Origin: a virus
Taxonomy: Duplodnaviria > Heunggongvirae > Uroviricota > Caudoviricetes
IMG/VR virus record: IMGVR_UViG_3300033067_001661
Location: 32,001 to 96,000 of that record
Direction: 5' to 3' (one strand)
Length of the DNA stretch: 64,000 nucleotides
The translations under genes were made by a program, and so were the position numbers. Shown here piece by piece: positions 1 to 64,000 of the stretch. The notes under the pieces were generated by a model. The model was not told where the DNA came from and did not search any database. It was given only the letters and a program-made list of their open reading frames with translations. The stretch's first letter is position 1, and each line of letters begins with the position of its first letter.

Positions 1-2
1 AA

Positions 3-878
3 AAGATGCTTAAGAGACTTATTGCCGCAGGAGAATCTGCTGAGCCTGAAATCCGTAAGTGGCTTGCTATTGAGAACAACCTCAATGCTGTTCAGAACAT
101 GATTTGTACCGAACGTCAAGTATGCGCCAAGGTTCTCCACCTTCTTTCCGAAGAGCGCCTTGTTTCCTTTGCGACAAAGCATAAGGTTGTTATTGACCAG
201 CTAAAGGCTGAGCCTAAGAAATACGAAAGAATCATCAGAGACCTTGCCAAGAACTCTACGCAAAAGATGCTCAAGGAAACTTGCGCCAAGCTTATCCCTC
301 ATCTTGATTCCGCTGATAAGCTTGCTGAAAACATAAGCATCCCAACTAAGTCTCCGTCTGCGCTCACTCTTACAAAGCGAAAGAAAGCTCAAATCTTCGC
401 TAACTACAGAATCAACAAGAACGAATCCATTTCGCTCGTTGGAAACCCGCCTGCAAACATTGTTCAACAGATTTCTGTTATTGCAACAGAATGTTCATTC
501 GCTTCTAACTCCATGCAAAGAGCAGATATCCTTCAAAAGCTTGGAGAGGTTGTGTATCCAAGCATGAGCAAGCAAGAGGCGGATATTTGCGTCAGAATGG
601 TCGAGTCAGTTGCTGGCTACTTGACTGGTGATGAATATATCATCAAGTACCTTCCTGTAATCAATACATGCGTTGCTGCTTGGTCAACCGCCAACAATAC
701 TGTCTCTACCGAAGCGCTATTCAAGGTTGCTCCATATCTTGTAACAAACATCCTTATCAACGTTGCAGATAATCCGTCGAAGTACAACATTGGCATTCTT
801 GAAAAGCATGACAATAAGACGCTCATAGACATTCCTGACGAAATAGATAATAAGCAGAGCGTAGAAGCTTTGTTCTAA
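3..878 (+). CDS. C-terminal part of a MoxR-like AAA+ ATPase (5' end outside window), paralog of 8487..10013
   Basis: Frame is open to the left edge. EIRKWLAIENNLNAV...VLHLLSEE aligns by eye with KIATWLSEENNYDAV...VLHLVGEE of the ATPase at 8487. Lies directly upstream of a VWA partner gene. Confidence 0.7.
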   Translation, partial: KMLKRLIAAGESAEPEIRKWLAIENNLNAVQNMICTERQVCAKVLHLLSEERLVSFATKHKVVIDQLKAEPKKYERIIRDLAKNSTQKMLKETCAKLIPHLDSADKLAENISIPTKSPSALTLTKRKKAQIFANYRINKNESISLVGNPPANIVQQISVIATECSFASNSMQRADILQKLGEVVYPSMSKQEADICVRMVESVAGYLTGDEYIIKYLPVINTCVAAWSTANNTVSTEALFKVAPYLVTNILINVADNPSKYNIGILEKHDNKTLIDIPDEIDNKQSVEALF

Positions 879-887
879 GGAAACGAC

Positions 888-2303
888 ATGCCAGAAGCTA
901 ATGAACAATCAAAAGACAAAGTAGTAGTAGACTACGCTCCAGGTAATATCTCTGAAGAAGAGAGACGGTCTCTTCTTGGCATGAATATCGAAGACGAGTT
1001 CAATACTATAAGCAGAGAACTTGACAAGTTTCATGCTATATTCTACCAGATCTGGGAGATGGGATATCCAAGACTAACCTTTGATGTCCCAACCGCTGCT
1101 GTTGGTTTTGATAAGAAGGGTCGCAGAATTGAGTTCATGTTCAACCCTATCTTCTGGAAAGAGAGCGATACTTATACAAAAGAGTTCGTTATCTGTCACG
1201 AATGCTTGCATGTCATTCTTAATCACGGCGTAAGAATTAAAGACCTCAAGGGTAAAGAGTTTTGGGCAAGAATTGCAAACTACGCTCTTGACGTTGTTAT
1301 CAATCATATGCTCGTTGATAAGTTCAACTTTGACCGCTACTCGATTCAAGATCAGGACAAATACTGCTGGATAGATACGGTATTCGGAAAAGACCATAAG
1401 CAGGTTGACCGTAACCGAGCATTTGAATACTACTTTGGTCTGCTCAAAGAGAAGATTGTTGAAGACCTTTCAACAATGAAGCTCAAAATTAAGAACGCAG
1501 ACGGGTCTACGTCCGACGTTGGCGGCGAAATGGTTGACGTACACGATTTCCTTGAAGGGCTTGATAATGAATCCCTTCAAAAGGAAATCGAAGAACATAT
1601 CAATAAGAACCTCAACGACTTCGACAAGAAAGACTTCATTGATAAGTTAAGCAAGACTGGCGAAGGCAAAGAGCGGATGAAGGAAAGCAGCAAGCAAGCT
1701 GGTAGCGTTGCTGCTGGTATTACGTTCAAGATGAACCTTTATGAAAAGGTTAAGAAAAAGAAGAAATGGGAGACGGTTATCAAGAAATGGTCCATGAAGT
1801 TCATGAAGAATGAACAGGGTATTGAACAATGGGCCAAAGTAAATAGAAGAATCAGCGATTTGCAAACTAATCTTTTGCTGCCAAGCGAAATTGACGAGCA
1901 GCATATGACTCAGGACCGCATTCAAGTCTGGTTTTTCTTAGACGTTTCTGGTTCTTGCGTGCATCTTAAGGACCGCTTCTTTAGAGCGGTTCGTAGTTTA
2001 CCTGAAGACCGTTTCATGGTCAAGCTTTTCTCGTTTGACCATGAAGTTTACGATGTTGATATCAAAAAGGGCGAAGTTTACGGCGGCGGCGGAACCTCTT
2101 TCTCAATTCTTGAGAATCGCATACAGTCCGATATCAAGAAAGAGGGGTTAAAATACCCAGAAGCCGTCTTCGTTATGACTGACGGTTATGGGGACAAAGT
2201 ATTTCCCCAGTTTCCCAAAAAGTGGTATTGGTTCCTAAGCGATAACTACAGATACTGCATTCCGCAAGAATCCAATATTTACAGTCTAAAAGACTATGAG
2301 TAG
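888..2303 (+). CDS. DUF2201-type metallopeptidase/VWA-domain protein (MoxR partner)
   Basis: HECLH (HExxH) and ANYALDVVINH in the N-half; VWA motifs LDVSGSC, GGGGTSF, MTDGYG in the C-half; RBS AAGGA. Confidence 0.88.
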   Translation: MPEANEQSKDKVVVDYAPGNISEEERRSLLGMNIEDEFNTISRELDKFHAIFYQIWEMGYPRLTFDVPTAAVGFDKKGRRIEFMFNPIFWKESDTYTKEFVICHECLHVILNHGVRIKDLKGKEFWARIANYALDVVINHMLVDKFNFDRYSIQDQDKYCWIDTVFGKDHKQVDRNRAFEYYFGLLKEKIVEDLSTMKLKIKNADGSTSDVGGEMVDVHDFLEGLDNESLQKEIEEHINKNLNDFDKKDFIDKLSKTGEGKERMKESSKQAGSVAAGITFKMNLYEKVKKKKKWETVIKKWSMKFMKNEQGIEQWAKVNRRISDLQTNLLLPSEIDEQHMTQDRIQVWFFLDVSGSCVHLKDRFFRAVRSLPEDRFMVKLFSFDHEVYDVDIKKGEVYGGGGTSFSILENRIQSDIKKEGLKYPEAVFVMTDGYGDKVFPQFPKKWYWFLSDNYRYCIPQESNIYSLKDYE

Positions 2304-2305
2304 AC

Positions 2306-2368
2306 AAAGGAACAAAGACTAAAACTTGCGAAGTTAACTCATACCTATTATTTTGGAGTGAGTTAACT
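2306..2368 (+). promoter_or_regulatory. SigH-like promoter (AAAGGA-N18-GAAG) overlapping an RBS-occluding hairpin
   Basis: AAAGGA at 2306; perfect inverted repeat AGTTAACTCA (2332-2341) / TGAGTTAACT (2359-2368) abutting GGAG and the ATG at 2370. Confidence 0.45.
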
Positions 2369-2369
2369 A

Positions 2370-2993
2370 ATGCCAACGAGTGACAAATTTATACAAAGTA
2401 TGGTCGAGCTTCTTGATAAGCTGATTGAAAATCAGTCCAAGAATGCTTCGTTACTAAGTGAAATAAAGTTCTCTCTAGCTGAGCTTAGAGAAGAGCAAGA
2501 TTCTATTTTAACAAATCTTAGAGAGAAGCTTCCTGATCAAATCATTAGAGAACAGGAAGAATACTACAATAAGCTTTCGATAGTTATATCAAAAATAGAA
2601 ACTGCAAACTCAAGACTTGCCGACAATATAAGAACGTTCGAGCAAGACAACGTTTTTGTCAAATCCAATATAGATAAAAACTCAAAAACTCTTGAAGAGT
2701 ATGCTTTGCTATTGAAAGAAATGAAAGAAACTCTCAAAGAGAAAGACTCCAATAAAAAAGAAATTGAAGACACCCTTAAAGAGGTAAGGGGCTTTGTGGA
2801 GTTTATGAAAAATAAGAAAGCTTGGGCCACAATTATTGTTGCGGCTATAACCGCTTTGGGAACAATGATTGCCGCAGTATTTACAGGTGTTGATAGTATC
2901 AACAAGAACATTGATAGCAAAAAGCAAGCCATCATTCAATCAATGCCGTCGAATCAACCAGCAACACCGCCGCAAAATCCGACTAATCCATAA
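2370..2993 (+). CDS. Coiled-coil protein with one C-terminal transmembrane helix (possibly holin-like)
   Basis: Long heptad-rich helix followed by the hydrophobic segment AWATIIVAAITALGTMIAAVFTGV; RBS GGAG. Confidence 0.6.
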   Translation: MPTSDKFIQSMVELLDKLIENQSKNASLLSEIKFSLAELREEQDSILTNLREKLPDQIIREQEEYYNKLSIVISKIETANSRLADNIRTFEQDNVFVKSNIDKNSKTLEEYALLLKEMKETLKEKDSNKKEIEDTLKEVRGFVEFMKNKKAWATIIVAAITALGTMIAAVFTGVDSINKNIDSKKQAIIQSMPSNQPATPPQNPTNP

Positions 2994-3004
2994 AGAGGTA
3001 AAAC

Positions 3005-3481
3005 ATGCCACCCAAAAAACACTGCACCTGTCAAAAACTCGCAGGTTCAAAAACGACAATTCTCGTTATTGAACAAGAAAGGCAAATAAGCTCAAAGCTT
3101 AACAAACTACTAAGAAACTCAAATCTAAGTTCTTCAATAAAGCTACATAACAGTAGAGGGCTGAACAGCATTAAGTGTCATGACATCTATGTTATTGAAA
3201 ATCAATACTCCTCAATTGAAGAAAAAATACGATTAGTTAAGAAAATATACAAGTCTAATCCAAAAGCTTGCGTATTTCTTCTAAATGAAACCGATGAAAC
3301 CAAAGCTGCCATTTCTAACGAAATTCAGTCATATATCGACCCCATAAAGCTTGGGGTCGTTTTTGAATCAACTATTTCCAAAAATGACGAAGAGTTAAGT
3401 AGTGTAATTGAGTATGTATCTTCAATAGAGAGTACAAAAAAGAAGCTTATATGCTTGTGGCAAAAGCTAGAAACTGCATAA
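3005..3481 (+). CDS. Degenerate CheY-like receiver-domain protein
   Basis: TILVIEQE...HDIYVIEN...LVKKIYKSNPKACVFLL follows the receiver pattern, with Glu at the phospho-Asp position; RBS GAGG. Confidence 0.45.
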   Translation: MPPKKHCTCQKLAGSKTTILVIEQERQISSKLNKLLRNSNLSSSIKLHNSRGLNSIKCHDIYVIENQYSSIEEKIRLVKKIYKSNPKACVFLLNETDETKAAISNEIQSYIDPIKLGVVFESTISKNDEELSSVIEYVSSIESTKKKLICLWQKLETA

Positions 3482-3502
3482 TGCCTCCCTGGAAACGAAG
3501 AA

Positions 3503-4954
3503 ATGACTATCCTTGTTAGAACTGAACCATTAGACCCCAAGATGCAGCTTGTGCTTTTTATCAAGCCATTTAATGATAATCACCCCATAAACATTCATCC
3601 AAATGTTACGATTCTTGCAAGGGTAAGACCGGACGCTGTTAATCTTGATAAACCGGCAGGCTTTTCAAACTATCCAGTAAACAATCTTGTTTATTACAGC
3701 AATCAAAACGCAATCAACCTTGGCAAAAGATGGGCTGATTGGTTTCAATATCAGGGGCTTATTAAGGGTTTGGGAAGCGCTTATAACGGGCTATATGGCG
3801 GCGGAGTTTTTGCTCAAAACTGGGGAACCACAACAGGCAATTGGAGTCCCAAGGCTCTTATGTACAATCCGGCTGATAGAGTTGGCGGATTTGATGTTGG
3901 ATTCCATGCAAACTCTATTTTGCGAAATCAAGGCACATTACCAGACGGATCTTTGACCTTGGGTGATTTTATCAAAGTCGCTTTTCAATCAATGAAGACC
4001 GAATGCGATAACAGGAATTTATGCTATCCCCTTTACATATGTTGGGATTGGGAACAACAAAGAAGTGCGGCTGGCCTTGTTGGAACACAACCTTCTGGCG
4101 CAGGTTCTGCACCTTGGCTTGCAGCTATGGCTAGTTCAAAATTCTCAACTGAAATAGTTTATGAAGAATGGGACGGAGCAACTTGGACTGGCAAAACAAT
4201 GGCAAACGCTTGGGAAGCAGCAGGCTTTCCAAGTCATGATCCAAACGTATACTGGTTTCAAGGCAATAATAGAAATTGGTGTTCAAGAATGCAACCATTC
4301 TATGAAATGATGAATGACCATGCCTTATCAAAAGCTCTTTATGAACCGGCTAAAGAAGTTTTTCCAAATATGATATGCGGAAATTATGGAGTTAAGTTTG
4401 GCCTATCCTCCACTCAAAGCAATCAAACATGGTCATATCAAGACAACTGGTGGAGATATCCAAAATCAGACTTTCCAAAAAACAGATACTTCAAGGGTGA
4501 TTATTCAAGTCCAGTATGCTATTGTCCTAACTTAACATCAAATGCACCTTCTAGATATAACCCTCAATATAACGTCCAATATCCTGCTCCTGAGTTTTCA
4601 GGTCATATTTTCGGAACTACTAATAGAGATGTTTATAGAAACTTCATAACTCAAATAGTTAGAGCAACTACCGTAAATGATAATCCTATTCAAACAATGC
4701 CTTGGATAGAACCCCCGCTTGAAGGTGCTGCGGCAGAACTTTTTCCAATTCACGTTCCAGATAAAAGCGATATACTCCATATTATGCAACAACATTATCT
4801 ATTAGGTGTTAAGGCTTGGAATGTTTTCAATCCTTCTCATGGTACATCAACGGTTGGTCAATCAAGATGCGACCTTTTCCTTGAAACCATAAATGATTTC
4901 AATAAATGGATGCAATCGCAAACAAAGACAGCAAGAGTAAGGATAACGAGTTAA
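3503..4954 (+). CDS. Hypothetical protein, possible glycoside-hydrolase-like TIM barrel
   Basis: 483-aa Trp/Tyr/Asn-rich ORF; CWDWE, FPNMICGNYG and SSPVCY segments recall hyaluronidase-type barrels. Confidence 0.4.
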   Translation: MTILVRTEPLDPKMQLVLFIKPFNDNHPINIHPNVTILARVRPDAVNLDKPAGFSNYPVNNLVYYSNQNAINLGKRWADWFQYQGLIKGLGSAYNGLYGGGVFAQNWGTTTGNWSPKALMYNPADRVGGFDVGFHANSILRNQGTLPDGSLTLGDFIKVAFQSMKTECDNRNLCYPLYICWDWEQQRSAAGLVGTQPSGAGSAPWLAAMASSKFSTEIVYEEWDGATWTGKTMANAWEAAGFPSHDPNVYWFQGNNRNWCSRMQPFYEMMNDHALSKALYEPAKEVFPNMICGNYGVKFGLSSTQSNQTWSYQDNWWRYPKSDFPKNRYFKGDYSSPVCYCPNLTSNAPSRYNPQYNVQYPAPEFSGHIFGTTNRDVYRNFITQIVRATTVNDNPIQTMPWIEPPLEGAAAELFPIHVPDKSDILHIMQQHYLLGVKAWNVFNPSHGTSTVGQSRCDLFLETINDFNKWMQSQTKTARVRITS

Positions 4955-4955
4955 T

Positions 4956-6269
4956 ATGCCAAACCTACCAATAACAAGATATCTTTCTTACCGAAAAAGG
5001 CCTTTGTACGCCATACAGGTTCACAATGGCAATGCGTCTGACGGTAACGAGCTAGTTTCTCAATGGGGCTGGGATAATGCTTCTCCTGTTTCTGATAAAA
5101 CAGCCTTAGAAACACTTATAGCAAACCTTGATATGGCTTATAATATTGGATATAGAGATTTCATATTTCATATGCCCGCAGGACAAAGCCCAGAAAACAC
5201 TTTTTACTATGGCGGAAGTCATTGGTATACAATACCAGAATCAAGAAGGCAAGTTCTAAGCGAATCTCTAAAAGAATGGATTGGTTCCAAAAAAGCAGAC
5301 AACCCAGAAAACGGTTTCACTTTTGGTATCTATATAAGTATTCCCGCTAGAGACGATTACGATCTAACACAACTATCTCTTGAGCCTTTAGATAAAATAC
5401 ATTTACCTGAACCTGATAAAGATAGCGGAGATAAATCTTGGGTTGACGGTCAAGTTGAGGGTTGGCTTGAAATTGGAATTAATAGAGTCTGGTTTGATGC
5501 TGCCTCTTCATTAGATGCTCAACCTCATTTTGAAGGTAGAAATATAGACGTTTTGTTTGACGGCGCTCTGATTCAGAAAGAATACCTTGAAAGAATACAT
5601 AATCTTCATACTGGCGGAGAAGCCCTTGTAACTGATGGCACAAACAATTGGGCAATTGATGAAAAATACAGTTCTGCAATGCCTTGGATGGCTGTTAGTG
5701 ATTGGATTGACATTTATGACAGACTAACTTCAACAAGTTTATCATTCAATTTTGATTACAACTCAACAACTAGAATTTGTACTATTACAACACCGTCTTT
5801 TTCTCTTAGCACTCAAGGATATACAAGTTTTGTATCAGGAGATACAGTTAAGGTTGGCTATCATCCGTCTATGCCATCAGGTAGATATCTTATAGAGGAA
5901 AGAACAAGCAATACCTCTTTCAAACTATCAACCGCATCTGTTATTGAAGGCTTATCAGCGGTATTGCCAGTATCTAATACAACAGGTCTAACTGGTGGAA
6001 CTTTCTATAGGCCAGGAATTCTTAGTTCAACATGGACGGTTCCCGGGCAGACAGATGAATTATGTCTTTTGTTTAGACCCGAATCTGGATATAGCACAAG
6101 CGCTATTACTGGATTTTTACAAAAGGGATTGCGTATTGGTGCTTGGACATTCTTACAAACGCTACCAAATACAAGTACAGAACAAGCCGCTCAAAACATT
6201 TACGATACATATATGACATGGATAAGATCTAATGCTGTAACAACTAGGATAATTAGAAGACAGCATTGA
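4956..6269 (+). CDS. Hypothetical protein, possible GH-like barrel with a beta-rich insertion
   Basis: 437-aa ORF; IGYRDFIFH and IGINRVWFD strand motifs; Ser/Thr-rich insertion. Confidence 0.4.
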   Translation: MPNLPITRYLSYRKRPLYAIQVHNGNASDGNELVSQWGWDNASPVSDKTALETLIANLDMAYNIGYRDFIFHMPAGQSPENTFYYGGSHWYTIPESRRQVLSESLKEWIGSKKADNPENGFTFGIYISIPARDDYDLTQLSLEPLDKIHLPEPDKDSGDKSWVDGQVEGWLEIGINRVWFDAASSLDAQPHFEGRNIDVLFDGALIQKEYLERIHNLHTGGEALVTDGTNNWAIDEKYSSAMPWMAVSDWIDIYDRLTSTSLSFNFDYNSTTRICTITTPSFSLSTQGYTSFVSGDTVKVGYHPSMPSGRYLIEERTSNTSFKLSTASVIEGLSAVLPVSNTTGLTGGTFYRPGILSSTWTVPGQTDELCLLFRPESGYSTSAITGFLQKGLRIGAWTFLQTLPNTSTEQAAQNIYDTYMTWIRSNAVTTRIIRRQH

Positions 6270-6279
6270 AAGGAAAGCT

Positions 6280-6903
6280 ATGATATTACTCAAAAACACC
6301 GCAAGCCAAGTTGTTTACTCAAAACTCATTGACACTCTAACAGGAGAACCTGTTGTTGGAGTCGCTTCTGGATCATTAAGCGCTTATATATCCAAAGACG
6401 GAGGCGCAGAAGCAACTGTTTCTAACTCCATAACAGGGGTTGGTCATGGCATTTACAAACTTACACTAACTCAATCTGAAACAAACTGCAATACCGCTGT
6501 TGTTAATTTTGTTCATACTTCCAATGCTCAATATCAATTTGAAACTCTTTACTTTCAAACAACTGAAGCAAATCCAAGCGTAAATGTCTTGCAAAACAAT
6601 GATAAGACAGGCTATTTCCTTGACAATGCTCAAACTTTCACCACTTCAGGTAGCGTAGGTAGTGTCGCTGACGCAACCTCAATAAACTCTCTAATTAGAA
6701 ACTCAACTTATGACGGAGTAACTCAAGAAAAGATCTTTGAAATGATACTTTCTTTCATGGCTGGTAAAGTTGTTGTTACGATTGTTGATCCAAATACAAG
6801 ACTTATATCTTACAAGAAAAGAGACGGAACAACAGAAAGATTCAGCGTTACTGTATCGACCGCTGACGGTTCTAGAGCAAGTGGTGGTACTATTGCCCCA
6901 TAA
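6280..6903 (+). CDS. Putative virion structural/decoration protein
   Basis: Thr/Ser/Gly/Val-rich beta protein (ISKDGGA...GIYKLTLTQSETN); RBS AAAGGA. Confidence 0.5.
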   Translation: MILLKNTASQVVYSKLIDTLTGEPVVGVASGSLSAYISKDGGAEATVSNSITGVGHGIYKLTLTQSETNCNTAVVNFVHTSNAQYQFETLYFQTTEANPSVNVLQNNDKTGYFLDNAQTFTTSGSVGSVADATSINSLIRNSTYDGVTQEKIFEMILSFMAGKVVVTIVDPNTRLISYKKRDGTTERFSVTVSTADGSRASGGTIAP

Positions 6904-7013
6904 GGAGAAGAAATGCTCTGTAAACTACCAAAGTTTGCTATACCTGTTCGAAGCTTACCAGAGGACGGAACCCAAGTATCTTCGAATACAACAGATAATA
7001 GCGGAGTTGAAGC

Positions 7014-7523
7014 ATGCAATATTCGATCCCGTCGTTTAGTATACCCCTTTTCGCCTTACCCTCGTTCAGTTTACCAGAAACACCAGGCGAGAGTCCAAGT
7101 TTACAAAACGAAACCATAATAGACTTTGAGTTTTACATTTATGGTATTAGCTCAGCCATAACTCCAGAGTTATACAAATATCTCTCGGACCAATATGGCT
7201 TCGCTTATCATGACGCTAGATACTCTCTAAACAACATTCATGATGCTGTTACTCATATCGCTCAACTCAACAATCCTGACGCAAAGATAGACTTACTAAA
7301 GCCGCTAAGAGGCACACAAAAAGACTTCAATCAAAACAAGATTATAGCAAACCTGTATCCTGCTGTTCAGAAACTAAACAAACACATTCTAGATAGAACT
7401 GGCAAAACAAACCTTAACGATTGGCTTTCAGAAAATGAAGTTAAAGTCTTACGCGATTGGGCTACGCTTTGCGAAGAGACTGGCATAACAATAGACGAAG
7501 AGAACATAGTCGTTGAAGGCTAA
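7014..7523 (+). CDS. Hypothetical protein
   Basis: 169-aa ORF with GGAG RBS, continuing the + strand operon. Confidence 0.6.
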   Translation: MQYSIPSFSIPLFALPSFSLPETPGESPSLQNETIIDFEFYIYGISSAITPELYKYLSDQYGFAYHDARYSLNNIHDAVTHIAQLNNPDAKIDLLKPLRGTQKDFNQNKIIANLYPAVQKLNKHILDRTGKTNLNDWLSENEVKVLRDWATLCEETGITIDEENIVVEG

Positions 7524-7798
7524 ACAAACTTTTCTTCTCCGTTTTCAAATAAATGAAGAACTTGACGGCCATTGGTTGACAGATAATACCTGTCAATAAC
7601 TATCTGACCGTCATGCACTTTTCTGTGACATTTACAACATAGACAAGTGCTGTTTTCTCTTGTGTAACGACCGCCCTCAGCGCCTGGGATTATCCGATGA
7701 ACATCTAGCACCGCCGGGTCTGTTTCTCCGCAAATACGGCAAGAACCCTCGGCGAGTTTGTAAACATGCTTATCAACAAGCTGTTTTTTTCTTGGCAT
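7520..7798 (-). CDS. HNH endonuclease
   Basis: CRICG...DVHRIIPGAEGG...N..CLCCKCHRKVH. Confidence 0.85.
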   Translation of the reverse strand: MPRKKQLVDKHVYKLAEGSCRICGETDPAVLDVHRIIPGAEGGRYTRENSTCLCCKCHRKVHDGQIVIDRYYLSTNGRQVLHLFENGEEKFV

Positions 7799-7816
7799 GA
7801 AAGGATATCGACAAAG

Positions 7817-8446
7817 ATGAAACTAAAGATTTACCTTGACCTTGACGGAGTTCTTTACGATTGGATGGGTTCTGCTCTTCAAGTTTTCAAAGTTGACGCA
7901 AAATCCCCTGAAAACAGACGCATTCTTAAGACTTACCATGATGGACTTGAAATGATCAAGTCGAAGCAGGAGGTCTTTGAAACTGTTGAATCTCTTGGCG
8001 CTGCTTATTGGGAAAATCTCAAACTTTTCCCTTGGGCAAATGCTTTGTATGAAGCTCTTACCGAACTTGGAGAAGTAATAATCCTTACCTCGCCTGGCTC
8101 CTGGACTTACGCAGGAAGAGGCAAGCTTCTCGCTCTCAAGAGAGACTTTGAAATCAAGAACTTCATTCTAGCAAAGAAAAAAGAAGTCTGCGCCGCTCCT
8201 GATTGCATCTTAATCGACGACAAGAAGAAGAATGTTGCTCGCTTTAGAGAAGCTGGCGGCTGGTCTCACTTATGGCCTAATCAGTTCCATATAGAAGACG
8301 GGCAGCCTCCTGCCGCAACAGCTATTGCTGACTGTTTGGAATATGTAAGAGCCGTAAGACATAAGGTTGTAGACCGTCGCATTCCTGCCCTCATGGACAT
8401 GCTCGCTTACGACAACCAAAGAGAACAAGACCTAACCGAAAGGTGA
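7817..8446 (+). CDS. HAD-family 5'(3')-deoxyribonucleotidase (NT5C-like)
   Basis: YLDLDGVLYDW motif I, ILTSP, GK..., ILIDD. Start moved to the ATG at 7817 (AAGGA upstream). Confidence 0.85.
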   Translation: MKLKIYLDLDGVLYDWMGSALQVFKVDAKSPENRRILKTYHDGLEMIKSKQEVFETVESLGAAYWENLKLFPWANALYEALTELGEVIILTSPGSWTYAGRGKLLALKRDFEIKNFILAKKKEVCAAPDCILIDDKKKNVARFREAGGWSHLWPNQFHIEDGQPPAATAIADCLEYVRAVRHKVVDRRIPALMDMLAYDNQREQDLTER

Positions 8447-8486
8447 AAGTCTAAATAAGCTGCTGAAACTGGCCGAAGGACGTAGC

Positions 8487-10013
8487 ATGAAGATATATCA
8501 ATGCTTTCCAAACGATCAAACCCTTGATTTTTGGGTTAAAAACAACTTGAACGTACTGTTCTTTGGTCGTCATGGAGTTGGTAAAACCTCCATGATTCTT
8601 GAATCATTTGAACGAAACAACATTCGCTATAAACAGTTTTCGGCAGCAACAATGGACCCTTGGGTTGACTTTATTGGCGTTCCCAAGGAAATGAAAGACG
8701 ATAAGGGTTCCTATCTGGAACTCATAAGACCAAAAGATTTCAGGGACGACGAAGTTGAAGCAATCTTCTTTGACGAGCTTAACCGTTCTCACAAGAAGGT
8801 TCGCAACGCCGTCATGGAACTCATACAATTCAAGTCAATCAACGGTAAAAAGTATCCAAACCTCAAAATGATTTGGGGAGCAGTTAATCCTGAAGAGGAT
8901 GATAGTGTCAAGTATGATGTTGAAAAGCTTGACCCTGCTCAACAAGACCGATTTCATATTCAAATAGAGATTCCATACAAACCATACATGCCTTACTTTG
9001 TTGAAAAGTTTGGCAAAGAAAAGGCGCAAGCGGCTGTTGATTGGTGGAACCAATTGCCTGGAGAAATCAAGCTCGAAGTCTCTCCAAGAAGGCTTGAATA
9101 TGCAATTAAAATAGGCGAACTTGGTGGCAACCTCATCCATGTTCTACCTCCATATTCAAATGTTGAGAAGCTTGCTCATGCGCTAAAGCATGGTTCGCCT
9201 CTAAGAGACTACAGAGCGCTCATCAAAGAAGGTAATGAAGCCAAGATAGCAACATGGTTGTCAGAAGAAAATAACTACGACGCAGTTAGAGACGAAATCA
9301 TCAAGAATCCTGAACCTGTTCTCCATCTTGTAGGAGAAGAGAAAGCTATATCGTTGGCTTCTATTAGCAAGTCTTGTTCTGAACACCTATTCAATAACTA
9401 CGACAAGTTTAAAGAAACCATCAAATCAATCGCTGAACATTCAGGTAACAAAGCTTTGAAGAAAGCAGCCATATCCGTTCTACAAGCTAACACGGGACAA
9501 TCAAACCCCATTCAACTTCTTAAGCTGAATATGCCAAATGTTCCAGCGACCGTTCGAAATCAACAATCGAGCGTTGCTACGAGTTACATCTGGAATAATA
9601 ACTGCAAAATTGGCTATAGTAAAGCTTCTAAGAAGATTCCTCACGGATATGAGCTAACTATTTCTGGTTGCGTAAATGCTGCAATGAATTGCGGCAATCA
9701 AACCTATGAAAGAATAAGAATCTGCAAGTCCCTCATAAGGATTCTTACTCTTAAATCTCCAACGGCTCTTACGAAAGAAGACGCATTGATTTGTTTGCAG
9801 CTTTTTGAATGGTTCTCAAGTAAGACTCAAGAAACAACCATTAAAAACATAGACGACATAGAAGTTGCAATCAACAACTGCGTACAAGCTCTCCGAGCTA
9901 ATAATGAGTTTGAGAAGGTGTCGGACTTCGCAACTAAGTTCCCCTTCATATCTGGTAAAATAATGGCGTCTAGTACAGGTGATTACCGTTCTAGATGTCT
10001 GGTCCCAAACTAA
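8487..10013 (+). CDS. MoxR-like AAA+ ATPase
   Basis: Walker A GRHGVGKT, Walker B FFDELNR, sensor GAVN, LDPAQQDRF, SPRRLE. Confidence 0.9.
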   Translation: MKIYQCFPNDQTLDFWVKNNLNVLFFGRHGVGKTSMILESFERNNIRYKQFSAATMDPWVDFIGVPKEMKDDKGSYLELIRPKDFRDDEVEAIFFDELNRSHKKVRNAVMELIQFKSINGKKYPNLKMIWGAVNPEEDDSVKYDVEKLDPAQQDRFHIQIEIPYKPYMPYFVEKFGKEKAQAAVDWWNQLPGEIKLEVSPRRLEYAIKIGELGGNLIHVLPPYSNVEKLAHALKHGSPLRDYRALIKEGNEAKIATWLSEENNYDAVRDEIIKNPEPVLHLVGEEKAISLASISKSCSEHLFNNYDKFKETIKSIAEHSGNKALKKAAISVLQANTGQSNPIQLLKLNMPNVPATVRNQQSSVATSYIWNNNCKIGYSKASKKIPHGYELTISGCVNAAMNCGNQTYERIRICKSLIRILTLKSPTALTKEDALICLQLFEWFSSKTQETTIKNIDDIEVAINNCVQALRANNEFEKVSDFATKFPFISGKIMASSTGDYRSRCLVPN

Positions 10014-10023
10014 GGAAAAACAA

Positions 10024-10581
10024 ATGGGTAAACTTAACGAAGCAATATGTTATCTCAGCGGCCCTATTGACAAGGCCAAAGACCTTGGAAGAGGTTGGCG
10101 CAAAGAATTCATTGCCAAGACAAGCAACTTGGGAATGCAGATTATTGACCCCTGTAATAAGCCTGCTTCTTTTGTTCATGAAGTCAAAGGCGACGTTCGA
10201 ACCGTCACCAAGATGAGAGAAGAGAAGCAATGGGTTGAGTTACAGAAGTTTGTCAAGAAGTTCCGCAGAGAAGACTTGAGATTCACTGACGTTTCAGACT
10301 TCTTGGTTGTTTATATAGATCCTGACGTTCCTTCCTACGGAACGCTTGACGAGTTGTTTACAGCCGAAGACCAGAAAAAGCCTTGCTTCTGTATTTGCAA
10401 GGGAGGTATCGAGTGCCTTCCAACTTGGCTATTCGGAGTTTTTAGGCTTGAAGAAGTCTTCGGTTCGATTGACGAATGCGTTGCTCACCTTATGAAGATT
10501 GACAATGGCGAGATAAACATAGAAGAGGACCGAAGATGGGTATTGTTCAGAAAAGAACTGAGAAATCAATGTCTTTCCTAA
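10024..10581 (+). CDS. Nucleoside 2-deoxyribosyltransferase-like protein
   Basis: YLSGPID...WR, IIDP, DL...SD..VVY, SYGTLDEL, KP. Start moved to the ATG at 10024 with RBS TAAGGA. Confidence 0.75.
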   Translation: MGKLNEAICYLSGPIDKAKDLGRGWRKEFIAKTSNLGMQIIDPCNKPASFVHEVKGDVRTVTKMREEKQWVELQKFVKKFRREDLRFTDVSDFLVVYIDPDVPSYGTLDELFTAEDQKKPCFCICKGGIECLPTWLFGVFRLEEVFGSIDECVAHLMKIDNGEINIEEDRRWVLFRKELRNQCLS

Positions 10582-11468
10582 ATGGTTATCTCCGATGGAT
10601 TGGAGGTAAGTCTAGTATCGCAGAACAAATTCTGCCGAACTTCCCAAACGATATTGATATCTATGTAGAACCTTTTGTTGGTTCTGGTGCTATGTTTTTC
10701 GCCTGGTACAAGAGTCTTGAATATAAGTCTTGCAATATCTTCCATGACAATATAAAGTTTCCAAGCAAAATCGTTCTCTGCGATATAAACAGCCATCTTA
10801 TAAACTGTCACAGAATGGTTAGAGACAACTGCGAAGAAGTCTTGGCAAGGGTTTTGCAACTTCAAGAAAAACATAACGCCCTTGGCGAACACTTCGAATC
10901 AATGTACAAAGATATTAGAAAGACAGTAACAGACGATATAACAAGCTCAAATCAAATCGAACTTGCTGCGCAGTTTATGTATGTCAACAAGACTTGCTTT
11001 AATGGAATTTGGAGAGTAAATAGGGCTGGAAAGAACAACGTTCCTTCTAATAAGAAAACGCATATTAGCTTTAACGAAGAAGCGATTAGAGACGCCTCTA
11101 GAATGCTTAAGAAAGCAGAGATTAGAGAAGTCAACTTCACGAATCTAAACTTTGCTCCATGTAAGGATGTCTTTGTTTACTTAGACCCTCCATATTACCC
11201 AATCTCAAAAACTTCAAGCTTCGCTTCATATAACAAAGAAAGAGAAAATGATGACAAGCTGCTTGAAAAACTAAAGAGATATTGTCAAGAGCTTGACGGT
11301 TGCGGAATAAAATGGGCAATGTCTAATAGCAATGCAAAAGAAGTTCTCGACTCCTTTTCAAACAATCGCATTATCCCCATAAGCGCTCACAGATTCGTTC
11401 GAGCAATTAAGAAAAACAACGAAAGGCGAGAGAAGATAACAGAAACTCTCATACTAGGCAAACAATGA
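10569..11468 (+). CDS. dam: Dam-family (D12 class) N6-adenine DNA methyltransferase
   Basis: RWIGGK, EPFVGSGA, DIN, NKTCFNGIWRVN, YLDPPY; start moved to 10569. Confidence 0.9.
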   Translation: MSFLNGYLRWIGGKSSIAEQILPNFPNDIDIYVEPFVGSGAMFFAWYKSLEYKSCNIFHDNIKFPSKIVLCDINSHLINCHRMVRDNCEEVLARVLQLQEKHNALGEHFESMYKDIRKTVTDDITSSNQIELAAQFMYVNKTCFNGIWRVNRAGKNNVPSNKKTHISFNEEAIRDASRMLKKAEIREVNFTNLNFAPCKDVFVYLDPPYYPISKTSSFASYNKERENDDKLLEKLKRYCQELDGCGIKWAMSNSNAKEVLDSFSNNRIIPISAHRFVRAIKKNNERREKITETLILGKQ

Positions 11469-12205
11469 TATTCAAATACTCAGGAAATAAATGGAAGGTC
11501 TTACAGAAGCTCGGTCTTCAATTACCTTCTCATAAAAGACTAGCTGAACTTTACTTGGGTTCTGGCGCTTTCATACTTAGTAATAAAGGTCCAGCTTTAG
11601 GCATGGACACAAATCCAGATATTGTTGACCTTTGGAAATGGCTTAAAACAGTCAAACCAGAAGAGCTTAGAGAACTTGAGAGGGTTAGACAAGTTCATGT
11701 TGCTGCTGCTAGCAACAACAAGCCTGACGTTAGAAAGATGGGTCTCGATAGAGGCGCTGAACTCTATATGCGAGTCAACGTTACGGGAGTGTATGTAGGT
11801 CAACTAAGTTCTTGGAAAGTTTATCCCAAATGGAAGCTTCCCGTTGAGCAAACGATCTCTCGTCTAGAAAGAGTGAAAGAGATAGACATTAGACTTGGCA
11901 AAGCTCATATAGATTACACGCAAGAAGACGGCGATCTTGTTTTCTTAGATCCGCCGTATGTTGGAACGAAAGGTAACTATAAACAAGGCGCAAAGAAAGG
12001 TATTGAAGAGTCATACAATCCTCAAGACACGATAGACCTTATCTCTAGGCTTTCGTGTCCAATCATTTTGACTTATGGAACAGACGCAAAGACGGCTTTC
12101 CCTCAATATGAATGGCAAGAAGTCCTAAGAAAGAAAGTTCCCCTTATTAGAAAAGGCGGAACCGTTGAACGAATAGAGCATGTTACTTTAATAAACTGGA
12201 AATAA
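11465..12205 (+). CDS. Second D12-class N6-adenine DNA methyltransferase
   Basis: FKYSGNK, ELYLGSGA, FLDPPY; ATGA overlap with the upstream dam gene. Confidence 0.8.
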   Translation: MIFKYSGNKWKVLQKLGLQLPSHKRLAELYLGSGAFILSNKGPALGMDTNPDIVDLWKWLKTVKPEELRELERVRQVHVAAASNNKPDVRKMGLDRGAELYMRVNVTGVYVGQLSSWKVYPKWKLPVEQTISRLERVKEIDIRLGKAHIDYTQEDGDLVFLDPPYVGTKGNYKQGAKKGIEESYNPQDTIDLISRLSCPIILTYGTDAKTAFPQYEWQEVLRKKVPLIRKGGTVERIEHVTLINWK

Positions 12206-12207
12206 CA

Positions 12208-12888
12208 ATGAGTAACGAAGGTATTAACATTTTCGAAAAAGCCATACTTCCTGAGTTTGGAAAGAGATTTCCAAGCCAGCATTACACTTATGATATGTTC
12301 ACAAATCTTGTGCGTCCCAAAGATTCGCAAGACCGCAGAGCCGACGAGCGCTATTGGCAAAAGAAGGCCAAAGCTGGTCAGGAATGCTTCATTATTTGGA
12401 AAGAAATACTATCTAAGTTCGACGGCAATCCAACAAGCGTAAGCAAAGAAACCAATGACTTGTTAGACCGTCTTGAGCAATGGTATAACAATGAATCAGC
12501 AAAGGGTTTGATAAGAAATCCGAACTCTCAAGGTTCTAATGCGCCTTTCAAAATGGCTCCTGATTTGGACTTTCTGAATAGAGTCTGTCCCGAATATGCG
12601 CCGTGGGATACTAAGTCTTTCAGAAGCCTTATGATACCAGACAAGGCTGACAATCCAGTTGTTACTTCTATGAAGAAGGCCTTTTCTGAAGGCTATAGAA
12701 GCCGTAACGAGCAATCGCTATCATTGTGGTCAAAAGACAGAAAGTTCTATTTCATGAATAGAGACCGCATTATCAAGCTGCTAACTAGCAAGGGAATCGA
12801 CCCCAACAACAAAGACGTTGCGCGTTCGTTATTGAAGTTTTCTGACAACTACAATGAATCGCTTAGAAAAGAGCTTGATGTATTATGA
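12208..12888 (+). CDS. Hypothetical protein, candidate PD-(D/E)xK nuclease
   Basis: APDLDF...WDTKS fits PD-x(n)-DxK; follows two methyltransferases. Confidence 0.35.
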   Translation: MSNEGINIFEKAILPEFGKRFPSQHYTYDMFTNLVRPKDSQDRRADERYWQKKAKAGQECFIIWKEILSKFDGNPTSVSKETNDLLDRLEQWYNNESAKGLIRNPNSQGSNAPFKMAPDLDFLNRVCPEYAPWDTKSFRSLMIPDKADNPVVTSMKKAFSEGYRSRNEQSLSLWSKDRKFYFMNRDRIIKLLTSKGIDPNNKDVARSLLKFSDNYNESLRKELDVL

Positions 12889-12998
12889 AGAAAATCTGGG
12901 ACAAAATCAAATATCATCCCATTATTGAGTTTTGGCCGTTTTGGTTCTTACCAACCATTATTATTCTGGGTTGGGTCTTGACCACCTTGGGGTTCTAA
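12885..12998 (+). CDS. Possible 37-aa membrane peptide (not in ORF track)
   Basis: MKKIWDKIKYHPIIEFWPFWFLPTIIILGWVLTTLGF; ATGA overlap with the upstream stop codon. Confidence 0.35.
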   Translation: MKKIWDKIKYHPIIEFWPFWFLPTIIILGWVLTTLGF

Positions 12999-13307
12999 TC
13001 CCTGGTCAATAGGCGGCATTTGAAGAGGGTCAGGAACCTGCTCAAAATCTTGGGTTCTATTGTTCAGTATTTGAATAAGCTCTTGCTGTGTAGGCGTAAG
13101 CATACCGCCCTGCTCTCGCATAACGATAGCAGACGCTGTACTAACTGCTCCCATAAGAACCATTTGATTGTCTGCGCCTTGCATTTGATGAGATATGTCG
13201 TCATTAGCGCTTGCTGAATCAAGTCCATTTCTTGCGTTTCGTAGCCATGCTACTATAACGCCTGTTATGTCATTACCAAGTGCTGCTATTTTGTACCAAC
13301 TACTCAT
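12948..13307 (-). CDS. Hypothetical protein with N-terminal WYK motif
   Basis: 119-aa ORF starting MSSWYKIAA; ATGA overlap with the upstream gene. Confidence 0.65.
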   Translation of the reverse strand: MSSWYKIAALGNDITGVIVAWLRNARNGLDSASANDDISHQMQGADNQMVLMGAVSTASAIVMREQGGMLTPTQQELIQILNNRTQDFEQVPDPLQMPPIDQGLEPQGGQDPTQNNNGW

Positions 13308-13663
13308 TTTTGCTTTCTATATCCCATCTTCCAAAGAGCTTTTGATAAATCTCTTCCTACTTCGCTAACAACTTCTTCGTCTAAATCCCAGAAACAAGCA
13401 TGCAACATCTCATGGATAAGTATTTCAAGCTCTTCATCATTTTCCAACATCTTATGTATCTTGATTAGTCTATTTGTAAACTTAGGGTCAGTACAATATC
13501 CCCAAAGATCAGAACCAACCTTACCAGTCTTCTGGATCTTGTACTTCTTTCCCCTTAGTTTAACAACATGCTGCTTCTTGCTCTTTGTTGCCTTCTTCTT
13601 GGCGACAGAACAACTATTCTTTTTAGGAGCCTTTTGGCGAGTTGTCTTGCGAGCCTTTTTCAT
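13304..13663 (-). CDS. Small HExxH zinc-metallopeptidase-like protein with basic N-terminal tail
   Basis: LIHEMLHACF motif; Lys-rich N-terminus. Confidence 0.65.
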   Translation of the reverse strand: MKKARKTTRQKAPKKNSCSVAKKKATKSKKQHVVKLRGKKYKIQKTGKVGSDLWGYCTDPKFTNRLIKIHKMLENDEELEILIHEMLHACFWDLDEEVVSEVGRDLSKALWKMGYRKQK

Positions 13664-13699
13664 ACCCTACCAATTCAATCTGTAAGGGTATGCTCCTTT
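13661..13699 (-). promoter_or_regulatory. SigH-like promoter AAAGGA-N17-GAAT with a hairpin covering the start codon
   Basis: Minus strand reads AAAGGA GCATACCCTTACAGATT GAATTG GTAGGGT ATG; CATACCCT(T)AC pairs with GTAGGGTATG. Confidence 0.5.
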
Positions 13700-13706
13700 C
13701 TTATTT

Positions 13707-14630
13707 TCAGTATCTAAATCTTCTTAACCAGTTTCCAAAATTTGTATTTGCCAAAACTTCATCTACAGTAGCATTTGCGCTTATAGAATGATAATTAATA
13801 GCACAAATTAGTCTTTCTGAATAATCTTGATTGTGCCTAAAATCAAAAATATGAGTAAGCATATTAGGATTCCTGCTACAGTCTAAAACCGCCGCAGAGC
13901 CACTGTGAAAGCTTCTTGTAAACGCAGCAACTGGAATTCCCATGTATAAAGCTTTATACATCATACTGCTTGAGTTTAATACCAAAGCCCCGCATCTTGC
14001 CAAACTATCAAAAGGATCGTCTATAAAGTCGATTTCCCAGCTTGGATTACGTTCGCAGAAGGGCGCATAGAATTCTTGCATCTTTTGACGGTCTCTAGGA
14101 TGCCCTCGTATAATAACTTTTGTGTTTTTAGGAAGATACTTCTCACAATTCTTGAGCAAAATAGTATCTTCATGTTTACGAGCTTGTAAAGCCGCCATTA
14201 CTATTTTATCTTTTGATACTTTTTCGGGTTGTTTCCAACCGTTATTAGCGAGCTTAACATAAACTTCATCAATATAACTTTGAGGAAACTTCCTAACATT
14301 TTCTCTCAAAGCAACGATATTAGAATTTTGTCCATATCCATTATCATCAAGATAATAGGACTTGCCTCTATCAAGAAGTCCATTCTCTAAGAACAAGATA
14401 TTGACTTTTCTTTTCTGTTCTGCTTCAGACGGAGAAAAGCAAACCCATGCAATCGAGTTTTTCTTTTGCTGTATAGCTTCGAAATGCTTTGAAGCAGAAG
14501 TATTAACTCCATCAACAAATGGAATCTGGTCTAAAAATATGTCAAATGAATGACAAGCCAAACCAAATGATTGAACAAGTTTGGTCTTGAGAACTCCAGG
14601 CCAAGATATAACCGAAGCCGTACCAATCAT
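13707..14630 (-). CDS. KpsS/KpsC-like capsule-synthesis glycosyltransferase
   Basis: LFLENGLL..YYLDDNG, IIRGHPRD, NSSSMMYKALYMGIPV. Confidence 0.65.
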   Translation of the reverse strand: MIGTASVISWPGVLKTKLVQSFGLACHSFDIFLDQIPFVDGVNTSASKHFEAIQQKKNSIAWVCFSPSEAEQKRKVNILFLENGLLDRGKSYYLDDNGYGQNSNIVALRENVRKFPQSYIDEVYVKLANNGWKQPEKVSKDKIVMAALQARKHEDTILLKNCEKYLPKNTKVIIRGHPRDRQKMQEFYAPFCERNPSWEIDFIDDPFDSLARCGALVLNSSSMMYKALYMGIPVAAFTRSFHSGSAAVLDCSRNPNMLTHIFDFRHNQDYSERLICAINYHSISANATVDEVLANTNFGNWLRRFRY

Positions 14631-16126
14631 GATTCGGATGAGAAACTTGTTGCGGCTTTGAAGTTATTAGAAACCTCAATACTCTTGATGCATCTGCACT
14701 CAAAGCCTTTACTAATCAAGTATTTTGAAACGTCTGACATTGAGTTTATCGAATCTTTCATATCAAGCAAAAGATGAGCGGCCTTTGCCGGTAAAATAGT
14801 TATGCCGCCATGCAAAGCAGATATGAGAGGGATATCAAGAACAGAATCCTTACTCTGACTTAGATTTGGTCTTATACCGTAATCGTCTTCAAGCTCTCCA
14901 TATGAAACGGCTATCTTATTATCTTCATAATCCTTGCCAGCCGTACAAAAGAATGCATTAGGGAACTCAATAGACGCCGCTATTGCTCTTTCAATATAAA
15001 GCTTAGGAACTTTGATATGACCATCAACAAGAATGATTAGTTTACCAGAAGTTTTCTTGAAAGCGTTCCTTATTGACTCAAGATAAGTAGCACCGGCAGG
15101 AGCGAAGCGAATACCATCAATCTTAGATAATAACTTCTTTTCTGCTTCATGGAGCCTAAAGTCTGAAACAATTGTCTCAGATGGAGCAATCTTTCTTGGG
15201 ATTATAACTCTTAATGTTGAATCATAAACAGAACCAAGCGAGTTTGGAATCACAATAACAGAAGTTGTTGGTATCTCGACCTTTCCAACTCCTCCAAACT
15301 TTTCAACTTTACTTGTTGCCTCAGGATAGTCTTTTACAATCCTTGATATGATTCTACCATATAGTTCTGAGGATACTGGCTTTTCTCCGCCAGCATGAGC
15401 ATATTTTGTTCTTACAACTTGATTCATGCTTACCAAAAATCTTGGCGCGAAATTCATTTCCTTTGCAAGCATAACAGAGACGTACTGATCTAAAGTATCC
15501 TGCGGAACCCATTGCAAAGCCGGTTTTGCAGAGAAGAAATTATCAAAGTTCTCTTGATTAAGAGAAATGATATCGAAGATTGTCTGAGAGAACCTATTGA
15601 AGTATTCAAAATTACTTCCACCTATAACGCCAAGGGTTGCAAAGTTATGCTCTTTCTTGGCCTTGTAGTTATTCCACCAAGACGGGACATCAAACTCTGA
15701 AAATAACTCTGGTCTACATGGAATCTCTGGAGCTTTTTCAATAGAACGATAAAACTGTCTTTCAAATAAGACTCCGCTTCCAAATAATTCTTGAGGTATT
15801 ACATCAAACAAGTAAGCGTCATAATCAAGATGAATAAACGGTTCTTTCTGTATACCAAGCGTATAAGTTCTTCCAAGAGAAAAGAATCTAGGATTCTTAC
15901 CCTTCAAATCATTAAGAGAAAGATCCACGCTTGCAAAGTCAAGACCCAATTGATCTACAAGGAAATTCTTACCCGCATCGTCTGTATAAAGATGAGGCTT
16001 ACCATAAGTCTTGGTTACAGCTTCTACAGAAAGTATCCATGACATATTCCATGCAGCAGGATTCACCCATCTACGATGGAAACCTCTTATATACGGCTCT
16101 GACCAAAAAGACATTATCGGTTTCAT
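14627..16126 (-). CDS. Two-domain glycosyltransferase-like protein (DUF6734-like N-half, GT2-like C-half)
   Basis: SFWSEP, LYTD, PFIHLDYD (DxD), GVIGG; C-half SVIVI...IILVDGH. Confidence 0.55.
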   Translation of the reverse strand: MKPIMSFWSEPYIRGFHRRWVNPAAWNMSWILSVEAVTKTYGKPHLYTDDAGKNFLVDQLGLDFASVDLSLNDLKGKNPRFFSLGRTYTLGIQKEPFIHLDYDAYLFDVIPQELFGSGVLFERQFYRSIEKAPEIPCRPELFSEFDVPSWWNNYKAKKEHNFATLGVIGGSNFEYFNRFSQTIFDIISLNQENFDNFFSAKPALQWVPQDTLDQYVSVMLAKEMNFAPRFLVSMNQVVRTKYAHAGGEKPVSSELYGRIISRIVKDYPEATSKVEKFGGVGKVEIPTTSVIVIPNSLGSVYDSTLRVIIPRKIAPSETIVSDFRLHEAEKKLLSKIDGIRFAPAGATYLESIRNAFKKTSGKLIILVDGHIKVPKLYIERAIAASIEFPNAFFCTAGKDYEDNKIAVSYGELEDDYGIRPNLSQSKDSVLDIPLISALHGGITILPAKAAHLLLDMKDSINSMSDVSKYLISKGFECRCIKSIEVSNNFKAATSFSSES

Positions 16127-16135
16127 ATACTACCT

Positions 16136-18019
16136 TTATAACTGCTCTGTTGTTCCGCTCATATATGACTGATCAAAATGAGTATTAAAAGCTGTTGTTG
16201 TTCCAGTTTTTGTTGATGGAATATCTTGCGCATTGTGAACAACAAATTCATCTGCAATAAAGCTATGAATATCTTTGACAGTCAAATTGAATGTCTCAAC
16301 TACTCCTAAAACAAGTTCAATACTTGTTATTTCTACTTCGTTCTGTTGTTCGTCAAGCATCTTGAATCCAGCTTGAAGAGCCTGCGCCTCAACATACCTC
16401 CATTGATTCGCAAATCTAACAAAGAAGGGATGCTCATGAGTTACTCTAATCTTATTATTGATAACATAGTGTTGTTTTTCTGAACCTTTTCTTGCGTTCA
16501 GAACTTTTCCATTCTTAAAGAACTGCCCATCTCTTGAAGAGAAGTTCGCGGAGAGATATTGTTCCTTTATCAAGGGAAGTTCAGGTATGTAATAACCCAA
16601 AACTTCTTCGCCTTCGATAACGGTTTCAATAGGCTTCTTAGAGCCGTCGCTCATAGTAATCAGTGTTCCTGCTAAGAAACATCCAGAAGGAGAAAGAGAA
16701 ATAGGCGGAGGTGGAGGAGGTGGAGGGCTTCCAGGCGGAGGGCTTCCAGGCGGAGGGCTTCCCGGAGGAGGGCTTCCCGGAGGAGGACTTCCCGGAGGAG
16801 GACTTCCCGGAGGAGGACTTCCCGGAGGAGGACTTCCCGGAGGAGGAGATATAATAATCGACGGCGACGGAGGCGGCGGCGGCGGTGAAGGGCTTGGAGA
16901 AGGCAATGGCGGGGGCGAAGGAGACGCAATAGGCGACGGAGATAACGACGCTGGCGGCGGTGACCCTCCAGGCGACGGAGAAATTCCAGGCGATGGAGAA
17001 GGCGACGGAGAAGCCCCAGGCGACGGAGAGGCTCCAGGCGACGGAGAAGGTGGTGGAGGAGGAGGGGAAATGGGCGGAGGGGAAAGGCAATGGCCTTCGT
17101 CGCCACCAGCCGTATTTACAACCTGACAAGTTCCATTACCATCAAGATAGTAAATATGAACCCACCAAGCAGTTCCTGAACCGCCATCGCAATTTGGAAT
17201 AACAACAAGCTGCGGCGGCAAATCAGAAGGATTAACGTCAACTATAACGTCTCCATTGCAACCGCAACATCCTGAATCAAACAAGATATGAAACGGATCA
17301 ACTCCATATGGATAAGGAGGAGGACCGCCTCCAAAGTTGCATAAGTTTGTCGTAATATCATTCGGATCAGCTAAAGCAGACAACACTATAACATGGTCTT
17401 TAACTGAGTATGTTTCATATTGAATTCTAATTTGAGTTTGATCTATAATTGGAGTGCAATCAAGAGAAGGCGGAGGATTACACCCGTCATCATGAGGATA
17501 TGGAATGTACATCTTACCATGAAGATATCTAAGGATATTTAAGGCATAGATAAGCTCATTAATTCGACTACCTATGTCTTTAGCAAACTCGATTATATTT
17601 GCGGAAGCAAACGGGTCTGGAGGCGGAGTAAAATCAACTCCATTTGGAGCTATAGCTGATACGCCAATAATAGGCAAACCGCCGCTATAATGGAAAAATC
17701 CAACATAAACATCGCAATCAGGAAGCTTGCCATATTCTTCTATGATATTACCATAAACAAACTCTCTAATAGCGTCTTGAAATCTTTCTATAGAATCAAT
17801 GAGGCCAGTTGGACTGGTTGTATCATAGGATTCAACGTTGATAAATGCATTTTCTGGAATTGAAAAACCAACCGAAATTCCAGCCTGCCTCATGCGGATA
17901 GCTTCTGCTACCTGCGAAAAAATAGTATCAAAGTCCGCAAACTGAAATGTCTGCGGAACATAGTTTGATACCTTCTTGAAAGAAGTCACATATTGAGATA
18001 AGTCAAATGGATCTGGCAT
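16136..18019 (-). CDS. Pro/Ser-rich putative virion protein with C-terminal Hint (intein-like) domain
   Basis: ~130-aa SP/PPPGS low-complexity tract, then G|CFLAGT...VTHEHPF...TFNLTV...VVHN|A. Confidence 0.85.
   Translation of the reverse strand: MPDPFDLSQYVTSFKKVSNYVPQTFQFADFDTIFSQVAEAIRMRQAGISVGFSIPENAFINVESYDTTSPTGLIDSIERFQDAIREFVYGNIIEEYGKLPDCDVYVGFFHYSGGLPIIGVSAIAPNGVDFTPPPDPFASANIIEFAKDIGSRINELIYALNILRYLHGKMYIPYPHDDGCNPPPSLDCTPIIDQTQIRIQYETYSVKDHVIVLSALADPNDITTNLCNFGGGPPPYPYGVDPFHILFDSGCCGCNGDVIVDVNPSDLPPQLVVIPNCDGGSGTAWWVHIYYLDGNGTCQVVNTAGGDEGHCLSPPPISPPPPPPSPSPGASPSPGASPSPSPSPGISPSPGGSPPPASLSPSPIASPSPPPLPSPSPSPPPPPPSPSIIISPPPGSPPPGSPPPGSPPPGSPPPGSPPPGSPPPGSPPPGSPPPPPPPPISLSPSGCFLAGTLITMSDGSKKPIETVIEGEEVLGYYIPELPLIKEQYLSANFSSRDGQFFKNGKVLNARKGSEKQHYVINNKIRVTHEHPFFVRFANQWRYVEAQALQAGFKMLDEQQNEVEITSIELVLGVVETFNLTVKDIHSFIADEFVVHNAQDIPSTKTGTTTAFNTHFDQSYMSGTTEQL
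16232..16681 (-). other. Hint / bacterial intein-like (BIL) autoprocessing domain, 150 aa
   Basis: Cys1 (TGT at 16679-16681), block B TxxHPF, terminal HN; the +1 residue is Ala, not Cys/Ser/Thr. Confidence 0.85.
16727..16846 (-). repeat. 8 x 15-bp tandem repeat encoding (PPPGS)8
   Basis: + strand units: gcttccaggcggagg x2, gcttcccggaggagg x2, acttcccggaggagg x4. Confidence 0.95.
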
Positions 18020-18071
18020 GGTTTATTTTCTCATCGGTTCAAAAAGCGATTCGCAATCAAGCTGCACAACA

Positions 18072-19991
18072 TTATCTCCAATCAACATAAGGACCAAAAA
18101 GAGTTGAAAGATATTGTAATACTGGTGGCGGCGAAGAGGCCATAACTCCAACTGAAGTAACAACCATTCCAGGATTAGCCGACAGTAGTTGAGCAAAGCT
18201 CGTTCCAACAGTAAACGGGAAGTTTGCATCTTGTCCGCAATCGTCGAACGTTCCGTCTGAAAGAATGAAAACATTCTTCAAGTCATTAAACTCTGTATGC
18301 AGATTCGAAATAGCAGAACAGAAGTTTGTTGAAACTCCTGACGGTATAAAGAATGTTTCAAGATAAGAGATTATTTCATTTGCGTCCGAATATGTTTTAA
18401 GCTCTTTGCTTATTCTAATCGGGCTTCTATCGTTGAATCCAATAATCGTAATCTTGTCATTATATCTGACATAAGATTGCATCATTCCTCTGAAAGCGTC
18501 AATAATCATACTGATTCTTTGACCAGACATAGAAGCACTAATATCAACCAAGAACAACCAATGAGAACGACCAAGAACAAACGGGAATGGTGAAACCCTT
18601 GTATCTTCTCCGTTTATCGTTGTTGTTGAACCTATCGGAGAGGCAGACAAAGTATAACCCGTATCAACTGGAGTTACAGCGTCTATGTTAACTCTAAAGA
18701 GTTGACCGGCAGGATTGCTTGTATAAAGAACTTGTCCAGTAAGAGTATTGTCAGGGTCTTCAACAAACGCAAGAGTTTCAAGTCCTGCAAAGAGATTGTT
18801 GGTTGGAGAAACAGGTGTTATGTCTCCAGTGACGCCTATATTTGCTAACGAATCATTTAGCATACAATAGGCCTGTAAAGAAGAAGAATAAGTTGATGGG
18901 TATGCCAATCCTCCAATACGATATGATCCAGAAAAAGTTGCATTTATAAGAGAATGAGATAAATACTTAACTCCCGTTCTTTCCGAATATTCCATTCTAA
19001 TATACGAAGGTTGAGAACGTATCCCAATCTGGGTATTTATATGTACTGGATGAAAAAGGTACAAAGAAGCATCATAAATATTGTATTCAATTTTAGGACT
19101 ATATCCATCAAGGGCATTAGAAGGTATTGTAAAATTACAAGAATTGTCGCTAGAGAAAATACAAACGTTCTGTCCAAGATTGCCCCTATCAAATGTAGCA
19201 ACTTCGCCCAATCTTGCGCTTGAAGTTAGAGATCCAGGATAAAGCCTTCTTATGCCATCATTTGTTAAAACAAGCAACGTATTGTCAATAGGTATCCAAG
19301 TTATATCATACAACATGATATTTGGAGATATTGAAACATCAATATTACCTCTAAAAACTAACGCTCCAGAAAGCAATGCAAAATCATAAGAATACAAGGA
19401 ATATGTTGCTTCGCCGGTATTCTGATCTATAACTCTAGTAAGATACCAAATTCTTGTTGCTCTTCCAATGACGCCAGGCTGAGGAAGATCTGTACTTGGA
19501 ATAGAAAGCTCAACTTCGCAACATCCTATTTGTGTATACAATGGAATTTGTGGATACCTAAAGACATTGCCGCTAAGATCGTTTGTTATGGTTTCATAAG
19601 CAAATGTATCATATCTATTCGGCGCTTGAGCTTCGCAATTTGCATTATAACCGGCTGTTCTTATGAATTCGAATATTCTTCTATTGTTTAGATTGATAGC
19701 GTCTTGATAGGTTTCAACATCGACAATTGAATCCGAAAGCGCCGAGGCAGAAGGCATCATAACAAAGTAGCCTGGCGATCTTGACCTGTCAAATGAGCGA
19801 ACAGGAACTTCAACAGGGTAGCAACCAACAAAATAAGAAGAATACGCCAAAACTGAACGAGGATTAGCATTATCAGCAGGGTCGTTTGGGTCTACGCTTG
19901 TTATGGTCGTTAGTGTATCGCCACTCTCTCTATCCTTGATATTAAGAGTACAATGCCACCATTTTCTTTTTCCAATTGATTCACCAGGCAT
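18072..19991 (-). CDS. Putative virion protein with a beta-rich region and a C-terminal VWA domain
   Basis: FLVDISASMSG (MIDAS DxSxS), TNF, ILSDG; RBS TAAGGA. Confidence 0.7.
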   Translation of the reverse strand: MPGESIGKRKWWHCTLNIKDRESGDTLTTITSVDPNDPADNANPRSVLAYSSYFVGCYPVEVPVRSFDRSRSPGYFVMMPSASALSDSIVDVETYQDAINLNNRRIFEFIRTAGYNANCEAQAPNRYDTFAYETITNDLSGNVFRYPQIPLYTQIGCCEVELSIPSTDLPQPGVIGRATRIWYLTRVIDQNTGEATYSLYSYDFALLSGALVFRGNIDVSISPNIMLYDITWIPIDNTLLVLTNDGIRRLYPGSLTSSARLGEVATFDRGNLGQNVCIFSSDNSCNFTIPSNALDGYSPKIEYNIYDASLYLFHPVHINTQIGIRSQPSYIRMEYSERTGVKYLSHSLINATFSGSYRIGGLAYPSTYSSSLQAYCMLNDSLANIGVTGDITPVSPTNNLFAGLETLAFVEDPDNTLTGQVLYTSNPAGQLFRVNIDAVTPVDTGYTLSASPIGSTTTINGEDTRVSPFPFVLGRSHWLFLVDISASMSGQRISMIIDAFRGMMQSYVRYNDKITIIGFNDRSPIRISKELKTYSDANEIISYLETFFIPSGVSTNFCSAISNLHTEFNDLKNVFILSDGTFDDCGQDANFPFTVGTSFAQLLSANPGMVVTSVGVMASSPPPVLQYLSTLFGPYVDWR

Positions 19992-20001
19992 TCTTTAGTC
20001 C

Positions 20002-23000
20002 TTACGTTTCCTTCTGATTATAATAGTAGCGGTAACAGATATCAACTTCTGGAGAGGTAAATAGACCCTGAGGGAAGAGAAGGTTCAATCCAATAACCAC
20101 ATCGTCTTCTCTAACGCCATTCACCCAATTCTTGAAGGTGTACCCGATACCAACAACAACAATCTCGTTATTGCTACAGTCTTTGATATTATCGTCTGGA
20201 GGGAAACTAAACTGCGGCTTGACATACAAATACGAACTTTCTGAATTCAATAGATTTCTAATCTCAAAAATGTCAGTAATTGGAGATGTTCTATCAGGAA
20301 GAAGTAAGAACTCTCTATTGAGCCTTTGCATCAATGGCAAGTTCGAATTCAAACTAGAACAAGAAGCAAACTGAAGAACATCAAGTTGATTACCAACTGG
20401 GAAGTAAAACCCTTGAACCTCAGGAGTATAGCTCGACTTGATAAGTAACAATGCATTGCCATTTTTGAATGTTGGAATGTTTGTTGCCGTAATAAGTATA
20501 GGCGCATTAACTGCTATGTTGTAGTTTATAGGCGTTGTCAAGTTTGAACAATCAACAAGTGTTTCATAAGCCACTTCAATTCTGTTCTGAATAATCTCTG
20601 GTCCAGTTGGCTTTGGAGGGTCAATAAGATTCCAGAAGAAATCGCAAAGACCAATATCATAAACACAAGTGTAATCATGATAAATGGTTACTCTCGCTGT
20701 GCCTTCAACCTCAGTCGTTCTACCCTTGACAAGAATATCAACATTCAAATAACATCCAACCAACGATTCTTCGTCGTCATTTTGCGCCAACAATGAAGCA
20801 AGATACCTCTTGACCGCATGCTCAATTCTTAGAATCCAAACTTGAGGATTTCCAGGAACAGGAATCAAAGATATTGCATTTGAAACTTCTGGCGGGAGAT
20901 TGGTAGTAATACTAAAATCATAACTTTCGTCGTCGTCAAATACATTTCTATTGTAGTAAGAACCAAGATGAGGGATTGTTCCTGAAGGATCAAGAGTAAG
21001 AGTAGCTTCTGGAGAAATAAGAACATCCCAAGATCCCCTATTATCAAGAACAAGACCAAAGACTCTTGCGACCTTAGATTCTGTTTGAGACTTCGTATTA
21101 TTTGTTCGATTGACTGCCAAGAAGCCAAACTGATCAAGTTCTGCTGGCTTGTTTGTTATTTTCAATGTTATTGAATCGAGAATACATGAATCCTCAATTG
21201 TTACATCCATAAGCGTTGAATAAACAGGAACTGATATAGTGACAGGAACTCCAAGCCCCTGTTCTGTCCAAACGCTTGTAAACTTAGAATCAGTAGGTAC
21301 AAATGCGTTTATAGAATATGGATTATAACCGTTGCTATATCTTACTAAGCCAGAATAACAAGAAGCAGTTGAAGCATATGTTGTTACCGAATCTTCGGTC
21401 GTTCTGCTCTTAACTAGAAGATAAACAACGTCAGCGTCTATCGTTGTAAAGTTGATTGGGAAAACAGTATTGTAAACAGGCTCAAAGAAAGCATTCGGAG
21501 CAGTATAAGGATAGAAAACACCGTCTTTCTCATATCCGCCAAGAGCAACCTGTATACCGCTTGTTATAGTTCCGCCACCGCCAGGAGGACCGCCTGGACC
21601 TCCATTACTTGCAAAAGCAATGCTATAAGAAATTGTTACATTCTCTGTTGGTATTAGAACATTCGAAATATTTGTTACAGTTCCATTTAGCGTTTTTGGG
21701 AGAGGATTGGATCTTATGTCACTTGTTGTAAATGGAGAAATAAGTCTTAAAGGTCTAGCGTCTGAATGTTGACTTGTTGCAGTATTTATACTTACATCAA
21801 TATTAGAAGCCCAATCAGTTTGTATAGCATTTACCAAAGATACAAGAGTTGAATACTGCGATAGCTGATACCTTCTAACATAAGGTATTTCAGCTTGAGC
21901 ATTCATATTTATATTACCTTGAGTAACTATATCCCAAGGACTAATTGGAGAAGAATTGAGAAGAATGATCGAATTGCCATAATTCGAATCGACAAGAGAC
22001 GCTGTAATATAATCCGAAAGATTTGTGTTTATGAGATTTACAAAATCTCCTAATGTTGTAAATGCATCTCCTTGAACTTGAGTAGCAACAGAAAAAACGC
22101 CTGTTAGATTGAATTTAGAAAAAGTGTTTACAACGGAATTGCCTTCTGAAAGCTGTAAGGTATTTGGAGGCCTAAAATATCTAGTCCATAAAGATGGCCC
22201 ATAGGCAAAAACTGAAACATCGCTTCCGTTTGGCGTTTGCGGAGCAAGAAGATTTGCCGATGGTAAGTTTCCGTAAAAAGATACTGGAACAGAGCAATTA
22301 ACTTGCAATCTTGGCGGTAGCATTGTATAGGACGGGTAAGACCCTCTAACGCTTGAATTTGCTATAACCGCATTAAGCTGAGTCGTAATATTCGTTGCAA
22401 CTTGCTGGATCGTTGTATTAGTTTGCGTATTAACTATTATAGGAGTTCCCTGCAATAGCAAGTTTGCATTATACTGCGAAAAATGAGTGCTATCAGAAGA
22501 TATATCAAGCAAACATTGAGGATCAGAGACTATGGAATGACCATATTGAACTCTATTTTGGACCAAATTAACATATGTATCAGCAAGAGAAAGGCCAAAT
22601 GGGATTAGAGCAAGCTCCCTCCATTCAGTTGTATTTGGAATAAACCACTCTAATATAAGACCATAACTTCCAAACGTCTGTATAAGCCATTGTTCAAATT
22701 CTCTAAATGTTTTTCTAACAGGATTAGATGGATCTGTTACTAAATCGTGAGGAATAAATTCTCTTTGAAACTGAGAAGAATTTGCGTCTTCTGGCTCAAG
22801 TACAAAAACAATAGAATTTGGAGTATTGGGAGAAGAAGCAAGATCTGTAATTGATTCGGATCTAACATCTCCCATTCTGCCGTATTGATATATTGTAACA
22901 ATATTGAATGAAAGACCATTATGCCATAATGGATATTGGCTTAATAAACGACTTCTTACTTCTGCAACAAAATCCTTAACGGTCATGTCATTTGAAAAAT

Positions 23001-24216
23001 CTTCATATCTAAAAGTTGCTGGACCGTTATGATAACCAACAAGCTCAAAATAGTTGTTTAAGGAATTTGTTCTATCTATATTTAGGGTAACAGATACAAA
23101 AACGCTTCCGGTCTGATTTTGAAGATTAAAAGGTCTTCTTACAGCAGCACCAGAATCGTTACAATTGTAATACATGCTAACTTTGCGATTATTTCCAGTT
23201 CCTGTAACTAAAGAACTAAGCTCAACAGATTCTGCTGAATAGATATAATATCGCAACATATCGCCAGATTGTAAAACGCCATTAAGATATCTTCCAATTC
23301 CATAGCGTATAGAGTATTTCAATCTTCGATATATACTTGATTCTCTATAAGGGAAAGAGGCACCACCCGCAGAACCGGAAGGCAATCTCCATAAGCCAAT
23401 AAAGGCATTCATATTCAAGTTTAGATCTGTAGTTATAGTTCCATCTGTAAATGGCAATGGAGTCAAATTCGCAGGAACAAGCCTAATGCCTTCTCTATTT
23501 GTAAAATCTTCTATAACATCAAGACGCAAAGTGTAGTCAAGAGGACTAACGTTGTTGTAAGATATAGACGCAAGAGTTACATTTCTAGAAGTCGGCCAGT
23601 TTCTCTGTATAGAAATGGCAGGAACAGTTTGTCTTATATTACCAGCGTTAATGGACAACTCGCCATTATCAACTGAAACTATGATTGGATTTGGAAAACT
23701 CGAAGGAGGAGCATTGCTTCCATCAAAATTCAAGAACGGTATTACAATGTTATTACTTGGAACGTCTACGTTTGAATCTTCGAATGGTATATTTACAGTA
23801 AACTCTCTTATGCCAGAACTTGCAATAGGAGTTAGATTTACCGTAAAAGTCGCAATGTCGTCAATACCGTTTGAAGCTGGCGTTTCAACCAAAAAGATTG
23901 AACTTCTAATAATGGAAAGCTGAGAATTTGTAAGGCCAGTTCCTGAAACGGTAATAACAGGGTTTCCTGTTGAAACATTTCTTTTAACTCTAAACTGACC
24001 GCTATAAATAGTGCCGTCAGGGTCTTGGCCAGGAACGCCAACAACCGTCATTGTACAAACGCTCGTTTCAGGATTCGGAACCTGAGACGAGATTGATATA
24101 TTCGAAAGAAAGGGACCAGGCGCTGGTACGTCAACGGGAACTCCGTCATAGGTCATTGAAGAACCAATAAACCTTTGTTCTCGAAAGTTTATGTTTGATA
24201 CATATGATTGAGCCAT
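20002..24216 (-). CDS. Large putative structural (tail/baseplate/fibre-type) protein, 1404 aa
   Basis: Very long Ser/Thr/Asn/Val-rich, Lys-poor ORF within a structural-type block. Confidence 0.55.
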   Translation of the reverse strand: MAQSYVSNINFREQRFIGSSMTYDGVPVDVPAPGPFLSNISISSQVPNPETSVCTMTVVGVPGQDPDGTIYSGQFRVKRNVSTGNPVITVSGTGLTNSQLSIIRSSIFLVETPASNGIDDIATFTVNLTPIASSGIREFTVNIPFEDSNVDVPSNNIVIPFLNFDGSNAPPSSFPNPIIVSVDNGELSINAGNIRQTVPAISIQRNWPTSRNVTLASISYNNVSPLDYTLRLDVIEDFTNREGIRLVPANLTPLPFTDGTITTDLNLNMNAFIGLWRLPSGSAGGASFPYRESSIYRRLKYSIRYGIGRYLNGVLQSGDMLRYYIYSAESVELSSLVTGTGNNRKVSMYYNCNDSGAAVRRPFNLQNQTGSVFVSVTLNIDRTNSLNNYFELVGYHNGPATFRYEDFSNDMTVKDFVAEVRSRLLSQYPLWHNGLSFNIVTIYQYGRMGDVRSESITDLASSPNTPNSIVFVLEPEDANSSQFQREFIPHDLVTDPSNPVRKTFREFEQWLIQTFGSYGLILEWFIPNTTEWRELALIPFGLSLADTYVNLVQNRVQYGHSIVSDPQCLLDISSDSTHFSQYNANLLLQGTPIIVNTQTNTTIQQVATNITTQLNAVIANSSVRGSYPSYTMLPPRLQVNCSVPVSFYGNLPSANLLAPQTPNGSDVSVFAYGPSLWTRYFRPPNTLQLSEGNSVVNTFSKFNLTGVFSVATQVQGDAFTTLGDFVNLINTNLSDYITASLVDSNYGNSIILLNSSPISPWDIVTQGNINMNAQAEIPYVRRYQLSQYSTLVSLVNAIQTDWASNIDVSINTATSQHSDARPLRLISPFTTSDIRSNPLPKTLNGTVTNISNVLIPTENVTISYSIAFASNGGPGGPPGGGGTITSGIQVALGGYEKDGVFYPYTAPNAFFEPVYNTVFPINFTTIDADVVYLLVKSRTTEDSVTTYASTASCYSGLVRYSNGYNPYSINAFVPTDSKFTSVWTEQGLGVPVTISVPVYSTLMDVTIEDSCILDSITLKITNKPAELDQFGFLAVNRTNNTKSQTESKVARVFGLVLDNRGSWDVLISPEATLTLDPSGTIPHLGSYYNRNVFDDDESYDFSITTNLPPEVSNAISLIPVPGNPQVWILRIEHAVKRYLASLLAQNDDEESLVGCYLNVDILVKGRTTEVEGTARVTIYHDYTCVYDIGLCDFFWNLIDPPKPTGPEIIQNRIEVAYETLVDCSNLTTPINYNIAVNAPILITATNIPTFKNGNALLLIKSSYTPEVQGFYFPVGNQLDVLQFASCSSLNSNLPLMQRLNREFLLLPDRTSPITDIFEIRNLLNSESSYLYVKPQFSFPPDDNIKDCSNNEIVVVGIGYTFKNWVNGVREDDVVIGLNLLFPQGLFTSPEVDICYRYYYNQKET

Positions 24217-24222
24217 CTATTT

Positions 24223-26910
24223 TCAGACCTTTACATACTTACCAGGAAGCTCTACGCCAACTTCAACTCGCTGCTTTTTACCATTTGAGTCTTCCAATAC
24301 AACATATCCGTCAGATTTAGAAACAACTCTAAAAGATTCTTCTTGACTTGCTTCAAAAGCAATGCCTGAAGACTTACTTCTAAATCTGTCTCCAACAGCA
24401 ACCATTGAAGAAGAGCCAGGCTCTCTATAAATCATCGACTTAACGCCTTCCCATTCTGAAGGAGAACCTTCTCCAGGAAGTCTACCGCCAGCGCCAAACT
24501 CAGAAGCAGAACTTGCGTCTGCCTCTTTTACTCTATTATACCAGCCTTGAGCCTTTTTTGGACCATACATATTCTCTATCTCCATTCGCATAGACTCAAC
24601 AAACGCAATTGCTTGCTGTTCGTCCACGATATTACCGCCAAGCTGCTCTTCAAGAAGCTTGTCTTGAATATACTTAATGAAAGAGGGCAATCCCTTTGGC
24701 GGCTTAGGAGTTAGAGTAGGAAACATCTGCTGTAAACGGTTGCCGTCAACAAGCGGTTTCATCTGAATTGGAACAGGCCTATTCAAGTATTCTCTCATTT
24801 GCTCGGCATGTTGACCCTTTAGGTCAAAGTCAGCCTGATCGCCTTCATCAGACTTCGCCATTGTATCTGCTTGAGCATGCATCATAACAAACTCCCAGAG
24901 ATCCTTTCGGTCGCTACCTGGGATTTGCGTATCACGCATAAACTTACCAATGGATTTGTTAGTCCAAGAGTCAGTGTGAGGCCTCATATGTTGACGAACA
25001 ACGACATTGACAAACTTACGGTCGTCTTCGCCAATACCAATTCTCTTCATGATGGCGTCAGCTATGTCAGCAGACTTATCCTCATGACCAACATAGGTAT
25101 ATTCGCCTGGATCATGTTCTTTCGGCTTTCCAATTTCAGGATGAGCCTTACCATAATCATGAAAGACCGCAGCCATAAGCATGTTGATTCGATCTTTCTT
25201 GGAAACATTTCTTTGCTTCATGAGTTTGTCAAGATTTTCGACAACTCTCAAAGTATGCTCAAGAAGGTTGAACTTGTGATGCCTATTCCTTTGGTCCATG
25301 TTAAGGGGAAGTAGGTTCCTTGTCTCTTCAGCGTCAAAAATAGCAGCGTCGAGACCTGTTGCAAACATGGCTCGAATGGCAGCCGCAGGTCTTTCTGCGC
25401 CAAACATCTTAATAATTTCAGGACCAGCCCTCTCAGGAGCCACCTTGCTTCTATAGGCATTATGAACATCAGGGTCTCTCATTGCATTGAGAGTCCCTTC
25501 GTCAATATTTGCATTTGGATAACGACTATAGAAACGGAAAACTCTAAGCATTCGCAAAGGGTCGTCCATAAACGTCTTTTTCGGGTCCAGAGGCGTCCTA
25601 AGAACCATAGATTGAAGATCTTTGAGACCTCCAACATAATCCTCGACCTGACCAGTATTAACGTTATAGAACATGGCGTTGATTGTTAAATCTCGCCTCA
25701 AAGCGTCAACCTTTGGATCGTCAGAAAGAGTCATTGTTGGAATACGAGAATCGCCATAGCTCTCGTCTCGAAGGTTGACAAAATCAATCTTCAAACCACC
25801 AATGTCAAGAGCGGTTGTTTCAAGATGCTTTGACTTCTCAACATTCTGCTTTACAACATATGCAGAGTCAACCTTAATGGGAGAACCTGGAACCATCTTT
25901 GTATATTCAATGGCCTTATTGACAAACTGTTGTCCAGTCATTTTGTCAAGAGCGATATCAATATCGTCGCTTGGAGTTCCAAGAAGTTTATCTCGAACCC
26001 AGCCGCCTGCAACTCTGAAAGTAATACCCAAAGACATCTTTGTATTGATATCCATGAGGGTTGCAAAGATTGTTTGCTCTTGAGGAGTTAGATTGATTTG
26101 AGGCATTGCTGCTGCTTCTTTTCTACGTCCAATATGACGAACTATGCTGTCAAAAAATCCAGAGTTAGCCCAATATTCTGCTGTATATCTCTCTGGCCTT
26201 CTCTTATATACTTTACTATCAGGATGCCTGTCCCATCTTATTGATAATACATCTTGCAAAGCCTGCGTTGGGCTAATAGACCTACACTTCTCTTTATGAA
26301 TACCAAGAGAGGGTATATCAACCTCAAATAAGTGCATTGTTCTTGCGAACTTATACTTATCTATACCAGGTATGAAAGAAGTCGTATAAACAGGACAGCC
26401 AATATTAGTCTCTTTAGAAATTGCTTCAACTACTCGAACATTTTCATACCCGCCTCCCTCAACAACAATGCAGTTGATCGCATCTGTTATATCGAGTTCA
26501 TTGGAGTCAAAAATCGCAAGACCACCATAAGTCTTGACTTCGCAGCCATTCTTTTCTGCAATTTTGTTCGGGTCTAACGACAAGAACAATCTGCATTTCT
26601 GTTCTTTGAAAATTCTATCAGAGGCGGCATTGGAGAACAATAGAATACTAGAAGGAGCGGTAACTCTCTTTGTCTCTAGTATCCTGCGAAGCTGAACAAT
26701 GTCGCATGGATAAACCGACTTGCCATAAAACTCCTTATTCTCGAAAACGACCTGCAATAAATGCCTTGGAGAAACCTGCAAAATTCTCTCTGTATCTCTA
26801 GCGGAAAGAAGAGCGCGAATTATATCCTTAGCAAGATCTTCAGTCAACTTCTGACCGCAATTCTGCTGATAAACCGTAATCGTGTCTTTGATGATCGTTT
26901 CGAAATCCAT
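24223..26910 (-). CDS. cca: CCA tRNA nucleotidyltransferase (class II) with HD domain and N-/C-terminal extensions
   Basis: RVAGGWVRDKLLG..SDDIDI, KSKHLET, DFVNLR.E.Y..SRIP, DALRRDLTINAMFYN, DDPLRMLR; HD domain EHT...FHDYGK...HEDKS. Confidence 0.9.
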   Translation of the reverse strand: MDFETIIKDTITVYQQNCGQKLTEDLAKDIIRALLSARDTERILQVSPRHLLQVVFENKEFYGKSVYPCDIVQLRRILETKRVTAPSSILLFSNAASDRIFKEQKCRLFLSLDPNKIAEKNGCEVKTYGGLAIFDSNELDITDAINCIVVEGGGYENVRVVEAISKETNIGCPVYTTSFIPGIDKYKFARTMHLFEVDIPSLGIHKEKCRSISPTQALQDVLSIRWDRHPDSKVYKRRPERYTAEYWANSGFFDSIVRHIGRRKEAAAMPQINLTPQEQTIFATLMDINTKMSLGITFRVAGGWVRDKLLGTPSDDIDIALDKMTGQQFVNKAIEYTKMVPGSPIKVDSAYVVKQNVEKSKHLETTALDIGGLKIDFVNLRDESYGDSRIPTMTLSDDPKVDALRRDLTINAMFYNVNTGQVEDYVGGLKDLQSMVLRTPLDPKKTFMDDPLRMLRVFRFYSRYPNANIDEGTLNAMRDPDVHNAYRSKVAPERAGPEIIKMFGAERPAAAIRAMFATGLDAAIFDAEETRNLLPLNMDQRNRHHKFNLLEHTLRVVENLDKLMKQRNVSKKDRINMLMAAVFHDYGKAHPEIGKPKEHDPGEYTYVGHEDKSADIADAIMKRIGIGEDDRKFVNVVVRQHMRPHTDSWTNKSIGKFMRDTQIPGSDRKDLWEFVMMHAQADTMAKSDEGDQADFDLKGQHAEQMREYLNRPVPIQMKPLVDGNRLQQMFPTLTPKPPKGLPSFIKYIQDKLLEEQLGGNIVDEQQAIAFVESMRMEIENMYGPKKAQGWYNRVKEADASSASEFGAGGRLPGEGSPSEWEGVKSMIYREPGSSSMVAVGDRFRSKSSGIAFEASQEESFRVVSKSDGYVVLEDSNGKKQRVEVGVELPGKYVKV

Positions 26911-26912
26911 TG

Positions 26913-27140
26913 TTAAGACCTCTTTCTCCTACACCCTCCGCAACCAGGTTTAGCAGGCTTTGGAGCAGGAGTAGTCTGAGGCGACGGAGGAGCCGCTGGT
27001 GGAGGGGATGTTTTTGACTGGTTTGGTTGACTTGGCGGAGTTTGAGATTGAGAAACTACTGTTGCTGGTTTCATCTGCGGGGTTCCAAGGCCAATCTTCT
27101 GAAACAATCTTTTCTTCTGTATGATATCATTTAGTGACAT
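26913..27140 (-). CDS. Small Pro-rich protein with C-terminal CGGC
   Basis: 75-aa ORF filling the operon gap; ends KPGCGGCRRKRS. Confidence 0.55.
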   Translation of the reverse strand: MSLNDIIQKKRLFQKIGLGTPQMKPATVVSQSQTPPSQPNQSKTSPPPAAPPSPQTTPAPKPAKPGCGGCRRKRS

Positions 27141-27795
27141 TTAATGTCTCCGTTTCCTTAACTACTACGTCTAGAATATCCTGTATGGCTTGTTTAGCCT
27201 CTGGACTTTTAGCATCATTCCATTTGATTGTCATAACGTTATTGAGTCTTTCAATTAGTATCTTGACTGGTTCATTTTCTGATTGCAATGCCTTAATTCG
27301 CTCTTGAACTTTAGTCGCCTGATCAATAAGCTTTATTAGAGTCTCATGACTCTTCCTCATTTCCTCAGGATTTGTTTGATGAATTGCAGATGCAAGCATA
27401 TGTATTTGTTGATCAAGCAAAGAAGAATAAAGCCTTAGACGGTCTTCGTCTTGCATCTTGATTTTAGAATAGTCTTCTAAGTTTTCCGCATAAGCCTTTA
27501 TTCTGGCTTCTATCATTGGTTTCTGATAATGCTGAACAAAATGATTATGAACAGCTTTATCAGAAATATCTTCTTTCTTACTCTTCAACCACTTATAAAC
27601 ATAATGAGGATTCTTGCCTTCAGCAAACATCTCTTCAGCTTCTGTTCTATAGATTGAATTACAGAGTTTGCAGTTTGTTTTGACTATGGGATGGCATGTT
27701 AGGTCTTTAGCATAATCTATAATGCTAGAATACTCTCTTGGGTCTTTCGCAAGAGCTTTTGTTTCTGCTTTTTGTATGTCCTTGTCTTCAGCCAC
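27127..27795 (-). CDS. Zn-finger/HTH plus coiled-coil protein (possibly terminase-small-subunit-like)
   Basis: CKLC...HNHFVQH; GTG start with AGGAG RBS. Confidence 0.45.
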   Translation of the reverse strand: MAEDKDIQKAETKALAKDPREYSSIIDYAKDLTCHPIVKTNCKLCNSIYRTEAEEMFAEGKNPHYVYKWLKSKKEDISDKAVHNHFVQHYQKPMIEARIKAYAENLEDYSKIKMQDEDRLRLYSSLLDQQIHMLASAIHQTNPEEMRKSHETLIKLIDQATKVQERIKALQSENEPVKILIERLNNVMTIKWNDAKSPEAKQAIQDILDVVVKETETLNVTK

Positions 27796-27807
27796 AGCTT
27801 TCTCCTA

Positions 27808-28206
27808 TTAGAACAAACCTTTTTTAGGCTTGATGTAGTCTTTAGGGCCGTCTGAGAACTCTTCTCTAAGTTCTACAAGCTTAGAGATTCTTCTGTCAAG
27901 TTCTATTGCGGCCTCTTTACAAAGATCGGCAAACTTTGAAGGAGAATCCATCGCAACTTTATCAGCTTGTTCCAAAAGCTCCATAACAATCGGAAATGAC
28001 GAAATCTTCTTATTAGCCCTCAACTCGGCAACAACGCCTCTTGCTCCTCTTTGTGTTTGATAAACTAACCTTGCGCAATAATCAAGCATATCAGCAATGC
28101 CTATCAAGGATTCAATTCTTGAATTAACAAGATTTCTGTCAGAAAAGTTATCAATCTTGAAAGATTGATCCTCGTCAAACATTTGCTGGCTCTTCTTATA
28201 CCACAT
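27808..28206 (-). CDS. Hypothetical protein with N-terminal WYK motif
   Basis: 132-aa ORF starting MWYKKSQ; TAATG coupling to the upstream gene. Confidence 0.65.
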   Translation of the reverse strand: MWYKKSQQMFDEDQSFKIDNFSDRNLVNSRIESLIGIADMLDYCARLVYQTQRGARGVVAELRANKKISSFPIVMELLEQADKVAMDSPSKFADLCKEAAIELDRRISKLVELREEFSDGPKDYIKPKKGLF

Positions 28207-28922
28207 TAGTTCACCTTTTTGATTTGAATATCAAAGTTTTCTGTAGCGTCAGCAAAATCTCCATCTGGAGACTTCTGTAATACTATACCCTCTAAACTGT
28301 CACCATTAACCTGAATATAGAAGGCCTCCATACCCGTAAGTTCTCCCTTGACCGCCATAGAGAACTTATTACCGAGTATGCTAAAAACAACCCTCATACC
28401 TTCTTCGCTTTGATAGAAGTTTTGTGCATTCTTAGCAATCGCTTTCGTATTGGCAACAATTCTTCTAACTTTTAGTTCTTTAGCAGCAGTTCTTATGGCT
28501 CCTCTTAGGATTTCCATATCTGCTTCATATGTTTCTTGAGAAAGGGGTATCTTTACAAGTTCTTCGAGAATTGGATTGTAAATACCAAAATCCACTTTTG
28601 CGGCTTTGGTTGCCTTTCCTTTGCTTACCGACATTTTCATTTGAGGAACAGAAGCAAAAGAACTTATGCTCGAAAGCAAAGAGTCTTTATCAAGATGGCA
28701 TCCGTTTTTGTCAATTACAAATTCGTCGTCCTTCTCAACCTCGCCCTCGGTTATGTCATGGTCTTCTACGCCCTCGTCAGCACTAACGGCCTCGCCTTTT
28801 CCTGCCTTCAAAAGCGCAGCTTCCAAAAAGCTATCGTTGATATGAACGCCATGCATATCGACCGTCTTACCGTCGATAACTTCTTTCTGTCCTCTTGTTG
28901 AGGGTATATCAGCCATTCGCAT
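28206..28922 (-). CDS. Hypothetical protein
   Basis: 238-aa ORF with AGGAGG RBS. Confidence 0.65.
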   Translation of the reverse strand: MRMADIPSTRGQKEVIDGKTVDMHGVHINDSFLEAALLKAGKGEAVSADEGVEDHDITEGEVEKDDEFVIDKNGCHLDKDSLLSSISSFASVPQMKMSVSKGKATKAAKVDFGIYNPILEELVKIPLSQETYEADMEILRGAIRTAAKELKVRRIVANTKAIAKNAQNFYQSEEGMRVVFSILGNKFSMAVKGELTGMEAFYIQVNGDSLEGIVLQKSPDGDFADATENFDIQIKKVN

Positions 28923-29553
28923 GCCTCCTAATGTATTCAGCTATTAGAAGTGATTCGGCTTTACCGTCGTCCTTCTTTAGCTCAAAACACTCCTTCAATT
29001 CAGGATACAATTTTCCGGCCAATTCTCTTGCTTTATCTTTTGCAAGTTTTTTGGCTTTATCCATATCCTGTTTGTATTGTTTCTTTGCGTCTTTATGTTT
29101 CTTTCTATCAGTCGCAGACAATCTATTAATTTCCACAGGCTTTAACTTGAGTATGTCGGGCTTATCAAGCTTTTTGAGCAAATCGTCAGGCCATTCAGTC
29201 TTCCATGTCAACGGAGTAATAAGCTTCAACTCAAAACCTAAACATCCAATAATGCCCTTCCAGATTCCAAAGCCTTCTCCAAAATGGAACATACTTACAG
29301 TACCCTGACCAGGCATGGCGGATACCTTTTCAAGACAAACTAAAACGTTCTTACCTTGATACGGCCTAAGAGTGTCTGATATAAGCTTGACATTGTATTC
29401 GTTTTTAGCTTTTACTTTGCCTGTTGCTTTTGTCTTTATAACAGGAACGCCATAAACCTTGGTATCAATAATCTTACCATCTTTTTGAGTTATAACGGAA
29501 TAAGCCCCGCCAAGTCCAGGGTCTATACCAATAAAATGAAATTCGTCATTCAT
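28909..29553 (-). CDS. RuvC-like Holliday junction resolvase
   Basis: IGIDPGLGGA, CLEKV, GQGTVSMFHFG, P..WK, DDGKAESLLIA. Confidence 0.85.
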   Translation of the reverse strand: MNDEFHFIGIDPGLGGAYSVITQKDGKIIDTKVYGVPVIKTKATGKVKAKNEYNVKLISDTLRPYQGKNVLVCLEKVSAMPGQGTVSMFHFGEGFGIWKGIIGCLGFELKLITPLTWKTEWPDDLLKKLDKPDILKLKPVEINRLSATDRKKHKDAKKQYKQDMDKAKKLAKDKARELAGKLYPELKECFELKKDDGKAESLLIAEYIRRHANG

Positions 29554-29588
29554 GTAGATAATCTCCTATTTCTAGGAAATTATCGTCA

Positions 29589-30524
29589 TTAGAGACCTAA
29601 TGACTCTATGGTACGTTGCAAACCTTCTTCAAAAGTAAACTTGGGTTCATATCCAAGAACTTTCCTGGCAAGCTGTATAGAAGGGTATGTCCTCATTACA
29701 TCACCAGGTCTAAATGGTGCTTGTTCTATATCAACATTGAATCTTGAAGTAATCATTCCAAGTATTTCGTTGTTACTAATTTCCGTTCCGCTAGCAATAT
29801 TAATCGGGATACCCTTTAACTCGCCTTTATACGTTGCCGCAAGTATGTTGGCTTGAACAATATCCTCAACATAGACCATATCTCGGCTTTGTTCTCCGGT
29901 TCCGTCTTTTCTAAGAGGCATATTATTCTTGATAGCATTTAGCCAAGCACTAACGGCTGTTGCATATGCTCCTGTAAGATACTGATACGGTCCATAAACA
30001 TTGAAATATCTCAACGATACAGCATCAAAGCCATGAGTTCTACTACTAAATTCAATAAGTTGCTCGCATAACAGTTTCTGTAATCCATAAGGCGATTCAG
30101 GCTTCTTTTCGGAACCTTCTGTTGTAGGGAAAACAGTTGTATTTCCATAAACAGCAGCAGAAGAAGCAAAAACAATTCTTCCTATATTGGAATCTTTTGA
30201 TATCTCAGAAAGCATCATTAGCGTTGTTTCTTGAACATTATTTTTGAAAGACGCATAAGGTCTCTCAACTGAATAAGACACGCTTGGCAAAGCTGCTAAA
30301 TGGAAAACAACGTCAAAATTATCAAACTTTGACGTAATAGCAAAAGACTTAAGACTTTGATTGTAAAGCTTAAAAGAACCAGCTTTGGCTATAACTTCTC
30401 TTCGGAAAGCATGTTGCTCTGTTTTTCCTTCATCAACGATAACAACCTCCCACCCAAGCGACAAGCACTTGAGCGCGAGGTTGCACCCTATGAAACCAAG
30501 TCCGCCAGTTATCAATACCCTCAT
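29589..30524 (-). CDS. NAD-dependent nucleotide-sugar epimerase/dehydratase
   Basis: TGGLGFIG, FHLAA, ASSAAVYG, YGLQK, LRYFNVYGP. Confidence 0.9.
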   Translation of the reverse strand: MRVLITGGLGFIGCNLALKCLSLGWEVVIVDEGKTEQHAFRREVIAKAGSFKLYNQSLKSFAITSKFDNFDVVFHLAALPSVSYSVERPYASFKNNVQETTLMMLSEISKDSNIGRIVFASSAAVYGNTTVFPTTEGSEKKPESPYGLQKLLCEQLIEFSSRTHGFDAVSLRYFNVYGPYQYLTGAYATAVSAWLNAIKNNMPLRKDGTGEQSRDMVYVEDIVQANILAATYKGELKGIPINIASGTEISNNEILGMITSRFNVDIEQAPFRPGDVMRTYPSIQLARKVLGYEPKFTFEEGLQRTIESLGL

Positions 30525-30559
30525 AAATCACCTTATTAGGGCGTTAAAGGGTATGTAGC

Positions 30560-30895
30560 TTACTTTTTACCCTTAGCCTTTTTTGTATTCGACTTTTTAG
30601 TGGCTTTTACCTTCTCGACTGCTTTTTCCTTCTCAGGAAAAGTAACAGCGCCAAGTGCTGCCTCTTTTTGCAAACTAGAAAGCAACATCCAAACCTCTCC
30701 TGCAACTTTTCCGACTATCTGGCGATACTCTGCGCCAGGGTCTTTCTTAATTGCAACAACAACAAAATTGTCGTTATAAGAGGAATTCTTATAGTGGAAC
30801 TTCTGTCCAACCGGGAAAACGTGGCTCTCTGCAACGCTTTTACTAATGATTTCACCATGAAAAAGAATGGATTGATCTCTGTCAGACTTTGGCAT
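30560..30895 (-). CDS. Hypothetical protein with basic C-terminal tail
   Basis: Start moved to the ATG at 30895 (MPKSDRD), which has an AGGAG RBS. Confidence 0.6.
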
Positions 30896-32006
30896 TTTTC
30901 TTCTCCTTTTTGAGATACTTCGATACAGTCTTCTTGAACTCATGAGTCTTTGGAGTATTATCGACCGTTTCTTCAATAGCAAGCTTAGTCGCTATCTTTT
31001 TGACTTCTGCGGTATTAGCTACTGTTTCAACAACGACAACGACGATTATATTACCTCGACCGCCTTTTCTATAAAGGCCTTTCCCATGAATAACAAACTT
31101 ATCATTAGTGGATACTCCCGAAGGAATCATTATTTTTTCAGAGCCTCCCTCAGGTATAGGTATTTCTACTGTAGTACCAAGAATAGCTTCTGACATTGTA
31201 ATATATACTTCAATAACAAGATCATGGCTTGAAGTCATATCAAAAAGTTCATGCTCTTCTGGATGAACTCGAATATAACAATCACCTTTTTTATCTTTAG
31301 AAGACGCATGATAACCCTGTCCGGCAATTCTAAGAACAGCACCATAAACAAACTTAGGTGGAATGTCTACATCTACCCTAATATGCTTTTCAATCAAACC
31401 ACCAACACAGTCTTTGCATAAATCACTATCATTAATAGAAACGCCAGAACCCTGGCATTCATCGCATGAAGAAACCATTTGCATAACCTGGTTCTGCCCC
31501 ATAACATGATTCATAACTATGCGACCCGAGCCTCGACATTTCTTGCATTTATCTTTCTTAGCGCCTGCCTTAACTCCCTCGCCATTACAAGAATTACAAA
31601 TCTCTGTTGTAGAGAAACTAACGCTCTTCTTAACTCCATGAATAGAATCTTCAAATGAACATGAAATATCGCAAAACGTATCTCTCCCGTACAGAGAGCT
31701 ATGCTGGCTTTGATTTCTAAAGAAATCCCTGAATACATCATGAACGGACCCCTGAAAATCAGGAGCATCGCTATTGAAGTTTATATCAGGTCCACCTCTG
31801 TGCTTAAAGTGATCGTACTTCTGCTTCTTCTTAGGGTCAGAAAGAACATCATAGGCCTCATTGACCTCTTTGAACTTTTCTTCTGAGGCCAAATCGCCTT
31901 GATTACGGTCAGGATGGTACTTCATCGCCAATGAGCGATAAGCCTTCTTGATCTCTTCTTCCGTTGCGCCTTCAGAGACCCCTAAAATGCCGTAATAGTC
32001 TTTCAT
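30882..32006 (-). CDS. dnaJ: DnaJ chaperone
   Basis: [11 protein letters not shown] motif, four CxxCxGxG-type repeats, C-terminal domain. Confidence 0.93.
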
Positions 32007-32009
32007 TGC

Positions 32010-32369
32010 TTATTCCGTATCGTCTTCGTCGTCAAGGTCGTCGTCAAGTTCTTCGTCAATAATATCTTCTAAGCGGAAATCTTCACCGTTTTCTGGAATA
32101 CCCTTTCCATTAGCAAAAGCTTGCATAGCAGACCTAATGAAATCATCAAGATTAAGAATGCTGCTTGTAAGCGTCCAAACTTTGTCAAGCGTTTCAGCAA
32201 CGTCTCTTAGTTCAGCCGCATTCTTTGGTAACTGTCCGTCTTCTACATATCGCTTATGAGTAATCTCAATTATCTTCTCGCAAATTTCAAGAAGACGGTC
32301 ATGGTCTATACCATAGTCATCAAGCGGTGGATTTTGATCGTTATTGTCTTTTGGATCTTTTTCCGACAT
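32010..32369 (-). CDS. Acidic hypothetical protein
   Basis: 119-aa ORF, AGGAGG RBS, D/E-rich tail. Confidence 0.65.
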   Translation of the reverse strand: MSEKDPKDNNDQNPPLDDYGIDHDRLLEICEKIIEITHKRYVEDGQLPKNAAELRDVAETLDKVWTLTSSILNLDDFIRSAMQAFANGKGIPENGEDFRLEDIIDEELDDDLDDEDDTE

Positions 32370-32377
32370 AAAGCCTC

Positions 32378-32647
32378 CTAATTAATTTTGTATCCAATAT
32401 CAGTTTGAGAAGAAGTAATTTGCATTTCCTCGGAAGGCTCTGCAACGTTCTTAAGAAAATCCATAAGAGCGCCCTGAAACTCTTCATTTGCTGATTGGTA
32501 AGTAGTAGCAAGCTCAGCGATTTCATCAATCGCTTCCTGCGAAGGAGAAACAACGAGCTTTTGACAAGCATCATGCAACCTTGTCATTGCAGAAAATGTC
32601 TGCAAGCATTTTATCTGTACCTTACTCAAATGCAAACCCTCGTCCAT
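32378..32647 (-). CDS. Hypothetical protein
   Basis: 89-aa ORF filling the operon gap. Confidence 0.55.
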   Translation of the reverse strand: MDEGLHLSKVQIKCLQTFSAMTRLHDACQKLVVSPSQEAIDEIAELATTYQSANEEFQGALMDFLKNVAEPSEEMQITSSQTDIGYKIN

Positions 32648-32650
32648 AAA

Positions 32651-33805
32651 TCATGCCCTTATCTTGTTAAGAGACTTTAGTATCTTTGATACTGACGCTG
32701 AATCTAATACCGAACAAATTGTCATAAAAAGAACATCGGCGATCAAACTAGCCTCTCCATGAGAAGTACACGTTCTTGCTAGAACCAAACTATCTTCAAT
32801 GCACTTAACTATAAGATAAAGGTCTTTTCGAGAATAAAGCTCTATCTGAGGCTTTCTTCCATAGTTACCAGAAACAGCCATAGAACATGCTCTTTGATTC
32901 CAAACTGGAATAGGCTTATCTTTATCAGGGCCTGATTCTATTAAATTGGTTTTGGTAACAGCCTTCAAGCCCGAACTCTCAAAAGCAACTTTTCTGATTG
33001 AAGAAGTTCTTAAGACGGTTTCTTCGGTAGAAGCGCCATTAGCAAGCAAATCCTTCATACAGAGAAGCATGCGATACTTCCAAGCCATCATTGGTAGTAT
33101 TTCATTGATAGCCTTGATTGGATCGGCATTTGAAGCAACGCATTTATTGAAAGCATTCAAACACTTCTCATAGTTACGCTCGTCGCAAGCGTTCATCAAG
33201 CTCCATATAATGAAGTTATTGTAGAATGCAGCAGTTGAAATAACGTCTTCAAAAGAATAGACCTTCTTACCTGGAGCGTACAAGGTTAATCGCTGAAGCG
33301 TTGATTCTAAGGGATCAAGAGCGGTTTCTTTATCATTGACAAGTAAAGCGTTTTCAGCAATTGCAGCAACCGCTTCTTGGTCAAGTTCAAAGCCAAGCTC
33401 TCTCGCTCGCCTATTTATCCAATCTGTAGCGCTATTAGAAGCAACAGAGTCGTCAAACTCATAAAGCTTGCCAAACTTCTTGACTGTGTTGTATATAGCT
33501 CTTGCGTCAGACGGGTCTATCATAAAGAAAATGACCCATACATTGCCTTCAAGTTTTTCTATAGCAAGCTTGAACTTATCCTTTTCGCTTTCCGTCATCT
33601 TAGGAAGCGCATGAATAACGATTAGGCGATTGTCCGCAAAACATGAGTTCGACGAAAGCCATGTCATGAGCTTACTAAATAGAGTGTTCTCGTAGCAGTC
33701 AAAAAACTCTGCTCCCTCGAACTTCTCTCTAATTTTAGTAAGTAACGGCTTCGCTAGGTAGTAAGCGCCGCTTACCCACGCTGCATTGTTCTTATTTTCA
33801 GCCAT
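32651..33805 (-). CDS. holA: DNA polymerase III delta subunit-like clamp-loader protein
   Basis: SCFADNRLIVI, WINRRARELGFELDQEA, LQRLTLY, IWSLMNA; adjacent to dnaN and dnaX. Confidence 0.7.
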   Translation of the reverse strand: MAENKNNAAWVSGAYYLAKPLLTKIREKFEGAEFFDCYENTLFSKLMTWLSSNSCFADNRLIVIHALPKMTESEKDKFKLAIEKLEGNVWVIFFMIDPSDARAIYNTVKKFGKLYEFDDSVASNSATDWINRRARELGFELDQEAVAAIAENALLVNDKETALDPLESTLQRLTLYAPGKKVYSFEDVISTAAFYNNFIIWSLMNACDERNYEKCLNAFNKCVASNADPIKAINEILPMMAWKYRMLLCMKDLLANGASTEETVLRTSSIRKVAFESSGLKAVTKTNLIESGPDKDKPIPVWNQRACSMAVSGNYGRKPQIELYSRKDLYLIVKCIEDSLVLARTCTSHGEASLIADVLFMTICSVLDSASVSKILKSLNKIRA

Positions 33806-33839
33806 AATAAAACTGTTGCAGCCATTTCTGACTGCAACA
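33806..33839 (-). terminator. Intrinsic terminator-like hairpin between dnaN and holA
   Basis: TGTTGCAGTCA-GAAA-TGGCTGCAACA followed by GTTTTATT. Confidence 0.65.
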
Positions 33840-33845
33840 ATTCAC

Positions 33846-35102
33846 TCACTCCTTCAGTGTTGCAAAGAACACTGAGTATCTTTCCTGAAGACCGTCTTCG
33901 CTTGGCTTATTGAAAGCAAGATAGTTACCGACGCCTTTGGGGTCAGCATAGTGTCTTACGACAACAGGCTGATTAGCGTCTTCAATCTCAAACTGCAAAT
34001 GCTCTTCGTCATTAGAGCGACTAATAATCTCGCTCATATACTTAGAAACGCAGTTGATCTTGACTTCCTTTGCGTCCTCATTCGTGCCAATATCCTCAAT
34101 CGGAACCTTTCTAAAAGACTTCAACGTATGGTCGGTTTTTGTGTTGATAATCTTCTTGGAAAGGTCAATATTGAGAACGCAGTTGTGAACCTTGTTCTCT
34201 TCCTTGAGGTCTACGTTATTCGTAGCAAGAATACCCTTGATTGCATTCTTCCAGTTTATAGCCTTCGTCGTCAGCTTGTACTTACTATCTCTCTTGAGGA
34301 AGCGATTTTCGTCAGGCCATTCAACATTCGGATCGCAAGAGTAAATATTGACTCTAATTGCTCCGCAAGTAACGCAAATGTATCGCTCGCCAGACTCAAT
34401 AATGATCTTATCGCAAGCAAGCTCTTTGAGTATGCCAAGAAGAATAGTTGTCTGCTCATTCGGGAGCAGCATCTTGATATCTCCCTTAGCGTCAGTCATA
34501 TTAGCGCCGTCAACTTCTACAACAGCAAAGATTGTTCCAGTACCAGAAACAAATCGCAAAGAGTTTGTCCCAAACGAACGAAGAACCCAATAAGTAAACT
34601 GCTTATACTGTTCTTGGTCTCCGTAAGCAAACATAATCTTGCCGGCATAACTCTGGAAGATATCTCTACGAATAGAGAGCTTCGTTGGCTTTTGCCCATT
34701 AGCATTTATGTCATGGAACTGACATGGAGTTCCAATAACCGGCAGCGTCTGCGTTTCGTCGCTATCAGTTGTGCTGGATATTCTTACCTCTGAGCCATTG
34801 ACAAGCTCGCAAGATATCTTGCTAGAAGGCGCAAAGGAAGAAAGGGCATTTTCAAGGTCTACTGCATTGACAGTAACTGTACCGTCCATGTCGCAGACAT
34901 AATCAATGTTGTATGTATCATTTCCAATTTCATTCGTCGCGCTGACCTTGCCGCCATCAGCAATCGCCTGTATATATCCGTTGACAACATTCAACGTAAC
35001 CAGACCGCCAAACTGGTAGTCTTTCAAAGTTCCCTTTGTTGCAACAACCAAAACAGGCTTCAAACCTTTGAGCAAGCCGCCAACCTGAGCCGTAAACTTC
35101 AT
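33846..35102 (-). CDS. dnaN: DNA polymerase III beta sliding clamp (divergent)
   Basis: MKFT.., three-domain length, clamp-like segments (GTVTVNA, WPDENRF, KINCVSKYMSE), gene context. Confidence 0.7.
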   Translation of the reverse strand: MKFTAQVGGLLKGLKPVLVVATKGTLKDYQFGGLVTLNVVNGYIQAIADGGKVSATNEIGNDTYNIDYVCDMDGTVTVNAVDLENALSSFAPSSKISCELVNGSEVRISSTTDSDETQTLPVIGTPCQFHDINANGQKPTKLSIRRDIFQSYAGKIMFAYGDQEQYKQFTYWVLRSFGTNSLRFVSGTGTIFAVVEVDGANMTDAKGDIKMLLPNEQTTILLGILKELACDKIIIESGERYICVTCGAIRVNIYSCDPNVEWPDENRFLKRDSKYKLTTKAINWKNAIKGILATNNVDLKEENKVHNCVLNIDLSKKIINTKTDHTLKSFRKVPIEDIGTNEDAKEVKINCVSKYMSEIISRSNDEEHLQFEIEDANQPVVVRHYADPKGVGNYLAFNKPSEDGLQERYSVFFATLKE

Positions 35103-35116
35103 CTTAAATCTCCTTG

Positions 35117-35908
35117 TTACTTCTTTTCTTCGTACTTTGTCAGAATTTCTCTGGCCTTATGCTTTATTCGGCTAAGAGCGTTGTCTACACCCTTGATATT
35201 CACTCTAACTTTGGACCTTTTGTTGTTGATTTTTTCAGCTATCTCTTCGTAGGAGTATTTTTGTGCATACAAGAGATACACTTCCTTTTCGAAGCTAGAA
35301 AGCGAAGACAACAACAAATCTTGTAAGTTTTTGTAATACTCATTTTCTGCTGTAAGTTCACAAATATCAAGAGCGTCTGGATCTGAAATAATGTTAGACA
35401 ACGAAACATCTTCTTCATTGTCATTGTTTTTCGAGGACTCTTTGTATATAGAAATTGACTGGTTAAGTACCCTCTTCTTATTCTGATAAGAAGACTTAAA
35501 CTCAGTGGCTAAATGCCTTCTTATACACAAGAGAGCGAACTTATCGAACGGCGCAGGACCATCCCCTGTGCCTCTAGCCTTATCATAGTCTTTAATTGCT
35601 TTATAACGAAGAGCATAAAGAGCTTCCTGCAAGATATCTGAATACTCGTATCCAGGTATATTGAACTTAGAAACCACCTTTTGAATCTTAGGTAAAAGCA
35701 TTGATAACAATTCTTCAAATGCCTTGTTTACCTCTGTTTCGTCTTTTGTTTTCCTGATATTATTGATCAGTTTTATACATCTTAGATTGTTTTGGTAATC
35801 TTGTTCTAATTTCTCTTTATCCGCAAGTAGTTTTTGCTTTTCTGCGGATAATGTCTTGCTAACTCTTTTTGCCCCAGCCTTATTTGTATTTTTCTTTGGT
35901 CTGGGCAT
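35117..35908 (-). CDS. SigH-like RNA polymerase sigma-70 family factor
   Basis: DILQEALYAL..AIKDYD, FALLCIRRHL, LNQSISI, LSSFEKEV, YSYEEIAE, KGVDNALSRIKHK. Confidence 0.88.
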   Translation of the reverse strand: MPRPKKNTNKAGAKRVSKTLSAEKQKLLADKEKLEQDYQNNLRCIKLINNIRKTKDETEVNKAFEELLSMLLPKIQKVVSKFNIPGYEYSDILQEALYALRYKAIKDYDKARGTGDGPAPFDKFALLCIRRHLATEFKSSYQNKKRVLNQSISIYKESSKNNDNEEDVSLSNIISDPDALDICELTAENEYYKNLQDLLLSSLSSFEKEVYLLYAQKYSYEEIAEKINNKRSKVRVNIKGVDNALSRIKHKAREILTKYEEKK

Positions 35909-35920
35909 CAGTTGATAACC

Positions 35921-37027
35921 TTATGCCGCTTTCGCCTCCGTCCTGTTGAAGATAATCGAGCAAACAACGAACTTTTCCAACATCGTTTGAGGATTTATGT
36001 TCAGAGAGATTCCTCTCATAACTTCCCCAAGCAAATCTATCATCTGTATTAGTAATGGAACAGATGTAGCTTGCGATTGTACAACGAATCTCTTTTTCTC
36101 TTCTTCAGTCAGAAACAAAAGCTTTGAAGTGTCTTTGGCGGTCCTTATGACCAGTAGCGTTCTAATATGTCCAACGAGTCCATCAAGAACCTCCCCAACT
36201 TCGCGTCCATCTCCCAAAGTCTGGTCAATGATACGCATAGCCTCACCGGCGTCGGGTTTAAGGATCATATCGACAATATCAAAGTATTTGTTCTCATCAA
36301 CTGCCGCTAATGCTTGTTGCGCGATCTCAGCAGAAAGCTTTGATCCATTCGCAAAGGTAAGCATAGTCTGTAAATTTTGTAAAGAGTTTCTAACAGAACC
36401 CTTGGAAAGTTTGGCCGCAATTCGAAGCGCAGCTTCGTCATAATCAAGGTTTTCAGCCTTTGCAACCCGAACAAGGTTCATATACAACTGATCCCAAGAA
36501 ACCTTGTTAAACCGCAATGGCATACAACGACTATGAATCGTGTCTTTCAAATCTTCAGCATTAGTTGTGCAAAGAATGAAAATGCAGTTCGGCGGCGGCT
36601 CTTCAATCATCTTAAGAGCGGCCTCAGCAGCAGCGCCTGTCAATCTATGAGCCTCGTCAATAATAACAAAGCGATGCTTGAGAGTTATGGGAGAATAGCG
36701 TATCGCTTCCTTTAGGTCTCTGATTTCTTCAATCTTACCTTTTGAGCCAGCGTCAAACTCCATAACGTCAACAGATTTACCCTCAAAGATTGCCTGAATA
36801 TCTGGGTCATTCAAGTCAGGCGTAAGAGTCATTCCGTTCTTGCCATTTACGGAAGCTGCAAAGATTCTTGCGCTCGAAGTCTTTCCGCAACCAAACTTGC
36901 CGCAAAAAATGTAAGCATGATGAAGCTTACCTGACATAATCGTGTTGGTCAAAATCCTCGTAACGGACTCTTGCCCAATGAGATCGGCTATCTTCTTTGG
37001 CCTATACTTATTAGCTAGAACACTCAT
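35921..37027 (-). CDS. dnaX: DNA polymerase III gamma/tau clamp-loader ATPase
   Basis: KYRP, HAYIFCGKFGCGKTS, IIDEAH, LKMIEEPP, TIHSRC, GSVRN. Confidence 0.93.
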   Translation of the reverse strand: MSVLANKYRPKKIADLIGQESVTRILTNTIMSGKLHHAYIFCGKFGCGKTSSARIFAASVNGKNGMTLTPDLNDPDIQAIFEGKSVDVMEFDAGSKGKIEEIRDLKEAIRYSPITLKHRFVIIDEAHRLTGAAAEAALKMIEEPPPNCIFILCTTNAEDLKDTIHSRCMPLRFNKVSWDQLYMNLVRVAKAENLDYDEAALRIAAKLSKGSVRNSLQNLQTMLTFANGSKLSAEIAQQALAAVDENKYFDIVDMILKPDAGEAMRIIDQTLGDGREVGEVLDGLVGHIRTLLVIRTAKDTSKLLFLTEEEKKRFVVQSQATSVPLLIQMIDLLGEVMRGISLNINPQTMLEKFVVCSIIFNRTEAKAA

Positions 37028-37781
37028 TTTGGTTTCCTAATTTCTTCTGCAACCATTCCCAAACTACGTCTTTTGTTTCGGCTATTCCCAAATCTGACGG
37101 AACGATAATCACCCTATCTCCCAAAAGAGACCAATCATAACCGTCAAGAGCGGTTTCGCTTGGGTGTTCGTCGCCTTGGCTAACGTCCCTGGTTAGCCTT
37201 ACAACAAGGCCTCCATGCTGCTGAACTCCATTCAACTCGGAAGGGAATCTCAAATCAGGTATAATCGCATAATCAACTTTTTCTTTTGCGATAAGCCTAA
37301 AAGTTGCATGAACCCAAATATACTGACTAAACATTCTTCTGCATATATCTGTTCCAAGAACCTGCATAAGCTCTCTACCAGACATATTGCCGGATTTCAG
37401 ATTAACAGGTACGGCTCCGCCAGAATTCTTAAGAGACCAATACAGTCTTTCTGGAGAAAAATCACCAAAGCCAATTGAACTCTCGAAAAGAGGAACTTGG
37501 CTTGTTAGTTGTCTACCTCCAAAATCAACCCATCTACCACCGTTTTCCCATCTCATGAAGTCAGGGAAATTCTCCCAAAGGTAGTTTGTTTTTGTATTCT
37601 TCTGCTCGTCCGTTCCCCAAACCTGTTCAGGACGCAAACCCATAACATCTACGAGAAAATTCTTAAGTCCGTCAGCAAAACTGTACTTCTTAACAGTACC
37701 ATTTAGATGAGGGGTTATATTGCTAAGCAAAGTATCTTTACCGCTTTGCTTTTTGCCAGAAAAACCAAGAACAATTGTCAT
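37011..37781 (-). CDS. Phage-type deoxynucleoside monophosphate kinase
   Basis: GFSGKKQSGKDT, SFADGLK, RELMQVLGTD, IPDLRFPSE, HPSE; start moved to 37781. Confidence 0.85.
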   Translation of the reverse strand: MTIVLGFSGKKQSGKDTLLSNITPHLNGTVKKYSFADGLKNFLVDVMGLRPEQVWGTDEQKNTKTNYLWENFPDFMRWENGGRWVDFGGRQLTSQVPLFESSIGFGDFSPERLYWSLKNSGGAVPVNLKSGNMSGRELMQVLGTDICRRMFSQYIWVHATFRLIAKEKVDYAIIPDLRFPSELNGVQQHGGLVVRLTRDVSQGDEHPSETALDGYDWSLLGDRVIIVPSDLGIAETKDVVWEWLQKKLGNQNECSS

Positions 37782-37794
37782 ATTGAAACTCCGT

Positions 37795-38250
37795 TCAGGC
37801 CAAAGGCACAACAAAGTAGATAGACTTACCAGCTAGCGACTTATGATTCATGCTAGAGATAAGATTACCCTTATCGTCAGTCATGTAAATCTTCGCCTCT
37901 TCCCTAGCGGCCCCTTTGTTCGTAAACTTTGAGCCAACATAGATTCTAACGGAAGCCTTATCAGGAGCAAACTCAACAGGATCAGTAGAGCCAACCTTAT
38001 AGGTTACAAACTTGCCTCCTCGTCTGTTGCCTCCATAAACAACGTTGCTATCTATGGTGTTCTTCTTTCCAAGAACTTCAACAAAGTAACTCTCTATATT
38101 GCGCATCTGCTCAAGAGCAGACAGCGAATTACCAAAATTAGCGGAAGTTACCAGTTGCCTCGCCTGAGCAACCGCCTTTTCAGCGGAGTCAAACGTGCCA
38201 ACAATAGATCCTGTCCCATATTCGTCTTGATTCCAAAGTTGATACTTCAT
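37795..38250 (-). CDS. Hypothetical protein
   Basis: 151-aa ORF, AAGGAG RBS. Confidence 0.65.
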   Translation of the reverse strand: MKYQLWNQDEYGTGSIVGTFDSAEKAVAQARQLVTSANFGNSLSALEQMRNIESYFVEVLGKKNTIDSNVVYGGNRRGGKFVTYKVGSTDPVEFAPDKASVRIYVGSKFTNKGAAREEAKIYMTDDKGNLISSMNHKSLAGKSIYFVVPLA

Positions 38251-38260
38251 TCATCTCTCC

Positions 38261-38698
38261 TTATTGTTTCCAATCAACGTTTTCTTCGAGAATGTTAGCG
38301 ATAACAGGCTCGCTCATATAGTCAACGCCAAGCGTTCTAAGAATGATACTATGGTCTCTCTTGTCAAACGGAATGGTATCGCCATCGACAGTTGGAGAAA
38401 TTGAGAACAGAACGTCTGCAACAACAGCAGCCTTACGAGCCTCGTCAAATACGTCCCAATCGCTAGAATAGAGAACAACAAAATAGACCTTAGGACAGAA
38501 CAAGGTGACTGGGGCCTTTACAGGCTTGAGATCCCAAACCTGATTCTTCTTTTCAGGACGAGGCTTATTTACAATCTGTACAGCAGCAATTTGCTCGGGA
38601 TCAATATCAGGAAAGACGGCTGGATAGCGGTCTAGAACCTTCTGCATAATCTCGACAAACTCTGGTAGTTCCTTGTATTCTGGTTTAATCTTCGCCAT
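38261..38698 (-). CDS. Phage metallopeptidase-like protein with degenerate active site
   Basis: YFVVLYSSDW...KAAVVADVLFSI...DKRDH pattern; the HExxH position reads DVLFS. Confidence 0.5.
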   Translation of the reverse strand: MAKIKPEYKELPEFVEIMQKVLDRYPAVFPDIDPEQIAAVQIVNKPRPEKKNQVWDLKPVKAPVTLFCPKVYFVVLYSSDWDVFDEARKAAVVADVLFSISPTVDGDTIPFDKRDHSIILRTLGVDYMSEPVIANILEENVDWKQ

Positions 38699-38912
38699 CT
38701 TGGATTCCTTTATCAGTTAGGGAGCTTGGAGTTACATTGCCCCATTCAAACTTTACTTCTTTGCCGTCAACGTTTGCGGCATAGAATATGTCGGCATCAA
38801 AGTCTGCTATTTCAATCGTTACACCATTATCTGTCTTCTTTAGGCGTAACAACAGCGTGCCGTCCTCGCTTAAATACTCACCAGCTTTCAGTCCTCGGAT
38901 TTCACCCTTCAT
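38685..38912 (-). CDS. Hypothetical protein
   Basis: 75-aa ORF overlapping both neighbours; GGAG RBS. Confidence 0.55.
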   Translation of the reverse strand: MKGEIRGLKAGEYLSEDGTLLLRLKKTDNGVTIEIADFDADIFYAANVDGKEVKFEWGNVTPSSLTDKGIQDGED

Positions 38913-39633
38913 TGTTTTTTCTCCATTCAGCAGTTGGTTGCATAAAATCAGGCTCTTTCTCTATAACCTCCTGTTTGAACGGAGGTCTCCATCCAAGTTT
39001 TCCAAGTTGAGGATCAACTTTTGCTTCTAAGGCATAAGCCATAATAGCGATAAGTTGAATCGAACCTGATTCGTTACTAATTTCAAAGCCCCATTTATAT
39101 ACAGATATTCTACTAATATCTGGTATAACAAACGAATTCTTAACCTTATGAGTGATTGTTGAGCCTTGTAGACTTCGTTCTTCAACCATATCCCATCCTT
39201 CAAAAACCTTAGGATAACCGTCCCAGTCAGAATGGAATAAAATAGAATTTGAAGAATGCTTTGGAACAGACATTCTAAAAACAGGAAGACTTTTTAGATG
39301 CTGAAAACACATTTTTTCATTATCTTTGCCAATATAGAAAAAACAATGAAGATTAAAGGCCTTAGCATGAACATTTCCAAACTCATTATATATAAACGTC
39401 ATTATTGATCTAATACTTGCTATATCAGAATGATCAATTTTGACATTCATGCTAATATCGTCTTCCGAATTGAAAAGCATGGATTTATCGTCGGTATAAA
39501 CAACCACAGAACCGTCGATAGAACCACCAGTAAATGTCGGAAGACCAACAACAGGAACGCTAACAGAAAAAACAGTTCCATCAATGCTTTGAGCAGGGAT
39601 TGAAGTTACATTCCATTCAAGATTGTCGCTCAT
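38902..39633 (-). CDS. Hypothetical protein
   Basis: 243-aa ORF with ATGA overlap to topA. Confidence 0.65.
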   Translation of the reverse strand: MSDNLEWNVTSIPAQSIDGTVFSVSVPVVGLPTFTGGSIDGSVVVYTDDKSMLFNSEDDISMNVKIDHSDIASIRSIMTFIYNEFGNVHAKAFNLHCFFYIGKDNEKMCFQHLKSLPVFRMSVPKHSSNSILFHSDWDGYPKVFEGWDMVEERSLQGSTITHKVKNSFVIPDISRISVYKWGFEISNESGSIQLIAIMAYALEAKVDPQLGKLGWRPPFKQEVIEKEPDFMQPTAEWRKNNEG

Positions 39634-41618
39634 TTATTCTTCCTCTTGAAAAATCTCCGCTTACCACCTTCGCCAGGCGGTTTAGGTTTTATTTCTTCGC
39701 CATCAGAGCCTCTCATGCCCTTGCATTTAGGATACTTCTCGCATCCATAAAACTCTCCAAACTTACTCTTTCTAAGAATCATCTTAGAAGAACAAGCAGG
39801 ACAGTTATCTTTGCAATAAACCTTTTCAACAACAACCTTTTCTTTCGGCTTGCCGTCTTCGCCAACATTTGCTGTGAACTTGCATTCCTTTACAGGGCAG
39901 GCAAAAAAGTCGCCAAAACGACCATGCTTGAGTAGTAATTTCGTCTTGCACTTAGGACAATCAAAGTCAGTTATAGCAAGGTTATTCTTAGTTTGAGTGG
40001 CAACGTCAATATCTTTCTTTAGCCTATCCCAAAAATCAGTTAGAACATCAAGCTTCTTAAGCTCTTTGTCGCCGATCTTATCAAGCTTACCTTCCATATC
40101 AGAAGTAAAGTTCAAATCCATAAAACAGAACTTTGACTTAACAAGGAAGTCGCAAACCTTCATGCCAAGGTCAGTAACCTTGTATGAGTTGCCAGCAAGC
40201 TCAATATACTGTCTAGCCTTAAGCGTTTTGGTTATACTGGCATAAGTGCTAGGCCTTCCTATTCCAGTCTCCTCATACATCTTTGTAATAGAAGACTTGG
40301 TATAGCGAGAAGGCGGTTGAGTAAACTTCTGCTCAGAAGTAACGTCAATAACGTCGCAATCGTCGCCAACATTCAAGAGAGGCAAAGGCTTATCTTCGCC
40401 AGCAGACCAATGCCATACCTTTTTCCATCCGTCAAACAAAGAGACACTGCCTGTTGCTCCTAGCTCATACTTGCCAACTTTGAAACGAGCAGAAACAGAT
40501 AGATTTTTAGCCTTTTCCATTTGACTCGAAACAGTTCTGCGCCAAATTAAGTCATATAGCTTTCTTGAATCAGCGTCAGAGGAAACCTGAGTAACGGTTA
40601 CGTCAACAGGTCGTATAGCTTCGTGAGCGGCTTGAGCAGCAGCTTTGTTGGAATATACATTTGCCGTCTTTGGCAAGTAAGTTTTGTCAAAGTTAGCTTG
40701 AAGATATGTTCTGGTATCAGAAATAAACTGCGGAACAATTGTTACAGAGTCAGTTCTCATGTACGTTATATGACCATTTTCATACAACGACTGAGCAACC
40801 CTCATTGTCTTGTCCTGGTCCCATCCAAGAACAGAAGCTGCTGTTTGTTGAAGCGTTGAAGTTGTAAAAGGCGCTCTTGGTGAAACAAAGACTTCTTTAC
40901 TTTCGTACTTAGAAACCTTTGCAACTTTTCCCTTAATTGCAGCAACAATAACATCAGCCTGCTCTTTGTTCTTGACATCCATTTTGTCAGGATCAACAAG
41001 AGAAGCTACAATCTTCTCTTTCTTGGGAGTCAAAAGTTCAGCGTCAATTTCCCAAAACTCTTGAGGAACAAACGTCTGTATCTCTTTCTCTCTTTCTGCA
41101 AGAACTCTAAGAGCAGCGCTCTGAACTCTTCCTGCGGACTTACCGCCCGTAGCAGAGGTTGTAATAAAGCTGCATTTATAGCCTACCAATCTATCAAGGA
41201 TTCGTCTTGTTTCATAGCTATCTACAAGATCATAGTCTATACTATGAGCATTATTGATTGCGTCTTGAACCGCTTGCTTTGTAATACTGTTTGTCTTTGC
41301 GCGTTTGAACGGAATACCCTTAGGGAGTTGACGGCTTAGATGCCAGGCGATTGCCTCTCCCTCCCTATCAGGGTCGCTCATGAGATAGACTTCATCAACA
41401 TCTTCTGCGGCTTTGACAATAGCCTTAACAACGTCTTCCTTACCAGGCATAACGTCATATTTTGGCTCAAAATCTTTCTTGATGTTTACGTTAAGTCCCT
41501 TTGAAGGCAGGTCAATGACATGACCAACCGAAGCCATTACCTTGTAATCTTTACCAAGGTATCCGCCTATTTTCTTGGCCTTTTCAGGCGATTCAACTAT
41601 AACGAGGTACTTTGCCAT
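39630..41618 (-). CDS. topA: DNA topoisomerase I (type IA) with C-terminal zinc ribbons
   Basis: LVIVESPEKAK, DPDREGEAI, SAGRVQS, ITYMRTDS (catalytic Tyr), AHEAIRP, GIGRPSTY, two C4 zinc ribbons. Confidence 0.96.
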   Translation of the reverse strand: MAKYLVIVESPEKAKKIGGYLGKDYKVMASVGHVIDLPSKGLNVNIKKDFEPKYDVMPGKEDVVKAIVKAAEDVDEVYLMSDPDREGEAIAWHLSRQLPKGIPFKRAKTNSITKQAVQDAINNAHSIDYDLVDSYETRRILDRLVGYKCSFITTSATGGKSAGRVQSAALRVLAEREKEIQTFVPQEFWEIDAELLTPKKEKIVASLVDPDKMDVKNKEQADVIVAAIKGKVAKVSKYESKEVFVSPRAPFTTSTLQQTAASVLGWDQDKTMRVAQSLYENGHITYMRTDSVTIVPQFISDTRTYLQANFDKTYLPKTANVYSNKAAAQAAHEAIRPVDVTVTQVSSDADSRKLYDLIWRRTVSSQMEKAKNLSVSARFKVGKYELGATGSVSLFDGWKKVWHWSAGEDKPLPLLNVGDDCDVIDVTSEQKFTQPPSRYTKSSITKMYEETGIGRPSTYASITKTLKARQYIELAGNSYKVTDLGMKVCDFLVKSKFCFMDLNFTSDMEGKLDKIGDKELKKLDVLTDFWDRLKKDIDVATQTKNNLAITDFDCPKCKTKLLLKHGRFGDFFACPVKECKFTANVGEDGKPKEKVVVEKVYCKDNCPACSSKMILRKSKFGEFYGCEKYPKCKGMRGSDGEEIKPKPPGEGGKRRFFKRKNK

Positions 41619-41632
41619 AACATCATTTCGAC

Positions 41633-41668
41633 AAAAAAGGCGTAAGGAAACGAATCCTCACGCCTTTT
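41633..41668 (-). terminator. Intrinsic terminator
   Basis: GGCGTGAGGA-TTCGTT-TCCTTACGCC followed by TTTTTT; also has a T-run on the + strand, so possibly bidirectional. Confidence 0.8.
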
Positions 41669-41697
41669 GAACTAACCAGGCATAATCACTCAAATAC

Positions 41698-41916
41698 TCA
41701 GTTACTGACTGTTGGAAGATCGTACAAATTACGATCTGTTGTGCTTTGCAAGTACGTTCCTTGCGAGCTTCGAACTACCCTAACACCACCGATCATTGAC
41801 TGCCGCGCCATGCGAACGGCCTCGGCTCTGGAGACCCTCTTATTTCCCGTCAAAACAAAACCAACCGTATGCCTCTTAGAGTTGATAACTCTCTTACGAA
41901 TCGTTGATACACTCAT
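41698..41916 (-). CDS. DUF3892-like small basic protein
   Basis: VSRAEAVRM...GVRVV...YLQS..NLYDLP; start moved to 41916 with AAAGGA RBS. Confidence 0.6.
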   Translation of the reverse strand: MSVSTIRKRVINSKRHTVGFVLTGNKRVSRAEAVRMARQSMIGGVRVVRSSQGTYLQSTTDRNLYDLPTVSN

Positions 41917-41942
41917 TCTTGATTTCCTTTCTAATTGCCTGA

Positions 41943-42551
41943 TTAGTTCCAAAAGTCTGTATTATCTTGACCTTCCTCGTCTTGTGGAAAGTCAAAACCA
42001 TTCTCGTCATCATCGTCCCTTTGCTTCCTCTTATTCTTCAAATCACGAAGAAGATTCTTCATTTCTTCAACGCCTTTGTTGCTCGAAATGTCAACCATAG
42101 TCTTAAGACGAAGCTTGTATTCCAAATCTAGTTCGCTTTTCTTGAGTAAACCAAATAGTTTTTGGTTCTGCAATAACTTCTGAAAAACAGGATTGGACAC
42201 CAACTCCATTAGGCTCTGTTGTTCTTCTCCGCTGAAAGAGTTCTTTATTTCAGATTCAAGATCAACAGTTAGTTTATCCACAACCTCAGTCAGAATATCG
42301 CCATAACTCTTGTCATAACTATCAATGAGTTTCATATTGATAGCTATAAGGCACTCTTTAGTATACTCAAGCTTTTCTTCATCTATATCCGGGTTGCGGC
42401 TTTTTGCATTCTCAGCAATGGCATCAATCTTGGCTCTTATATCAGCTTCAACTTGAGCCTTTTCGCCTTTGAATAAACTATAGCCATCAACATAAGATCT
42501 AAATGGCCTTATGAAGGCAATCGCAAGTTTTGAAGCCCAAGAAATAGACAT
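41943..42551 (-). CDS. Hypothetical protein
   Basis: 202-aa helical ORF, GGAG RBS. Confidence 0.65.
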   Translation of the reverse strand: MSISWASKLAIAFIRPFRSYVDGYSLFKGEKAQVEADIRAKIDAIAENAKSRNPDIDEEKLEYTKECLIAINMKLIDSYDKSYGDILTEVVDKLTVDLESEIKNSFSGEEQQSLMELVSNPVFQKLLQNQKLFGLLKKSELDLEYKLRLKTMVDISSNKGVEEMKNLLRDLKNKRKQRDDDDENGFDFPQDEEGQDNTDFWN

Positions 42552-42552
42552 T

Positions 42553-42948
42553 TCATCTAGCTCCCCTTCTTGCTATAAGTTCCTGCCTAGAAGGGCCAAC
42601 GCCAATGAAGCCAGAAGCAAGTCCGGCAATATGGCACCACGCCTTAACGGAACGTTCCATCTCAGCGTCAGTCATATCGTCATTCATGATCAACTCAGGA
42701 TCCCTAAGAATAGGAGAGTTTGCTGAGAAAACTCCATTGATTTGAAGTCGCTTATAAGCAACCTCGATATGCTGAGGAAGACAACCGATAGTGTCGGCAA
42801 TATCCGTCAGCTTATTTGAAGGTCGGATAAGCTGTGCAAGACAGATAGCGACACCAAAGCCGCCGTCCCTCTCGTCAAGACTAACCTCATTTGTATTCCA
42901 GTTATCGCCGCAAACAGTTCGAACAACTTTTTCGTAATGCGCTTTCAT
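42553..42948 (-). CDS. Hypothetical protein
   Basis: 131-aa ORF. Confidence 0.6.
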   Translation of the reverse strand: MKAHYEKVVRTVCGDNWNTNEVSLDERDGGFGVAICLAQLIRPSNKLTDIADTIGCLPQHIEVAYKRLQINGVFSANSPILRDPELIMNDDMTDAEMERSVKAWCHIAGLASGFIGVGPSRQELIARRGAR

Positions 42949-42997
42949 TTACTTCTTCCAAAAGGAACAATCTTGAGAAGCTGCCACGCTAGCAACT

Positions 42998-43633
42998 TCA
43001 ATGAACTCTTGTTATCGCATGAGGAGTACTTTCGACCCAACCATGATGCGATATTTCTATAAACACAGCTTTTTCTTGCAAATCGTAAATAGAACCTACT
43101 CCAGAATAGGTCAAGCCTGAGCGAACTCCGCCAGTAAGTTCATTTAGAATCGAAGAAACCGGACCTTTCGCTCTCACCTCTATGGATTCGCCTTCAGCAG
43201 CAACTCCGATCTTGCCTATATCCTTCAAGAAATGTTTAGAAGATTGTCCTCTATACAATTTGAAAGATCCGTCTTTTGTTGTAAAGATTTCCCCAGGAGC
43301 TTCATCGCAACCAGCAAGAATACTACCAAGCATAACCGCATCCGCTCCGGCAGCAAGAGCTTTTACAATATCACCGCTATTCGTAATTCCGCCATCAGCA
43401 ATAATGCCAACTTCAGGAAAGCCTTCAATCTCAAGAGCTTGTCGAGCATTAATTATTGCAGAAAGTTGAGGCACTCCATGACCAGTAACTATTCTTGTAG
43501 TACAAACAGAATTATGAACAGCAATTCCTTCAATATTATAGGAATGATCGTCTTCTACCTCGATATCAAAGACTTCTCCGCTATATTCTAGAACCTTGAT
43601 TTCGGAAATTTCAATTAGTGTAAACTTTTTCAA
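42998..43633 (-). CDS. Split-intein C-fragment (41 aa) fused to the C-terminal half of IMPDH/GMP reductase
   Basis: VFDIEVEDDHSYNIEGIAVHN|SVCTTR, then IIADGGI, GDIVKALAAGADAVMLGS, EAPGE, YRGQSS, GVRSGLTYSG; TTG start overlaps the MTase stop (TTGA). Confidence 0.93.
   Translation of the reverse strand: MKKFTLIEISEIKVLEYSGEVFDIEVEDDHSYNIEGIAVHNSVCTTRIVTGHGVPQLSAIINARQALEIEGFPEVGIIADGGITNSGDIVKALAAGADAVMLGSILAGCDEAPGEIFTTKDGSFKLYRGQSSKHFLKDIGKIGVAAEGESIEVRAKGPVSSILNELTGGVRSGLTYSGVGSIYDLQEKAVFIEISHHGWVESTPHAITRVH
43511..43633 (-). mobile_element. Split intein, IntC
   Basis: Blocks F/G (VFDIEV..HSY...VHN) followed by Ser+1. Confidence 0.92.
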
Positions 43634-44652
43634 TTTTCAGTTCCTGCAAAAATATTAGATTCTTCAGTTTTAGAAGAATCATTTTTTTCAGCATATTGTT
43701 CCAAGTGCTTATCTAAGATATTTTTGATAGCAAAACGACCACGACCATACTTGTCTTGCAATATTTTTGCTATATCTTTTTTCTTGGCCTTAGTTGAACT
43801 CATTTGAATGTAATCAAGACATATAGATTTTGCGTCTGCATCAGTTATTTTTTTACCTTGATTAACGGGAAGAATATTTTCTACCTTTTTCATCATCTTA
43901 AGGTCTGAACCAAGTTTAATTTCCTTAAGTTTATCTATATGATAATCATATGATTTTTTATTCATTTCATAACCACAAACACTTCTTCCAAGCCTTGTTG
44001 CGATATATGCAGTTGTAAAATTACCCATAAAGAAATCACACACCATGTCTCCTTCATTAGAAGAATACATGATTATCTTGCGGATTAATTCTTCCGGAAG
44101 TTTATTTTGATTTTTCTTTTGATTTGGAGCATAATCTCTATTGATTGCGAAAACATCTTCAAGATCTTGATACAAAAGAGATCCGCCTTTAGAATCTTTT
44201 TCCTGAGAACCAAAACGACAATTAAGATTAAAGGTAGGAGTTGATTTACTAGACTTGCTGTAATACAAAACATGATAATGTGAAGTTACAAATTTCTTCT
44301 TTGTATTAACTCCAAAATTATATTTCCAAATAATATGATTTATTTCATGAAGGCCTAAATTATGAGCAGCGTTTAAGACGTGCCTCAATTTACTATGCCC
44401 CATAATAACATACATGGAACCGTTTTCTTTTAATACTCTTTTTGCCTCGGCTAACCACAAATGAGTCCATTGTTCATAATCATCAGGAGCCTCTTTATAT
44501 CCTTGAATAACGTTGCTTGAGTCTCTTTTGTAATGCTTGTTAAAACCAGTTTCTCCTATACCGAATGGTGGATCAAAAATACCAAGATCAACTGAACCAT
44601 CCTTAATTTTTTTTTCCTTGTCTATGCAATCTTCTGAATAAATTCTAATCAC
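43630..44652 (-). CDS. Beta-class N4-C/N6-A DNA methyltransferase
   Basis: FDPPF near the N-terminus, IIWKY, P..LIRKII.YSSNEGDMVCDFFMG (motif I) near the C-terminus. Confidence 0.9.
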   Translation of the reverse strand: MIRIYSEDCIDKEKKIKDGSVDLGIFDPPFGIGETGFNKHYKRDSSNVIQGYKEAPDDYEQWTHLWLAEAKRVLKENGSMYVIMGHSKLRHVLNAAHNLGLHEINHIIWKYNFGVNTKKKFVTSHYHVLYYSKSSKSTPTFNLNCRFGSQEKDSKGGSLLYQDLEDVFAINRDYAPNQKKNQNKLPEELIRKIIMYSSNEGDMVCDFFMGNFTTAYIATRLGRSVCGYEMNKKSYDYHIDKLKEIKLGSDLKMMKKVENILPVNQGKKITDADAKSICLDYIQMSSTKAKKKDIAKILQDKYGRGRFAIKNILDKHLEQYAEKNDSSKTEESNIFAGTEN

Positions 44653-45344
44653 AATTCTTCTCCCATCAACATTCTATATTGCTGTTCTATACAACCCTCT
44701 TGACATTCAATGAATCTAGCGTTTTGTTCTTCAGCAGATACAGCATGATACTGAGGCTTCATCTTTTGGAGGTCTTGTTCACTTATTTCCAAATAAGCCA
44801 AACAATCTTCTTTATTAGGCATTTGTATCTGTATTTGTCCAATACCGTCATGCAATGGTATAAGATTTTGTACTTGTTTCATAGACAACAAATATATACC
44901 CGAACCAACAATGCTCTTCTCATTAATGCAAATGACCCATAAATAATCAAACGCATTATTGTTGAAATTTTTACTATTTTTGGTATTTACCAGTTGAATC
45001 TTCGTGGCCTTTGTTCTACCTTCGCCTCGCTTGCGTTTTCTGGAGAAGATTTCTGATTTTGTCGATTTTATACTAACTCTTTTGCCGTAAATTTCTGCGT
45101 CATGCGAAAGACCTTCATGTTCTGTTATCTTAAGCGTTTCTGGACTAAACTTCTTTCTAAGAGCAAAATTAAAATAATCAGGAGCATGCATTCTGTACTT
45201 CAAAGATGAACTTACTACAGAAGGCGTCATTTTCATTGACAGATAAAGAGCTTCTTTTATCTTGGATGCATTCCTGTTCATAAATTTAGCTATTTCATCC
45301 ATGTTTTTACCTTCAATTTCAGGCTGTATAACTAACTGATCCAT
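44649..45344 (-). CDS. Putative type II restriction endonuclease
   Basis: SHDAEIYGKRVSIKS (PD-(D/E)xK variant D...SxK), FDYLWVI; GTGA-coupled to the MTase. Confidence 0.45.
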   Translation of the reverse strand: MDQLVIQPEIEGKNMDEIAKFMNRNASKIKEALYLSMKMTPSVVSSSLKYRMHAPDYFNFALRKKFSPETLKITEHEGLSHDAEIYGKRVSIKSTKSEIFSRKRKRGEGRTKATKIQLVNTKNSKNFNNNAFDYLWVICINEKSIVGSGIYLLSMKQVQNLIPLHDGIGQIQIQMPNKEDCLAYLEISEQDLQKMKPQYHAVSAEEQNARFIECQEGCIEQQYRMLMGEEL

Positions 45345-45347
45345 ACT

Positions 45348-46280
45348 CTATTTATCCTTTGATAATTCAACAACTATTTTATCTAAAATCACAAAATTGC
45401 TGTTCTTTATTTCACTTTCCCAAATATACCACATTTTGTACCCGTACTTCTCAGCGAATGCTTTCTTTTCTTCGTCTCGTTGTACCTTAAACTTTTGTCT
45501 TTCACTGAGTTTTCGCTTACCACTTTCATTACCATAAATAAGTGGGTTTCCATGCCAATAATCACCCATCACTTCCAGTAAAATATCGTCGCCAATGATA
45601 AAATCATACTGATACTTTCTATGTAGAATTTTACTGTATTTATACTTTATGTTTCTTCTGATCAATTCTTCTTCAACAATCTTTTCTATTGAAGTTTTTA
45701 GACCTTTAGACTGCTTCTCAATAGATTTTATTCCCTGCTGCTTAAGCCTTTCTAAGGCCTCAGGATGGTCCTGAAGATATTGCTTATTTTTGCGACTAAT
45801 AGTTTTTCTTGCTTCATCAGTATGGGTTTTGTTGTAAAAAGGGTTCTTAAATCCGGTAACAGAATCCGATATCTTTTGTTTGATTTCTTTGGACTCTTGC
45901 TCTGTATATGTTTCCCACATATTCTTTTGGAAGAAGTAATTCTTTTCGCCCGTATTCATTCCTGTTTTAGAGTCACGAATCTTGTCAATAGATTCTTCTG
46001 AATGCTTCTTCCCGTAAAATGGGTTTCTTTTGCCCAAAGATCTACAATAAAAGCATTCATATTTCTTATTTAAGGGAGAAGATTTTCCGCTATAAAGTGA
46101 TATTTGATTGTAATTCGTGCAGCCTATATTTGAACAGTAAACGTTACATCTTTGTCCGTATATTTTAGAACCATCTACTCTATCTCCATTTGATAACAGA
46201 TAAATACATCTACGACCGTTGAGTTTTTTCTTTTCAATAATCTGAGCATCGTTTTGACAAAGTACAATCTTGTTTATCAT
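45348..46280 (-). CDS. Free-standing homing endonuclease: NUMOD3 repeats plus Vsr/DUF559-like nuclease
   Basis: GKRNPFYGKKHSEE and NPFYNKTHTDE repeats; TSIE, YDF, LEVMGDYWHG, RD..K, IWESE; start moved to the ATG at 46280 (GGAGAG RBS). Confidence 0.85.
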   Translation of the reverse strand: MINKIVLCQNDAQIIEKKKLNGRRCIYLLSNGDRVDGSKIYGQRCNVYCSNIGCTNYNQISLYSGKSSPLNKKYECFYCRSLGKRNPFYGKKHSEESIDKIRDSKTGMNTGEKNYFFQKNMWETYTEQESKEIKQKISDSVTGFKNPFYNKTHTDEARKTISRKNKQYLQDHPEALERLKQQGIKSIEKQSKGLKTSIEKIVEEELIRRNIKYKYSKILHRKYQYDFIIGDDILLEVMGDYWHGNPLIYGNESGKRKLSERQKFKVQRDEEKKAFAEKYGYKMWYIWESEIKNSNFVILDKIVVELSKDK

Positions 46281-46341
46281 AACCACTCTCCAAACTAGCA
46301 CTTCCAACGCCTAGTTTTACTGAGATGGCTGATAAGCTCCT

Positions 46342-47226
46342 TCATTCTTTATTTATTTTTAGCAGGAAATATTCAGGAGACAAGTCTTTGGCTCTGATCC
46401 ACTCCGCATACTCATTTATGTTTTCATCATTTATAATGTCCTTATATTTCTTATGCAAAACATAATATTCATGATTATCAGTTGACTTTATACCGTTGAT
46501 GGAGATTAGTTTCTTGTTTTCCTGTCTTACCATTTTACCAACAACTTTTTTATATCTATTGCGATGAGTAAGAACTTCTTCTCCAACCTGTATTTGGTCT
46601 ATGTTTTTAGAACCATTTTTAGTTATTACTTTATTATCGCTGGTAAAACATCCAGAACCAATACCAACTTTTACACAATCAGCGCCAGCAGCAGCAAGAT
46701 CAACAGCACCTTCCGGTGTTGCAATATTTCCTGCTATAATTGTAGTATTAGGTATTTTTGACAAAGCCTGAACAGTTTCGATAGACTGTTCCATATGACC
46801 ATGAGCTACATCTAAACAAATTATTGCTTTTGTTGGGAACTTGGGACTAAATCCATTACAAATATTCTCCGCAAATTTTATCCACTTATCTCCGCAACCA
46901 ACACTAAATGCAGTATGCTTGCATGATTCATGTACTTTTTCTATCTCTTTTTTATAATCATCGATGGAGGAATAAAAACGATGCAAAATACCAAGACCCC
47001 CATGATCGCACATTGCTTTTGCCATCTTGGAGCCAGTTACAGTATCCATATTGGCGCTGATAAACGGGATATCTAAAGATACTCCTTCAGCAAGATGAGA
47101 GACAAGACTAATACGACTGTCCATTCTTGACTTGAATGGAGACCTTTGCGGCTTTAGAAGAACGTCATTGAACGTCAACCACGACGAAGGCCAATATTGC
47201 TCACCAGCAGCATTCTCAAACTTCAT
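46342..47226 (-). CDS. N-terminal half of IMPDH/GMP reductase fused to the split-intein N-fragment (102 aa)
   Basis: LTFNDVLLKP, SANMDTVT, GGLGILHR, LDVAHGH, AGNIAT, VKVGIGSG|CFTSD...STDNHEYY...WIRAKDL then stop; no CBS subdomain. Confidence 0.93.
   Translation of the reverse strand: MKFENAAGEQYWPSSWLTFNDVLLKPQRSPFKSRMDSRISLVSHLAEGVSLDIPFISANMDTVTGSKMAKAMCDHGGLGILHRFYSSIDDYKKEIEKVHESCKHTAFSVGCGDKWIKFAENICNGFSPKFPTKAIICLDVAHGHMEQSIETVQALSKIPNTTIIAGNIATPEGAVDLAAAGADCVKVGIGSGCFTSDNKVITKNGSKNIDQIQVGEEVLTHRNRYKKVVGKMVRQENKKLISINGIKSTDNHEYYVLHKKYKDIINDENINEYAEWIRAKDLSPEYFLLKINKE
46345..46650 (-). mobile_element. Split intein, IntN
   Basis: Cys1 TGT at 46648-46650, block A CFTSDNKVIT, block B TDNH, ends at a stop codon with no C-terminal HN. 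Confidence 0.92.
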
Positions 47227-47238
47227 GTTGCTTATTCC

Positions 47239-47658
47239 TTACTCGGGAGTTACAAGCTTCAATCTATTGATTGCCTCGGATTGGGCAGCATTAGGAACAA
47301 TGATATCAGGCTTACTCTTGGCCTTATCTTCCTGCTTCTTGCGCAAATCGTCAACAACCTGCTTTGCAAGCTCTGGGAACTTCTCATAAGCCTCTTTGAG
47401 GGTTTCACTCTCGATTGGGAATCGAACTTCTTGAGGACGAACATCTATAAGCATTGGTCGTCCGTCAGGGCCAGGGGCATGAACACCAACAGGAATAAGA
47501 ATAACTCCAAGATGGACAACTCTAGGTTCTGGCTCTTTAAGCTCAGCAGTCATCTGCTCGTCCGTAGGTGTCATTCCGCTTTCTGCGTCAACAAGAGTCA
47601 ATCTTTCGATTCTTTCACCGTCTGGTCCAAAAAAGTTCTCTACAGTTCTAATCAGCAT
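47239..47658 (-). CDS. Hypothetical protein
   Basis: 139-aa ORF, AAGGAG RBS. Confidence 0.65.
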   Translation of the reverse strand: MLIRTVENFFGPDGERIERLTLVDAESGMTPTDEQMTAELKEPEPRVVHLGVILIPVGVHAPGPDGRPMLIDVRPQEVRFPIESETLKEAYEKFPELAKQVVDDLRKKQEDKAKSKPDIIVPNAAQSEAINRLKLVTPE

Positions 47659-47670
47659 GTCTTTAGCTCC

Positions 47671-48642
47671 TTATGCAACATCAATCGTCTTTCCAAGCTG
47701 GCGAATATCGGAATCCACCATAATATGACAAAGCTCTTTCATGGATGTTTTCGGAACCCATCCAAGCTTTTCACGAGCCTTTGAAGGATCGCCAAGCAAA
47801 AAGTTCACTTCTGAGGGTCTAAAATACTTCGGGTCAATGACAACGCAATCTTCCCAATCAAGATTAACTCTCCAAAATGCTTCTTGCAAAAACTCTCTCA
47901 CGCTATAACTCTGACCTGTTGCAACAACAAAATCTTCAGGTTTATCTTGTTGAAGCATGAGCCACATTGCTTCAACATACTCTTTTGCATAACCCCAATC
48001 TCTCTTAGCGTCAAGATTACCAAGACGAAGCTCTTTCTGTAAGCCAGCCTTGATTCTCGCAACTGCCCTTGTTATCTTTCTTGTAACAAACGTTTCTCCT
48101 CGTCTAGGGCTTTCATGATTGAAAAGAATACCACTGCATGCATACATGCCATACGATTCTCTATAGTTTCTTGTCAAATAATGAGCGCAAACTTTTCCGC
48201 ATGCATAAGGACTTTGCGGCAGGAAAGTCGTTAGTTCATTTTGAGGAGGTAATGCTGCGCCAAACATTTCACTAGACGAAGCATTGTATATCTTAGAATT
48301 AAGGCCCAAAGACCTTACGGATTCAAGTATATTTAGCGTACCAAGAGCGGTTGAAGATACAGTATAATGAGGTATTTCAAAGCTAACCTTAACATGAGAC
48401 ATAGCCGCAAGATGATATATTTCGTCTGGTCGAGTTTCGTTGATAACTCCAGATATACTTGTTTGATCAAGCAAATCCGCATGATGCAAATGCAACTTAT
48501 CAAATATGTGGTCTATTCTCTCAGTATTGAATGAACTAGACCTTCTCAAAGTCCCATGAACCTCATATCCTTTAGAAAGCAAAAGCTCTGCAAGATAAGA
48601 GCCATCTTGTCCTGAAACGCCAGTTATTAATGCCTTTTTCAT
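47671..48642 (-). CDS. gmd: GDP-mannose 4,6-dehydratase
   Basis: [63 protein letters not shown]. Confidence 0.96.
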
Positions 48643-49556
48643 ACTCTCTCTTTCTCTGAAGTTTGCTGAAGATACCAGTCGTATGTCTTCTTAAGCCCTT
48701 CGTCTAAATCAGTAAATGGCTCAAGAGCAAAAGCGCTAGATATCTTTGAAATATCTACGTCTTTTCTATGAACGCCGTCAAGTTTTCCATTATAATAAAT
48801 ACTGCCCCAATAGTTCGTAACTTTCGCAACTGATTGAGCAATCTCTGCTATTGAGTAGTTTCTTGGATTTGCAAAGTTAAACTCGCCACTAATATCAGAA
48901 TTAAGAATACGGAAAAGCATCCTAGCAAGATCGTCAACATATGTTAGTTGTCGCAAAGACAAACCTGTTCCATAAAGCTCAACAGTATCTTTACCCTCTT
49001 TTACAGCATTATGGAACTTAAGCATTAGCGCCGGAATAACATGACTTTTTTGCAAGTCAAACGTGTCATGAGGACCATAAAGATTGCTAGGATAAACAGT
49101 TGTCCAGTTCAAACCATATTGCTGCTTGGCTGTCTCTATCTGTACCTGCATCATTCTTTTGGCAAAAGCATAACCATAGTTCGTTTTTTCTGGATAGCCT
49201 TTATGAAGAACCTCTTCCTTAATCGGATAAGACTCAACGATTGCCGGATACACGCAAGTGCTTGAAAGAGCAATGACCTTCGGAACTCGCAATTCCACAC
49301 AAGCATTGATAACATTTGTATTAATTCTAAGATTCTGAACAAAGTAATCATATAGAAAATCAGAGTTATCCTTGATACCTCCAACTTTTGCGGCAAGATG
49401 GATTACAGCGTCAGGTTTATGAGAGAAAAACAAACCACTAACCCCTTTTGGGTCTCTCAAATCGCAATCCATAGAGCTTAGATAGGTTGCATTAGGAAAA
49501 ATTCTTTGCAGGGCTTTTCCAACCATACCCGTTCCACCAGTAACTAGAACCTTCAT
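48639..49556 (-). CDS. fcl: GDP-L-fucose synthase
   Basis: [43 protein letters not shown]; coupled to gmd. Confidence 0.92.
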
Positions 49557-49566
49557 TATTCACCTT

Positions 49567-49950
49567 TCAAAAACACTGTTCATCGTCTTTAAGTTCATTT
49601 TCTAGTTCTTCGTCAAAGATAAAAGCCTCGTCCAGGACTTCAACTTCTGGAGGGGGCTGTATAAGATAATGAATACCGTCATTTTGAGAAGATTTGGTAA
49701 AAGCCATTTCTCCGTCTCGGAGAATATTCTCTATTACAGGAAAGTCTACCGGATCTATGACCAACTCCTGTTCGACCCTATTTATTTGGCAAAAGCTAAT
49801 TATGGCATAGATCTTATCCATCTCCATGCCAATTTCTTTTAGCTTGATTACCTTTGGTTTGCGCTTGCCCCTCTTGATTGGTTTAGCATCTTTTGTCTTT
49901 TTGATAACCTTGCTTGGCTTGGATTCTTTCTTCTCTATCTTTCTCCTCAT
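49567..49950 (-). CDS. Hypothetical protein (basic N-terminus, acidic C-terminus)
   Basis: 127-aa ORF, GGAGAG RBS. Confidence 0.6.
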   Translation of the reverse strand: MRRKIEKKESKPSKVIKKTKDAKPIKRGKRKPKVIKLKEIGMEMDKIYAIISFCQINRVEQELVIDPVDFPVIENILRDGEMAFTKSSQNDGIHYLIQPPPEVEVLDEAFIFDEELENELKDDEQCF

Positions 49951-50026
49951 ATACTCTCTCCATAATATGACTGAACATATACTTTTCGGAGTTAGTACAG
50001 GGAGCGCTTGCGCATTTCACCAAATA

Positions 50027-50710
50027 TCAAGGTAATCTGGGATTGAAATTAGATCTTTTTCTGCGCTCGTATGTTCTTCCGTCTTGCCGGTAAAACGATT
50101 CGTTTCGCATATGAAGCTGATCTTTGCCTGTATAGTCAACCCAGTCATGCCTGATTATGACCTTATCGAGGTAGACAGCCTTATTCATGGCATAAACAGA
50201 ATCATGAAACTCATTATCGCAATACAGACTAACGTAACTTGGATGATAGATATACCCAAAATGGTCGTATAACGGCTTCCCCATAATAGAAAGAGTAATC
50301 AATCTTTGCCCAACCCTACCGTCACTGTAATGTAAAGCTCCATCAAAACTAGGAAAATGCTTTGTCATATCATCAAAGATAATCTTATCATAACCCTTTT
50401 CTATAGGAGTCATATCATCACTTGCCAACAAAAGAATCTTCCAATCATTATGATGATGCATGTCTGCATTTATTGCTTGAACTTTACTTTTTGAGTTACC
50501 ATAATAATAGAAAATATGCTGTCTTCCACCATTTGCAGGGCTTAGCCACCATTTCATATCATCATTGTTCATCCAATGGTCGTCAATGTCCATAGAGACA
50601 ACAAACTTAACCTTTAGCTCACCAGACAGCATGCTATAATACTTATCAAATTGATTACGAAACTTATCCGGTCGCCCTCTTGTTGGAAACTTAATTAGTA
50701 GATCAAACAT
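50027..50710 (-). CDS. GT2-like glycosyltransferase
   Basis: IKFPTRGRP, SKVQAIN, LASDDM, YCDNE. Confidence 0.75.
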   Translation of the reverse strand: MFDLLIKFPTRGRPDKFRNQFDKYYSMLSGELKVKFVVSMDIDDHWMNNDDMKWWLSPANGGRQHIFYYYGNSKSKVQAINADMHHHNDWKILLLASDDMTPIEKGYDKIIFDDMTKHFPSFDGALHYSDGRVGQRLITLSIMGKPLYDHFGYIYHPSYVSLYCDNEFHDSVYAMNKAVYLDKVIIRHDWVDYTGKDQLHMRNESFYRQDGRTYERRKRSNFNPRLP

Positions 50711-50719
50711 AATAACTCC

Positions 50720-51283
50720 TTAAACTTCAACTAACCAGCATTGACCATTGGTTGAATAATTGCCTTGACCAAAAACTTCATTAATAGCTCTAGTTACGCC
50801 TTCCCAGCCATAATCATGACCAGCAATAATTCCGCCTTTACGAACCTTAGGCAGCCAATGCTTGATATCTTGTATAACAAACTCATACTTATGTTCCGCA
50901 TCTATAAAGACAAAATCTATAGAAGAATCAGAATAACGAGCAGAAGCAAGAACGGAGTCCATTTCCACAGGCCTCATAATATGAAGAACAGGAGCCATGT
51001 TATTCAGAAATTCTGGAAAAATAGTACCGTTACGAACAAGTGTTTCATCATAAGCGCCATTAGAAGGATCATACATTTGCTCAGACCCTTTCCATGTATC
51101 AACGACATCGAGCTTTATACGCTTACCTGAGTTTATTATTTCAACAGCAAGATAAGAGGTACTCTGACCGTACCAAGCTCCTATTTCAACGAAAAAATAG
51201 TCGTCTTTTGCCCAAGAAACAATCTTGGAATAAACATCCTCATAATCAAAATATCCAGGAATCGTCTTATAGAAATGATTCAT
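50720..51283 (-). CDS. Class I SAM methyltransferase (Methyltransf_24-like)
   Basis: VEIGAWYGQS, VDTW, FVFIDAEH, GGIIAGHDY. Confidence 0.88.
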   Translation of the reverse strand: MNHFYKTIPGYFDYEDVYSKIVSWAKDDYFFVEIGAWYGQSTSYLAVEIINSGKRIKLDVVDTWKGSEQMYDPSNGAYDETLVRNGTIFPEFLNNMAPVLHIMRPVEMDSVLASARYSDSSIDFVFIDAEHKYEFVIQDIKHWLPKVRKGGIIAGHDYGWEGVTRAINEVFGQGNYSTNGQCWLVEV

Positions 51284-51951
51284 ACTTTACTCAACAATCC
51301 AATATAGAGACCATGCCACCACCATTCTTTTATCGGTTCTTCTCTTTCCAACTCAAGAGAATATTGAATCTTGATTTTTGAAGATAAAGATTCCAAAGAA
51401 TACTTGGTTGCTGATTTAACAACAGGAAATGAATAATCATCAACTATAAACAAAAATGTATCCGAAAGATTGTCTAATGCATATTCTAATGCTCTACTTT
51501 GAGGCTCAAAATCATGACAGCCATCATAGAAGAAAACATCAAACTTACCATGCTCAGAAAGATCTGTTTTGAAAAAGTCAGCATCAATAAAACGATGCTT
51601 ACCATCCGTAAAAATCATAAGGTTATTATCAAGATCATTTCTTATCGAAACACCATTATCCCATTCCCTATCTGTTTCTAGAAAGTCTTTACCAAACTCC
51701 GAGAAGTTATCGATCAACAAACTCTTAGAAATATTGTTCTTATACAAAGCAGCACAAGCTGTACTGCCTCGCCAACATCCAACCTCTAAATAAGAAAGAC
51801 CTTCAATAGACATTAGGTTATTCAAAAAATGCCTATTTCGCTCGCTAGACATTCCCATAATTGAAAGAACAAAAGAATCAAGTTTTGACTCTTTATTATT
51901 CGCTTTATGAAAACTTGTAAGTATATGTTCAGGTGTTAGCTTTGATGACAT
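51280..51951 (-). CDS. Class I SAM methyltransferase
   Basis: YLEVGCWRGST, IDNFS, FFYDGCH, IVDD. Confidence 0.82.
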   Translation of the reverse strand: MSSKLTPEHILTSFHKANNKESKLDSFVLSIMGMSSERNRHFLNNLMSIEGLSYLEVGCWRGSTACAALYKNNISKSLLIDNFSEFGKDFLETDREWDNGVSIRNDLDNNLMIFTDGKHRFIDADFFKTDLSEHGKFDVFFYDGCHDFEPQSRALEYALDNLSDTFLFIVDDYSFPVVKSATKYSLESLSSKIKIQYSLELEREEPIKEWWWHGLYIGLLSKV

Positions 51952-52783
51952 TTTGAATCCTCTTCATGTAATTATCCATATGAATCTCTCCAACATTGAA
52001 ATTATTCCAAATCTTGTCATAAAGCTCTTTACTAAAGTTGATTTTCTTAAAATCAGACCAATCATCAAGAATGATTATTGGAAAATCCTTATGAGCTTCA
52101 GCAACAGGACTTCTTGTTACAATAGGTATTGATTTGACATACAAAGCTTCCCACGTTCTATGGCAGTCAATACCGTTGCCTTTTGGGGAAATACAGAAAT
52201 AAGACTTGCTAATATCTCTAAGATAGCCTTCAAAAGTATTTGGAAGCTTATACCCTCCAGCGAAACCGTTCCAACCACCATTAGTTTCAGAAGCTAATGG
52301 CACGCCGGTCTGTTGTAAACAATATTCTCTTTCTGCTCTATTGTTTTGAATGCTATAGTTAGCATAAAACATAACTTCTTTTATATTCTCTTCACTTCTT
52401 ACTCTATTGATGGCAGAGATATCCCCATGCGAATATCCTGCATCCGCAATGCCTATTGGAATAGGTTTAAGTTTTGGATGATTTATAGCAACATTTTGTG
52501 CAAACCAAACTAATACCCTAGGATCTTCCAAGTATCTAAGATGGGATTCATTGATAGGATAATCACTGTTATGAGTAAAAAGAACAAATGGATTAGGCAA
52601 TCTAATCGTTGAGAAAAAGTTTGCTAAGTAATCTGTTTTAACAAAGACCCAGTTTTCAGGTTTCGAATATGGATTTATCTTATATCCATCATAGTTCCAT
52701 ATGTGTTTACATTGTACAGCGAAACTATTCCCCGTTAAATAGGGAAAGCTATGATCCTCAAATGTCTTCCATTGCCAAAACAT
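51929..52783 (-). CDS. Exostosin-like (GT47-related) glycosyltransferase
   Basis: THNSD, WFAQN, PIPIG, FCISPKGNGIDCHRTWEALY..SIPIV. Confidence 0.7.
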   Translation of the reverse strand: MFWQWKTFEDHSFPYLTGNSFAVQCKHIWNYDGYKINPYSKPENWVFVKTDYLANFFSTIRLPNPFVLFTHNSDYPINESHLRYLEDPRVLVWFAQNVAINHPKLKPIPIGIADAGYSHGDISAINRVRSEENIKEVMFYANYSIQNNRAEREYCLQQTGVPLASETNGGWNGFAGGYKLPNTFEGYLRDISKSYFCISPKGNGIDCHRTWEALYVKSIPIVTRSPVAEAHKDFPIIILDDWSDFKKINFSKELYDKIWNNFNVGEIHMDNYMKRIQNVIKANT

Positions 52784-52784
52784 A

Positions 52785-53627
52785 TTACGCCCTCTCTGCC
52801 TCTTTAATTTTCGCCATCATTTCTTTATTGCCATGTTCTTCATAAAAAGCAGACATTTCTTCAACCGTTCGCTCTCCATAGGTTGTATTTTTACAATTTG
52901 CAGCGCCTATATAGTTGGTAAAATTATCGCCTTCGTCAAGAACTTTTTGACTAACACCTTCAAGAGCAATTCCTGGTACACAATCTTTCATATGACATCT
53001 ATCATTTGGTCCTTGAATTCTATGTATCAAAGAATCATTACAAACCTTAGGCCATATTCGTTCCATCAAGAAAGACTGATCTTGTCCATGAGAGTCCCAA
53101 CCCTCTCTTGTTCGCCTCCAAGAAGAAATCATATCTGCAAAAGAAGAAAATCCTACTAACGAGACAAATCTTTTTGACTTAACACCGATCATTCCTCCCA
53201 TAAGAGGAATTGTATGAGCATTATTATCGTTAATACCATGAACAGCTTTATCTGAATCAATAAAGCTTTGAACAAACTTAGCTTGCCTTGGAGTCAATAT
53301 TGAATCTAAGTCTCTACAAAAAACATATTCATTATCTTCCCAAGCTGGAGCAAGTCTCCATAACATGCCAATGCCTTTTACAGGCTGTTCCCAAATAGAA
53401 CCTCCATTAGGGAAAATTCTTAATTGCAAAATACCTCTATCTGCAAGACTATTAACTTGCCTTCCGTAAAAACTTGTTGAATCAAAAGGCTTATCAGTTG
53501 TAAGTCGTATCTTCCATTTTGGATTAACGTATAAGGAGTAATGCATTCTAATAATGAGAGGAAAAAGAGACATATATGCCTCTCTTCTCTCTCCAAATGC
53601 TGAAAAACTATTTATGAAATCACTCAC
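52785..53627 (-). CDS. Glycosyltransferase-like protein (paralog of 58352..59065)
   Basis: MLWRL, RDLDS (DxD), H..PLMGGM, DQSFL..IWP. Confidence 0.65.
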   Translation of the reverse strand: MSDFINSFSAFGERREAYMSLFPLIIRMHYSLYVNPKWKIRLTTDKPFDSTSFYGRQVNSLADRGILQLRIFPNGGSIWEQPVKGIGMLWRLAPAWEDNEYVFCRDLDSILTPRQAKFVQSFIDSDKAVHGINDNNAHTIPLMGGMIGVKSKRFVSLVGFSSFADMISSWRRTREGWDSHGQDQSFLMERIWPKVCNDSLIHRIQGPNDRCHMKDCVPGIALEGVSQKVLDEGDNFTNYIGAANCKNTTYGERTVEEMSAFYEEHGNKEMMAKIKEAERA

Positions 53628-54525
53628 CGATTAGTTCCTTAAACTTTCGATCAACCATGCTTTCTAGTATTTGAAACTTAGATCCGTCTTCAATTGGTTC
53701 GTCCCATTTATTATGCCAATGCCAAGTGAATGCGCCGTCATAAAGCTCTGAACTATCATTGCCAGAAGCATTTTTCTTAAATGGTTCAAGAGGGATGCCA
53801 AATCCCCACTCAGTGTTAAACCATGCACAAGGGAATACGGTCCAGTTTTTATTGTGCTGTCTTACTTTGTGATACAAGTCAGTTCCCCAACAAGTTGTAT
53901 TAGGGTTAGCAGGAGTCCTTGCTAATTCATTTAGTAAATCATGGCAAAGTTGACTATATGGTTTAAGCCTCATTATAGCCCCATTTTGGCGAATAACAGG
54001 CTCATTCTGAAAGGTTCCTGACGCTCCCCATTGATACATAAACTCATAAGGCAATATTGGACTAAAATCCCTCAATACAACAACGTCCATGTCTATGTAC
54101 ACGCCTCCATGCTTATGAAGACAAAGCAATCTGAACAAGTCTCCACCTAGATAACATAAAGGATCATCTATTAGACCTTTGAGCATATTTGCGTTCTCAA
54201 GTGGAGAACTTTTGGATTGCTCACTAATATCCCATATTCGAGTTTCGACAAAAGGGAGCAGGGGCTTAAGATATTCATTGTTTTTCAAATCAACGTTGGA
54301 CCAAAGAATAAACTTTGTATTAGCAATCTTTTGAGAAACTATAGCAGACTTTATTGGAAGAACTTGTTTGCGCGAAAACTCTTTAGGAACTCTCCAGTAA
54401 AAATGAAAAGTCACTGGCTCAGGAACAATTGGTTCTGGCAAAGACTTAGCAAAATCAAGAGATTTCCTTACTCTCTCAACAGTGTCAAATAGATACAACT
54501 CTCTGTTCGATTCTATGCTAATCAT
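53620..54525 (-). CDS. GT32 (DxD, Och1/alpha-1,4-type) glycosyltransferase
   Basis: GDLFRLLCLHKHGGVYIDMD, WG, FTWHWHN. Confidence 0.85.
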   Translation of the reverse strand: MISIESNRELYLFDTVERVRKSLDFAKSLPEPIVPEPVTFHFYWRVPKEFSRKQVLPIKSAIVSQKIANTKFILWSNVDLKNNEYLKPLLPFVETRIWDISEQSKSSPLENANMLKGLIDDPLCYLGGDLFRLLCLHKHGGVYIDMDVVVLRDFSPILPYEFMYQWGASGTFQNEPVIRQNGAIMRLKPYSQLCHDLLNELARTPANPNTTCWGTDLYHKVRQHNKNWTVFPCAWFNTEWGFGIPLEPFKKNASGNDSSELYDGAFTWHWHNKWDEPIEDGSKFQILESMVDRKFKELIGE

Positions 54526-54528
54526 AAC

Positions 54529-55101
54529 TTATTTCCTTTTGAAGAGCATAAGAGTATTTCTAACATGCCCACCGTTAGGTTTCCATGAGCCATCTTCATT
54601 AAATAACAACCTTCTAAGCATCAAAGACTTTTCTTCTAAATACTCAAAGCCATAATCAGAAAAGGTTGTTATCCAATAATCGGCATTTTGACAATTAACA
54701 TGATGGAATCCAGGCTGACCAGGAACTGCATGCGTCATAGCAACAAGATTACACTTAGCAAATGTCTGCATGAAATTAGCTTTGTATTTTTCTTCTACAT
54801 GCTCCACAAACTCACAACACCATGCTAAATCGAAATTAGAGGGCGGAACAAACGGGCCGCGAGTATAATCATGTAAAACGATATTGCCTCCAACAGGAGA
54901 TCGAGCGATGGCTTCTTTATAACCTTCAACTCCAATACCATCAACATTCTTATCCATGAAATACTTCAAAGAATAACCGCAACCGCAACCAACATCTATA
55001 ACAGTTTTTGGATTATAAAGCTCGATTAACTTATCCCAAACCTGAGGTGCAAAAGTTCCTATATCGCCCTCAAAGACGCATCCACCAAGATGGTTACTCA
55101 T
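54529..55101 (-). CDS. Class I SAM methyltransferase
   Basis: VIDVGCGCG, FDLAWCCEFVEH, GQPGFHHVNCQ. Confidence 0.85.
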   Translation of the reverse strand: MSNHLGGCVFEGDIGTFAPQVWDKLIELYNPKTVIDVGCGCGYSLKYFMDKNVDGIGVEGYKEAIARSPVGGNIVLHDYTRGPFVPPSNFDLAWCCEFVEHVEEKYKANFMQTFAKCNLVAMTHAVPGQPGFHHVNCQNADYWITTFSDYGFEYLEEKSLMLRRLLFNEDGSWKPNGGHVRNTLMLFKRK

Positions 55102-56063
55102 TTGCTATCTCCCATTTCCTTGACCCAAAAATCAATCATTTCATCAATCATTTGTTCAAAACTATATAAAGACTGCCAACCAAGAATCGTTCTTGCTTTC
55201 GTTGAATCTCCAAGAACTACTTTCTGATCTATTTTTCTTACAAACTCGGGATCTTGAACAACATATTTTACATAGTCCAAGCCTAATTTTGAAAAGACAT
55301 ATTCTATTAGATAACGAACAGAATTGCTTTTCATTGTACTAATAACAAAATCATCGGGAACACTATGTTCAAGCATAAGAATCATAGATTTTGTACAATC
55401 CTTACTATGACCCCAATCCCTGTAGACATCTAAATTGCCAACTTTCAATTCATTTGTTTTTCCCAGCTTTATGGCAACAGCAGTTTTTACAACTTTAGTT
55501 GTCAAGAACCGCTCTGGTCTACGAGGAGATTCATGATTAAATAGAATACCATTAGCAATAAACAAATTGTAATGCGACCTATAATACTGGCACATCTTAT
55601 GAGCGTAAAGTTTAGATATGCCATATGGCGTGATAGGATTCATTGGGGTTAGCTCCCTCTGCATTCCATCAGTATCCATTGAAACTCCAAACATTTCACT
55701 TGAACTTGCTTGATAAAATCGAGAAGAAGGGCAGCATCTACGGAATGCCTCAAGCATATTAAGAGCGCCAATCGAATTAACTGTTGTCGTTAGATGCGGC
55801 AAATCACAGCTTAGCCTGACCTCTGATTGTGCAGCCAGGTTATATATTCTTGACGGCTTTATCTCGCATAATAGCGATTCAAGAAAATAGAAATCACAAA
55901 TATCACCTTTATGCCAAACTACTTGACTTGGAACAAACTTGCATTCTTCTTTTGAACGGCTTCTTTCAAGGCCATGAACCTCATATCCATCTAATATCAA
56001 ATGCTCCGCTAAATATGAAGCATCTTGACCACCAGCACCAGATATAAATGCAATTTTAGGCAT
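55098..56063 (-). CDS. gmd: GDP-mannose 4,6-dehydratase, second divergent copy
   Basis: [49 protein letters not shown]. Confidence 0.88.
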   Translation of the reverse strand: MPKIAFISGAGGQDASYLAEHLILDGYEVHGLERSRSKEECKFVPSQVVWHKGDICDFYFLESLLCEIKPSRIYNLAAQSEVRLSCDLPHLTTTVNSIGALNMLEAFRRCCPSSRFYQASSSEMFGVSMDTDGMQRELTPMNPITPYGISKLYAHKMCQYYRSHYNLFIANGILFNHESPRRPERFLTTKVVKTAVAIKLGKTNELKVGNLDVYRDWGHSKDCTKSMILMLEHSVPDDFVISTMKSNSVRYLIEYVFSKLGLDYVKYVVQDPEFVRKIDQKVVLGDSTKARTILGWQSLYSFEQMIDEMIDFWVKEMGDSK

Positions 56064-56673
56064 TGAATCGTTTGTTCCTTAGAACCATGTATCCGTTTCT
56101 ATCATTTGTTATGTCACCAAAAACTTCATATCTATCAGGATTAGCAAGAATCATTTCTCTAATAAGCTTGAACTTCCTGGTTCCTTGAAACGTATCATCA
56201 AGTACAACATAGTTTGATCTATCAATAAGCTTATGAAACTCTTCGTGAGAACTAAATTCTCCACCGTCTAATACAAGCAAATCAATCTTAGAAGGAATAC
56301 GGTCAATAATGTTTGGGCATTGCTTGTAATTTTCAATATCCTCAGCAAGCCATCTCTTTTCGTCCGCACTCAAAGTTGCAGGATCAAACCAGTTAAGATC
56401 TGAAAGCTCAACAATTCTGCCATGAACAATACTGAATCCAACAATAGCAGGTTGATTGTTTTGAATTGCAACATCATACATTGACTTCCAAGCTTCAATA
56501 GATAGAACATTACATGGCTTGCCTTTGTCTAAAACTGCGTCTCTAATACATTTTGTAGAGCCAGCGCCATTCCATGTTCCAATTTCAACAATTACATTTA
56601 CATCATCTTTCTTGGCTAAACTATAAATTGTTTCACCAAGATTACTACCTCTGTTTATCTGTCCTTGAGCCAT
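56056..56673 (-). CDS. SAM-methyltransferase-like protein
   Basis: VEIGTWNGAGST, LVLDGGEF, VLDDT; start moved to 56673 (AAGGGG RBS). Confidence 0.72.
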   Translation of the reverse strand: MAQGQINRGSNLGETIYSLAKKDDVNVIVEIGTWNGAGSTKCIRDAVLDKGKPCNVLSIEAWKSMYDVAIQNNQPAIVGFSIVHGRIVELSDLNWFDPATLSADEKRWLAEDIENYKQCPNIIDRIPSKIDLLVLDGGEFSSHEEFHKLIDRSNYVVLDDTFQGTRKFKLIREMILANPDRYEVFGDITNDRNGYMVLRNKRFNA

Positions 56674-56683
56674 GATAGTCCCC

Positions 56684-57265
56684 TTAAAACTTTGCGTACA
56701 ATCGCATTTTTCTATCGTCACTTCTTTCTGTTCCGTCAATCATTTGATATTTGCCAATAAGCTCATAATCTATTGCCTTAGAAACGCCTTCTCCTCCGGT
56801 ATCATCAATCAATATCAAAGGAGGATTCATTCTTATGGCATTTCTAATATCAGAAAGAGCAACATCATAAGAATGACCACCATCAACAAAAAACAAATCA
56901 ACTTGTTGTCTTGGAGAAAATGAACTCAAAGTTTCACGACTATCTCCATGATGGAAAATTACTCTGTGTTTTGGAAAATGATCATTAACAATAGTAACAG
57001 CTTTCAAACTAAAGTCAGCCATATCAAAAGTATCTATAGTAACTGACTCTCCAAACTTATCAAGGAATGACAGGCACACAAATGAAAAGAAAGCCTTATT
57101 AGTTCCAGTTTCAATAATATACTTTGGGCGATACTTTTCAAGAGTTCTTTCGATAAGCTCAACTTGTAGTTTAACACAAGGAGCAGTATTGTTTAATAAA
57201 GAACCCTCGTTAGCGTCGCTAACCTTCATTAACATATTTGCAATTTTCTTGTCATATTCCATCAT
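56684..57265 (-). CDS. Class I SAM methyltransferase (Methyltransf_24-like)
   Basis: IETGTNKAF, GDSRETL, FFVDGGHSY, LIDD. Confidence 0.82.
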   Translation of the reverse strand: MMEYDKKIANMLMKVSDANEGSLLNNTAPCVKLQVELIERTLEKYRPKYIIETGTNKAFFSFVCLSFLDKFGESVTIDTFDMADFSLKAVTIVNDHFPKHRVIFHHGDSRETLSSFSPRQQVDLFFVDGGHSYDVALSDIRNAIRMNPPLILIDDTGGEGVSKAIDYELIGKYQMIDGTERSDDRKMRLYAKF

Positions 57266-57266
57266 G

Positions 57267-58355
57267 TTATTTCACTCTTTTCAAGAAATTAGTCCAAATA
57301 TCAAGAACTTTTTGTCGTCTAATAACATTGAACTGAGACATCTTATTGCTTATAGCAAACAACTCGTCATCCTGTATTGACCCAAGCCTATCTCTAAGCG
57401 CATTCCAGTCATCAAAATACTGTATATGAGGCATCCATTCTGTATCATAAAAATCAGCAAGAGGAAGCCATTTCTTAAACTTATTCAAATCTGCAAAATC
57501 ATTTGGATCATTAGGTCCAGGTCTTATAACAGAACCACTTGGAATATTCCATGTTTGATTCCAAGAAGTCTCTGCAAGAACATAAGCAGTAAAATCCTGT
57601 TTCATTCTAATCATAAGATCTACGCTTGGAAAAAACAAAGGCATATTCTCATTATAGAACTCAAAAATACTCATTGTTGAAATATTGTAAGGGACTCCAA
57701 CAAGACCCCTATATTTAACTCTTTCAGACCATTGATAACCATTTCCTAAGGCTTTTGACTTTTCAACAAGATTCGGAATCCAGCTTCCACCAAGATAATG
57801 ACTATACTGCATACATCTTGAGTAATACAAAAACTGCCGTTTTTGAGGAGCATAATGAACCCTTGTATATTCGCAAAGATTAGGAATATGAGTCCATTCT
57901 CTGTCAGTAAAATACTTACCATATTCGGCATCATACTTACTATTCGCTGCCAAAAGGACTTGTCCGCTATCCGCTCCTCGTCTTAGAAAATCATTAAATC
58001 TTTCCCACTGTTCTGGTCTTGTTGAAAACGGAAGTTCATATCTAATAGGAGCAACAACAATTATTGGCTTATTCCATTTTTCAAACAACATTGAAAATGC
58101 CGGAGGATAGGTAACAACAAATGTGTCATAAACTGAAAGCTGATCTTTGTAAGTATTGTAGAAATTATCGCACATAGACTGATCTATTTGCGTCCAATTT
58201 TCAGGAGTAACAACTGAGGTCGAAGCTTTTCCTCTACCCAAAACCCAATTATGACCAGACATATTCCAGCTAGTAACTTCATGTCCTAACTCGCCAAGAA
58301 TACTCTTGATGTCTTCAATAACTGATATATGCAAATCAAGATTGAATATTTTCAT
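57267..58355 (-). CDS. Putative GT-B glycosyltransferase
   Basis: FNLDLHISVI, ANSKYD, PYNISTMSIFE...NMPLFFPS; cluster context. Confidence 0.55.
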   Translation of the reverse strand: MKIFNLDLHISVIEDIKSILGELGHEVTSWNMSGHNWVLGRGKASTSVVTPENWTQIDQSMCDNFYNTYKDQLSVYDTFVVTYPPAFSMLFEKWNKPIIVVAPIRYELPFSTRPEQWERFNDFLRRGADSGQVLLAANSKYDAEYGKYFTDREWTHIPNLCEYTRVHYAPQKRQFLYYSRCMQYSHYLGGSWIPNLVEKSKALGNGYQWSERVKYRGLVGVPYNISTMSIFEFYNENMPLFFPSVDLMIRMKQDFTAYVLAETSWNQTWNIPSGSVIRPGPNDPNDFADLNKFKKWLPLADFYDTEWMPHIQYFDDWNALRDRLGSIQDDELFAISNKMSQFNVIRRQKVLDIWTNFLKRVK

Positions 58356-59065
58356 ATTATCTCCCCGACATGAACGCCATAAGTCATTGGTGGATGATTT
58401 GGAAATGGCCTAATGTCATGTTTCCCAAAAAATCTTATCGGATCGTAAACATAATCAAACTCTGAGTCCAAGCGGTCAACGCCTAAAAAGCCTTGCTTAT
58501 GTTGTCCTTTTTCAACAATAAGACCGTCAAAATACTTATCATGAACAAGTATTGTATTTAGGTAATTAGGCCAAATCTCGGTTCTCAAAAAATCCTGATC
58601 GCTTCCTTTGTAGTCATTTGCAGACCATTCAGAAATAAGCTGTTCCATATTTGGAATAACTTTGTTCCTGCATCCCCACATCCCGCCAAGCATGGGAACA
58701 TTATGCTCAATATGATCTCTCATACAATGAATATCTTTATCACTTAACAACCATTCATCCACGGCAGCTTTTTCTCTTTCATTCAATCTTGAATCAATAT
58801 CTCTTGAAATGAAAATATCCGCCTCAGAAGCAGGAAGAAATCTCCAAAACAGACCTTCCCAATTGTCTTTTAGAGTGTTTTTGATAACAACTTGAGCGCC
58901 TGCCTTTTCGAGTTTACGAATGAAGTCTTTATTAACTTCTGAATCGCAATAAAATCTAACAATCCAACCTGGGTATATTTTCTCCGCAATTTCAATATTC
59001 TCAATACATCCATTGAGATACTTGAAAGAATTACCCCATACACTGAAAGATATTATCTTCAACAT
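58352..59065 (-). CDS. Glycosyltransferase-like protein
   Basis: ISFSVWG..KY, YPGW, FWRF, SRDIDSR, MRDH..H..PMLGGMWG, DQDFL. Confidence 0.7.
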   Translation of the reverse strand: MLKIISFSVWGNSFKYLNGCIENIEIAEKIYPGWIVRFYCDSEVNKDFIRKLEKAGAQVVIKNTLKDNWEGLFWRFLPASEADIFISRDIDSRLNEREKAAVDEWLLSDKDIHCMRDHIEHNVPMLGGMWGCRNKVIPNMEQLISEWSANDYKGSDQDFLRTEIWPNYLNTILVHDKYFDGLIVEKGQHKQGFLGVDRLDSEFDYVYDPIRFFGKHDIRPFPNHPPMTYGVHVGEII

Positions 59066-59069
59066 TTAT

Positions 59070-59852
59070 TCATGCCCTTTTGTTCAAATCTTCTTTGAGA
59101 AACTTTAAGCGTTCTTCCATAGATAAAGAAACTATTTCGTTATAAAGATCTGCATTAACACTAAAAGGAGTAAGCCTCTTATGATTCAAATGCAAAAATA
59201 CACTATCTCGACTTTCGTAGAGATTGGTAAGTTTGTTTATTCTTTCCCAAAACTCACAATCTTCACTACCGTAACCATAAAACCTTTCGCACATTCCACC
59301 TACAGCAATAAAAGCTTTCTTAGTAAAAGCAATACTGCCTCCTGAAAAATAATCAACTCTCTTACTTCCTCTCCAAACAACAACATTACGCATCAATTCA
59401 ACATTGTAAATTTCTTTTCCAAGAAAAGAGCAATCATAAGAATTCAAAAACGTATCTATTCTTTGCAAATATCCTTTTGGAGGAACTATGTCGGCATCAT
59501 TCATGACAATTTTTGCATGTGTTGCAAACATAACACCGGCGTTTATTGCAATGCTTTTATTAAATGGCTTAGAAGGACTCTTGACGAAAATCTTCTTAAC
59601 TCTTGAATCGTTTCTAAATCTATCAACATTTATCTTTTCAGAAGAATCTTCTTCTGAAACAATAATTTCCATTGGCTCAACATTTTGTAATAAAAGCCTA
59701 GAAATACAATAGTTAAGATTTGGTTGTCTATCAATTCCTCGAACAGGAATAACAACCGTTATCCCTGAAACAGGCTGAACTGAAGACGAAGAGAATTCAA
59801 AATTCTTTCGTATATCAAGAGGAAGATTATTTATGCTTCTTGGCAATATCAT
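59070..59852 (-). CDS. GT2/GT7-like glycosyltransferase
   Basis: VVIPVR, FNKSIAINAG, NDAD, GGMCERFYGYGSED, HLNH. Confidence 0.85.
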   Translation of the reverse strand: MILPRSINNLPLDIRKNFEFSSSSVQPVSGITVVIPVRGIDRQPNLNYCISRLLLQNVEPMEIIVSEEDSSEKINVDRFRNDSRVKKIFVKSPSKPFNKSIAINAGVMFATHAKIVMNDADIVPPKGYLQRIDTFLNSYDCSFLGKEIYNVELMRNVVVWRGSKRVDYFSGGSIAFTKKAFIAVGGMCERFYGYGSEDCEFWERINKLTNLYESRDSVFLHLNHKRLTPFSVNADLYNEIVSLSMEERLKFLKEDLNKRA

Positions 59853-60439
59853 CTAATTCCCCTATGAGTTTTTCTCTGGGGTCTATTACTGGGCGGTCCA
59901 CCTTTTTCATACAGATAATGATAAACAACACCGCTAATAAATCGCTCTTCTTTCAAAAGAGGAAAAAGCCGAGTGGAGTAATCCTTATCTTCTCCAAAAT
60001 TAGTTTCTGGAAACTTAACTTGTAAAGCAATTTCTCTTTTTACAGGATTCAAATGATTTGGACAACGATAATAAATATTGTTCTGCTCAAACCATTCTTT
60101 GTATTTCAAAGAATGTATAAACATTCTTGGTCCTTGACCCTGAAAGGTAATAATTCCTTGTATGCCACAACAATCAGGATTAGACTCTAAAGCTTCTAGA
60201 ATCTTTTTAACATAATCTTCGGAAACCAAATCATCGTCATCAACAAACGCTATATAAGCTCCTGAAGCTTCTTCCAAAAGAAGATTTCTTTTCTTACCAA
60301 TAGGCATCTCTCCGTTATCGGTTTTAACTAAAAGTTCTACAGAATCATTAATTTGAGGTTGTAGAACATTCATAAGCCTCTGTAGCTTATCCGCTCTAGA
60401 AGCCAACGAACATATAAGTATTGAAAGTTTCTTATTCAT
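59849..60439 (-). CDS. GT2 glycosyltransferase
   Basis: LSILICS, IGKKRN, FVDDDD, FGED. Confidence 0.85.
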   Translation of the reverse strand: MNKKLSILICSLASRADKLQRLMNVLQPQINDSVELLVKTDNGEMPIGKKRNLLLEEASGAYIAFVDDDDLVSEDYVKKILEALESNPDCCGIQGIITFQGQGPRMFIHSLKYKEWFEQNNIYYRCPNHLNPVKREIALQVKFPETNFGEDKDYSTRLFPLLKEERFISGVVYHYLYEKGGPPSNRPQRKTHRGIR

Positions 60440-60441
60440 GC

Positions 60442-61260
60442 TTACTTCCTATTCCTAAGTTTATGCACTCTTTGTTTTTCATAAGACTTAACCCATCTAT
60501 TCAACGCTATAGCCTTTCTGTCATTAGGATTGGGCGAAAGCATTTCTTTTGGTATTTGAGCATTTTGATCTGCCAATCGCTGAAAACCTTTGCCTTCTTC
60601 AATAGTATGCCATTGCGTAAAGTTACGTTCGCCTCTATTGAAACCTTTTTCTTTCATCCAATTTCTTCCAAGGTCTTTCAGTATGACAGCCCTATGGTCG
60701 AATGGAAAATAAAGAAACCCTTCCGGCTTATATCCACCGCAAAGAGTCCTTATTTGAACTTCAGGATTATCGACTATGTTCATTTTTTCAGCTATCTCCC
60801 TACAAAATGTACCTCTTAAAAAGCAAGGAGAGAGCCAGAAGTTACTCTTAACATTTTTCCAAGCCCTGAAAGCAAGTTGCTGAACATGAGGAGGAACAAA
60901 AAACTGATTGAATATCGAAACCTTAAACGGGGTTAGCAATTCCCAGTCGTCCTCTAAATGAAAACAATAGTACGTTTCAACTTTCGAAAAACACCACTTT
61001 ACAGCAGCCGCAAAATTAGGGCTTTCAGGCATATTAACAATGACATTACCAAAGTATTTTCTCGCAACGTCTGCAACTTCTTGTCTCTTATGATCGTCTC
61101 TTTTATCAGGAAAGCTATCTATATTTAGGATTAGAGTTGCTTGCTTGAAATCAAATTCCAAAAAATGCCTTGCAAATGAAGCATAGGTTTGCTCTATGAT
61201 TTCTGGTCGAGGCATTGCAGTAGTTGTAAAAGTCAATGTCTTTTCAGTTATTGGGTACAT
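60442..61260 (-). CDS. GT2-like glycosyltransferase (tandem paralog)
   Basis: FTTTAMPRPE, NID, FHLEDDW; start moved to 61260 (GAGG RBS). Confidence 0.7.
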   Translation of the reverse strand: MYPITEKTLTFTTTAMPRPEIIEQTYASFARHFLEFDFKQATLILNIDSFPDKRDDHKRQEVADVARKYFGNVIVNMPESPNFAAAVKWCFSKVETYYCFHLEDDWELLTPFKVSIFNQFFVPPHVQQLAFRAWKNVKSNFWLSPCFLRGTFCREIAEKMNIVDNPEVQIRTLCGGYKPEGFLYFPFDHRAVILKDLGRNWMKEKGFNRGERNFTQWHTIEEGKGFQRLADQNAQIPKEMLSPNPNDRKAIALNRWVKSYEKQRVHKLRNRK

Positions 61261-62017
61261 CTTTACCTCTAAAATTACCATCAAGCTTTGATGTATCTAT
61301 CTCAATATTTTGATCTTGTATCAACTGCTCCCTTGCTCTTATAAGAACATTAGGAACAAATTCCCAAGAAGTCCAAGTATCCAGACCTCTTGCAAAAGGA
61401 GTATCCTTCATCCACGTTCTACCCAAGTCTCTAAGGATAATTTTGTCATCCTCATAAGGCCAATATATAAATGACTCACTAACCTTATAAGGATTGAGAC
61501 CTCTAATCTGCCATTCAGGGTTACGCTTTGTATGCATCTCGGCAGCAACCTTATGACAGAAAGAAGTTTTCAAAATTGACGGACTAAGAACAAAGCGGGG
61601 ATCGGATTTCTTCCAAGCTCGAAAACCAACCTGGACGATCTTTGGGTCATCAAAAAAAGAAGCGACATATTCAGGTATGTCGCAAAGTAGCTCCCAATCA
61701 TCTTCTAAATTGAAAACGAACTCTCTGTTTGCATTCGAAAAAATCCACTTAACAGCGGCAGGGAAATTTCCCCTCTCTTGAATGTTCGCCGTTACTTCGC
61801 CAAAATGTTCTTTGGCAATATCAATAACAGACTGAACTCGCTGAGCGTGATCTTCATAATAATGGGGGAAATAATCAACATTGATAAACAACGGACACTT
61901 CTTCAAATCAAGCCAAGGAAGATGCTGCTTAAAAGAAGCATATGTTTTAGCAAGAAGCTCGGGACGAGGCATCGCTGTTGTTGTGAAACACATATTCTCA
62001 GAATTTGGTCTTGTCAT
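61244..62017 (-). CDS. GT2-like glycosyltransferase (tandem paralog)
   Basis: FTTTAMPRPE, NVD, FNLEDDW; collinear with 60442..61260. Confidence 0.7.
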   Translation of the reverse strand: MTRPNSENMCFTTTAMPRPELLAKTYASFKQHLPWLDLKKCPLFINVDYFPHYYEDHAQRVQSVIDIAKEHFGEVTANIQERGNFPAAVKWIFSNANREFVFNLEDDWELLCDIPEYVASFFDDPKIVQVGFRAWKKSDPRFVLSPSILKTSFCHKVAAEMHTKRNPEWQIRGLNPYKVSESFIYWPYEDDKIILRDLGRTWMKDTPFARGLDTWTSWEFVPNVLIRAREQLIQDQNIEIDTSKLDGNFRGKDVPNN

Positions 62018-62020
62018 ACC

Positions 62021-62350
62021 TTAGTGCTTTATCATTTTAGACGGAGTAATCATGAGCCAAATCTCATTGTCCGCCTTTGTATTTTCGTCTGTTTTCTCCG
62101 GATCTTTTAGCTCGGTATGAAACAAATTCTCTGCGCAGACGCCTTCGCAAATAGAAAGGCTATCCTTATGAATGCAAACATGCAGCTTCTTGGTTGAGTT
62201 ATCAATGTAGAAAAATCTAAGAAGCTCTTTCATCGCGCTGATAACATTGGCGACATCATAGCCTTGCCTAAACTCGGCGCTATACTCTTCAAGATAGATG
62301 AAGTTTTTATGCATGATTTGCCCTTTGTCAATAGTTCTAACTTTGGGCAA
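62021..62350 (-). CDS. Hypothetical protein
   Basis: 109-aa ORF, TTG start with GAGGA RBS. Confidence 0.55.
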   Translation of the reverse strand: MPKVRTIDKGQIMHKNFIYLEEYSAEFRQGYDVANVISAMKELLRFFYIDNSTKKLHVCIHKDSLSICEGVCAENLFHTELKDPEKTDENTKADNEIWLMITPSKMIKH

Positions 62351-62365
62351 ATCAATCCTCTAGAG

Positions 62366-62854
62366 CTATTCTAAAGTCCAGGGAATCCTGCGAAGTCTGT
62401 AAAAATACCTGATAACATCATAGACCGCGCCCTTACCTCCAGGAGAATGGGAAGAGTAAACAGAATGCTCAACAATCTCAGGCACGGCGTCAGAAGGACA
62501 TCCAGAAAAAGCCGCTTCGACAATACATTTATGATCGTTTTCCGCATCGCCAATATAAGCAACCTCGTCCCAACTCAGTCCGTTCTCAATTATGTACTCG
62601 CTTAGCTTCGCAAACTTGTTATCGCAACCCGATAAAATCGGATACTTTTTGCCTACTTTGGCATAAATTACCCTATCTCTTGAGCCAGTTATAAACACTA
62701 TCTGAAAACCATTCTTGGCAGCCTGATCTATTGCATACATATCTCTTGTAAAGAAATTCTTGTATACGTCACCCGCTTCGTTGATATAACAGTTTCCGTC
62801 AGTAAGCGTTCCGTCTACGTCTATGGCTATCATTTTTACAGCTTCAATGCTCAT
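62366..62854 (-). CDS. KdsC-family HAD phosphatase (KDO-8-P / KDN-9-P phosphatase-like)
   Basis: IDVDGTLTDG, F.TRD, ITG, K, AYIGDAEND, GGKGAV. Confidence 0.88.
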   Translation of the reverse strand: MSIEAVKMIAIDVDGTLTDGNCYINEAGDVYKNFFTRDMYAIDQAAKNGFQIVFITGSRDRVIYAKVGKKYPILSGCDNKFAKLSEYIIENGLSWDEVAYIGDAENDHKCIVEAAFSGCPSDAVPEIVEHSVYSSHSPGGKGAVYDVIRYFYRLRRIPWTLE

Positions 62855-63705
62855 TCTTCAATCCTTAGTTTGGCTCTTTCGATCATTTCTTCTGCGGTTG
62901 GCTCTGGACCTGAAAACTCCATAGCCTTTGCAACATTTTTCAAATCTCGACACAGCTTCCGCAAACCCTCAGGCTCAAGGCTTGCAGCAGCGTCGGTATG
63001 GCGAAGAGTTCTATCGTCAACAAAATGTCTCTCTATAAACGTAGCACCAAGAACATACGCAGCTATATCAGCCGCTATACCGTAACCATGATTAGAAAAT
63101 CCGACCTCAAAATTGTACTCATTAGCAAGCTTCAGCAAACCTCTAATGTTCATTAAATATAGCTTTTCAAACGGACAAGGATAAAGACTCGTACAATGAT
63201 AGACAACAAAACGGCTCGGATAAGGCTTTATGTAATCAAAAATGCGAACCTTCTCATGATCGAAAGTCATACCTGTTGAGATATGAATGTCGCCTTTATA
63301 GTTGCTCAAAAGGTATTCAAGCATTTTGAAGTTTTGATTACATGCGCTTGGTATTTTGATAAACTCAGGATTTAACGAAACAATCTCTTTAGCAGAAGTC
63401 ATATCCCAAACAGAGGAAGAATACTTAATGCCAATCCCTTGACAATAAGACATAAGCTCTAAATGCTGGTCTATTGAAAACTCAAGAGCTTTACGATGCT
63501 CAAGATATGTAGGACCATAAGCAAATATCTGATTAGGATGAGGTTTGTGCTTAAGAGATTCTGGCACGCTTTCCTCGGGATTCCTCTTTTGAAACTTTAC
63601 ATAATCAGCGCCGCAAAGTTTGGCAAGACTTACCAAATCCTTAGCTCTTTGCATAGAACCAAGATGAACACATCCAACTTCTGCAACAACTTTAGCTTCA
63701 GTCAT
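62851..63705 (-). CDS. NeuB-family nonulosonic acid (N-acylneuraminate/KDN-9-P) synthase, lacking the C-terminal AFP-like domain
   Basis: VAEVGCVHLGS, VKFQKR, IKIPSA, ISTGM, YHCTSLYP, GFSNH, IERHF, TDAAASLEP. Confidence 0.9.
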   Translation of the reverse strand: MTEAKVVAEVGCVHLGSMQRAKDLVSLAKLCGADYVKFQKRNPEESVPESLKHKPHPNQIFAYGPTYLEHRKALEFSIDQHLELMSYCQGIGIKYSSSVWDMTSAKEIVSLNPEFIKIPSACNQNFKMLEYLLSNYKGDIHISTGMTFDHEKVRIFDYIKPYPSRFVVYHCTSLYPCPFEKLYLMNIRGLLKLANEYNFEVGFSNHGYGIAADIAAYVLGATFIERHFVDDRTLRHTDAAASLEPEGLRKLCRDLKNVAKAMEFSGPEPTAEEMIERAKLRIEE

Positions 63706-64000
63706 AAATGCTTATCCTTCAAAAACTCATAAGCTTGAAAAATCCAAGTAACAAATTCTTCTTTACTCATAATATCTTTAGCTCTATTACATATCTTACA
63801 TGCTGTTACGCAGTTTTCAAATTTATATCCTAAACAATTATCTACTCTATCAATTCCATTATACAGAAAAGACCCATTACGACCCTCAACAATACATTCA
63901 TTAGATTTAATTGCGCCACAATAAAAACATGGCTTATTACACAAACCAATAAAATCTTCAAATGTCAAATCAAAATCCAAACCTTTTCTTTTTGCTCTTA
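63702..64000 (-). CDS. HNH-like (His-Me finger) endonuclease, 5' end outside window
   Basis: PCFYCG, GIDRVDN..GY..NCV.AC..CNRAK; frame is open to the right edge (RAKRKGLDF...). Confidence 0.8.
   Translation of the reverse strand, partial: RAKRKGLDFDLTFEDFIGLCNKPCFYCGAIKSNECIVEGRNGSFLYNGIDRVDNCLGYKFENCVTACKICNRAKDIMSKEEFVTWIFQAYEFLKDKHL

Follow-up and report, generated by a model that had tools for sequence, protein, structure and literature searches.

A split-intein cassette with a homing endonuclease and a candidate restriction-modification pair in a fractured GMP reductase/IMPDH gene of jumbo phages

The window, that is the whole 64,000-nt stretch of phage DNA analysed here (positions 32,001 to 96,000 of IMG/VR record IMGVR_UViG_3300033067_001661), carries a mobile insert of 3,140 bp (43511..46650, minus strand, like all genes described below) in the catalytic loop of a jumbo-phage GMP-reductase/IMPDH gene. 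The insert consists of IntN, an endonuclease, a ThaI-fold nuclease, a beta-class methyltransferase (MTase) and IntC. Comparison of natural alleles shows, at the level of sequence, that this whole cassette has been transferred as one unit between distantly related phages. We think that a composite homing element probably explains the locus.

The fractured gene, its split intein and its endonuclease

A check of the open reading frames found five minus-strand ORFs where the preliminary description of this DNA had placed them, and its account of a gene in two halves with a 102-aa IntN, a 41-aa IntC and a 2.7-kb gap was borne out. The N-half (46342-47226) is composed of a 192-aa extein followed by IntN, with Cys as its first residue; the C-half (42998-43633) is composed of IntC, ending in His-Asn, followed by a 170-aa extein that begins with Ser-Val-Cys. 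The N-extein (46651..47226; PF00478, E 6e-39) belongs to the CBS-less GMPR/IMPDH family, ends in the GxGxG of the catalytic loop and is 80% identical to the intact allele L012. The C-extein (42998..43510; PF00478, 2e-49) supplies the catalytic Cys, the Thr and the EG glutamate. The halves abut, since the Pfam IMPDH model covers positions 2-181 on the N-half and 178-345 on the C-half; the joined product is predicted at 362 aa, the length claimed earlier, with a computed mass of 38.4 kDa (earlier given as ~39 kDa). By its sequence the locus is a fractured gene, with the enzyme in two ordered ORFs at one locus and a Vsr-like endonuclease between them. A chimeric assembly, named in the preliminary description as a possible objection, was ruled out because the cassette is present in 10 other contigs (JGI and Logan assemblies) and one assembly, L002, is 100% identical to the window over 11,048 nt. 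Promoter and terminator counts were at chance level only.

The earlier assignment to IMPDH/GMPR stands at the family level and can be refined toward GMP reductase: the split enzyme leans to GMP reductase rather than IMPDH because the Arg-Tyr flap is missing. In IMP dehydrogenase an Arg-Tyr dyad in the mobile flap serves hydrolysis (PMC2525682). Aligned for the intact allele and read directly in the window, the C-extein flap is short and lacks the dyad, and neither sequence has the GuaB-type flap. The GuaC-like features are all present (conserved Cys, Thr and Glu, no RY flap, no CBS). Against curated equivalogs, GMPR included, each half scores under every cut-off, with IMPDH models slightly ahead, and the best PDB matches of the enzyme are IMPDHs.

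IntN (46342..46650, 102 aa plus stop) has Cys1, the block-B TxxH (T57, H60) and a net charge of +4; C1, T57 and H60 are invariant in four alleles, and the Hint_2/Hint matches, which are weak and below cut-off, start at residue 193 of the N-half. IntC (43511..43633) ends in His-Asn before Ser+1, has a net charge of -7, passes TIGR01443 (24 bits; cut-off 15.6) and is 54% identical to the IntC of L033, a locus with only a homing endonuclease (HE). Cys1, TxxH, the terminal His-Asn, Ser+1 and the opposite fragment charges are those of a Class 1 split intein, and the two halves are predicted to be trans-spliced into the 362-aa enzyme; rapid splicing is known for IMPDH-1, whose layout is similar (PMC11766414). 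Neither IntN nor IntC had further matches in scans of viral contigs, and pattern scans of GTDB genomes, which are of low sensitivity, detected nothing related to the MTase or IntN.

The 310-aa product of 45348..46280 is an EDxHD (Vsr-like) homing endonuclease by its Vsr-like domain, its E-D-x-H-D residues (E199, D226, E236, H243, D269) and its DNA-binding modules (two NUMOD3). Its identity as a NUMOD3/Vsr-like endonuclease was upheld by domain matches (NUMOD3, 1e-17; TIGR00632 vsr, 0.003) and by a nuclease profile whose only significant PDB match is I-Bth0305I (3r3p, E 8e-4); its start is more likely ATG 46280 than TTG 46307, according to gene calls in other assemblies and a Shine-Dalgarno sequence within a hairpin. 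This RNA hairpin (46274..46335; -18.9 kcal/mol, z -2.2, 4/200 shuffles) buries the Shine-Dalgarno sequence and the ATG and is predicted to act as a translational brake; the same feature was reported by Dassa et al. (2009; PMC2677866). The gene has a dN/dS of 0.09-0.14. EDxHD enzymes cleave only uninterrupted alleles, beside the insertion site (PMC3239194), and the endonuclease is predicted to cleave its target allele likewise. It resembles I-Bth0305I in its profile match, in its intact catalytic D and H and in being multidomain. I-Bth0305I resides in a group I intron, whereas the enzyme described here is free-standing in a split-intein gap.

Fractured phage genes with a split intein at IMPDH and an endonuclease in the gap were, as the preliminary description had said, already known: the IMPDH-1, -2 and -3 genes of Dassa et al. 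(2009) have the basic layout found here, in the same host enzyme family. The shared features are a split intein of similar size with Cys1 and Ser+1, a free-standing Vsr-like endonuclease with NUMOD3, the 5' hairpin and overlapping gene ends. The loci differ in several respects. In the Dassa fractured gene the 3' gap gene overlaps the IntC start, and here it is the MTase, not the endonuclease, that overlaps; the gaps of those loci hold one endonuclease or none, and the word "methyl" is absent from the paper, whereas here the gap holds a restriction-modification (R-M) pair. IntN is net positive and IntC net negative here, the reverse of the local polarity of IMPDH-1, which was measured differently. 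Beyond those loci, the present one comes with an empty allele, evidence of horizontal transfer and a set of deletion derivatives.

Alleles, transfer and losses

The intact sister allele L012, with flanks 91-98% identical, aligns with the window up to 46651 and resumes at 43510; the insert is absent and there is no target duplication. The insert is identical in the window, L001 and L008, which represent three C-extein haplotypes. About 120 of 513 nt differ between the C-extein of the window and those of L001 and L008, with divergence beginning 11-23 nt past IntC; the latter two are resident-type and differ from each other by 58 nt. A probable donor-derived C-extein tract in the window (43028..43510) shows 119-122 differences to L001, L008 and L012; in L001 and L008 resident-type sequence takes its place, with only 50 and 30 differences to L012, respectively. 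A probable donor-derived (co-converted) N-extein tract (46651..47034) shows 8-22 differences per 48 nt to L012, compared with only 2-5 per 48 nt upstream of 47034. The site AGTACT occurs once in the genome (about 36 expected), at 43025-43030, at the edge of the C-extein tract.

In the distant phage L145 the insert proteins are 98% (IntN), 88% (HE), 93% (putative restriction endonuclease, REase), 96% (MTase) and 95% (IntC) identical to those of the window, and the exteins only 61 and 66%, with neighbouring genes at 53-60%. Together with the intact allele and the identical cassettes on different extein haplotypes, this supports the earlier proposal that the whole cassette moves as a unit. The synonymous-codon difference between L145 and the window is 0.57 in the exteins, 0.28 in the inteins and 0.10 in the R-M pair (both Fisher p about 1e-7); in an older allele, L011, it is uniform (0.42-0.50). 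By these values the exchange of the R-M pair between L145 and the window postdates that of the intein halves. Judged from sequence, the R-M pair has also been transferred between elements separately from the intein halves, a movement that the homing endonuclease does not account for by itself.

A survey of the cargo at homologous loci, as had been suggested, found the full cassette elsewhere, with neither the endonuclease nor the R-M pair constant. Deletion derivatives lack the endonuclease, the R-M pair or both: L011 has lost the endonuclease (an HE tail remnant is left) and kept the R-M pair; L148-150 have an HE tail and a 36-aa fusion of the REase start to the MTase end, still overlapping the IntC start; and L146/L147 have an endonuclease-only insert in resident-type exteins. 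The endonuclease, by these alleles, is not a permanent part of the cassette, because L011 and L148 have lost it.

The retention of the R-M pair in L011, its later exchange and its occurrence on its own at many loci, in some cases close to a resolvase or IS605 gene, would fit an R-M pair that is itself the main driver through restriction/selection and ordinary break repair, with the endonuclease a dispensable passenger and the gap a safe harbour. We regard this as unlikely, because the endonuclease is under purifying selection, the boundaries of the insert lie at the intein junctions as a site-directed cut predicts, the R-M pair was lost too in L148, and the endonuclease-only inserts of L146/L147 mean that the element also spreads where the R-M pair is missing. 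Exchange points close to the junctions, which point indirectly to a cut in the uninterrupted allele beside the insertion site, could alternatively be caused by the catalytic loop being the most conserved stretch.

The candidate restriction-modification pair

The 231-aa protein encoded at 44649..45344 is a putative Type II restriction endonuclease with a PD-(D/E)xK fold and a ThaI-type site (D82...S91-x-K93). It has no family in HMM libraries and no match in the PDB sequence search; only fold and feature searches gave matches. With an AF2 model of pLDDT 90, the fold search (VIA) gave Z 9.9 to ThaI (3ndh; 176 aligned, rmsd 4.0) and Z 9.1 to NaeI, the top Z being only about 10. Its family has 22 representatives; K93 is invariant, conservation of D82 and S91 is 90% or higher, and dN/dS is 0.10-0.21. 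The adjacent gene (43630..44652), whose stop overlaps the TTG start of IntC, encodes a 340-aa beta-class amino-methyltransferase (PF01555, 2e-36; PADLOC MTase_II PDLC03296, 6e-82) with motif IV DPPF at 27 and motif I at 207 and a dN/dS of 0.09-0.11. No close named MTase was found in phages, plasmids or PDB, where the best match is CcrM (5e-20). The earlier calls of a candidate restriction endonuclease and a beta-class MTase thus held, the former by its ThaI/NaeI-like fold and conserved MTase partner and the latter by its domain matches and motif order.

The two genes are separate, adjacent and co-conserved, as in Type II R-M systems, and at 21 of 32 loci their families are neighbours, with either gene first. 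The ThaI-type Type IIP R-M system (PMC3025569) is the closest known system by fold and shares the SxK site (D82, S91, K93) and a paired amino-MTase; the present pair differs from it in its 14% identity, the DPPF motif, being phage-borne and the lack of a conserved equivalent of ThaI Glu54, a helix glutamate without which PvuII is active. The pair probably has restriction activity against a DNA target; too many sites are depleted in the genome-wide avoidance analysis to single out one recognition site.

More doubtful still is the reading of the MTase as an anti-restriction orphan directed against a host enzyme, with the 231-aa protein a second homing-type, repair or inactive nuclease. It would suit a genome that strongly avoids many restriction-like sites and encodes several other amino-MTases, the absence of an REase match at about a third of the MTase-family loci, the match to I-Ssp6803I, a homing PD-(D/E)xK enzyme (Z 6.4), and the unconserved helix glutamate. 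The top two structural matches, both Type IIP REases, the frequent adjacency, the conserved active-site residues, and the co-divergence and co-deletion of the two genes argue against it.

Proposed mechanism and significance

As a composite homing element, the cassette would spread in mixed infections, in which the EDxHD endonuclease would cut an uninterrupted guaC/guaB allele in or next to the codons of the catalytic loop, and break repair would copy the whole 3.1-kb insert (intein halves, endonuclease and Type II R-M pair) together with stretches of flanking DNA that vary in length. Trans-splicing of the halves by the split intein would keep the cost of the insertion close to zero, with translation of IntC coupled to the MTase stop. 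The R-M pair would be old cargo under purifying selection, most likely methylating the DNA of the carrier phage and cleaving unmethylated DNA of a competitor (or host); restriction could also drive it into split alleles that lack it and retain it after loss of the endonuclease. Neutral accumulation, with the gap an ordinary spacer where mobile R-M pairs land and decay and the mosaic a product of generic phage recombination, is very improbable: this genome's intein-free split dnaE does hold a nuclease-like gene and a Dam-like MTase, a cargo that varies among relatives, and several alleles have lost cargo, but a 3.1-kb block of heterologous sequence passed between genes whose synonymous sites are saturated, its edges lying at the intein junctions, two or more resident haplotypes have the identical insert, and dN/dS is 0.21 or less in all parts.

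The HEG-islands of ICP1-like phages (Barth et al., 2023; PMC10055350), in which HEGs mobilise cargo with high nucleotide identity across distant phages, are comparable, and HEG content is unstable in both. Those islands have no discrete boundaries, and their essential genes are flanked by two or more HEGs; the present cassette has a single HEG, which sits with accessory R-M cargo within an essential-type gene, where the junctions of the split intein set the boundaries. A literature search of incomplete coverage turned up no account of a split intein with R-M cargo. None of 44 other EDxHD loci has a comparable R-M pair nearby, and the pairing is therefore not general. One contig (L116) carries a split-intein dnaE with the same endonuclease-REase-MTase gene order, its halves confirmed by the contiguous intein of L156; that cassette is distant from the one in the window (REase 30%, HE 25%), and the MTases of the two belong to one weak 10-row group and are not sisters. 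Tentatively, and at somewhat less than even chances, such cassettes may be recurring two-tier selfish elements of giant phages in at least two unrelated host genes (guaC/guaB and dnaE): a split-intein bay with endonuclease drive, and an active Type II R-M system as a second, site-independent drive that would move between bays and kill or convert competing phages.

The locus brings to light new split inteins and an REase family not characterised before. Within one phage clade it provides a near-complete allelic series for the life-cycle model of Dassa et al. (empty, full, endonuclease-only, R-M-only and empty gap), and the known empty target L012 makes homing in fractured genes directly testable. 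The natural alleles show that a fractured gene can serve as a vehicle: a cassette of several genes travelled between phages that share only 61-66% identity in the host gene, and the enzyme apparently stayed intact through protein splicing. The cassette points to R-M systems as phage-versus-phage weapons that may be spread by gene drive.

Split gene, host enzyme and gap genes

The five ORFs of the preliminary description were re-found as stated, on the minus strand of a 333.6-kb viral record with 42 tRNA genes, of which the window covers C1:32001-96000. The N-half (46342-47226) consists of a 192-aa extein and a 102-aa IntN, the C-half (42998-43633) of a 41-aa IntC and a 170-aa extein; the computed joined product is the proposed 362-aa enzyme, and the Pfam IMPDH model is divided between the halves at positions 181/178. 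IntC passed the TIGR01443 cut-off, and the sequence has all the residues expected for splicing, namely Cys1, T57/H60, the terminal His-Asn, and Ser+1. The insert (43511-46650) is AT-rich (GC 0.30-0.35 vs. 0.40-0.42 in the exteins). A chimeric assembly was rejected as the source of this layout because the cassette was found in 10 other contigs, one of them identical across 11 kb.

The extein product has conserved Cys, Thr, and Glu, no CBS domain, and a short flap without the Arg-Tyr dyad used by IMPDH for hydrolysis (PMC2525682). HMM and PDB scores put IMPDH slightly ahead; from its residues, the host enzyme is somewhat more probably a GMP reductase. In sixteen more split IMPDH/GMPR N-halves (P0147-P0162), identity is 48-89% over IntN and 31-57% over the exteins. 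Upstream (47671-52783) are GDP-mannose dehydratase, epimerase/GDP-fucose synthase, glycosyltransferase-like, and methyltransferase genes, the first two of which are missing from related locus L146.

Gene 1 of the gap carries two NUMOD3 motifs and a Vsr-like domain, in line with its first description; I-Bth0305I is the only significant PDB match of its profile, and the EDxHD residues are intact. Its SD and ATG are predicted to be buried in a hairpin, as in the fractured genes of Dassa 2009 (PMC2677866). For gene 2, whose family has 22 representatives, HMM searches gave no match. Its structure model (pLDDT 90) matched ThaI (Z 9.9, 176 aligned, rmsd 4.0) and NaeI (Z 9.1), nearly all top matches being restriction enzymes, and D82, S91, and K93 correspond to the ThaI SxK site. 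Gene 3 is a beta-class amino-MTase, as first described. Genes 2 and 3 are neighbors in 21 of 32 fetched loci (not de-duplicated, one picked via gene 2), with either one first and in most cases outside an intein, and dN/dS is 0.09-0.21 across all three gap genes. Fold, MTase class, adjacency, and low dN/dS make a putative Type II R-M pair the best reading, in keeping with the earlier R-M-like assignment. The helix Glu of gene 2 showed no conservation in the family comparison. The genome has two more tandem amino-MTase-motif gene pairs (window 10536-12205; G000:C1:117959-119568) and, within a 1,007-aa ORF (G000:C1:263716-264765), a second intein that is contiguous and scores above the PF14890 cut-off.

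Alleles with and without cargo

A survey of homologous loci, suggested earlier, yielded empty, full, and deletion alleles. The gene is intact in a sister phage (L012, flanks 91-98%), with four further intact proteins in its cluster; measured against this allele, the insert adds exactly 3,140 bp and duplicates nothing at the junctions. The window, L001, L008, and the distant phage L145 carry the full cassette. L011 keeps the R-M pair and only a remnant of the last endonuclease codons. L148-150 have lost both, leaving an endonuclease tail and a 36-aa fusion ORF that opens as the REase and closes as the MTase; since this ORF retains the overlap with the IntC start, coupling of that start to an upstream ORF seems to be needed. 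In L146/147 the endonuclease is the sole cargo and IntC has its own ATG. The L146 gap also holds a 52-aa ORF (L146:7921-8079) that matches nothing in other loci or the genome; over a short stretch it bears a loose likeness to the catalytic loop of the host enzyme, which may be coincidence or the trace of a decayed target copy. Additional HNH and GIY-YIG endonuclease genes lie near the locus in L146:12161-13042 and L149:752-1450, and none in the window. More distant are the Dassa-type loci L033/034, with the endonuclease alone, and L035, which has no cargo. R-M cargo is probably ancestral in the clade, because L148, with its R-M remnants, branches first in the short IntN tree (support 89/82).

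At dnaE, the gap in L116 (one contig, one sample) is bounded by dnaE-N fused to a 124-aa IntN and by a 44-aa IntC joined to dnaE-C; between them follow, in this order, an EDxHD-like gene, a REase homologue (30%), and an MTase (74%). The intein halves are confirmed by L156, where the intein is unsplit at the same site and shares 61% and 52% identity with them. Besides this contiguous mini-intein, L156:1-7700 has further genes separating the PHP half of dnaE from its C-half, two of them MTase-like. The phage's own dnaE (G000:C1:110576-115309; L153) is split without an intein, its gap holding a 170-aa PD-(D/E)xK-like ORF and a Dam-like MTase; the gene directly upstream of the C-half is changed in relative L154 (244-aa frame), and L155 again has a nuclease-like and Dam-like pair.

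Movement of the cassette

The proposal that the whole cassette moves as a unit was borne out by identical inserts on differing exteins and by an L145 cassette far closer than its exteins. The window, L001, and L008 share an identical insert, and the window's C-extein differs from the other two at about 120/513 nt, beginning 23 and 11 nt past IntC. The L001 and L008 C-exteins are like the empty allele, from which they differ at 50 and 30 nt; 58 nt separate them from each other. In the window, two extein tracts appear to come from the donor, one running from 47034 up to the left junction, the other from the right junction as far as 43028. AGTACT occurs once in the genome (about 36 expected); that copy and one of six ATCGAT sites fall within the donor-type tracts or at their edge, a modest, post-hoc support. 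In L003-L005 and L009, a 70-nt N-extein patch (window 47026-47094) carries 20 substitutions from a source allele other than L012. Contigs L008, L010, and L007, which stem from separate samples and assemblers, start or stop a few bases away from an insert junction or from the first haplotype difference (window 46655, 43488), suggesting mixed flanks within samples.

The L145 cassette has 88-98% protein identity, vs. 61/66% for its exteins and 53-60% for neighboring genes. Synonymous-codon differences fall from 0.57 (exteins) to 0.28 (intein halves) and 0.10 (R-M pair), with Fisher p about 1e-7 at each step. The low R-M value does not reflect a slow intrinsic rate, since the older allele L011 shows an even 0.42-0.50 throughout. 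Two events follow from these steps: the whole insert passed between phages, and the R-M pair was later swapped between alleles already split. As EDxHD enzymes cut uninterrupted alleles only (PMC3239194) and split alleles should escape, we infer that the swap needs REase-made breaks or selection.

Genome context and proposed mechanism

GACGTC, GGCGCC, CTGCAG, CCATGG, GAGCTC, CTCGAG, GGTACC, and CAGCTG are all absent from the genome, as are GAC-N3, N4, N5, and N6-GTC (about 40 expected each), and CGCG is at 0.22 of expected. Such extreme site avoidance points to a host with many R-M systems. One tRNA (G000:C1:12932-13011) has a CTA anticodon (ARAGORN call Pyl) and is possibly an amber suppressor.

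We consider it likely that the endonuclease would start homing, the cassette being carried along while protein splicing works around it, and that an active R-M pair would keep out unmethylated competitor or host DNA. That the R-M pair itself leads the drive is unlikely; less probable again is an orphan MTase beside a non-restriction nuclease, and neutral accumulation is very improbable. The fractured layout and IMPDH site (PMC2677866) and the EDxHD family (PMC3239194) are already published, and Barth et al. (2023; PMC10055350) likewise described HEG-driven cargo, in a geometry different from a split-intein cassette. In our literature search, no publication describing R-M cargo within a split intein turned up. 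For movement of this cassette, the support from natural alleles is unusually good.
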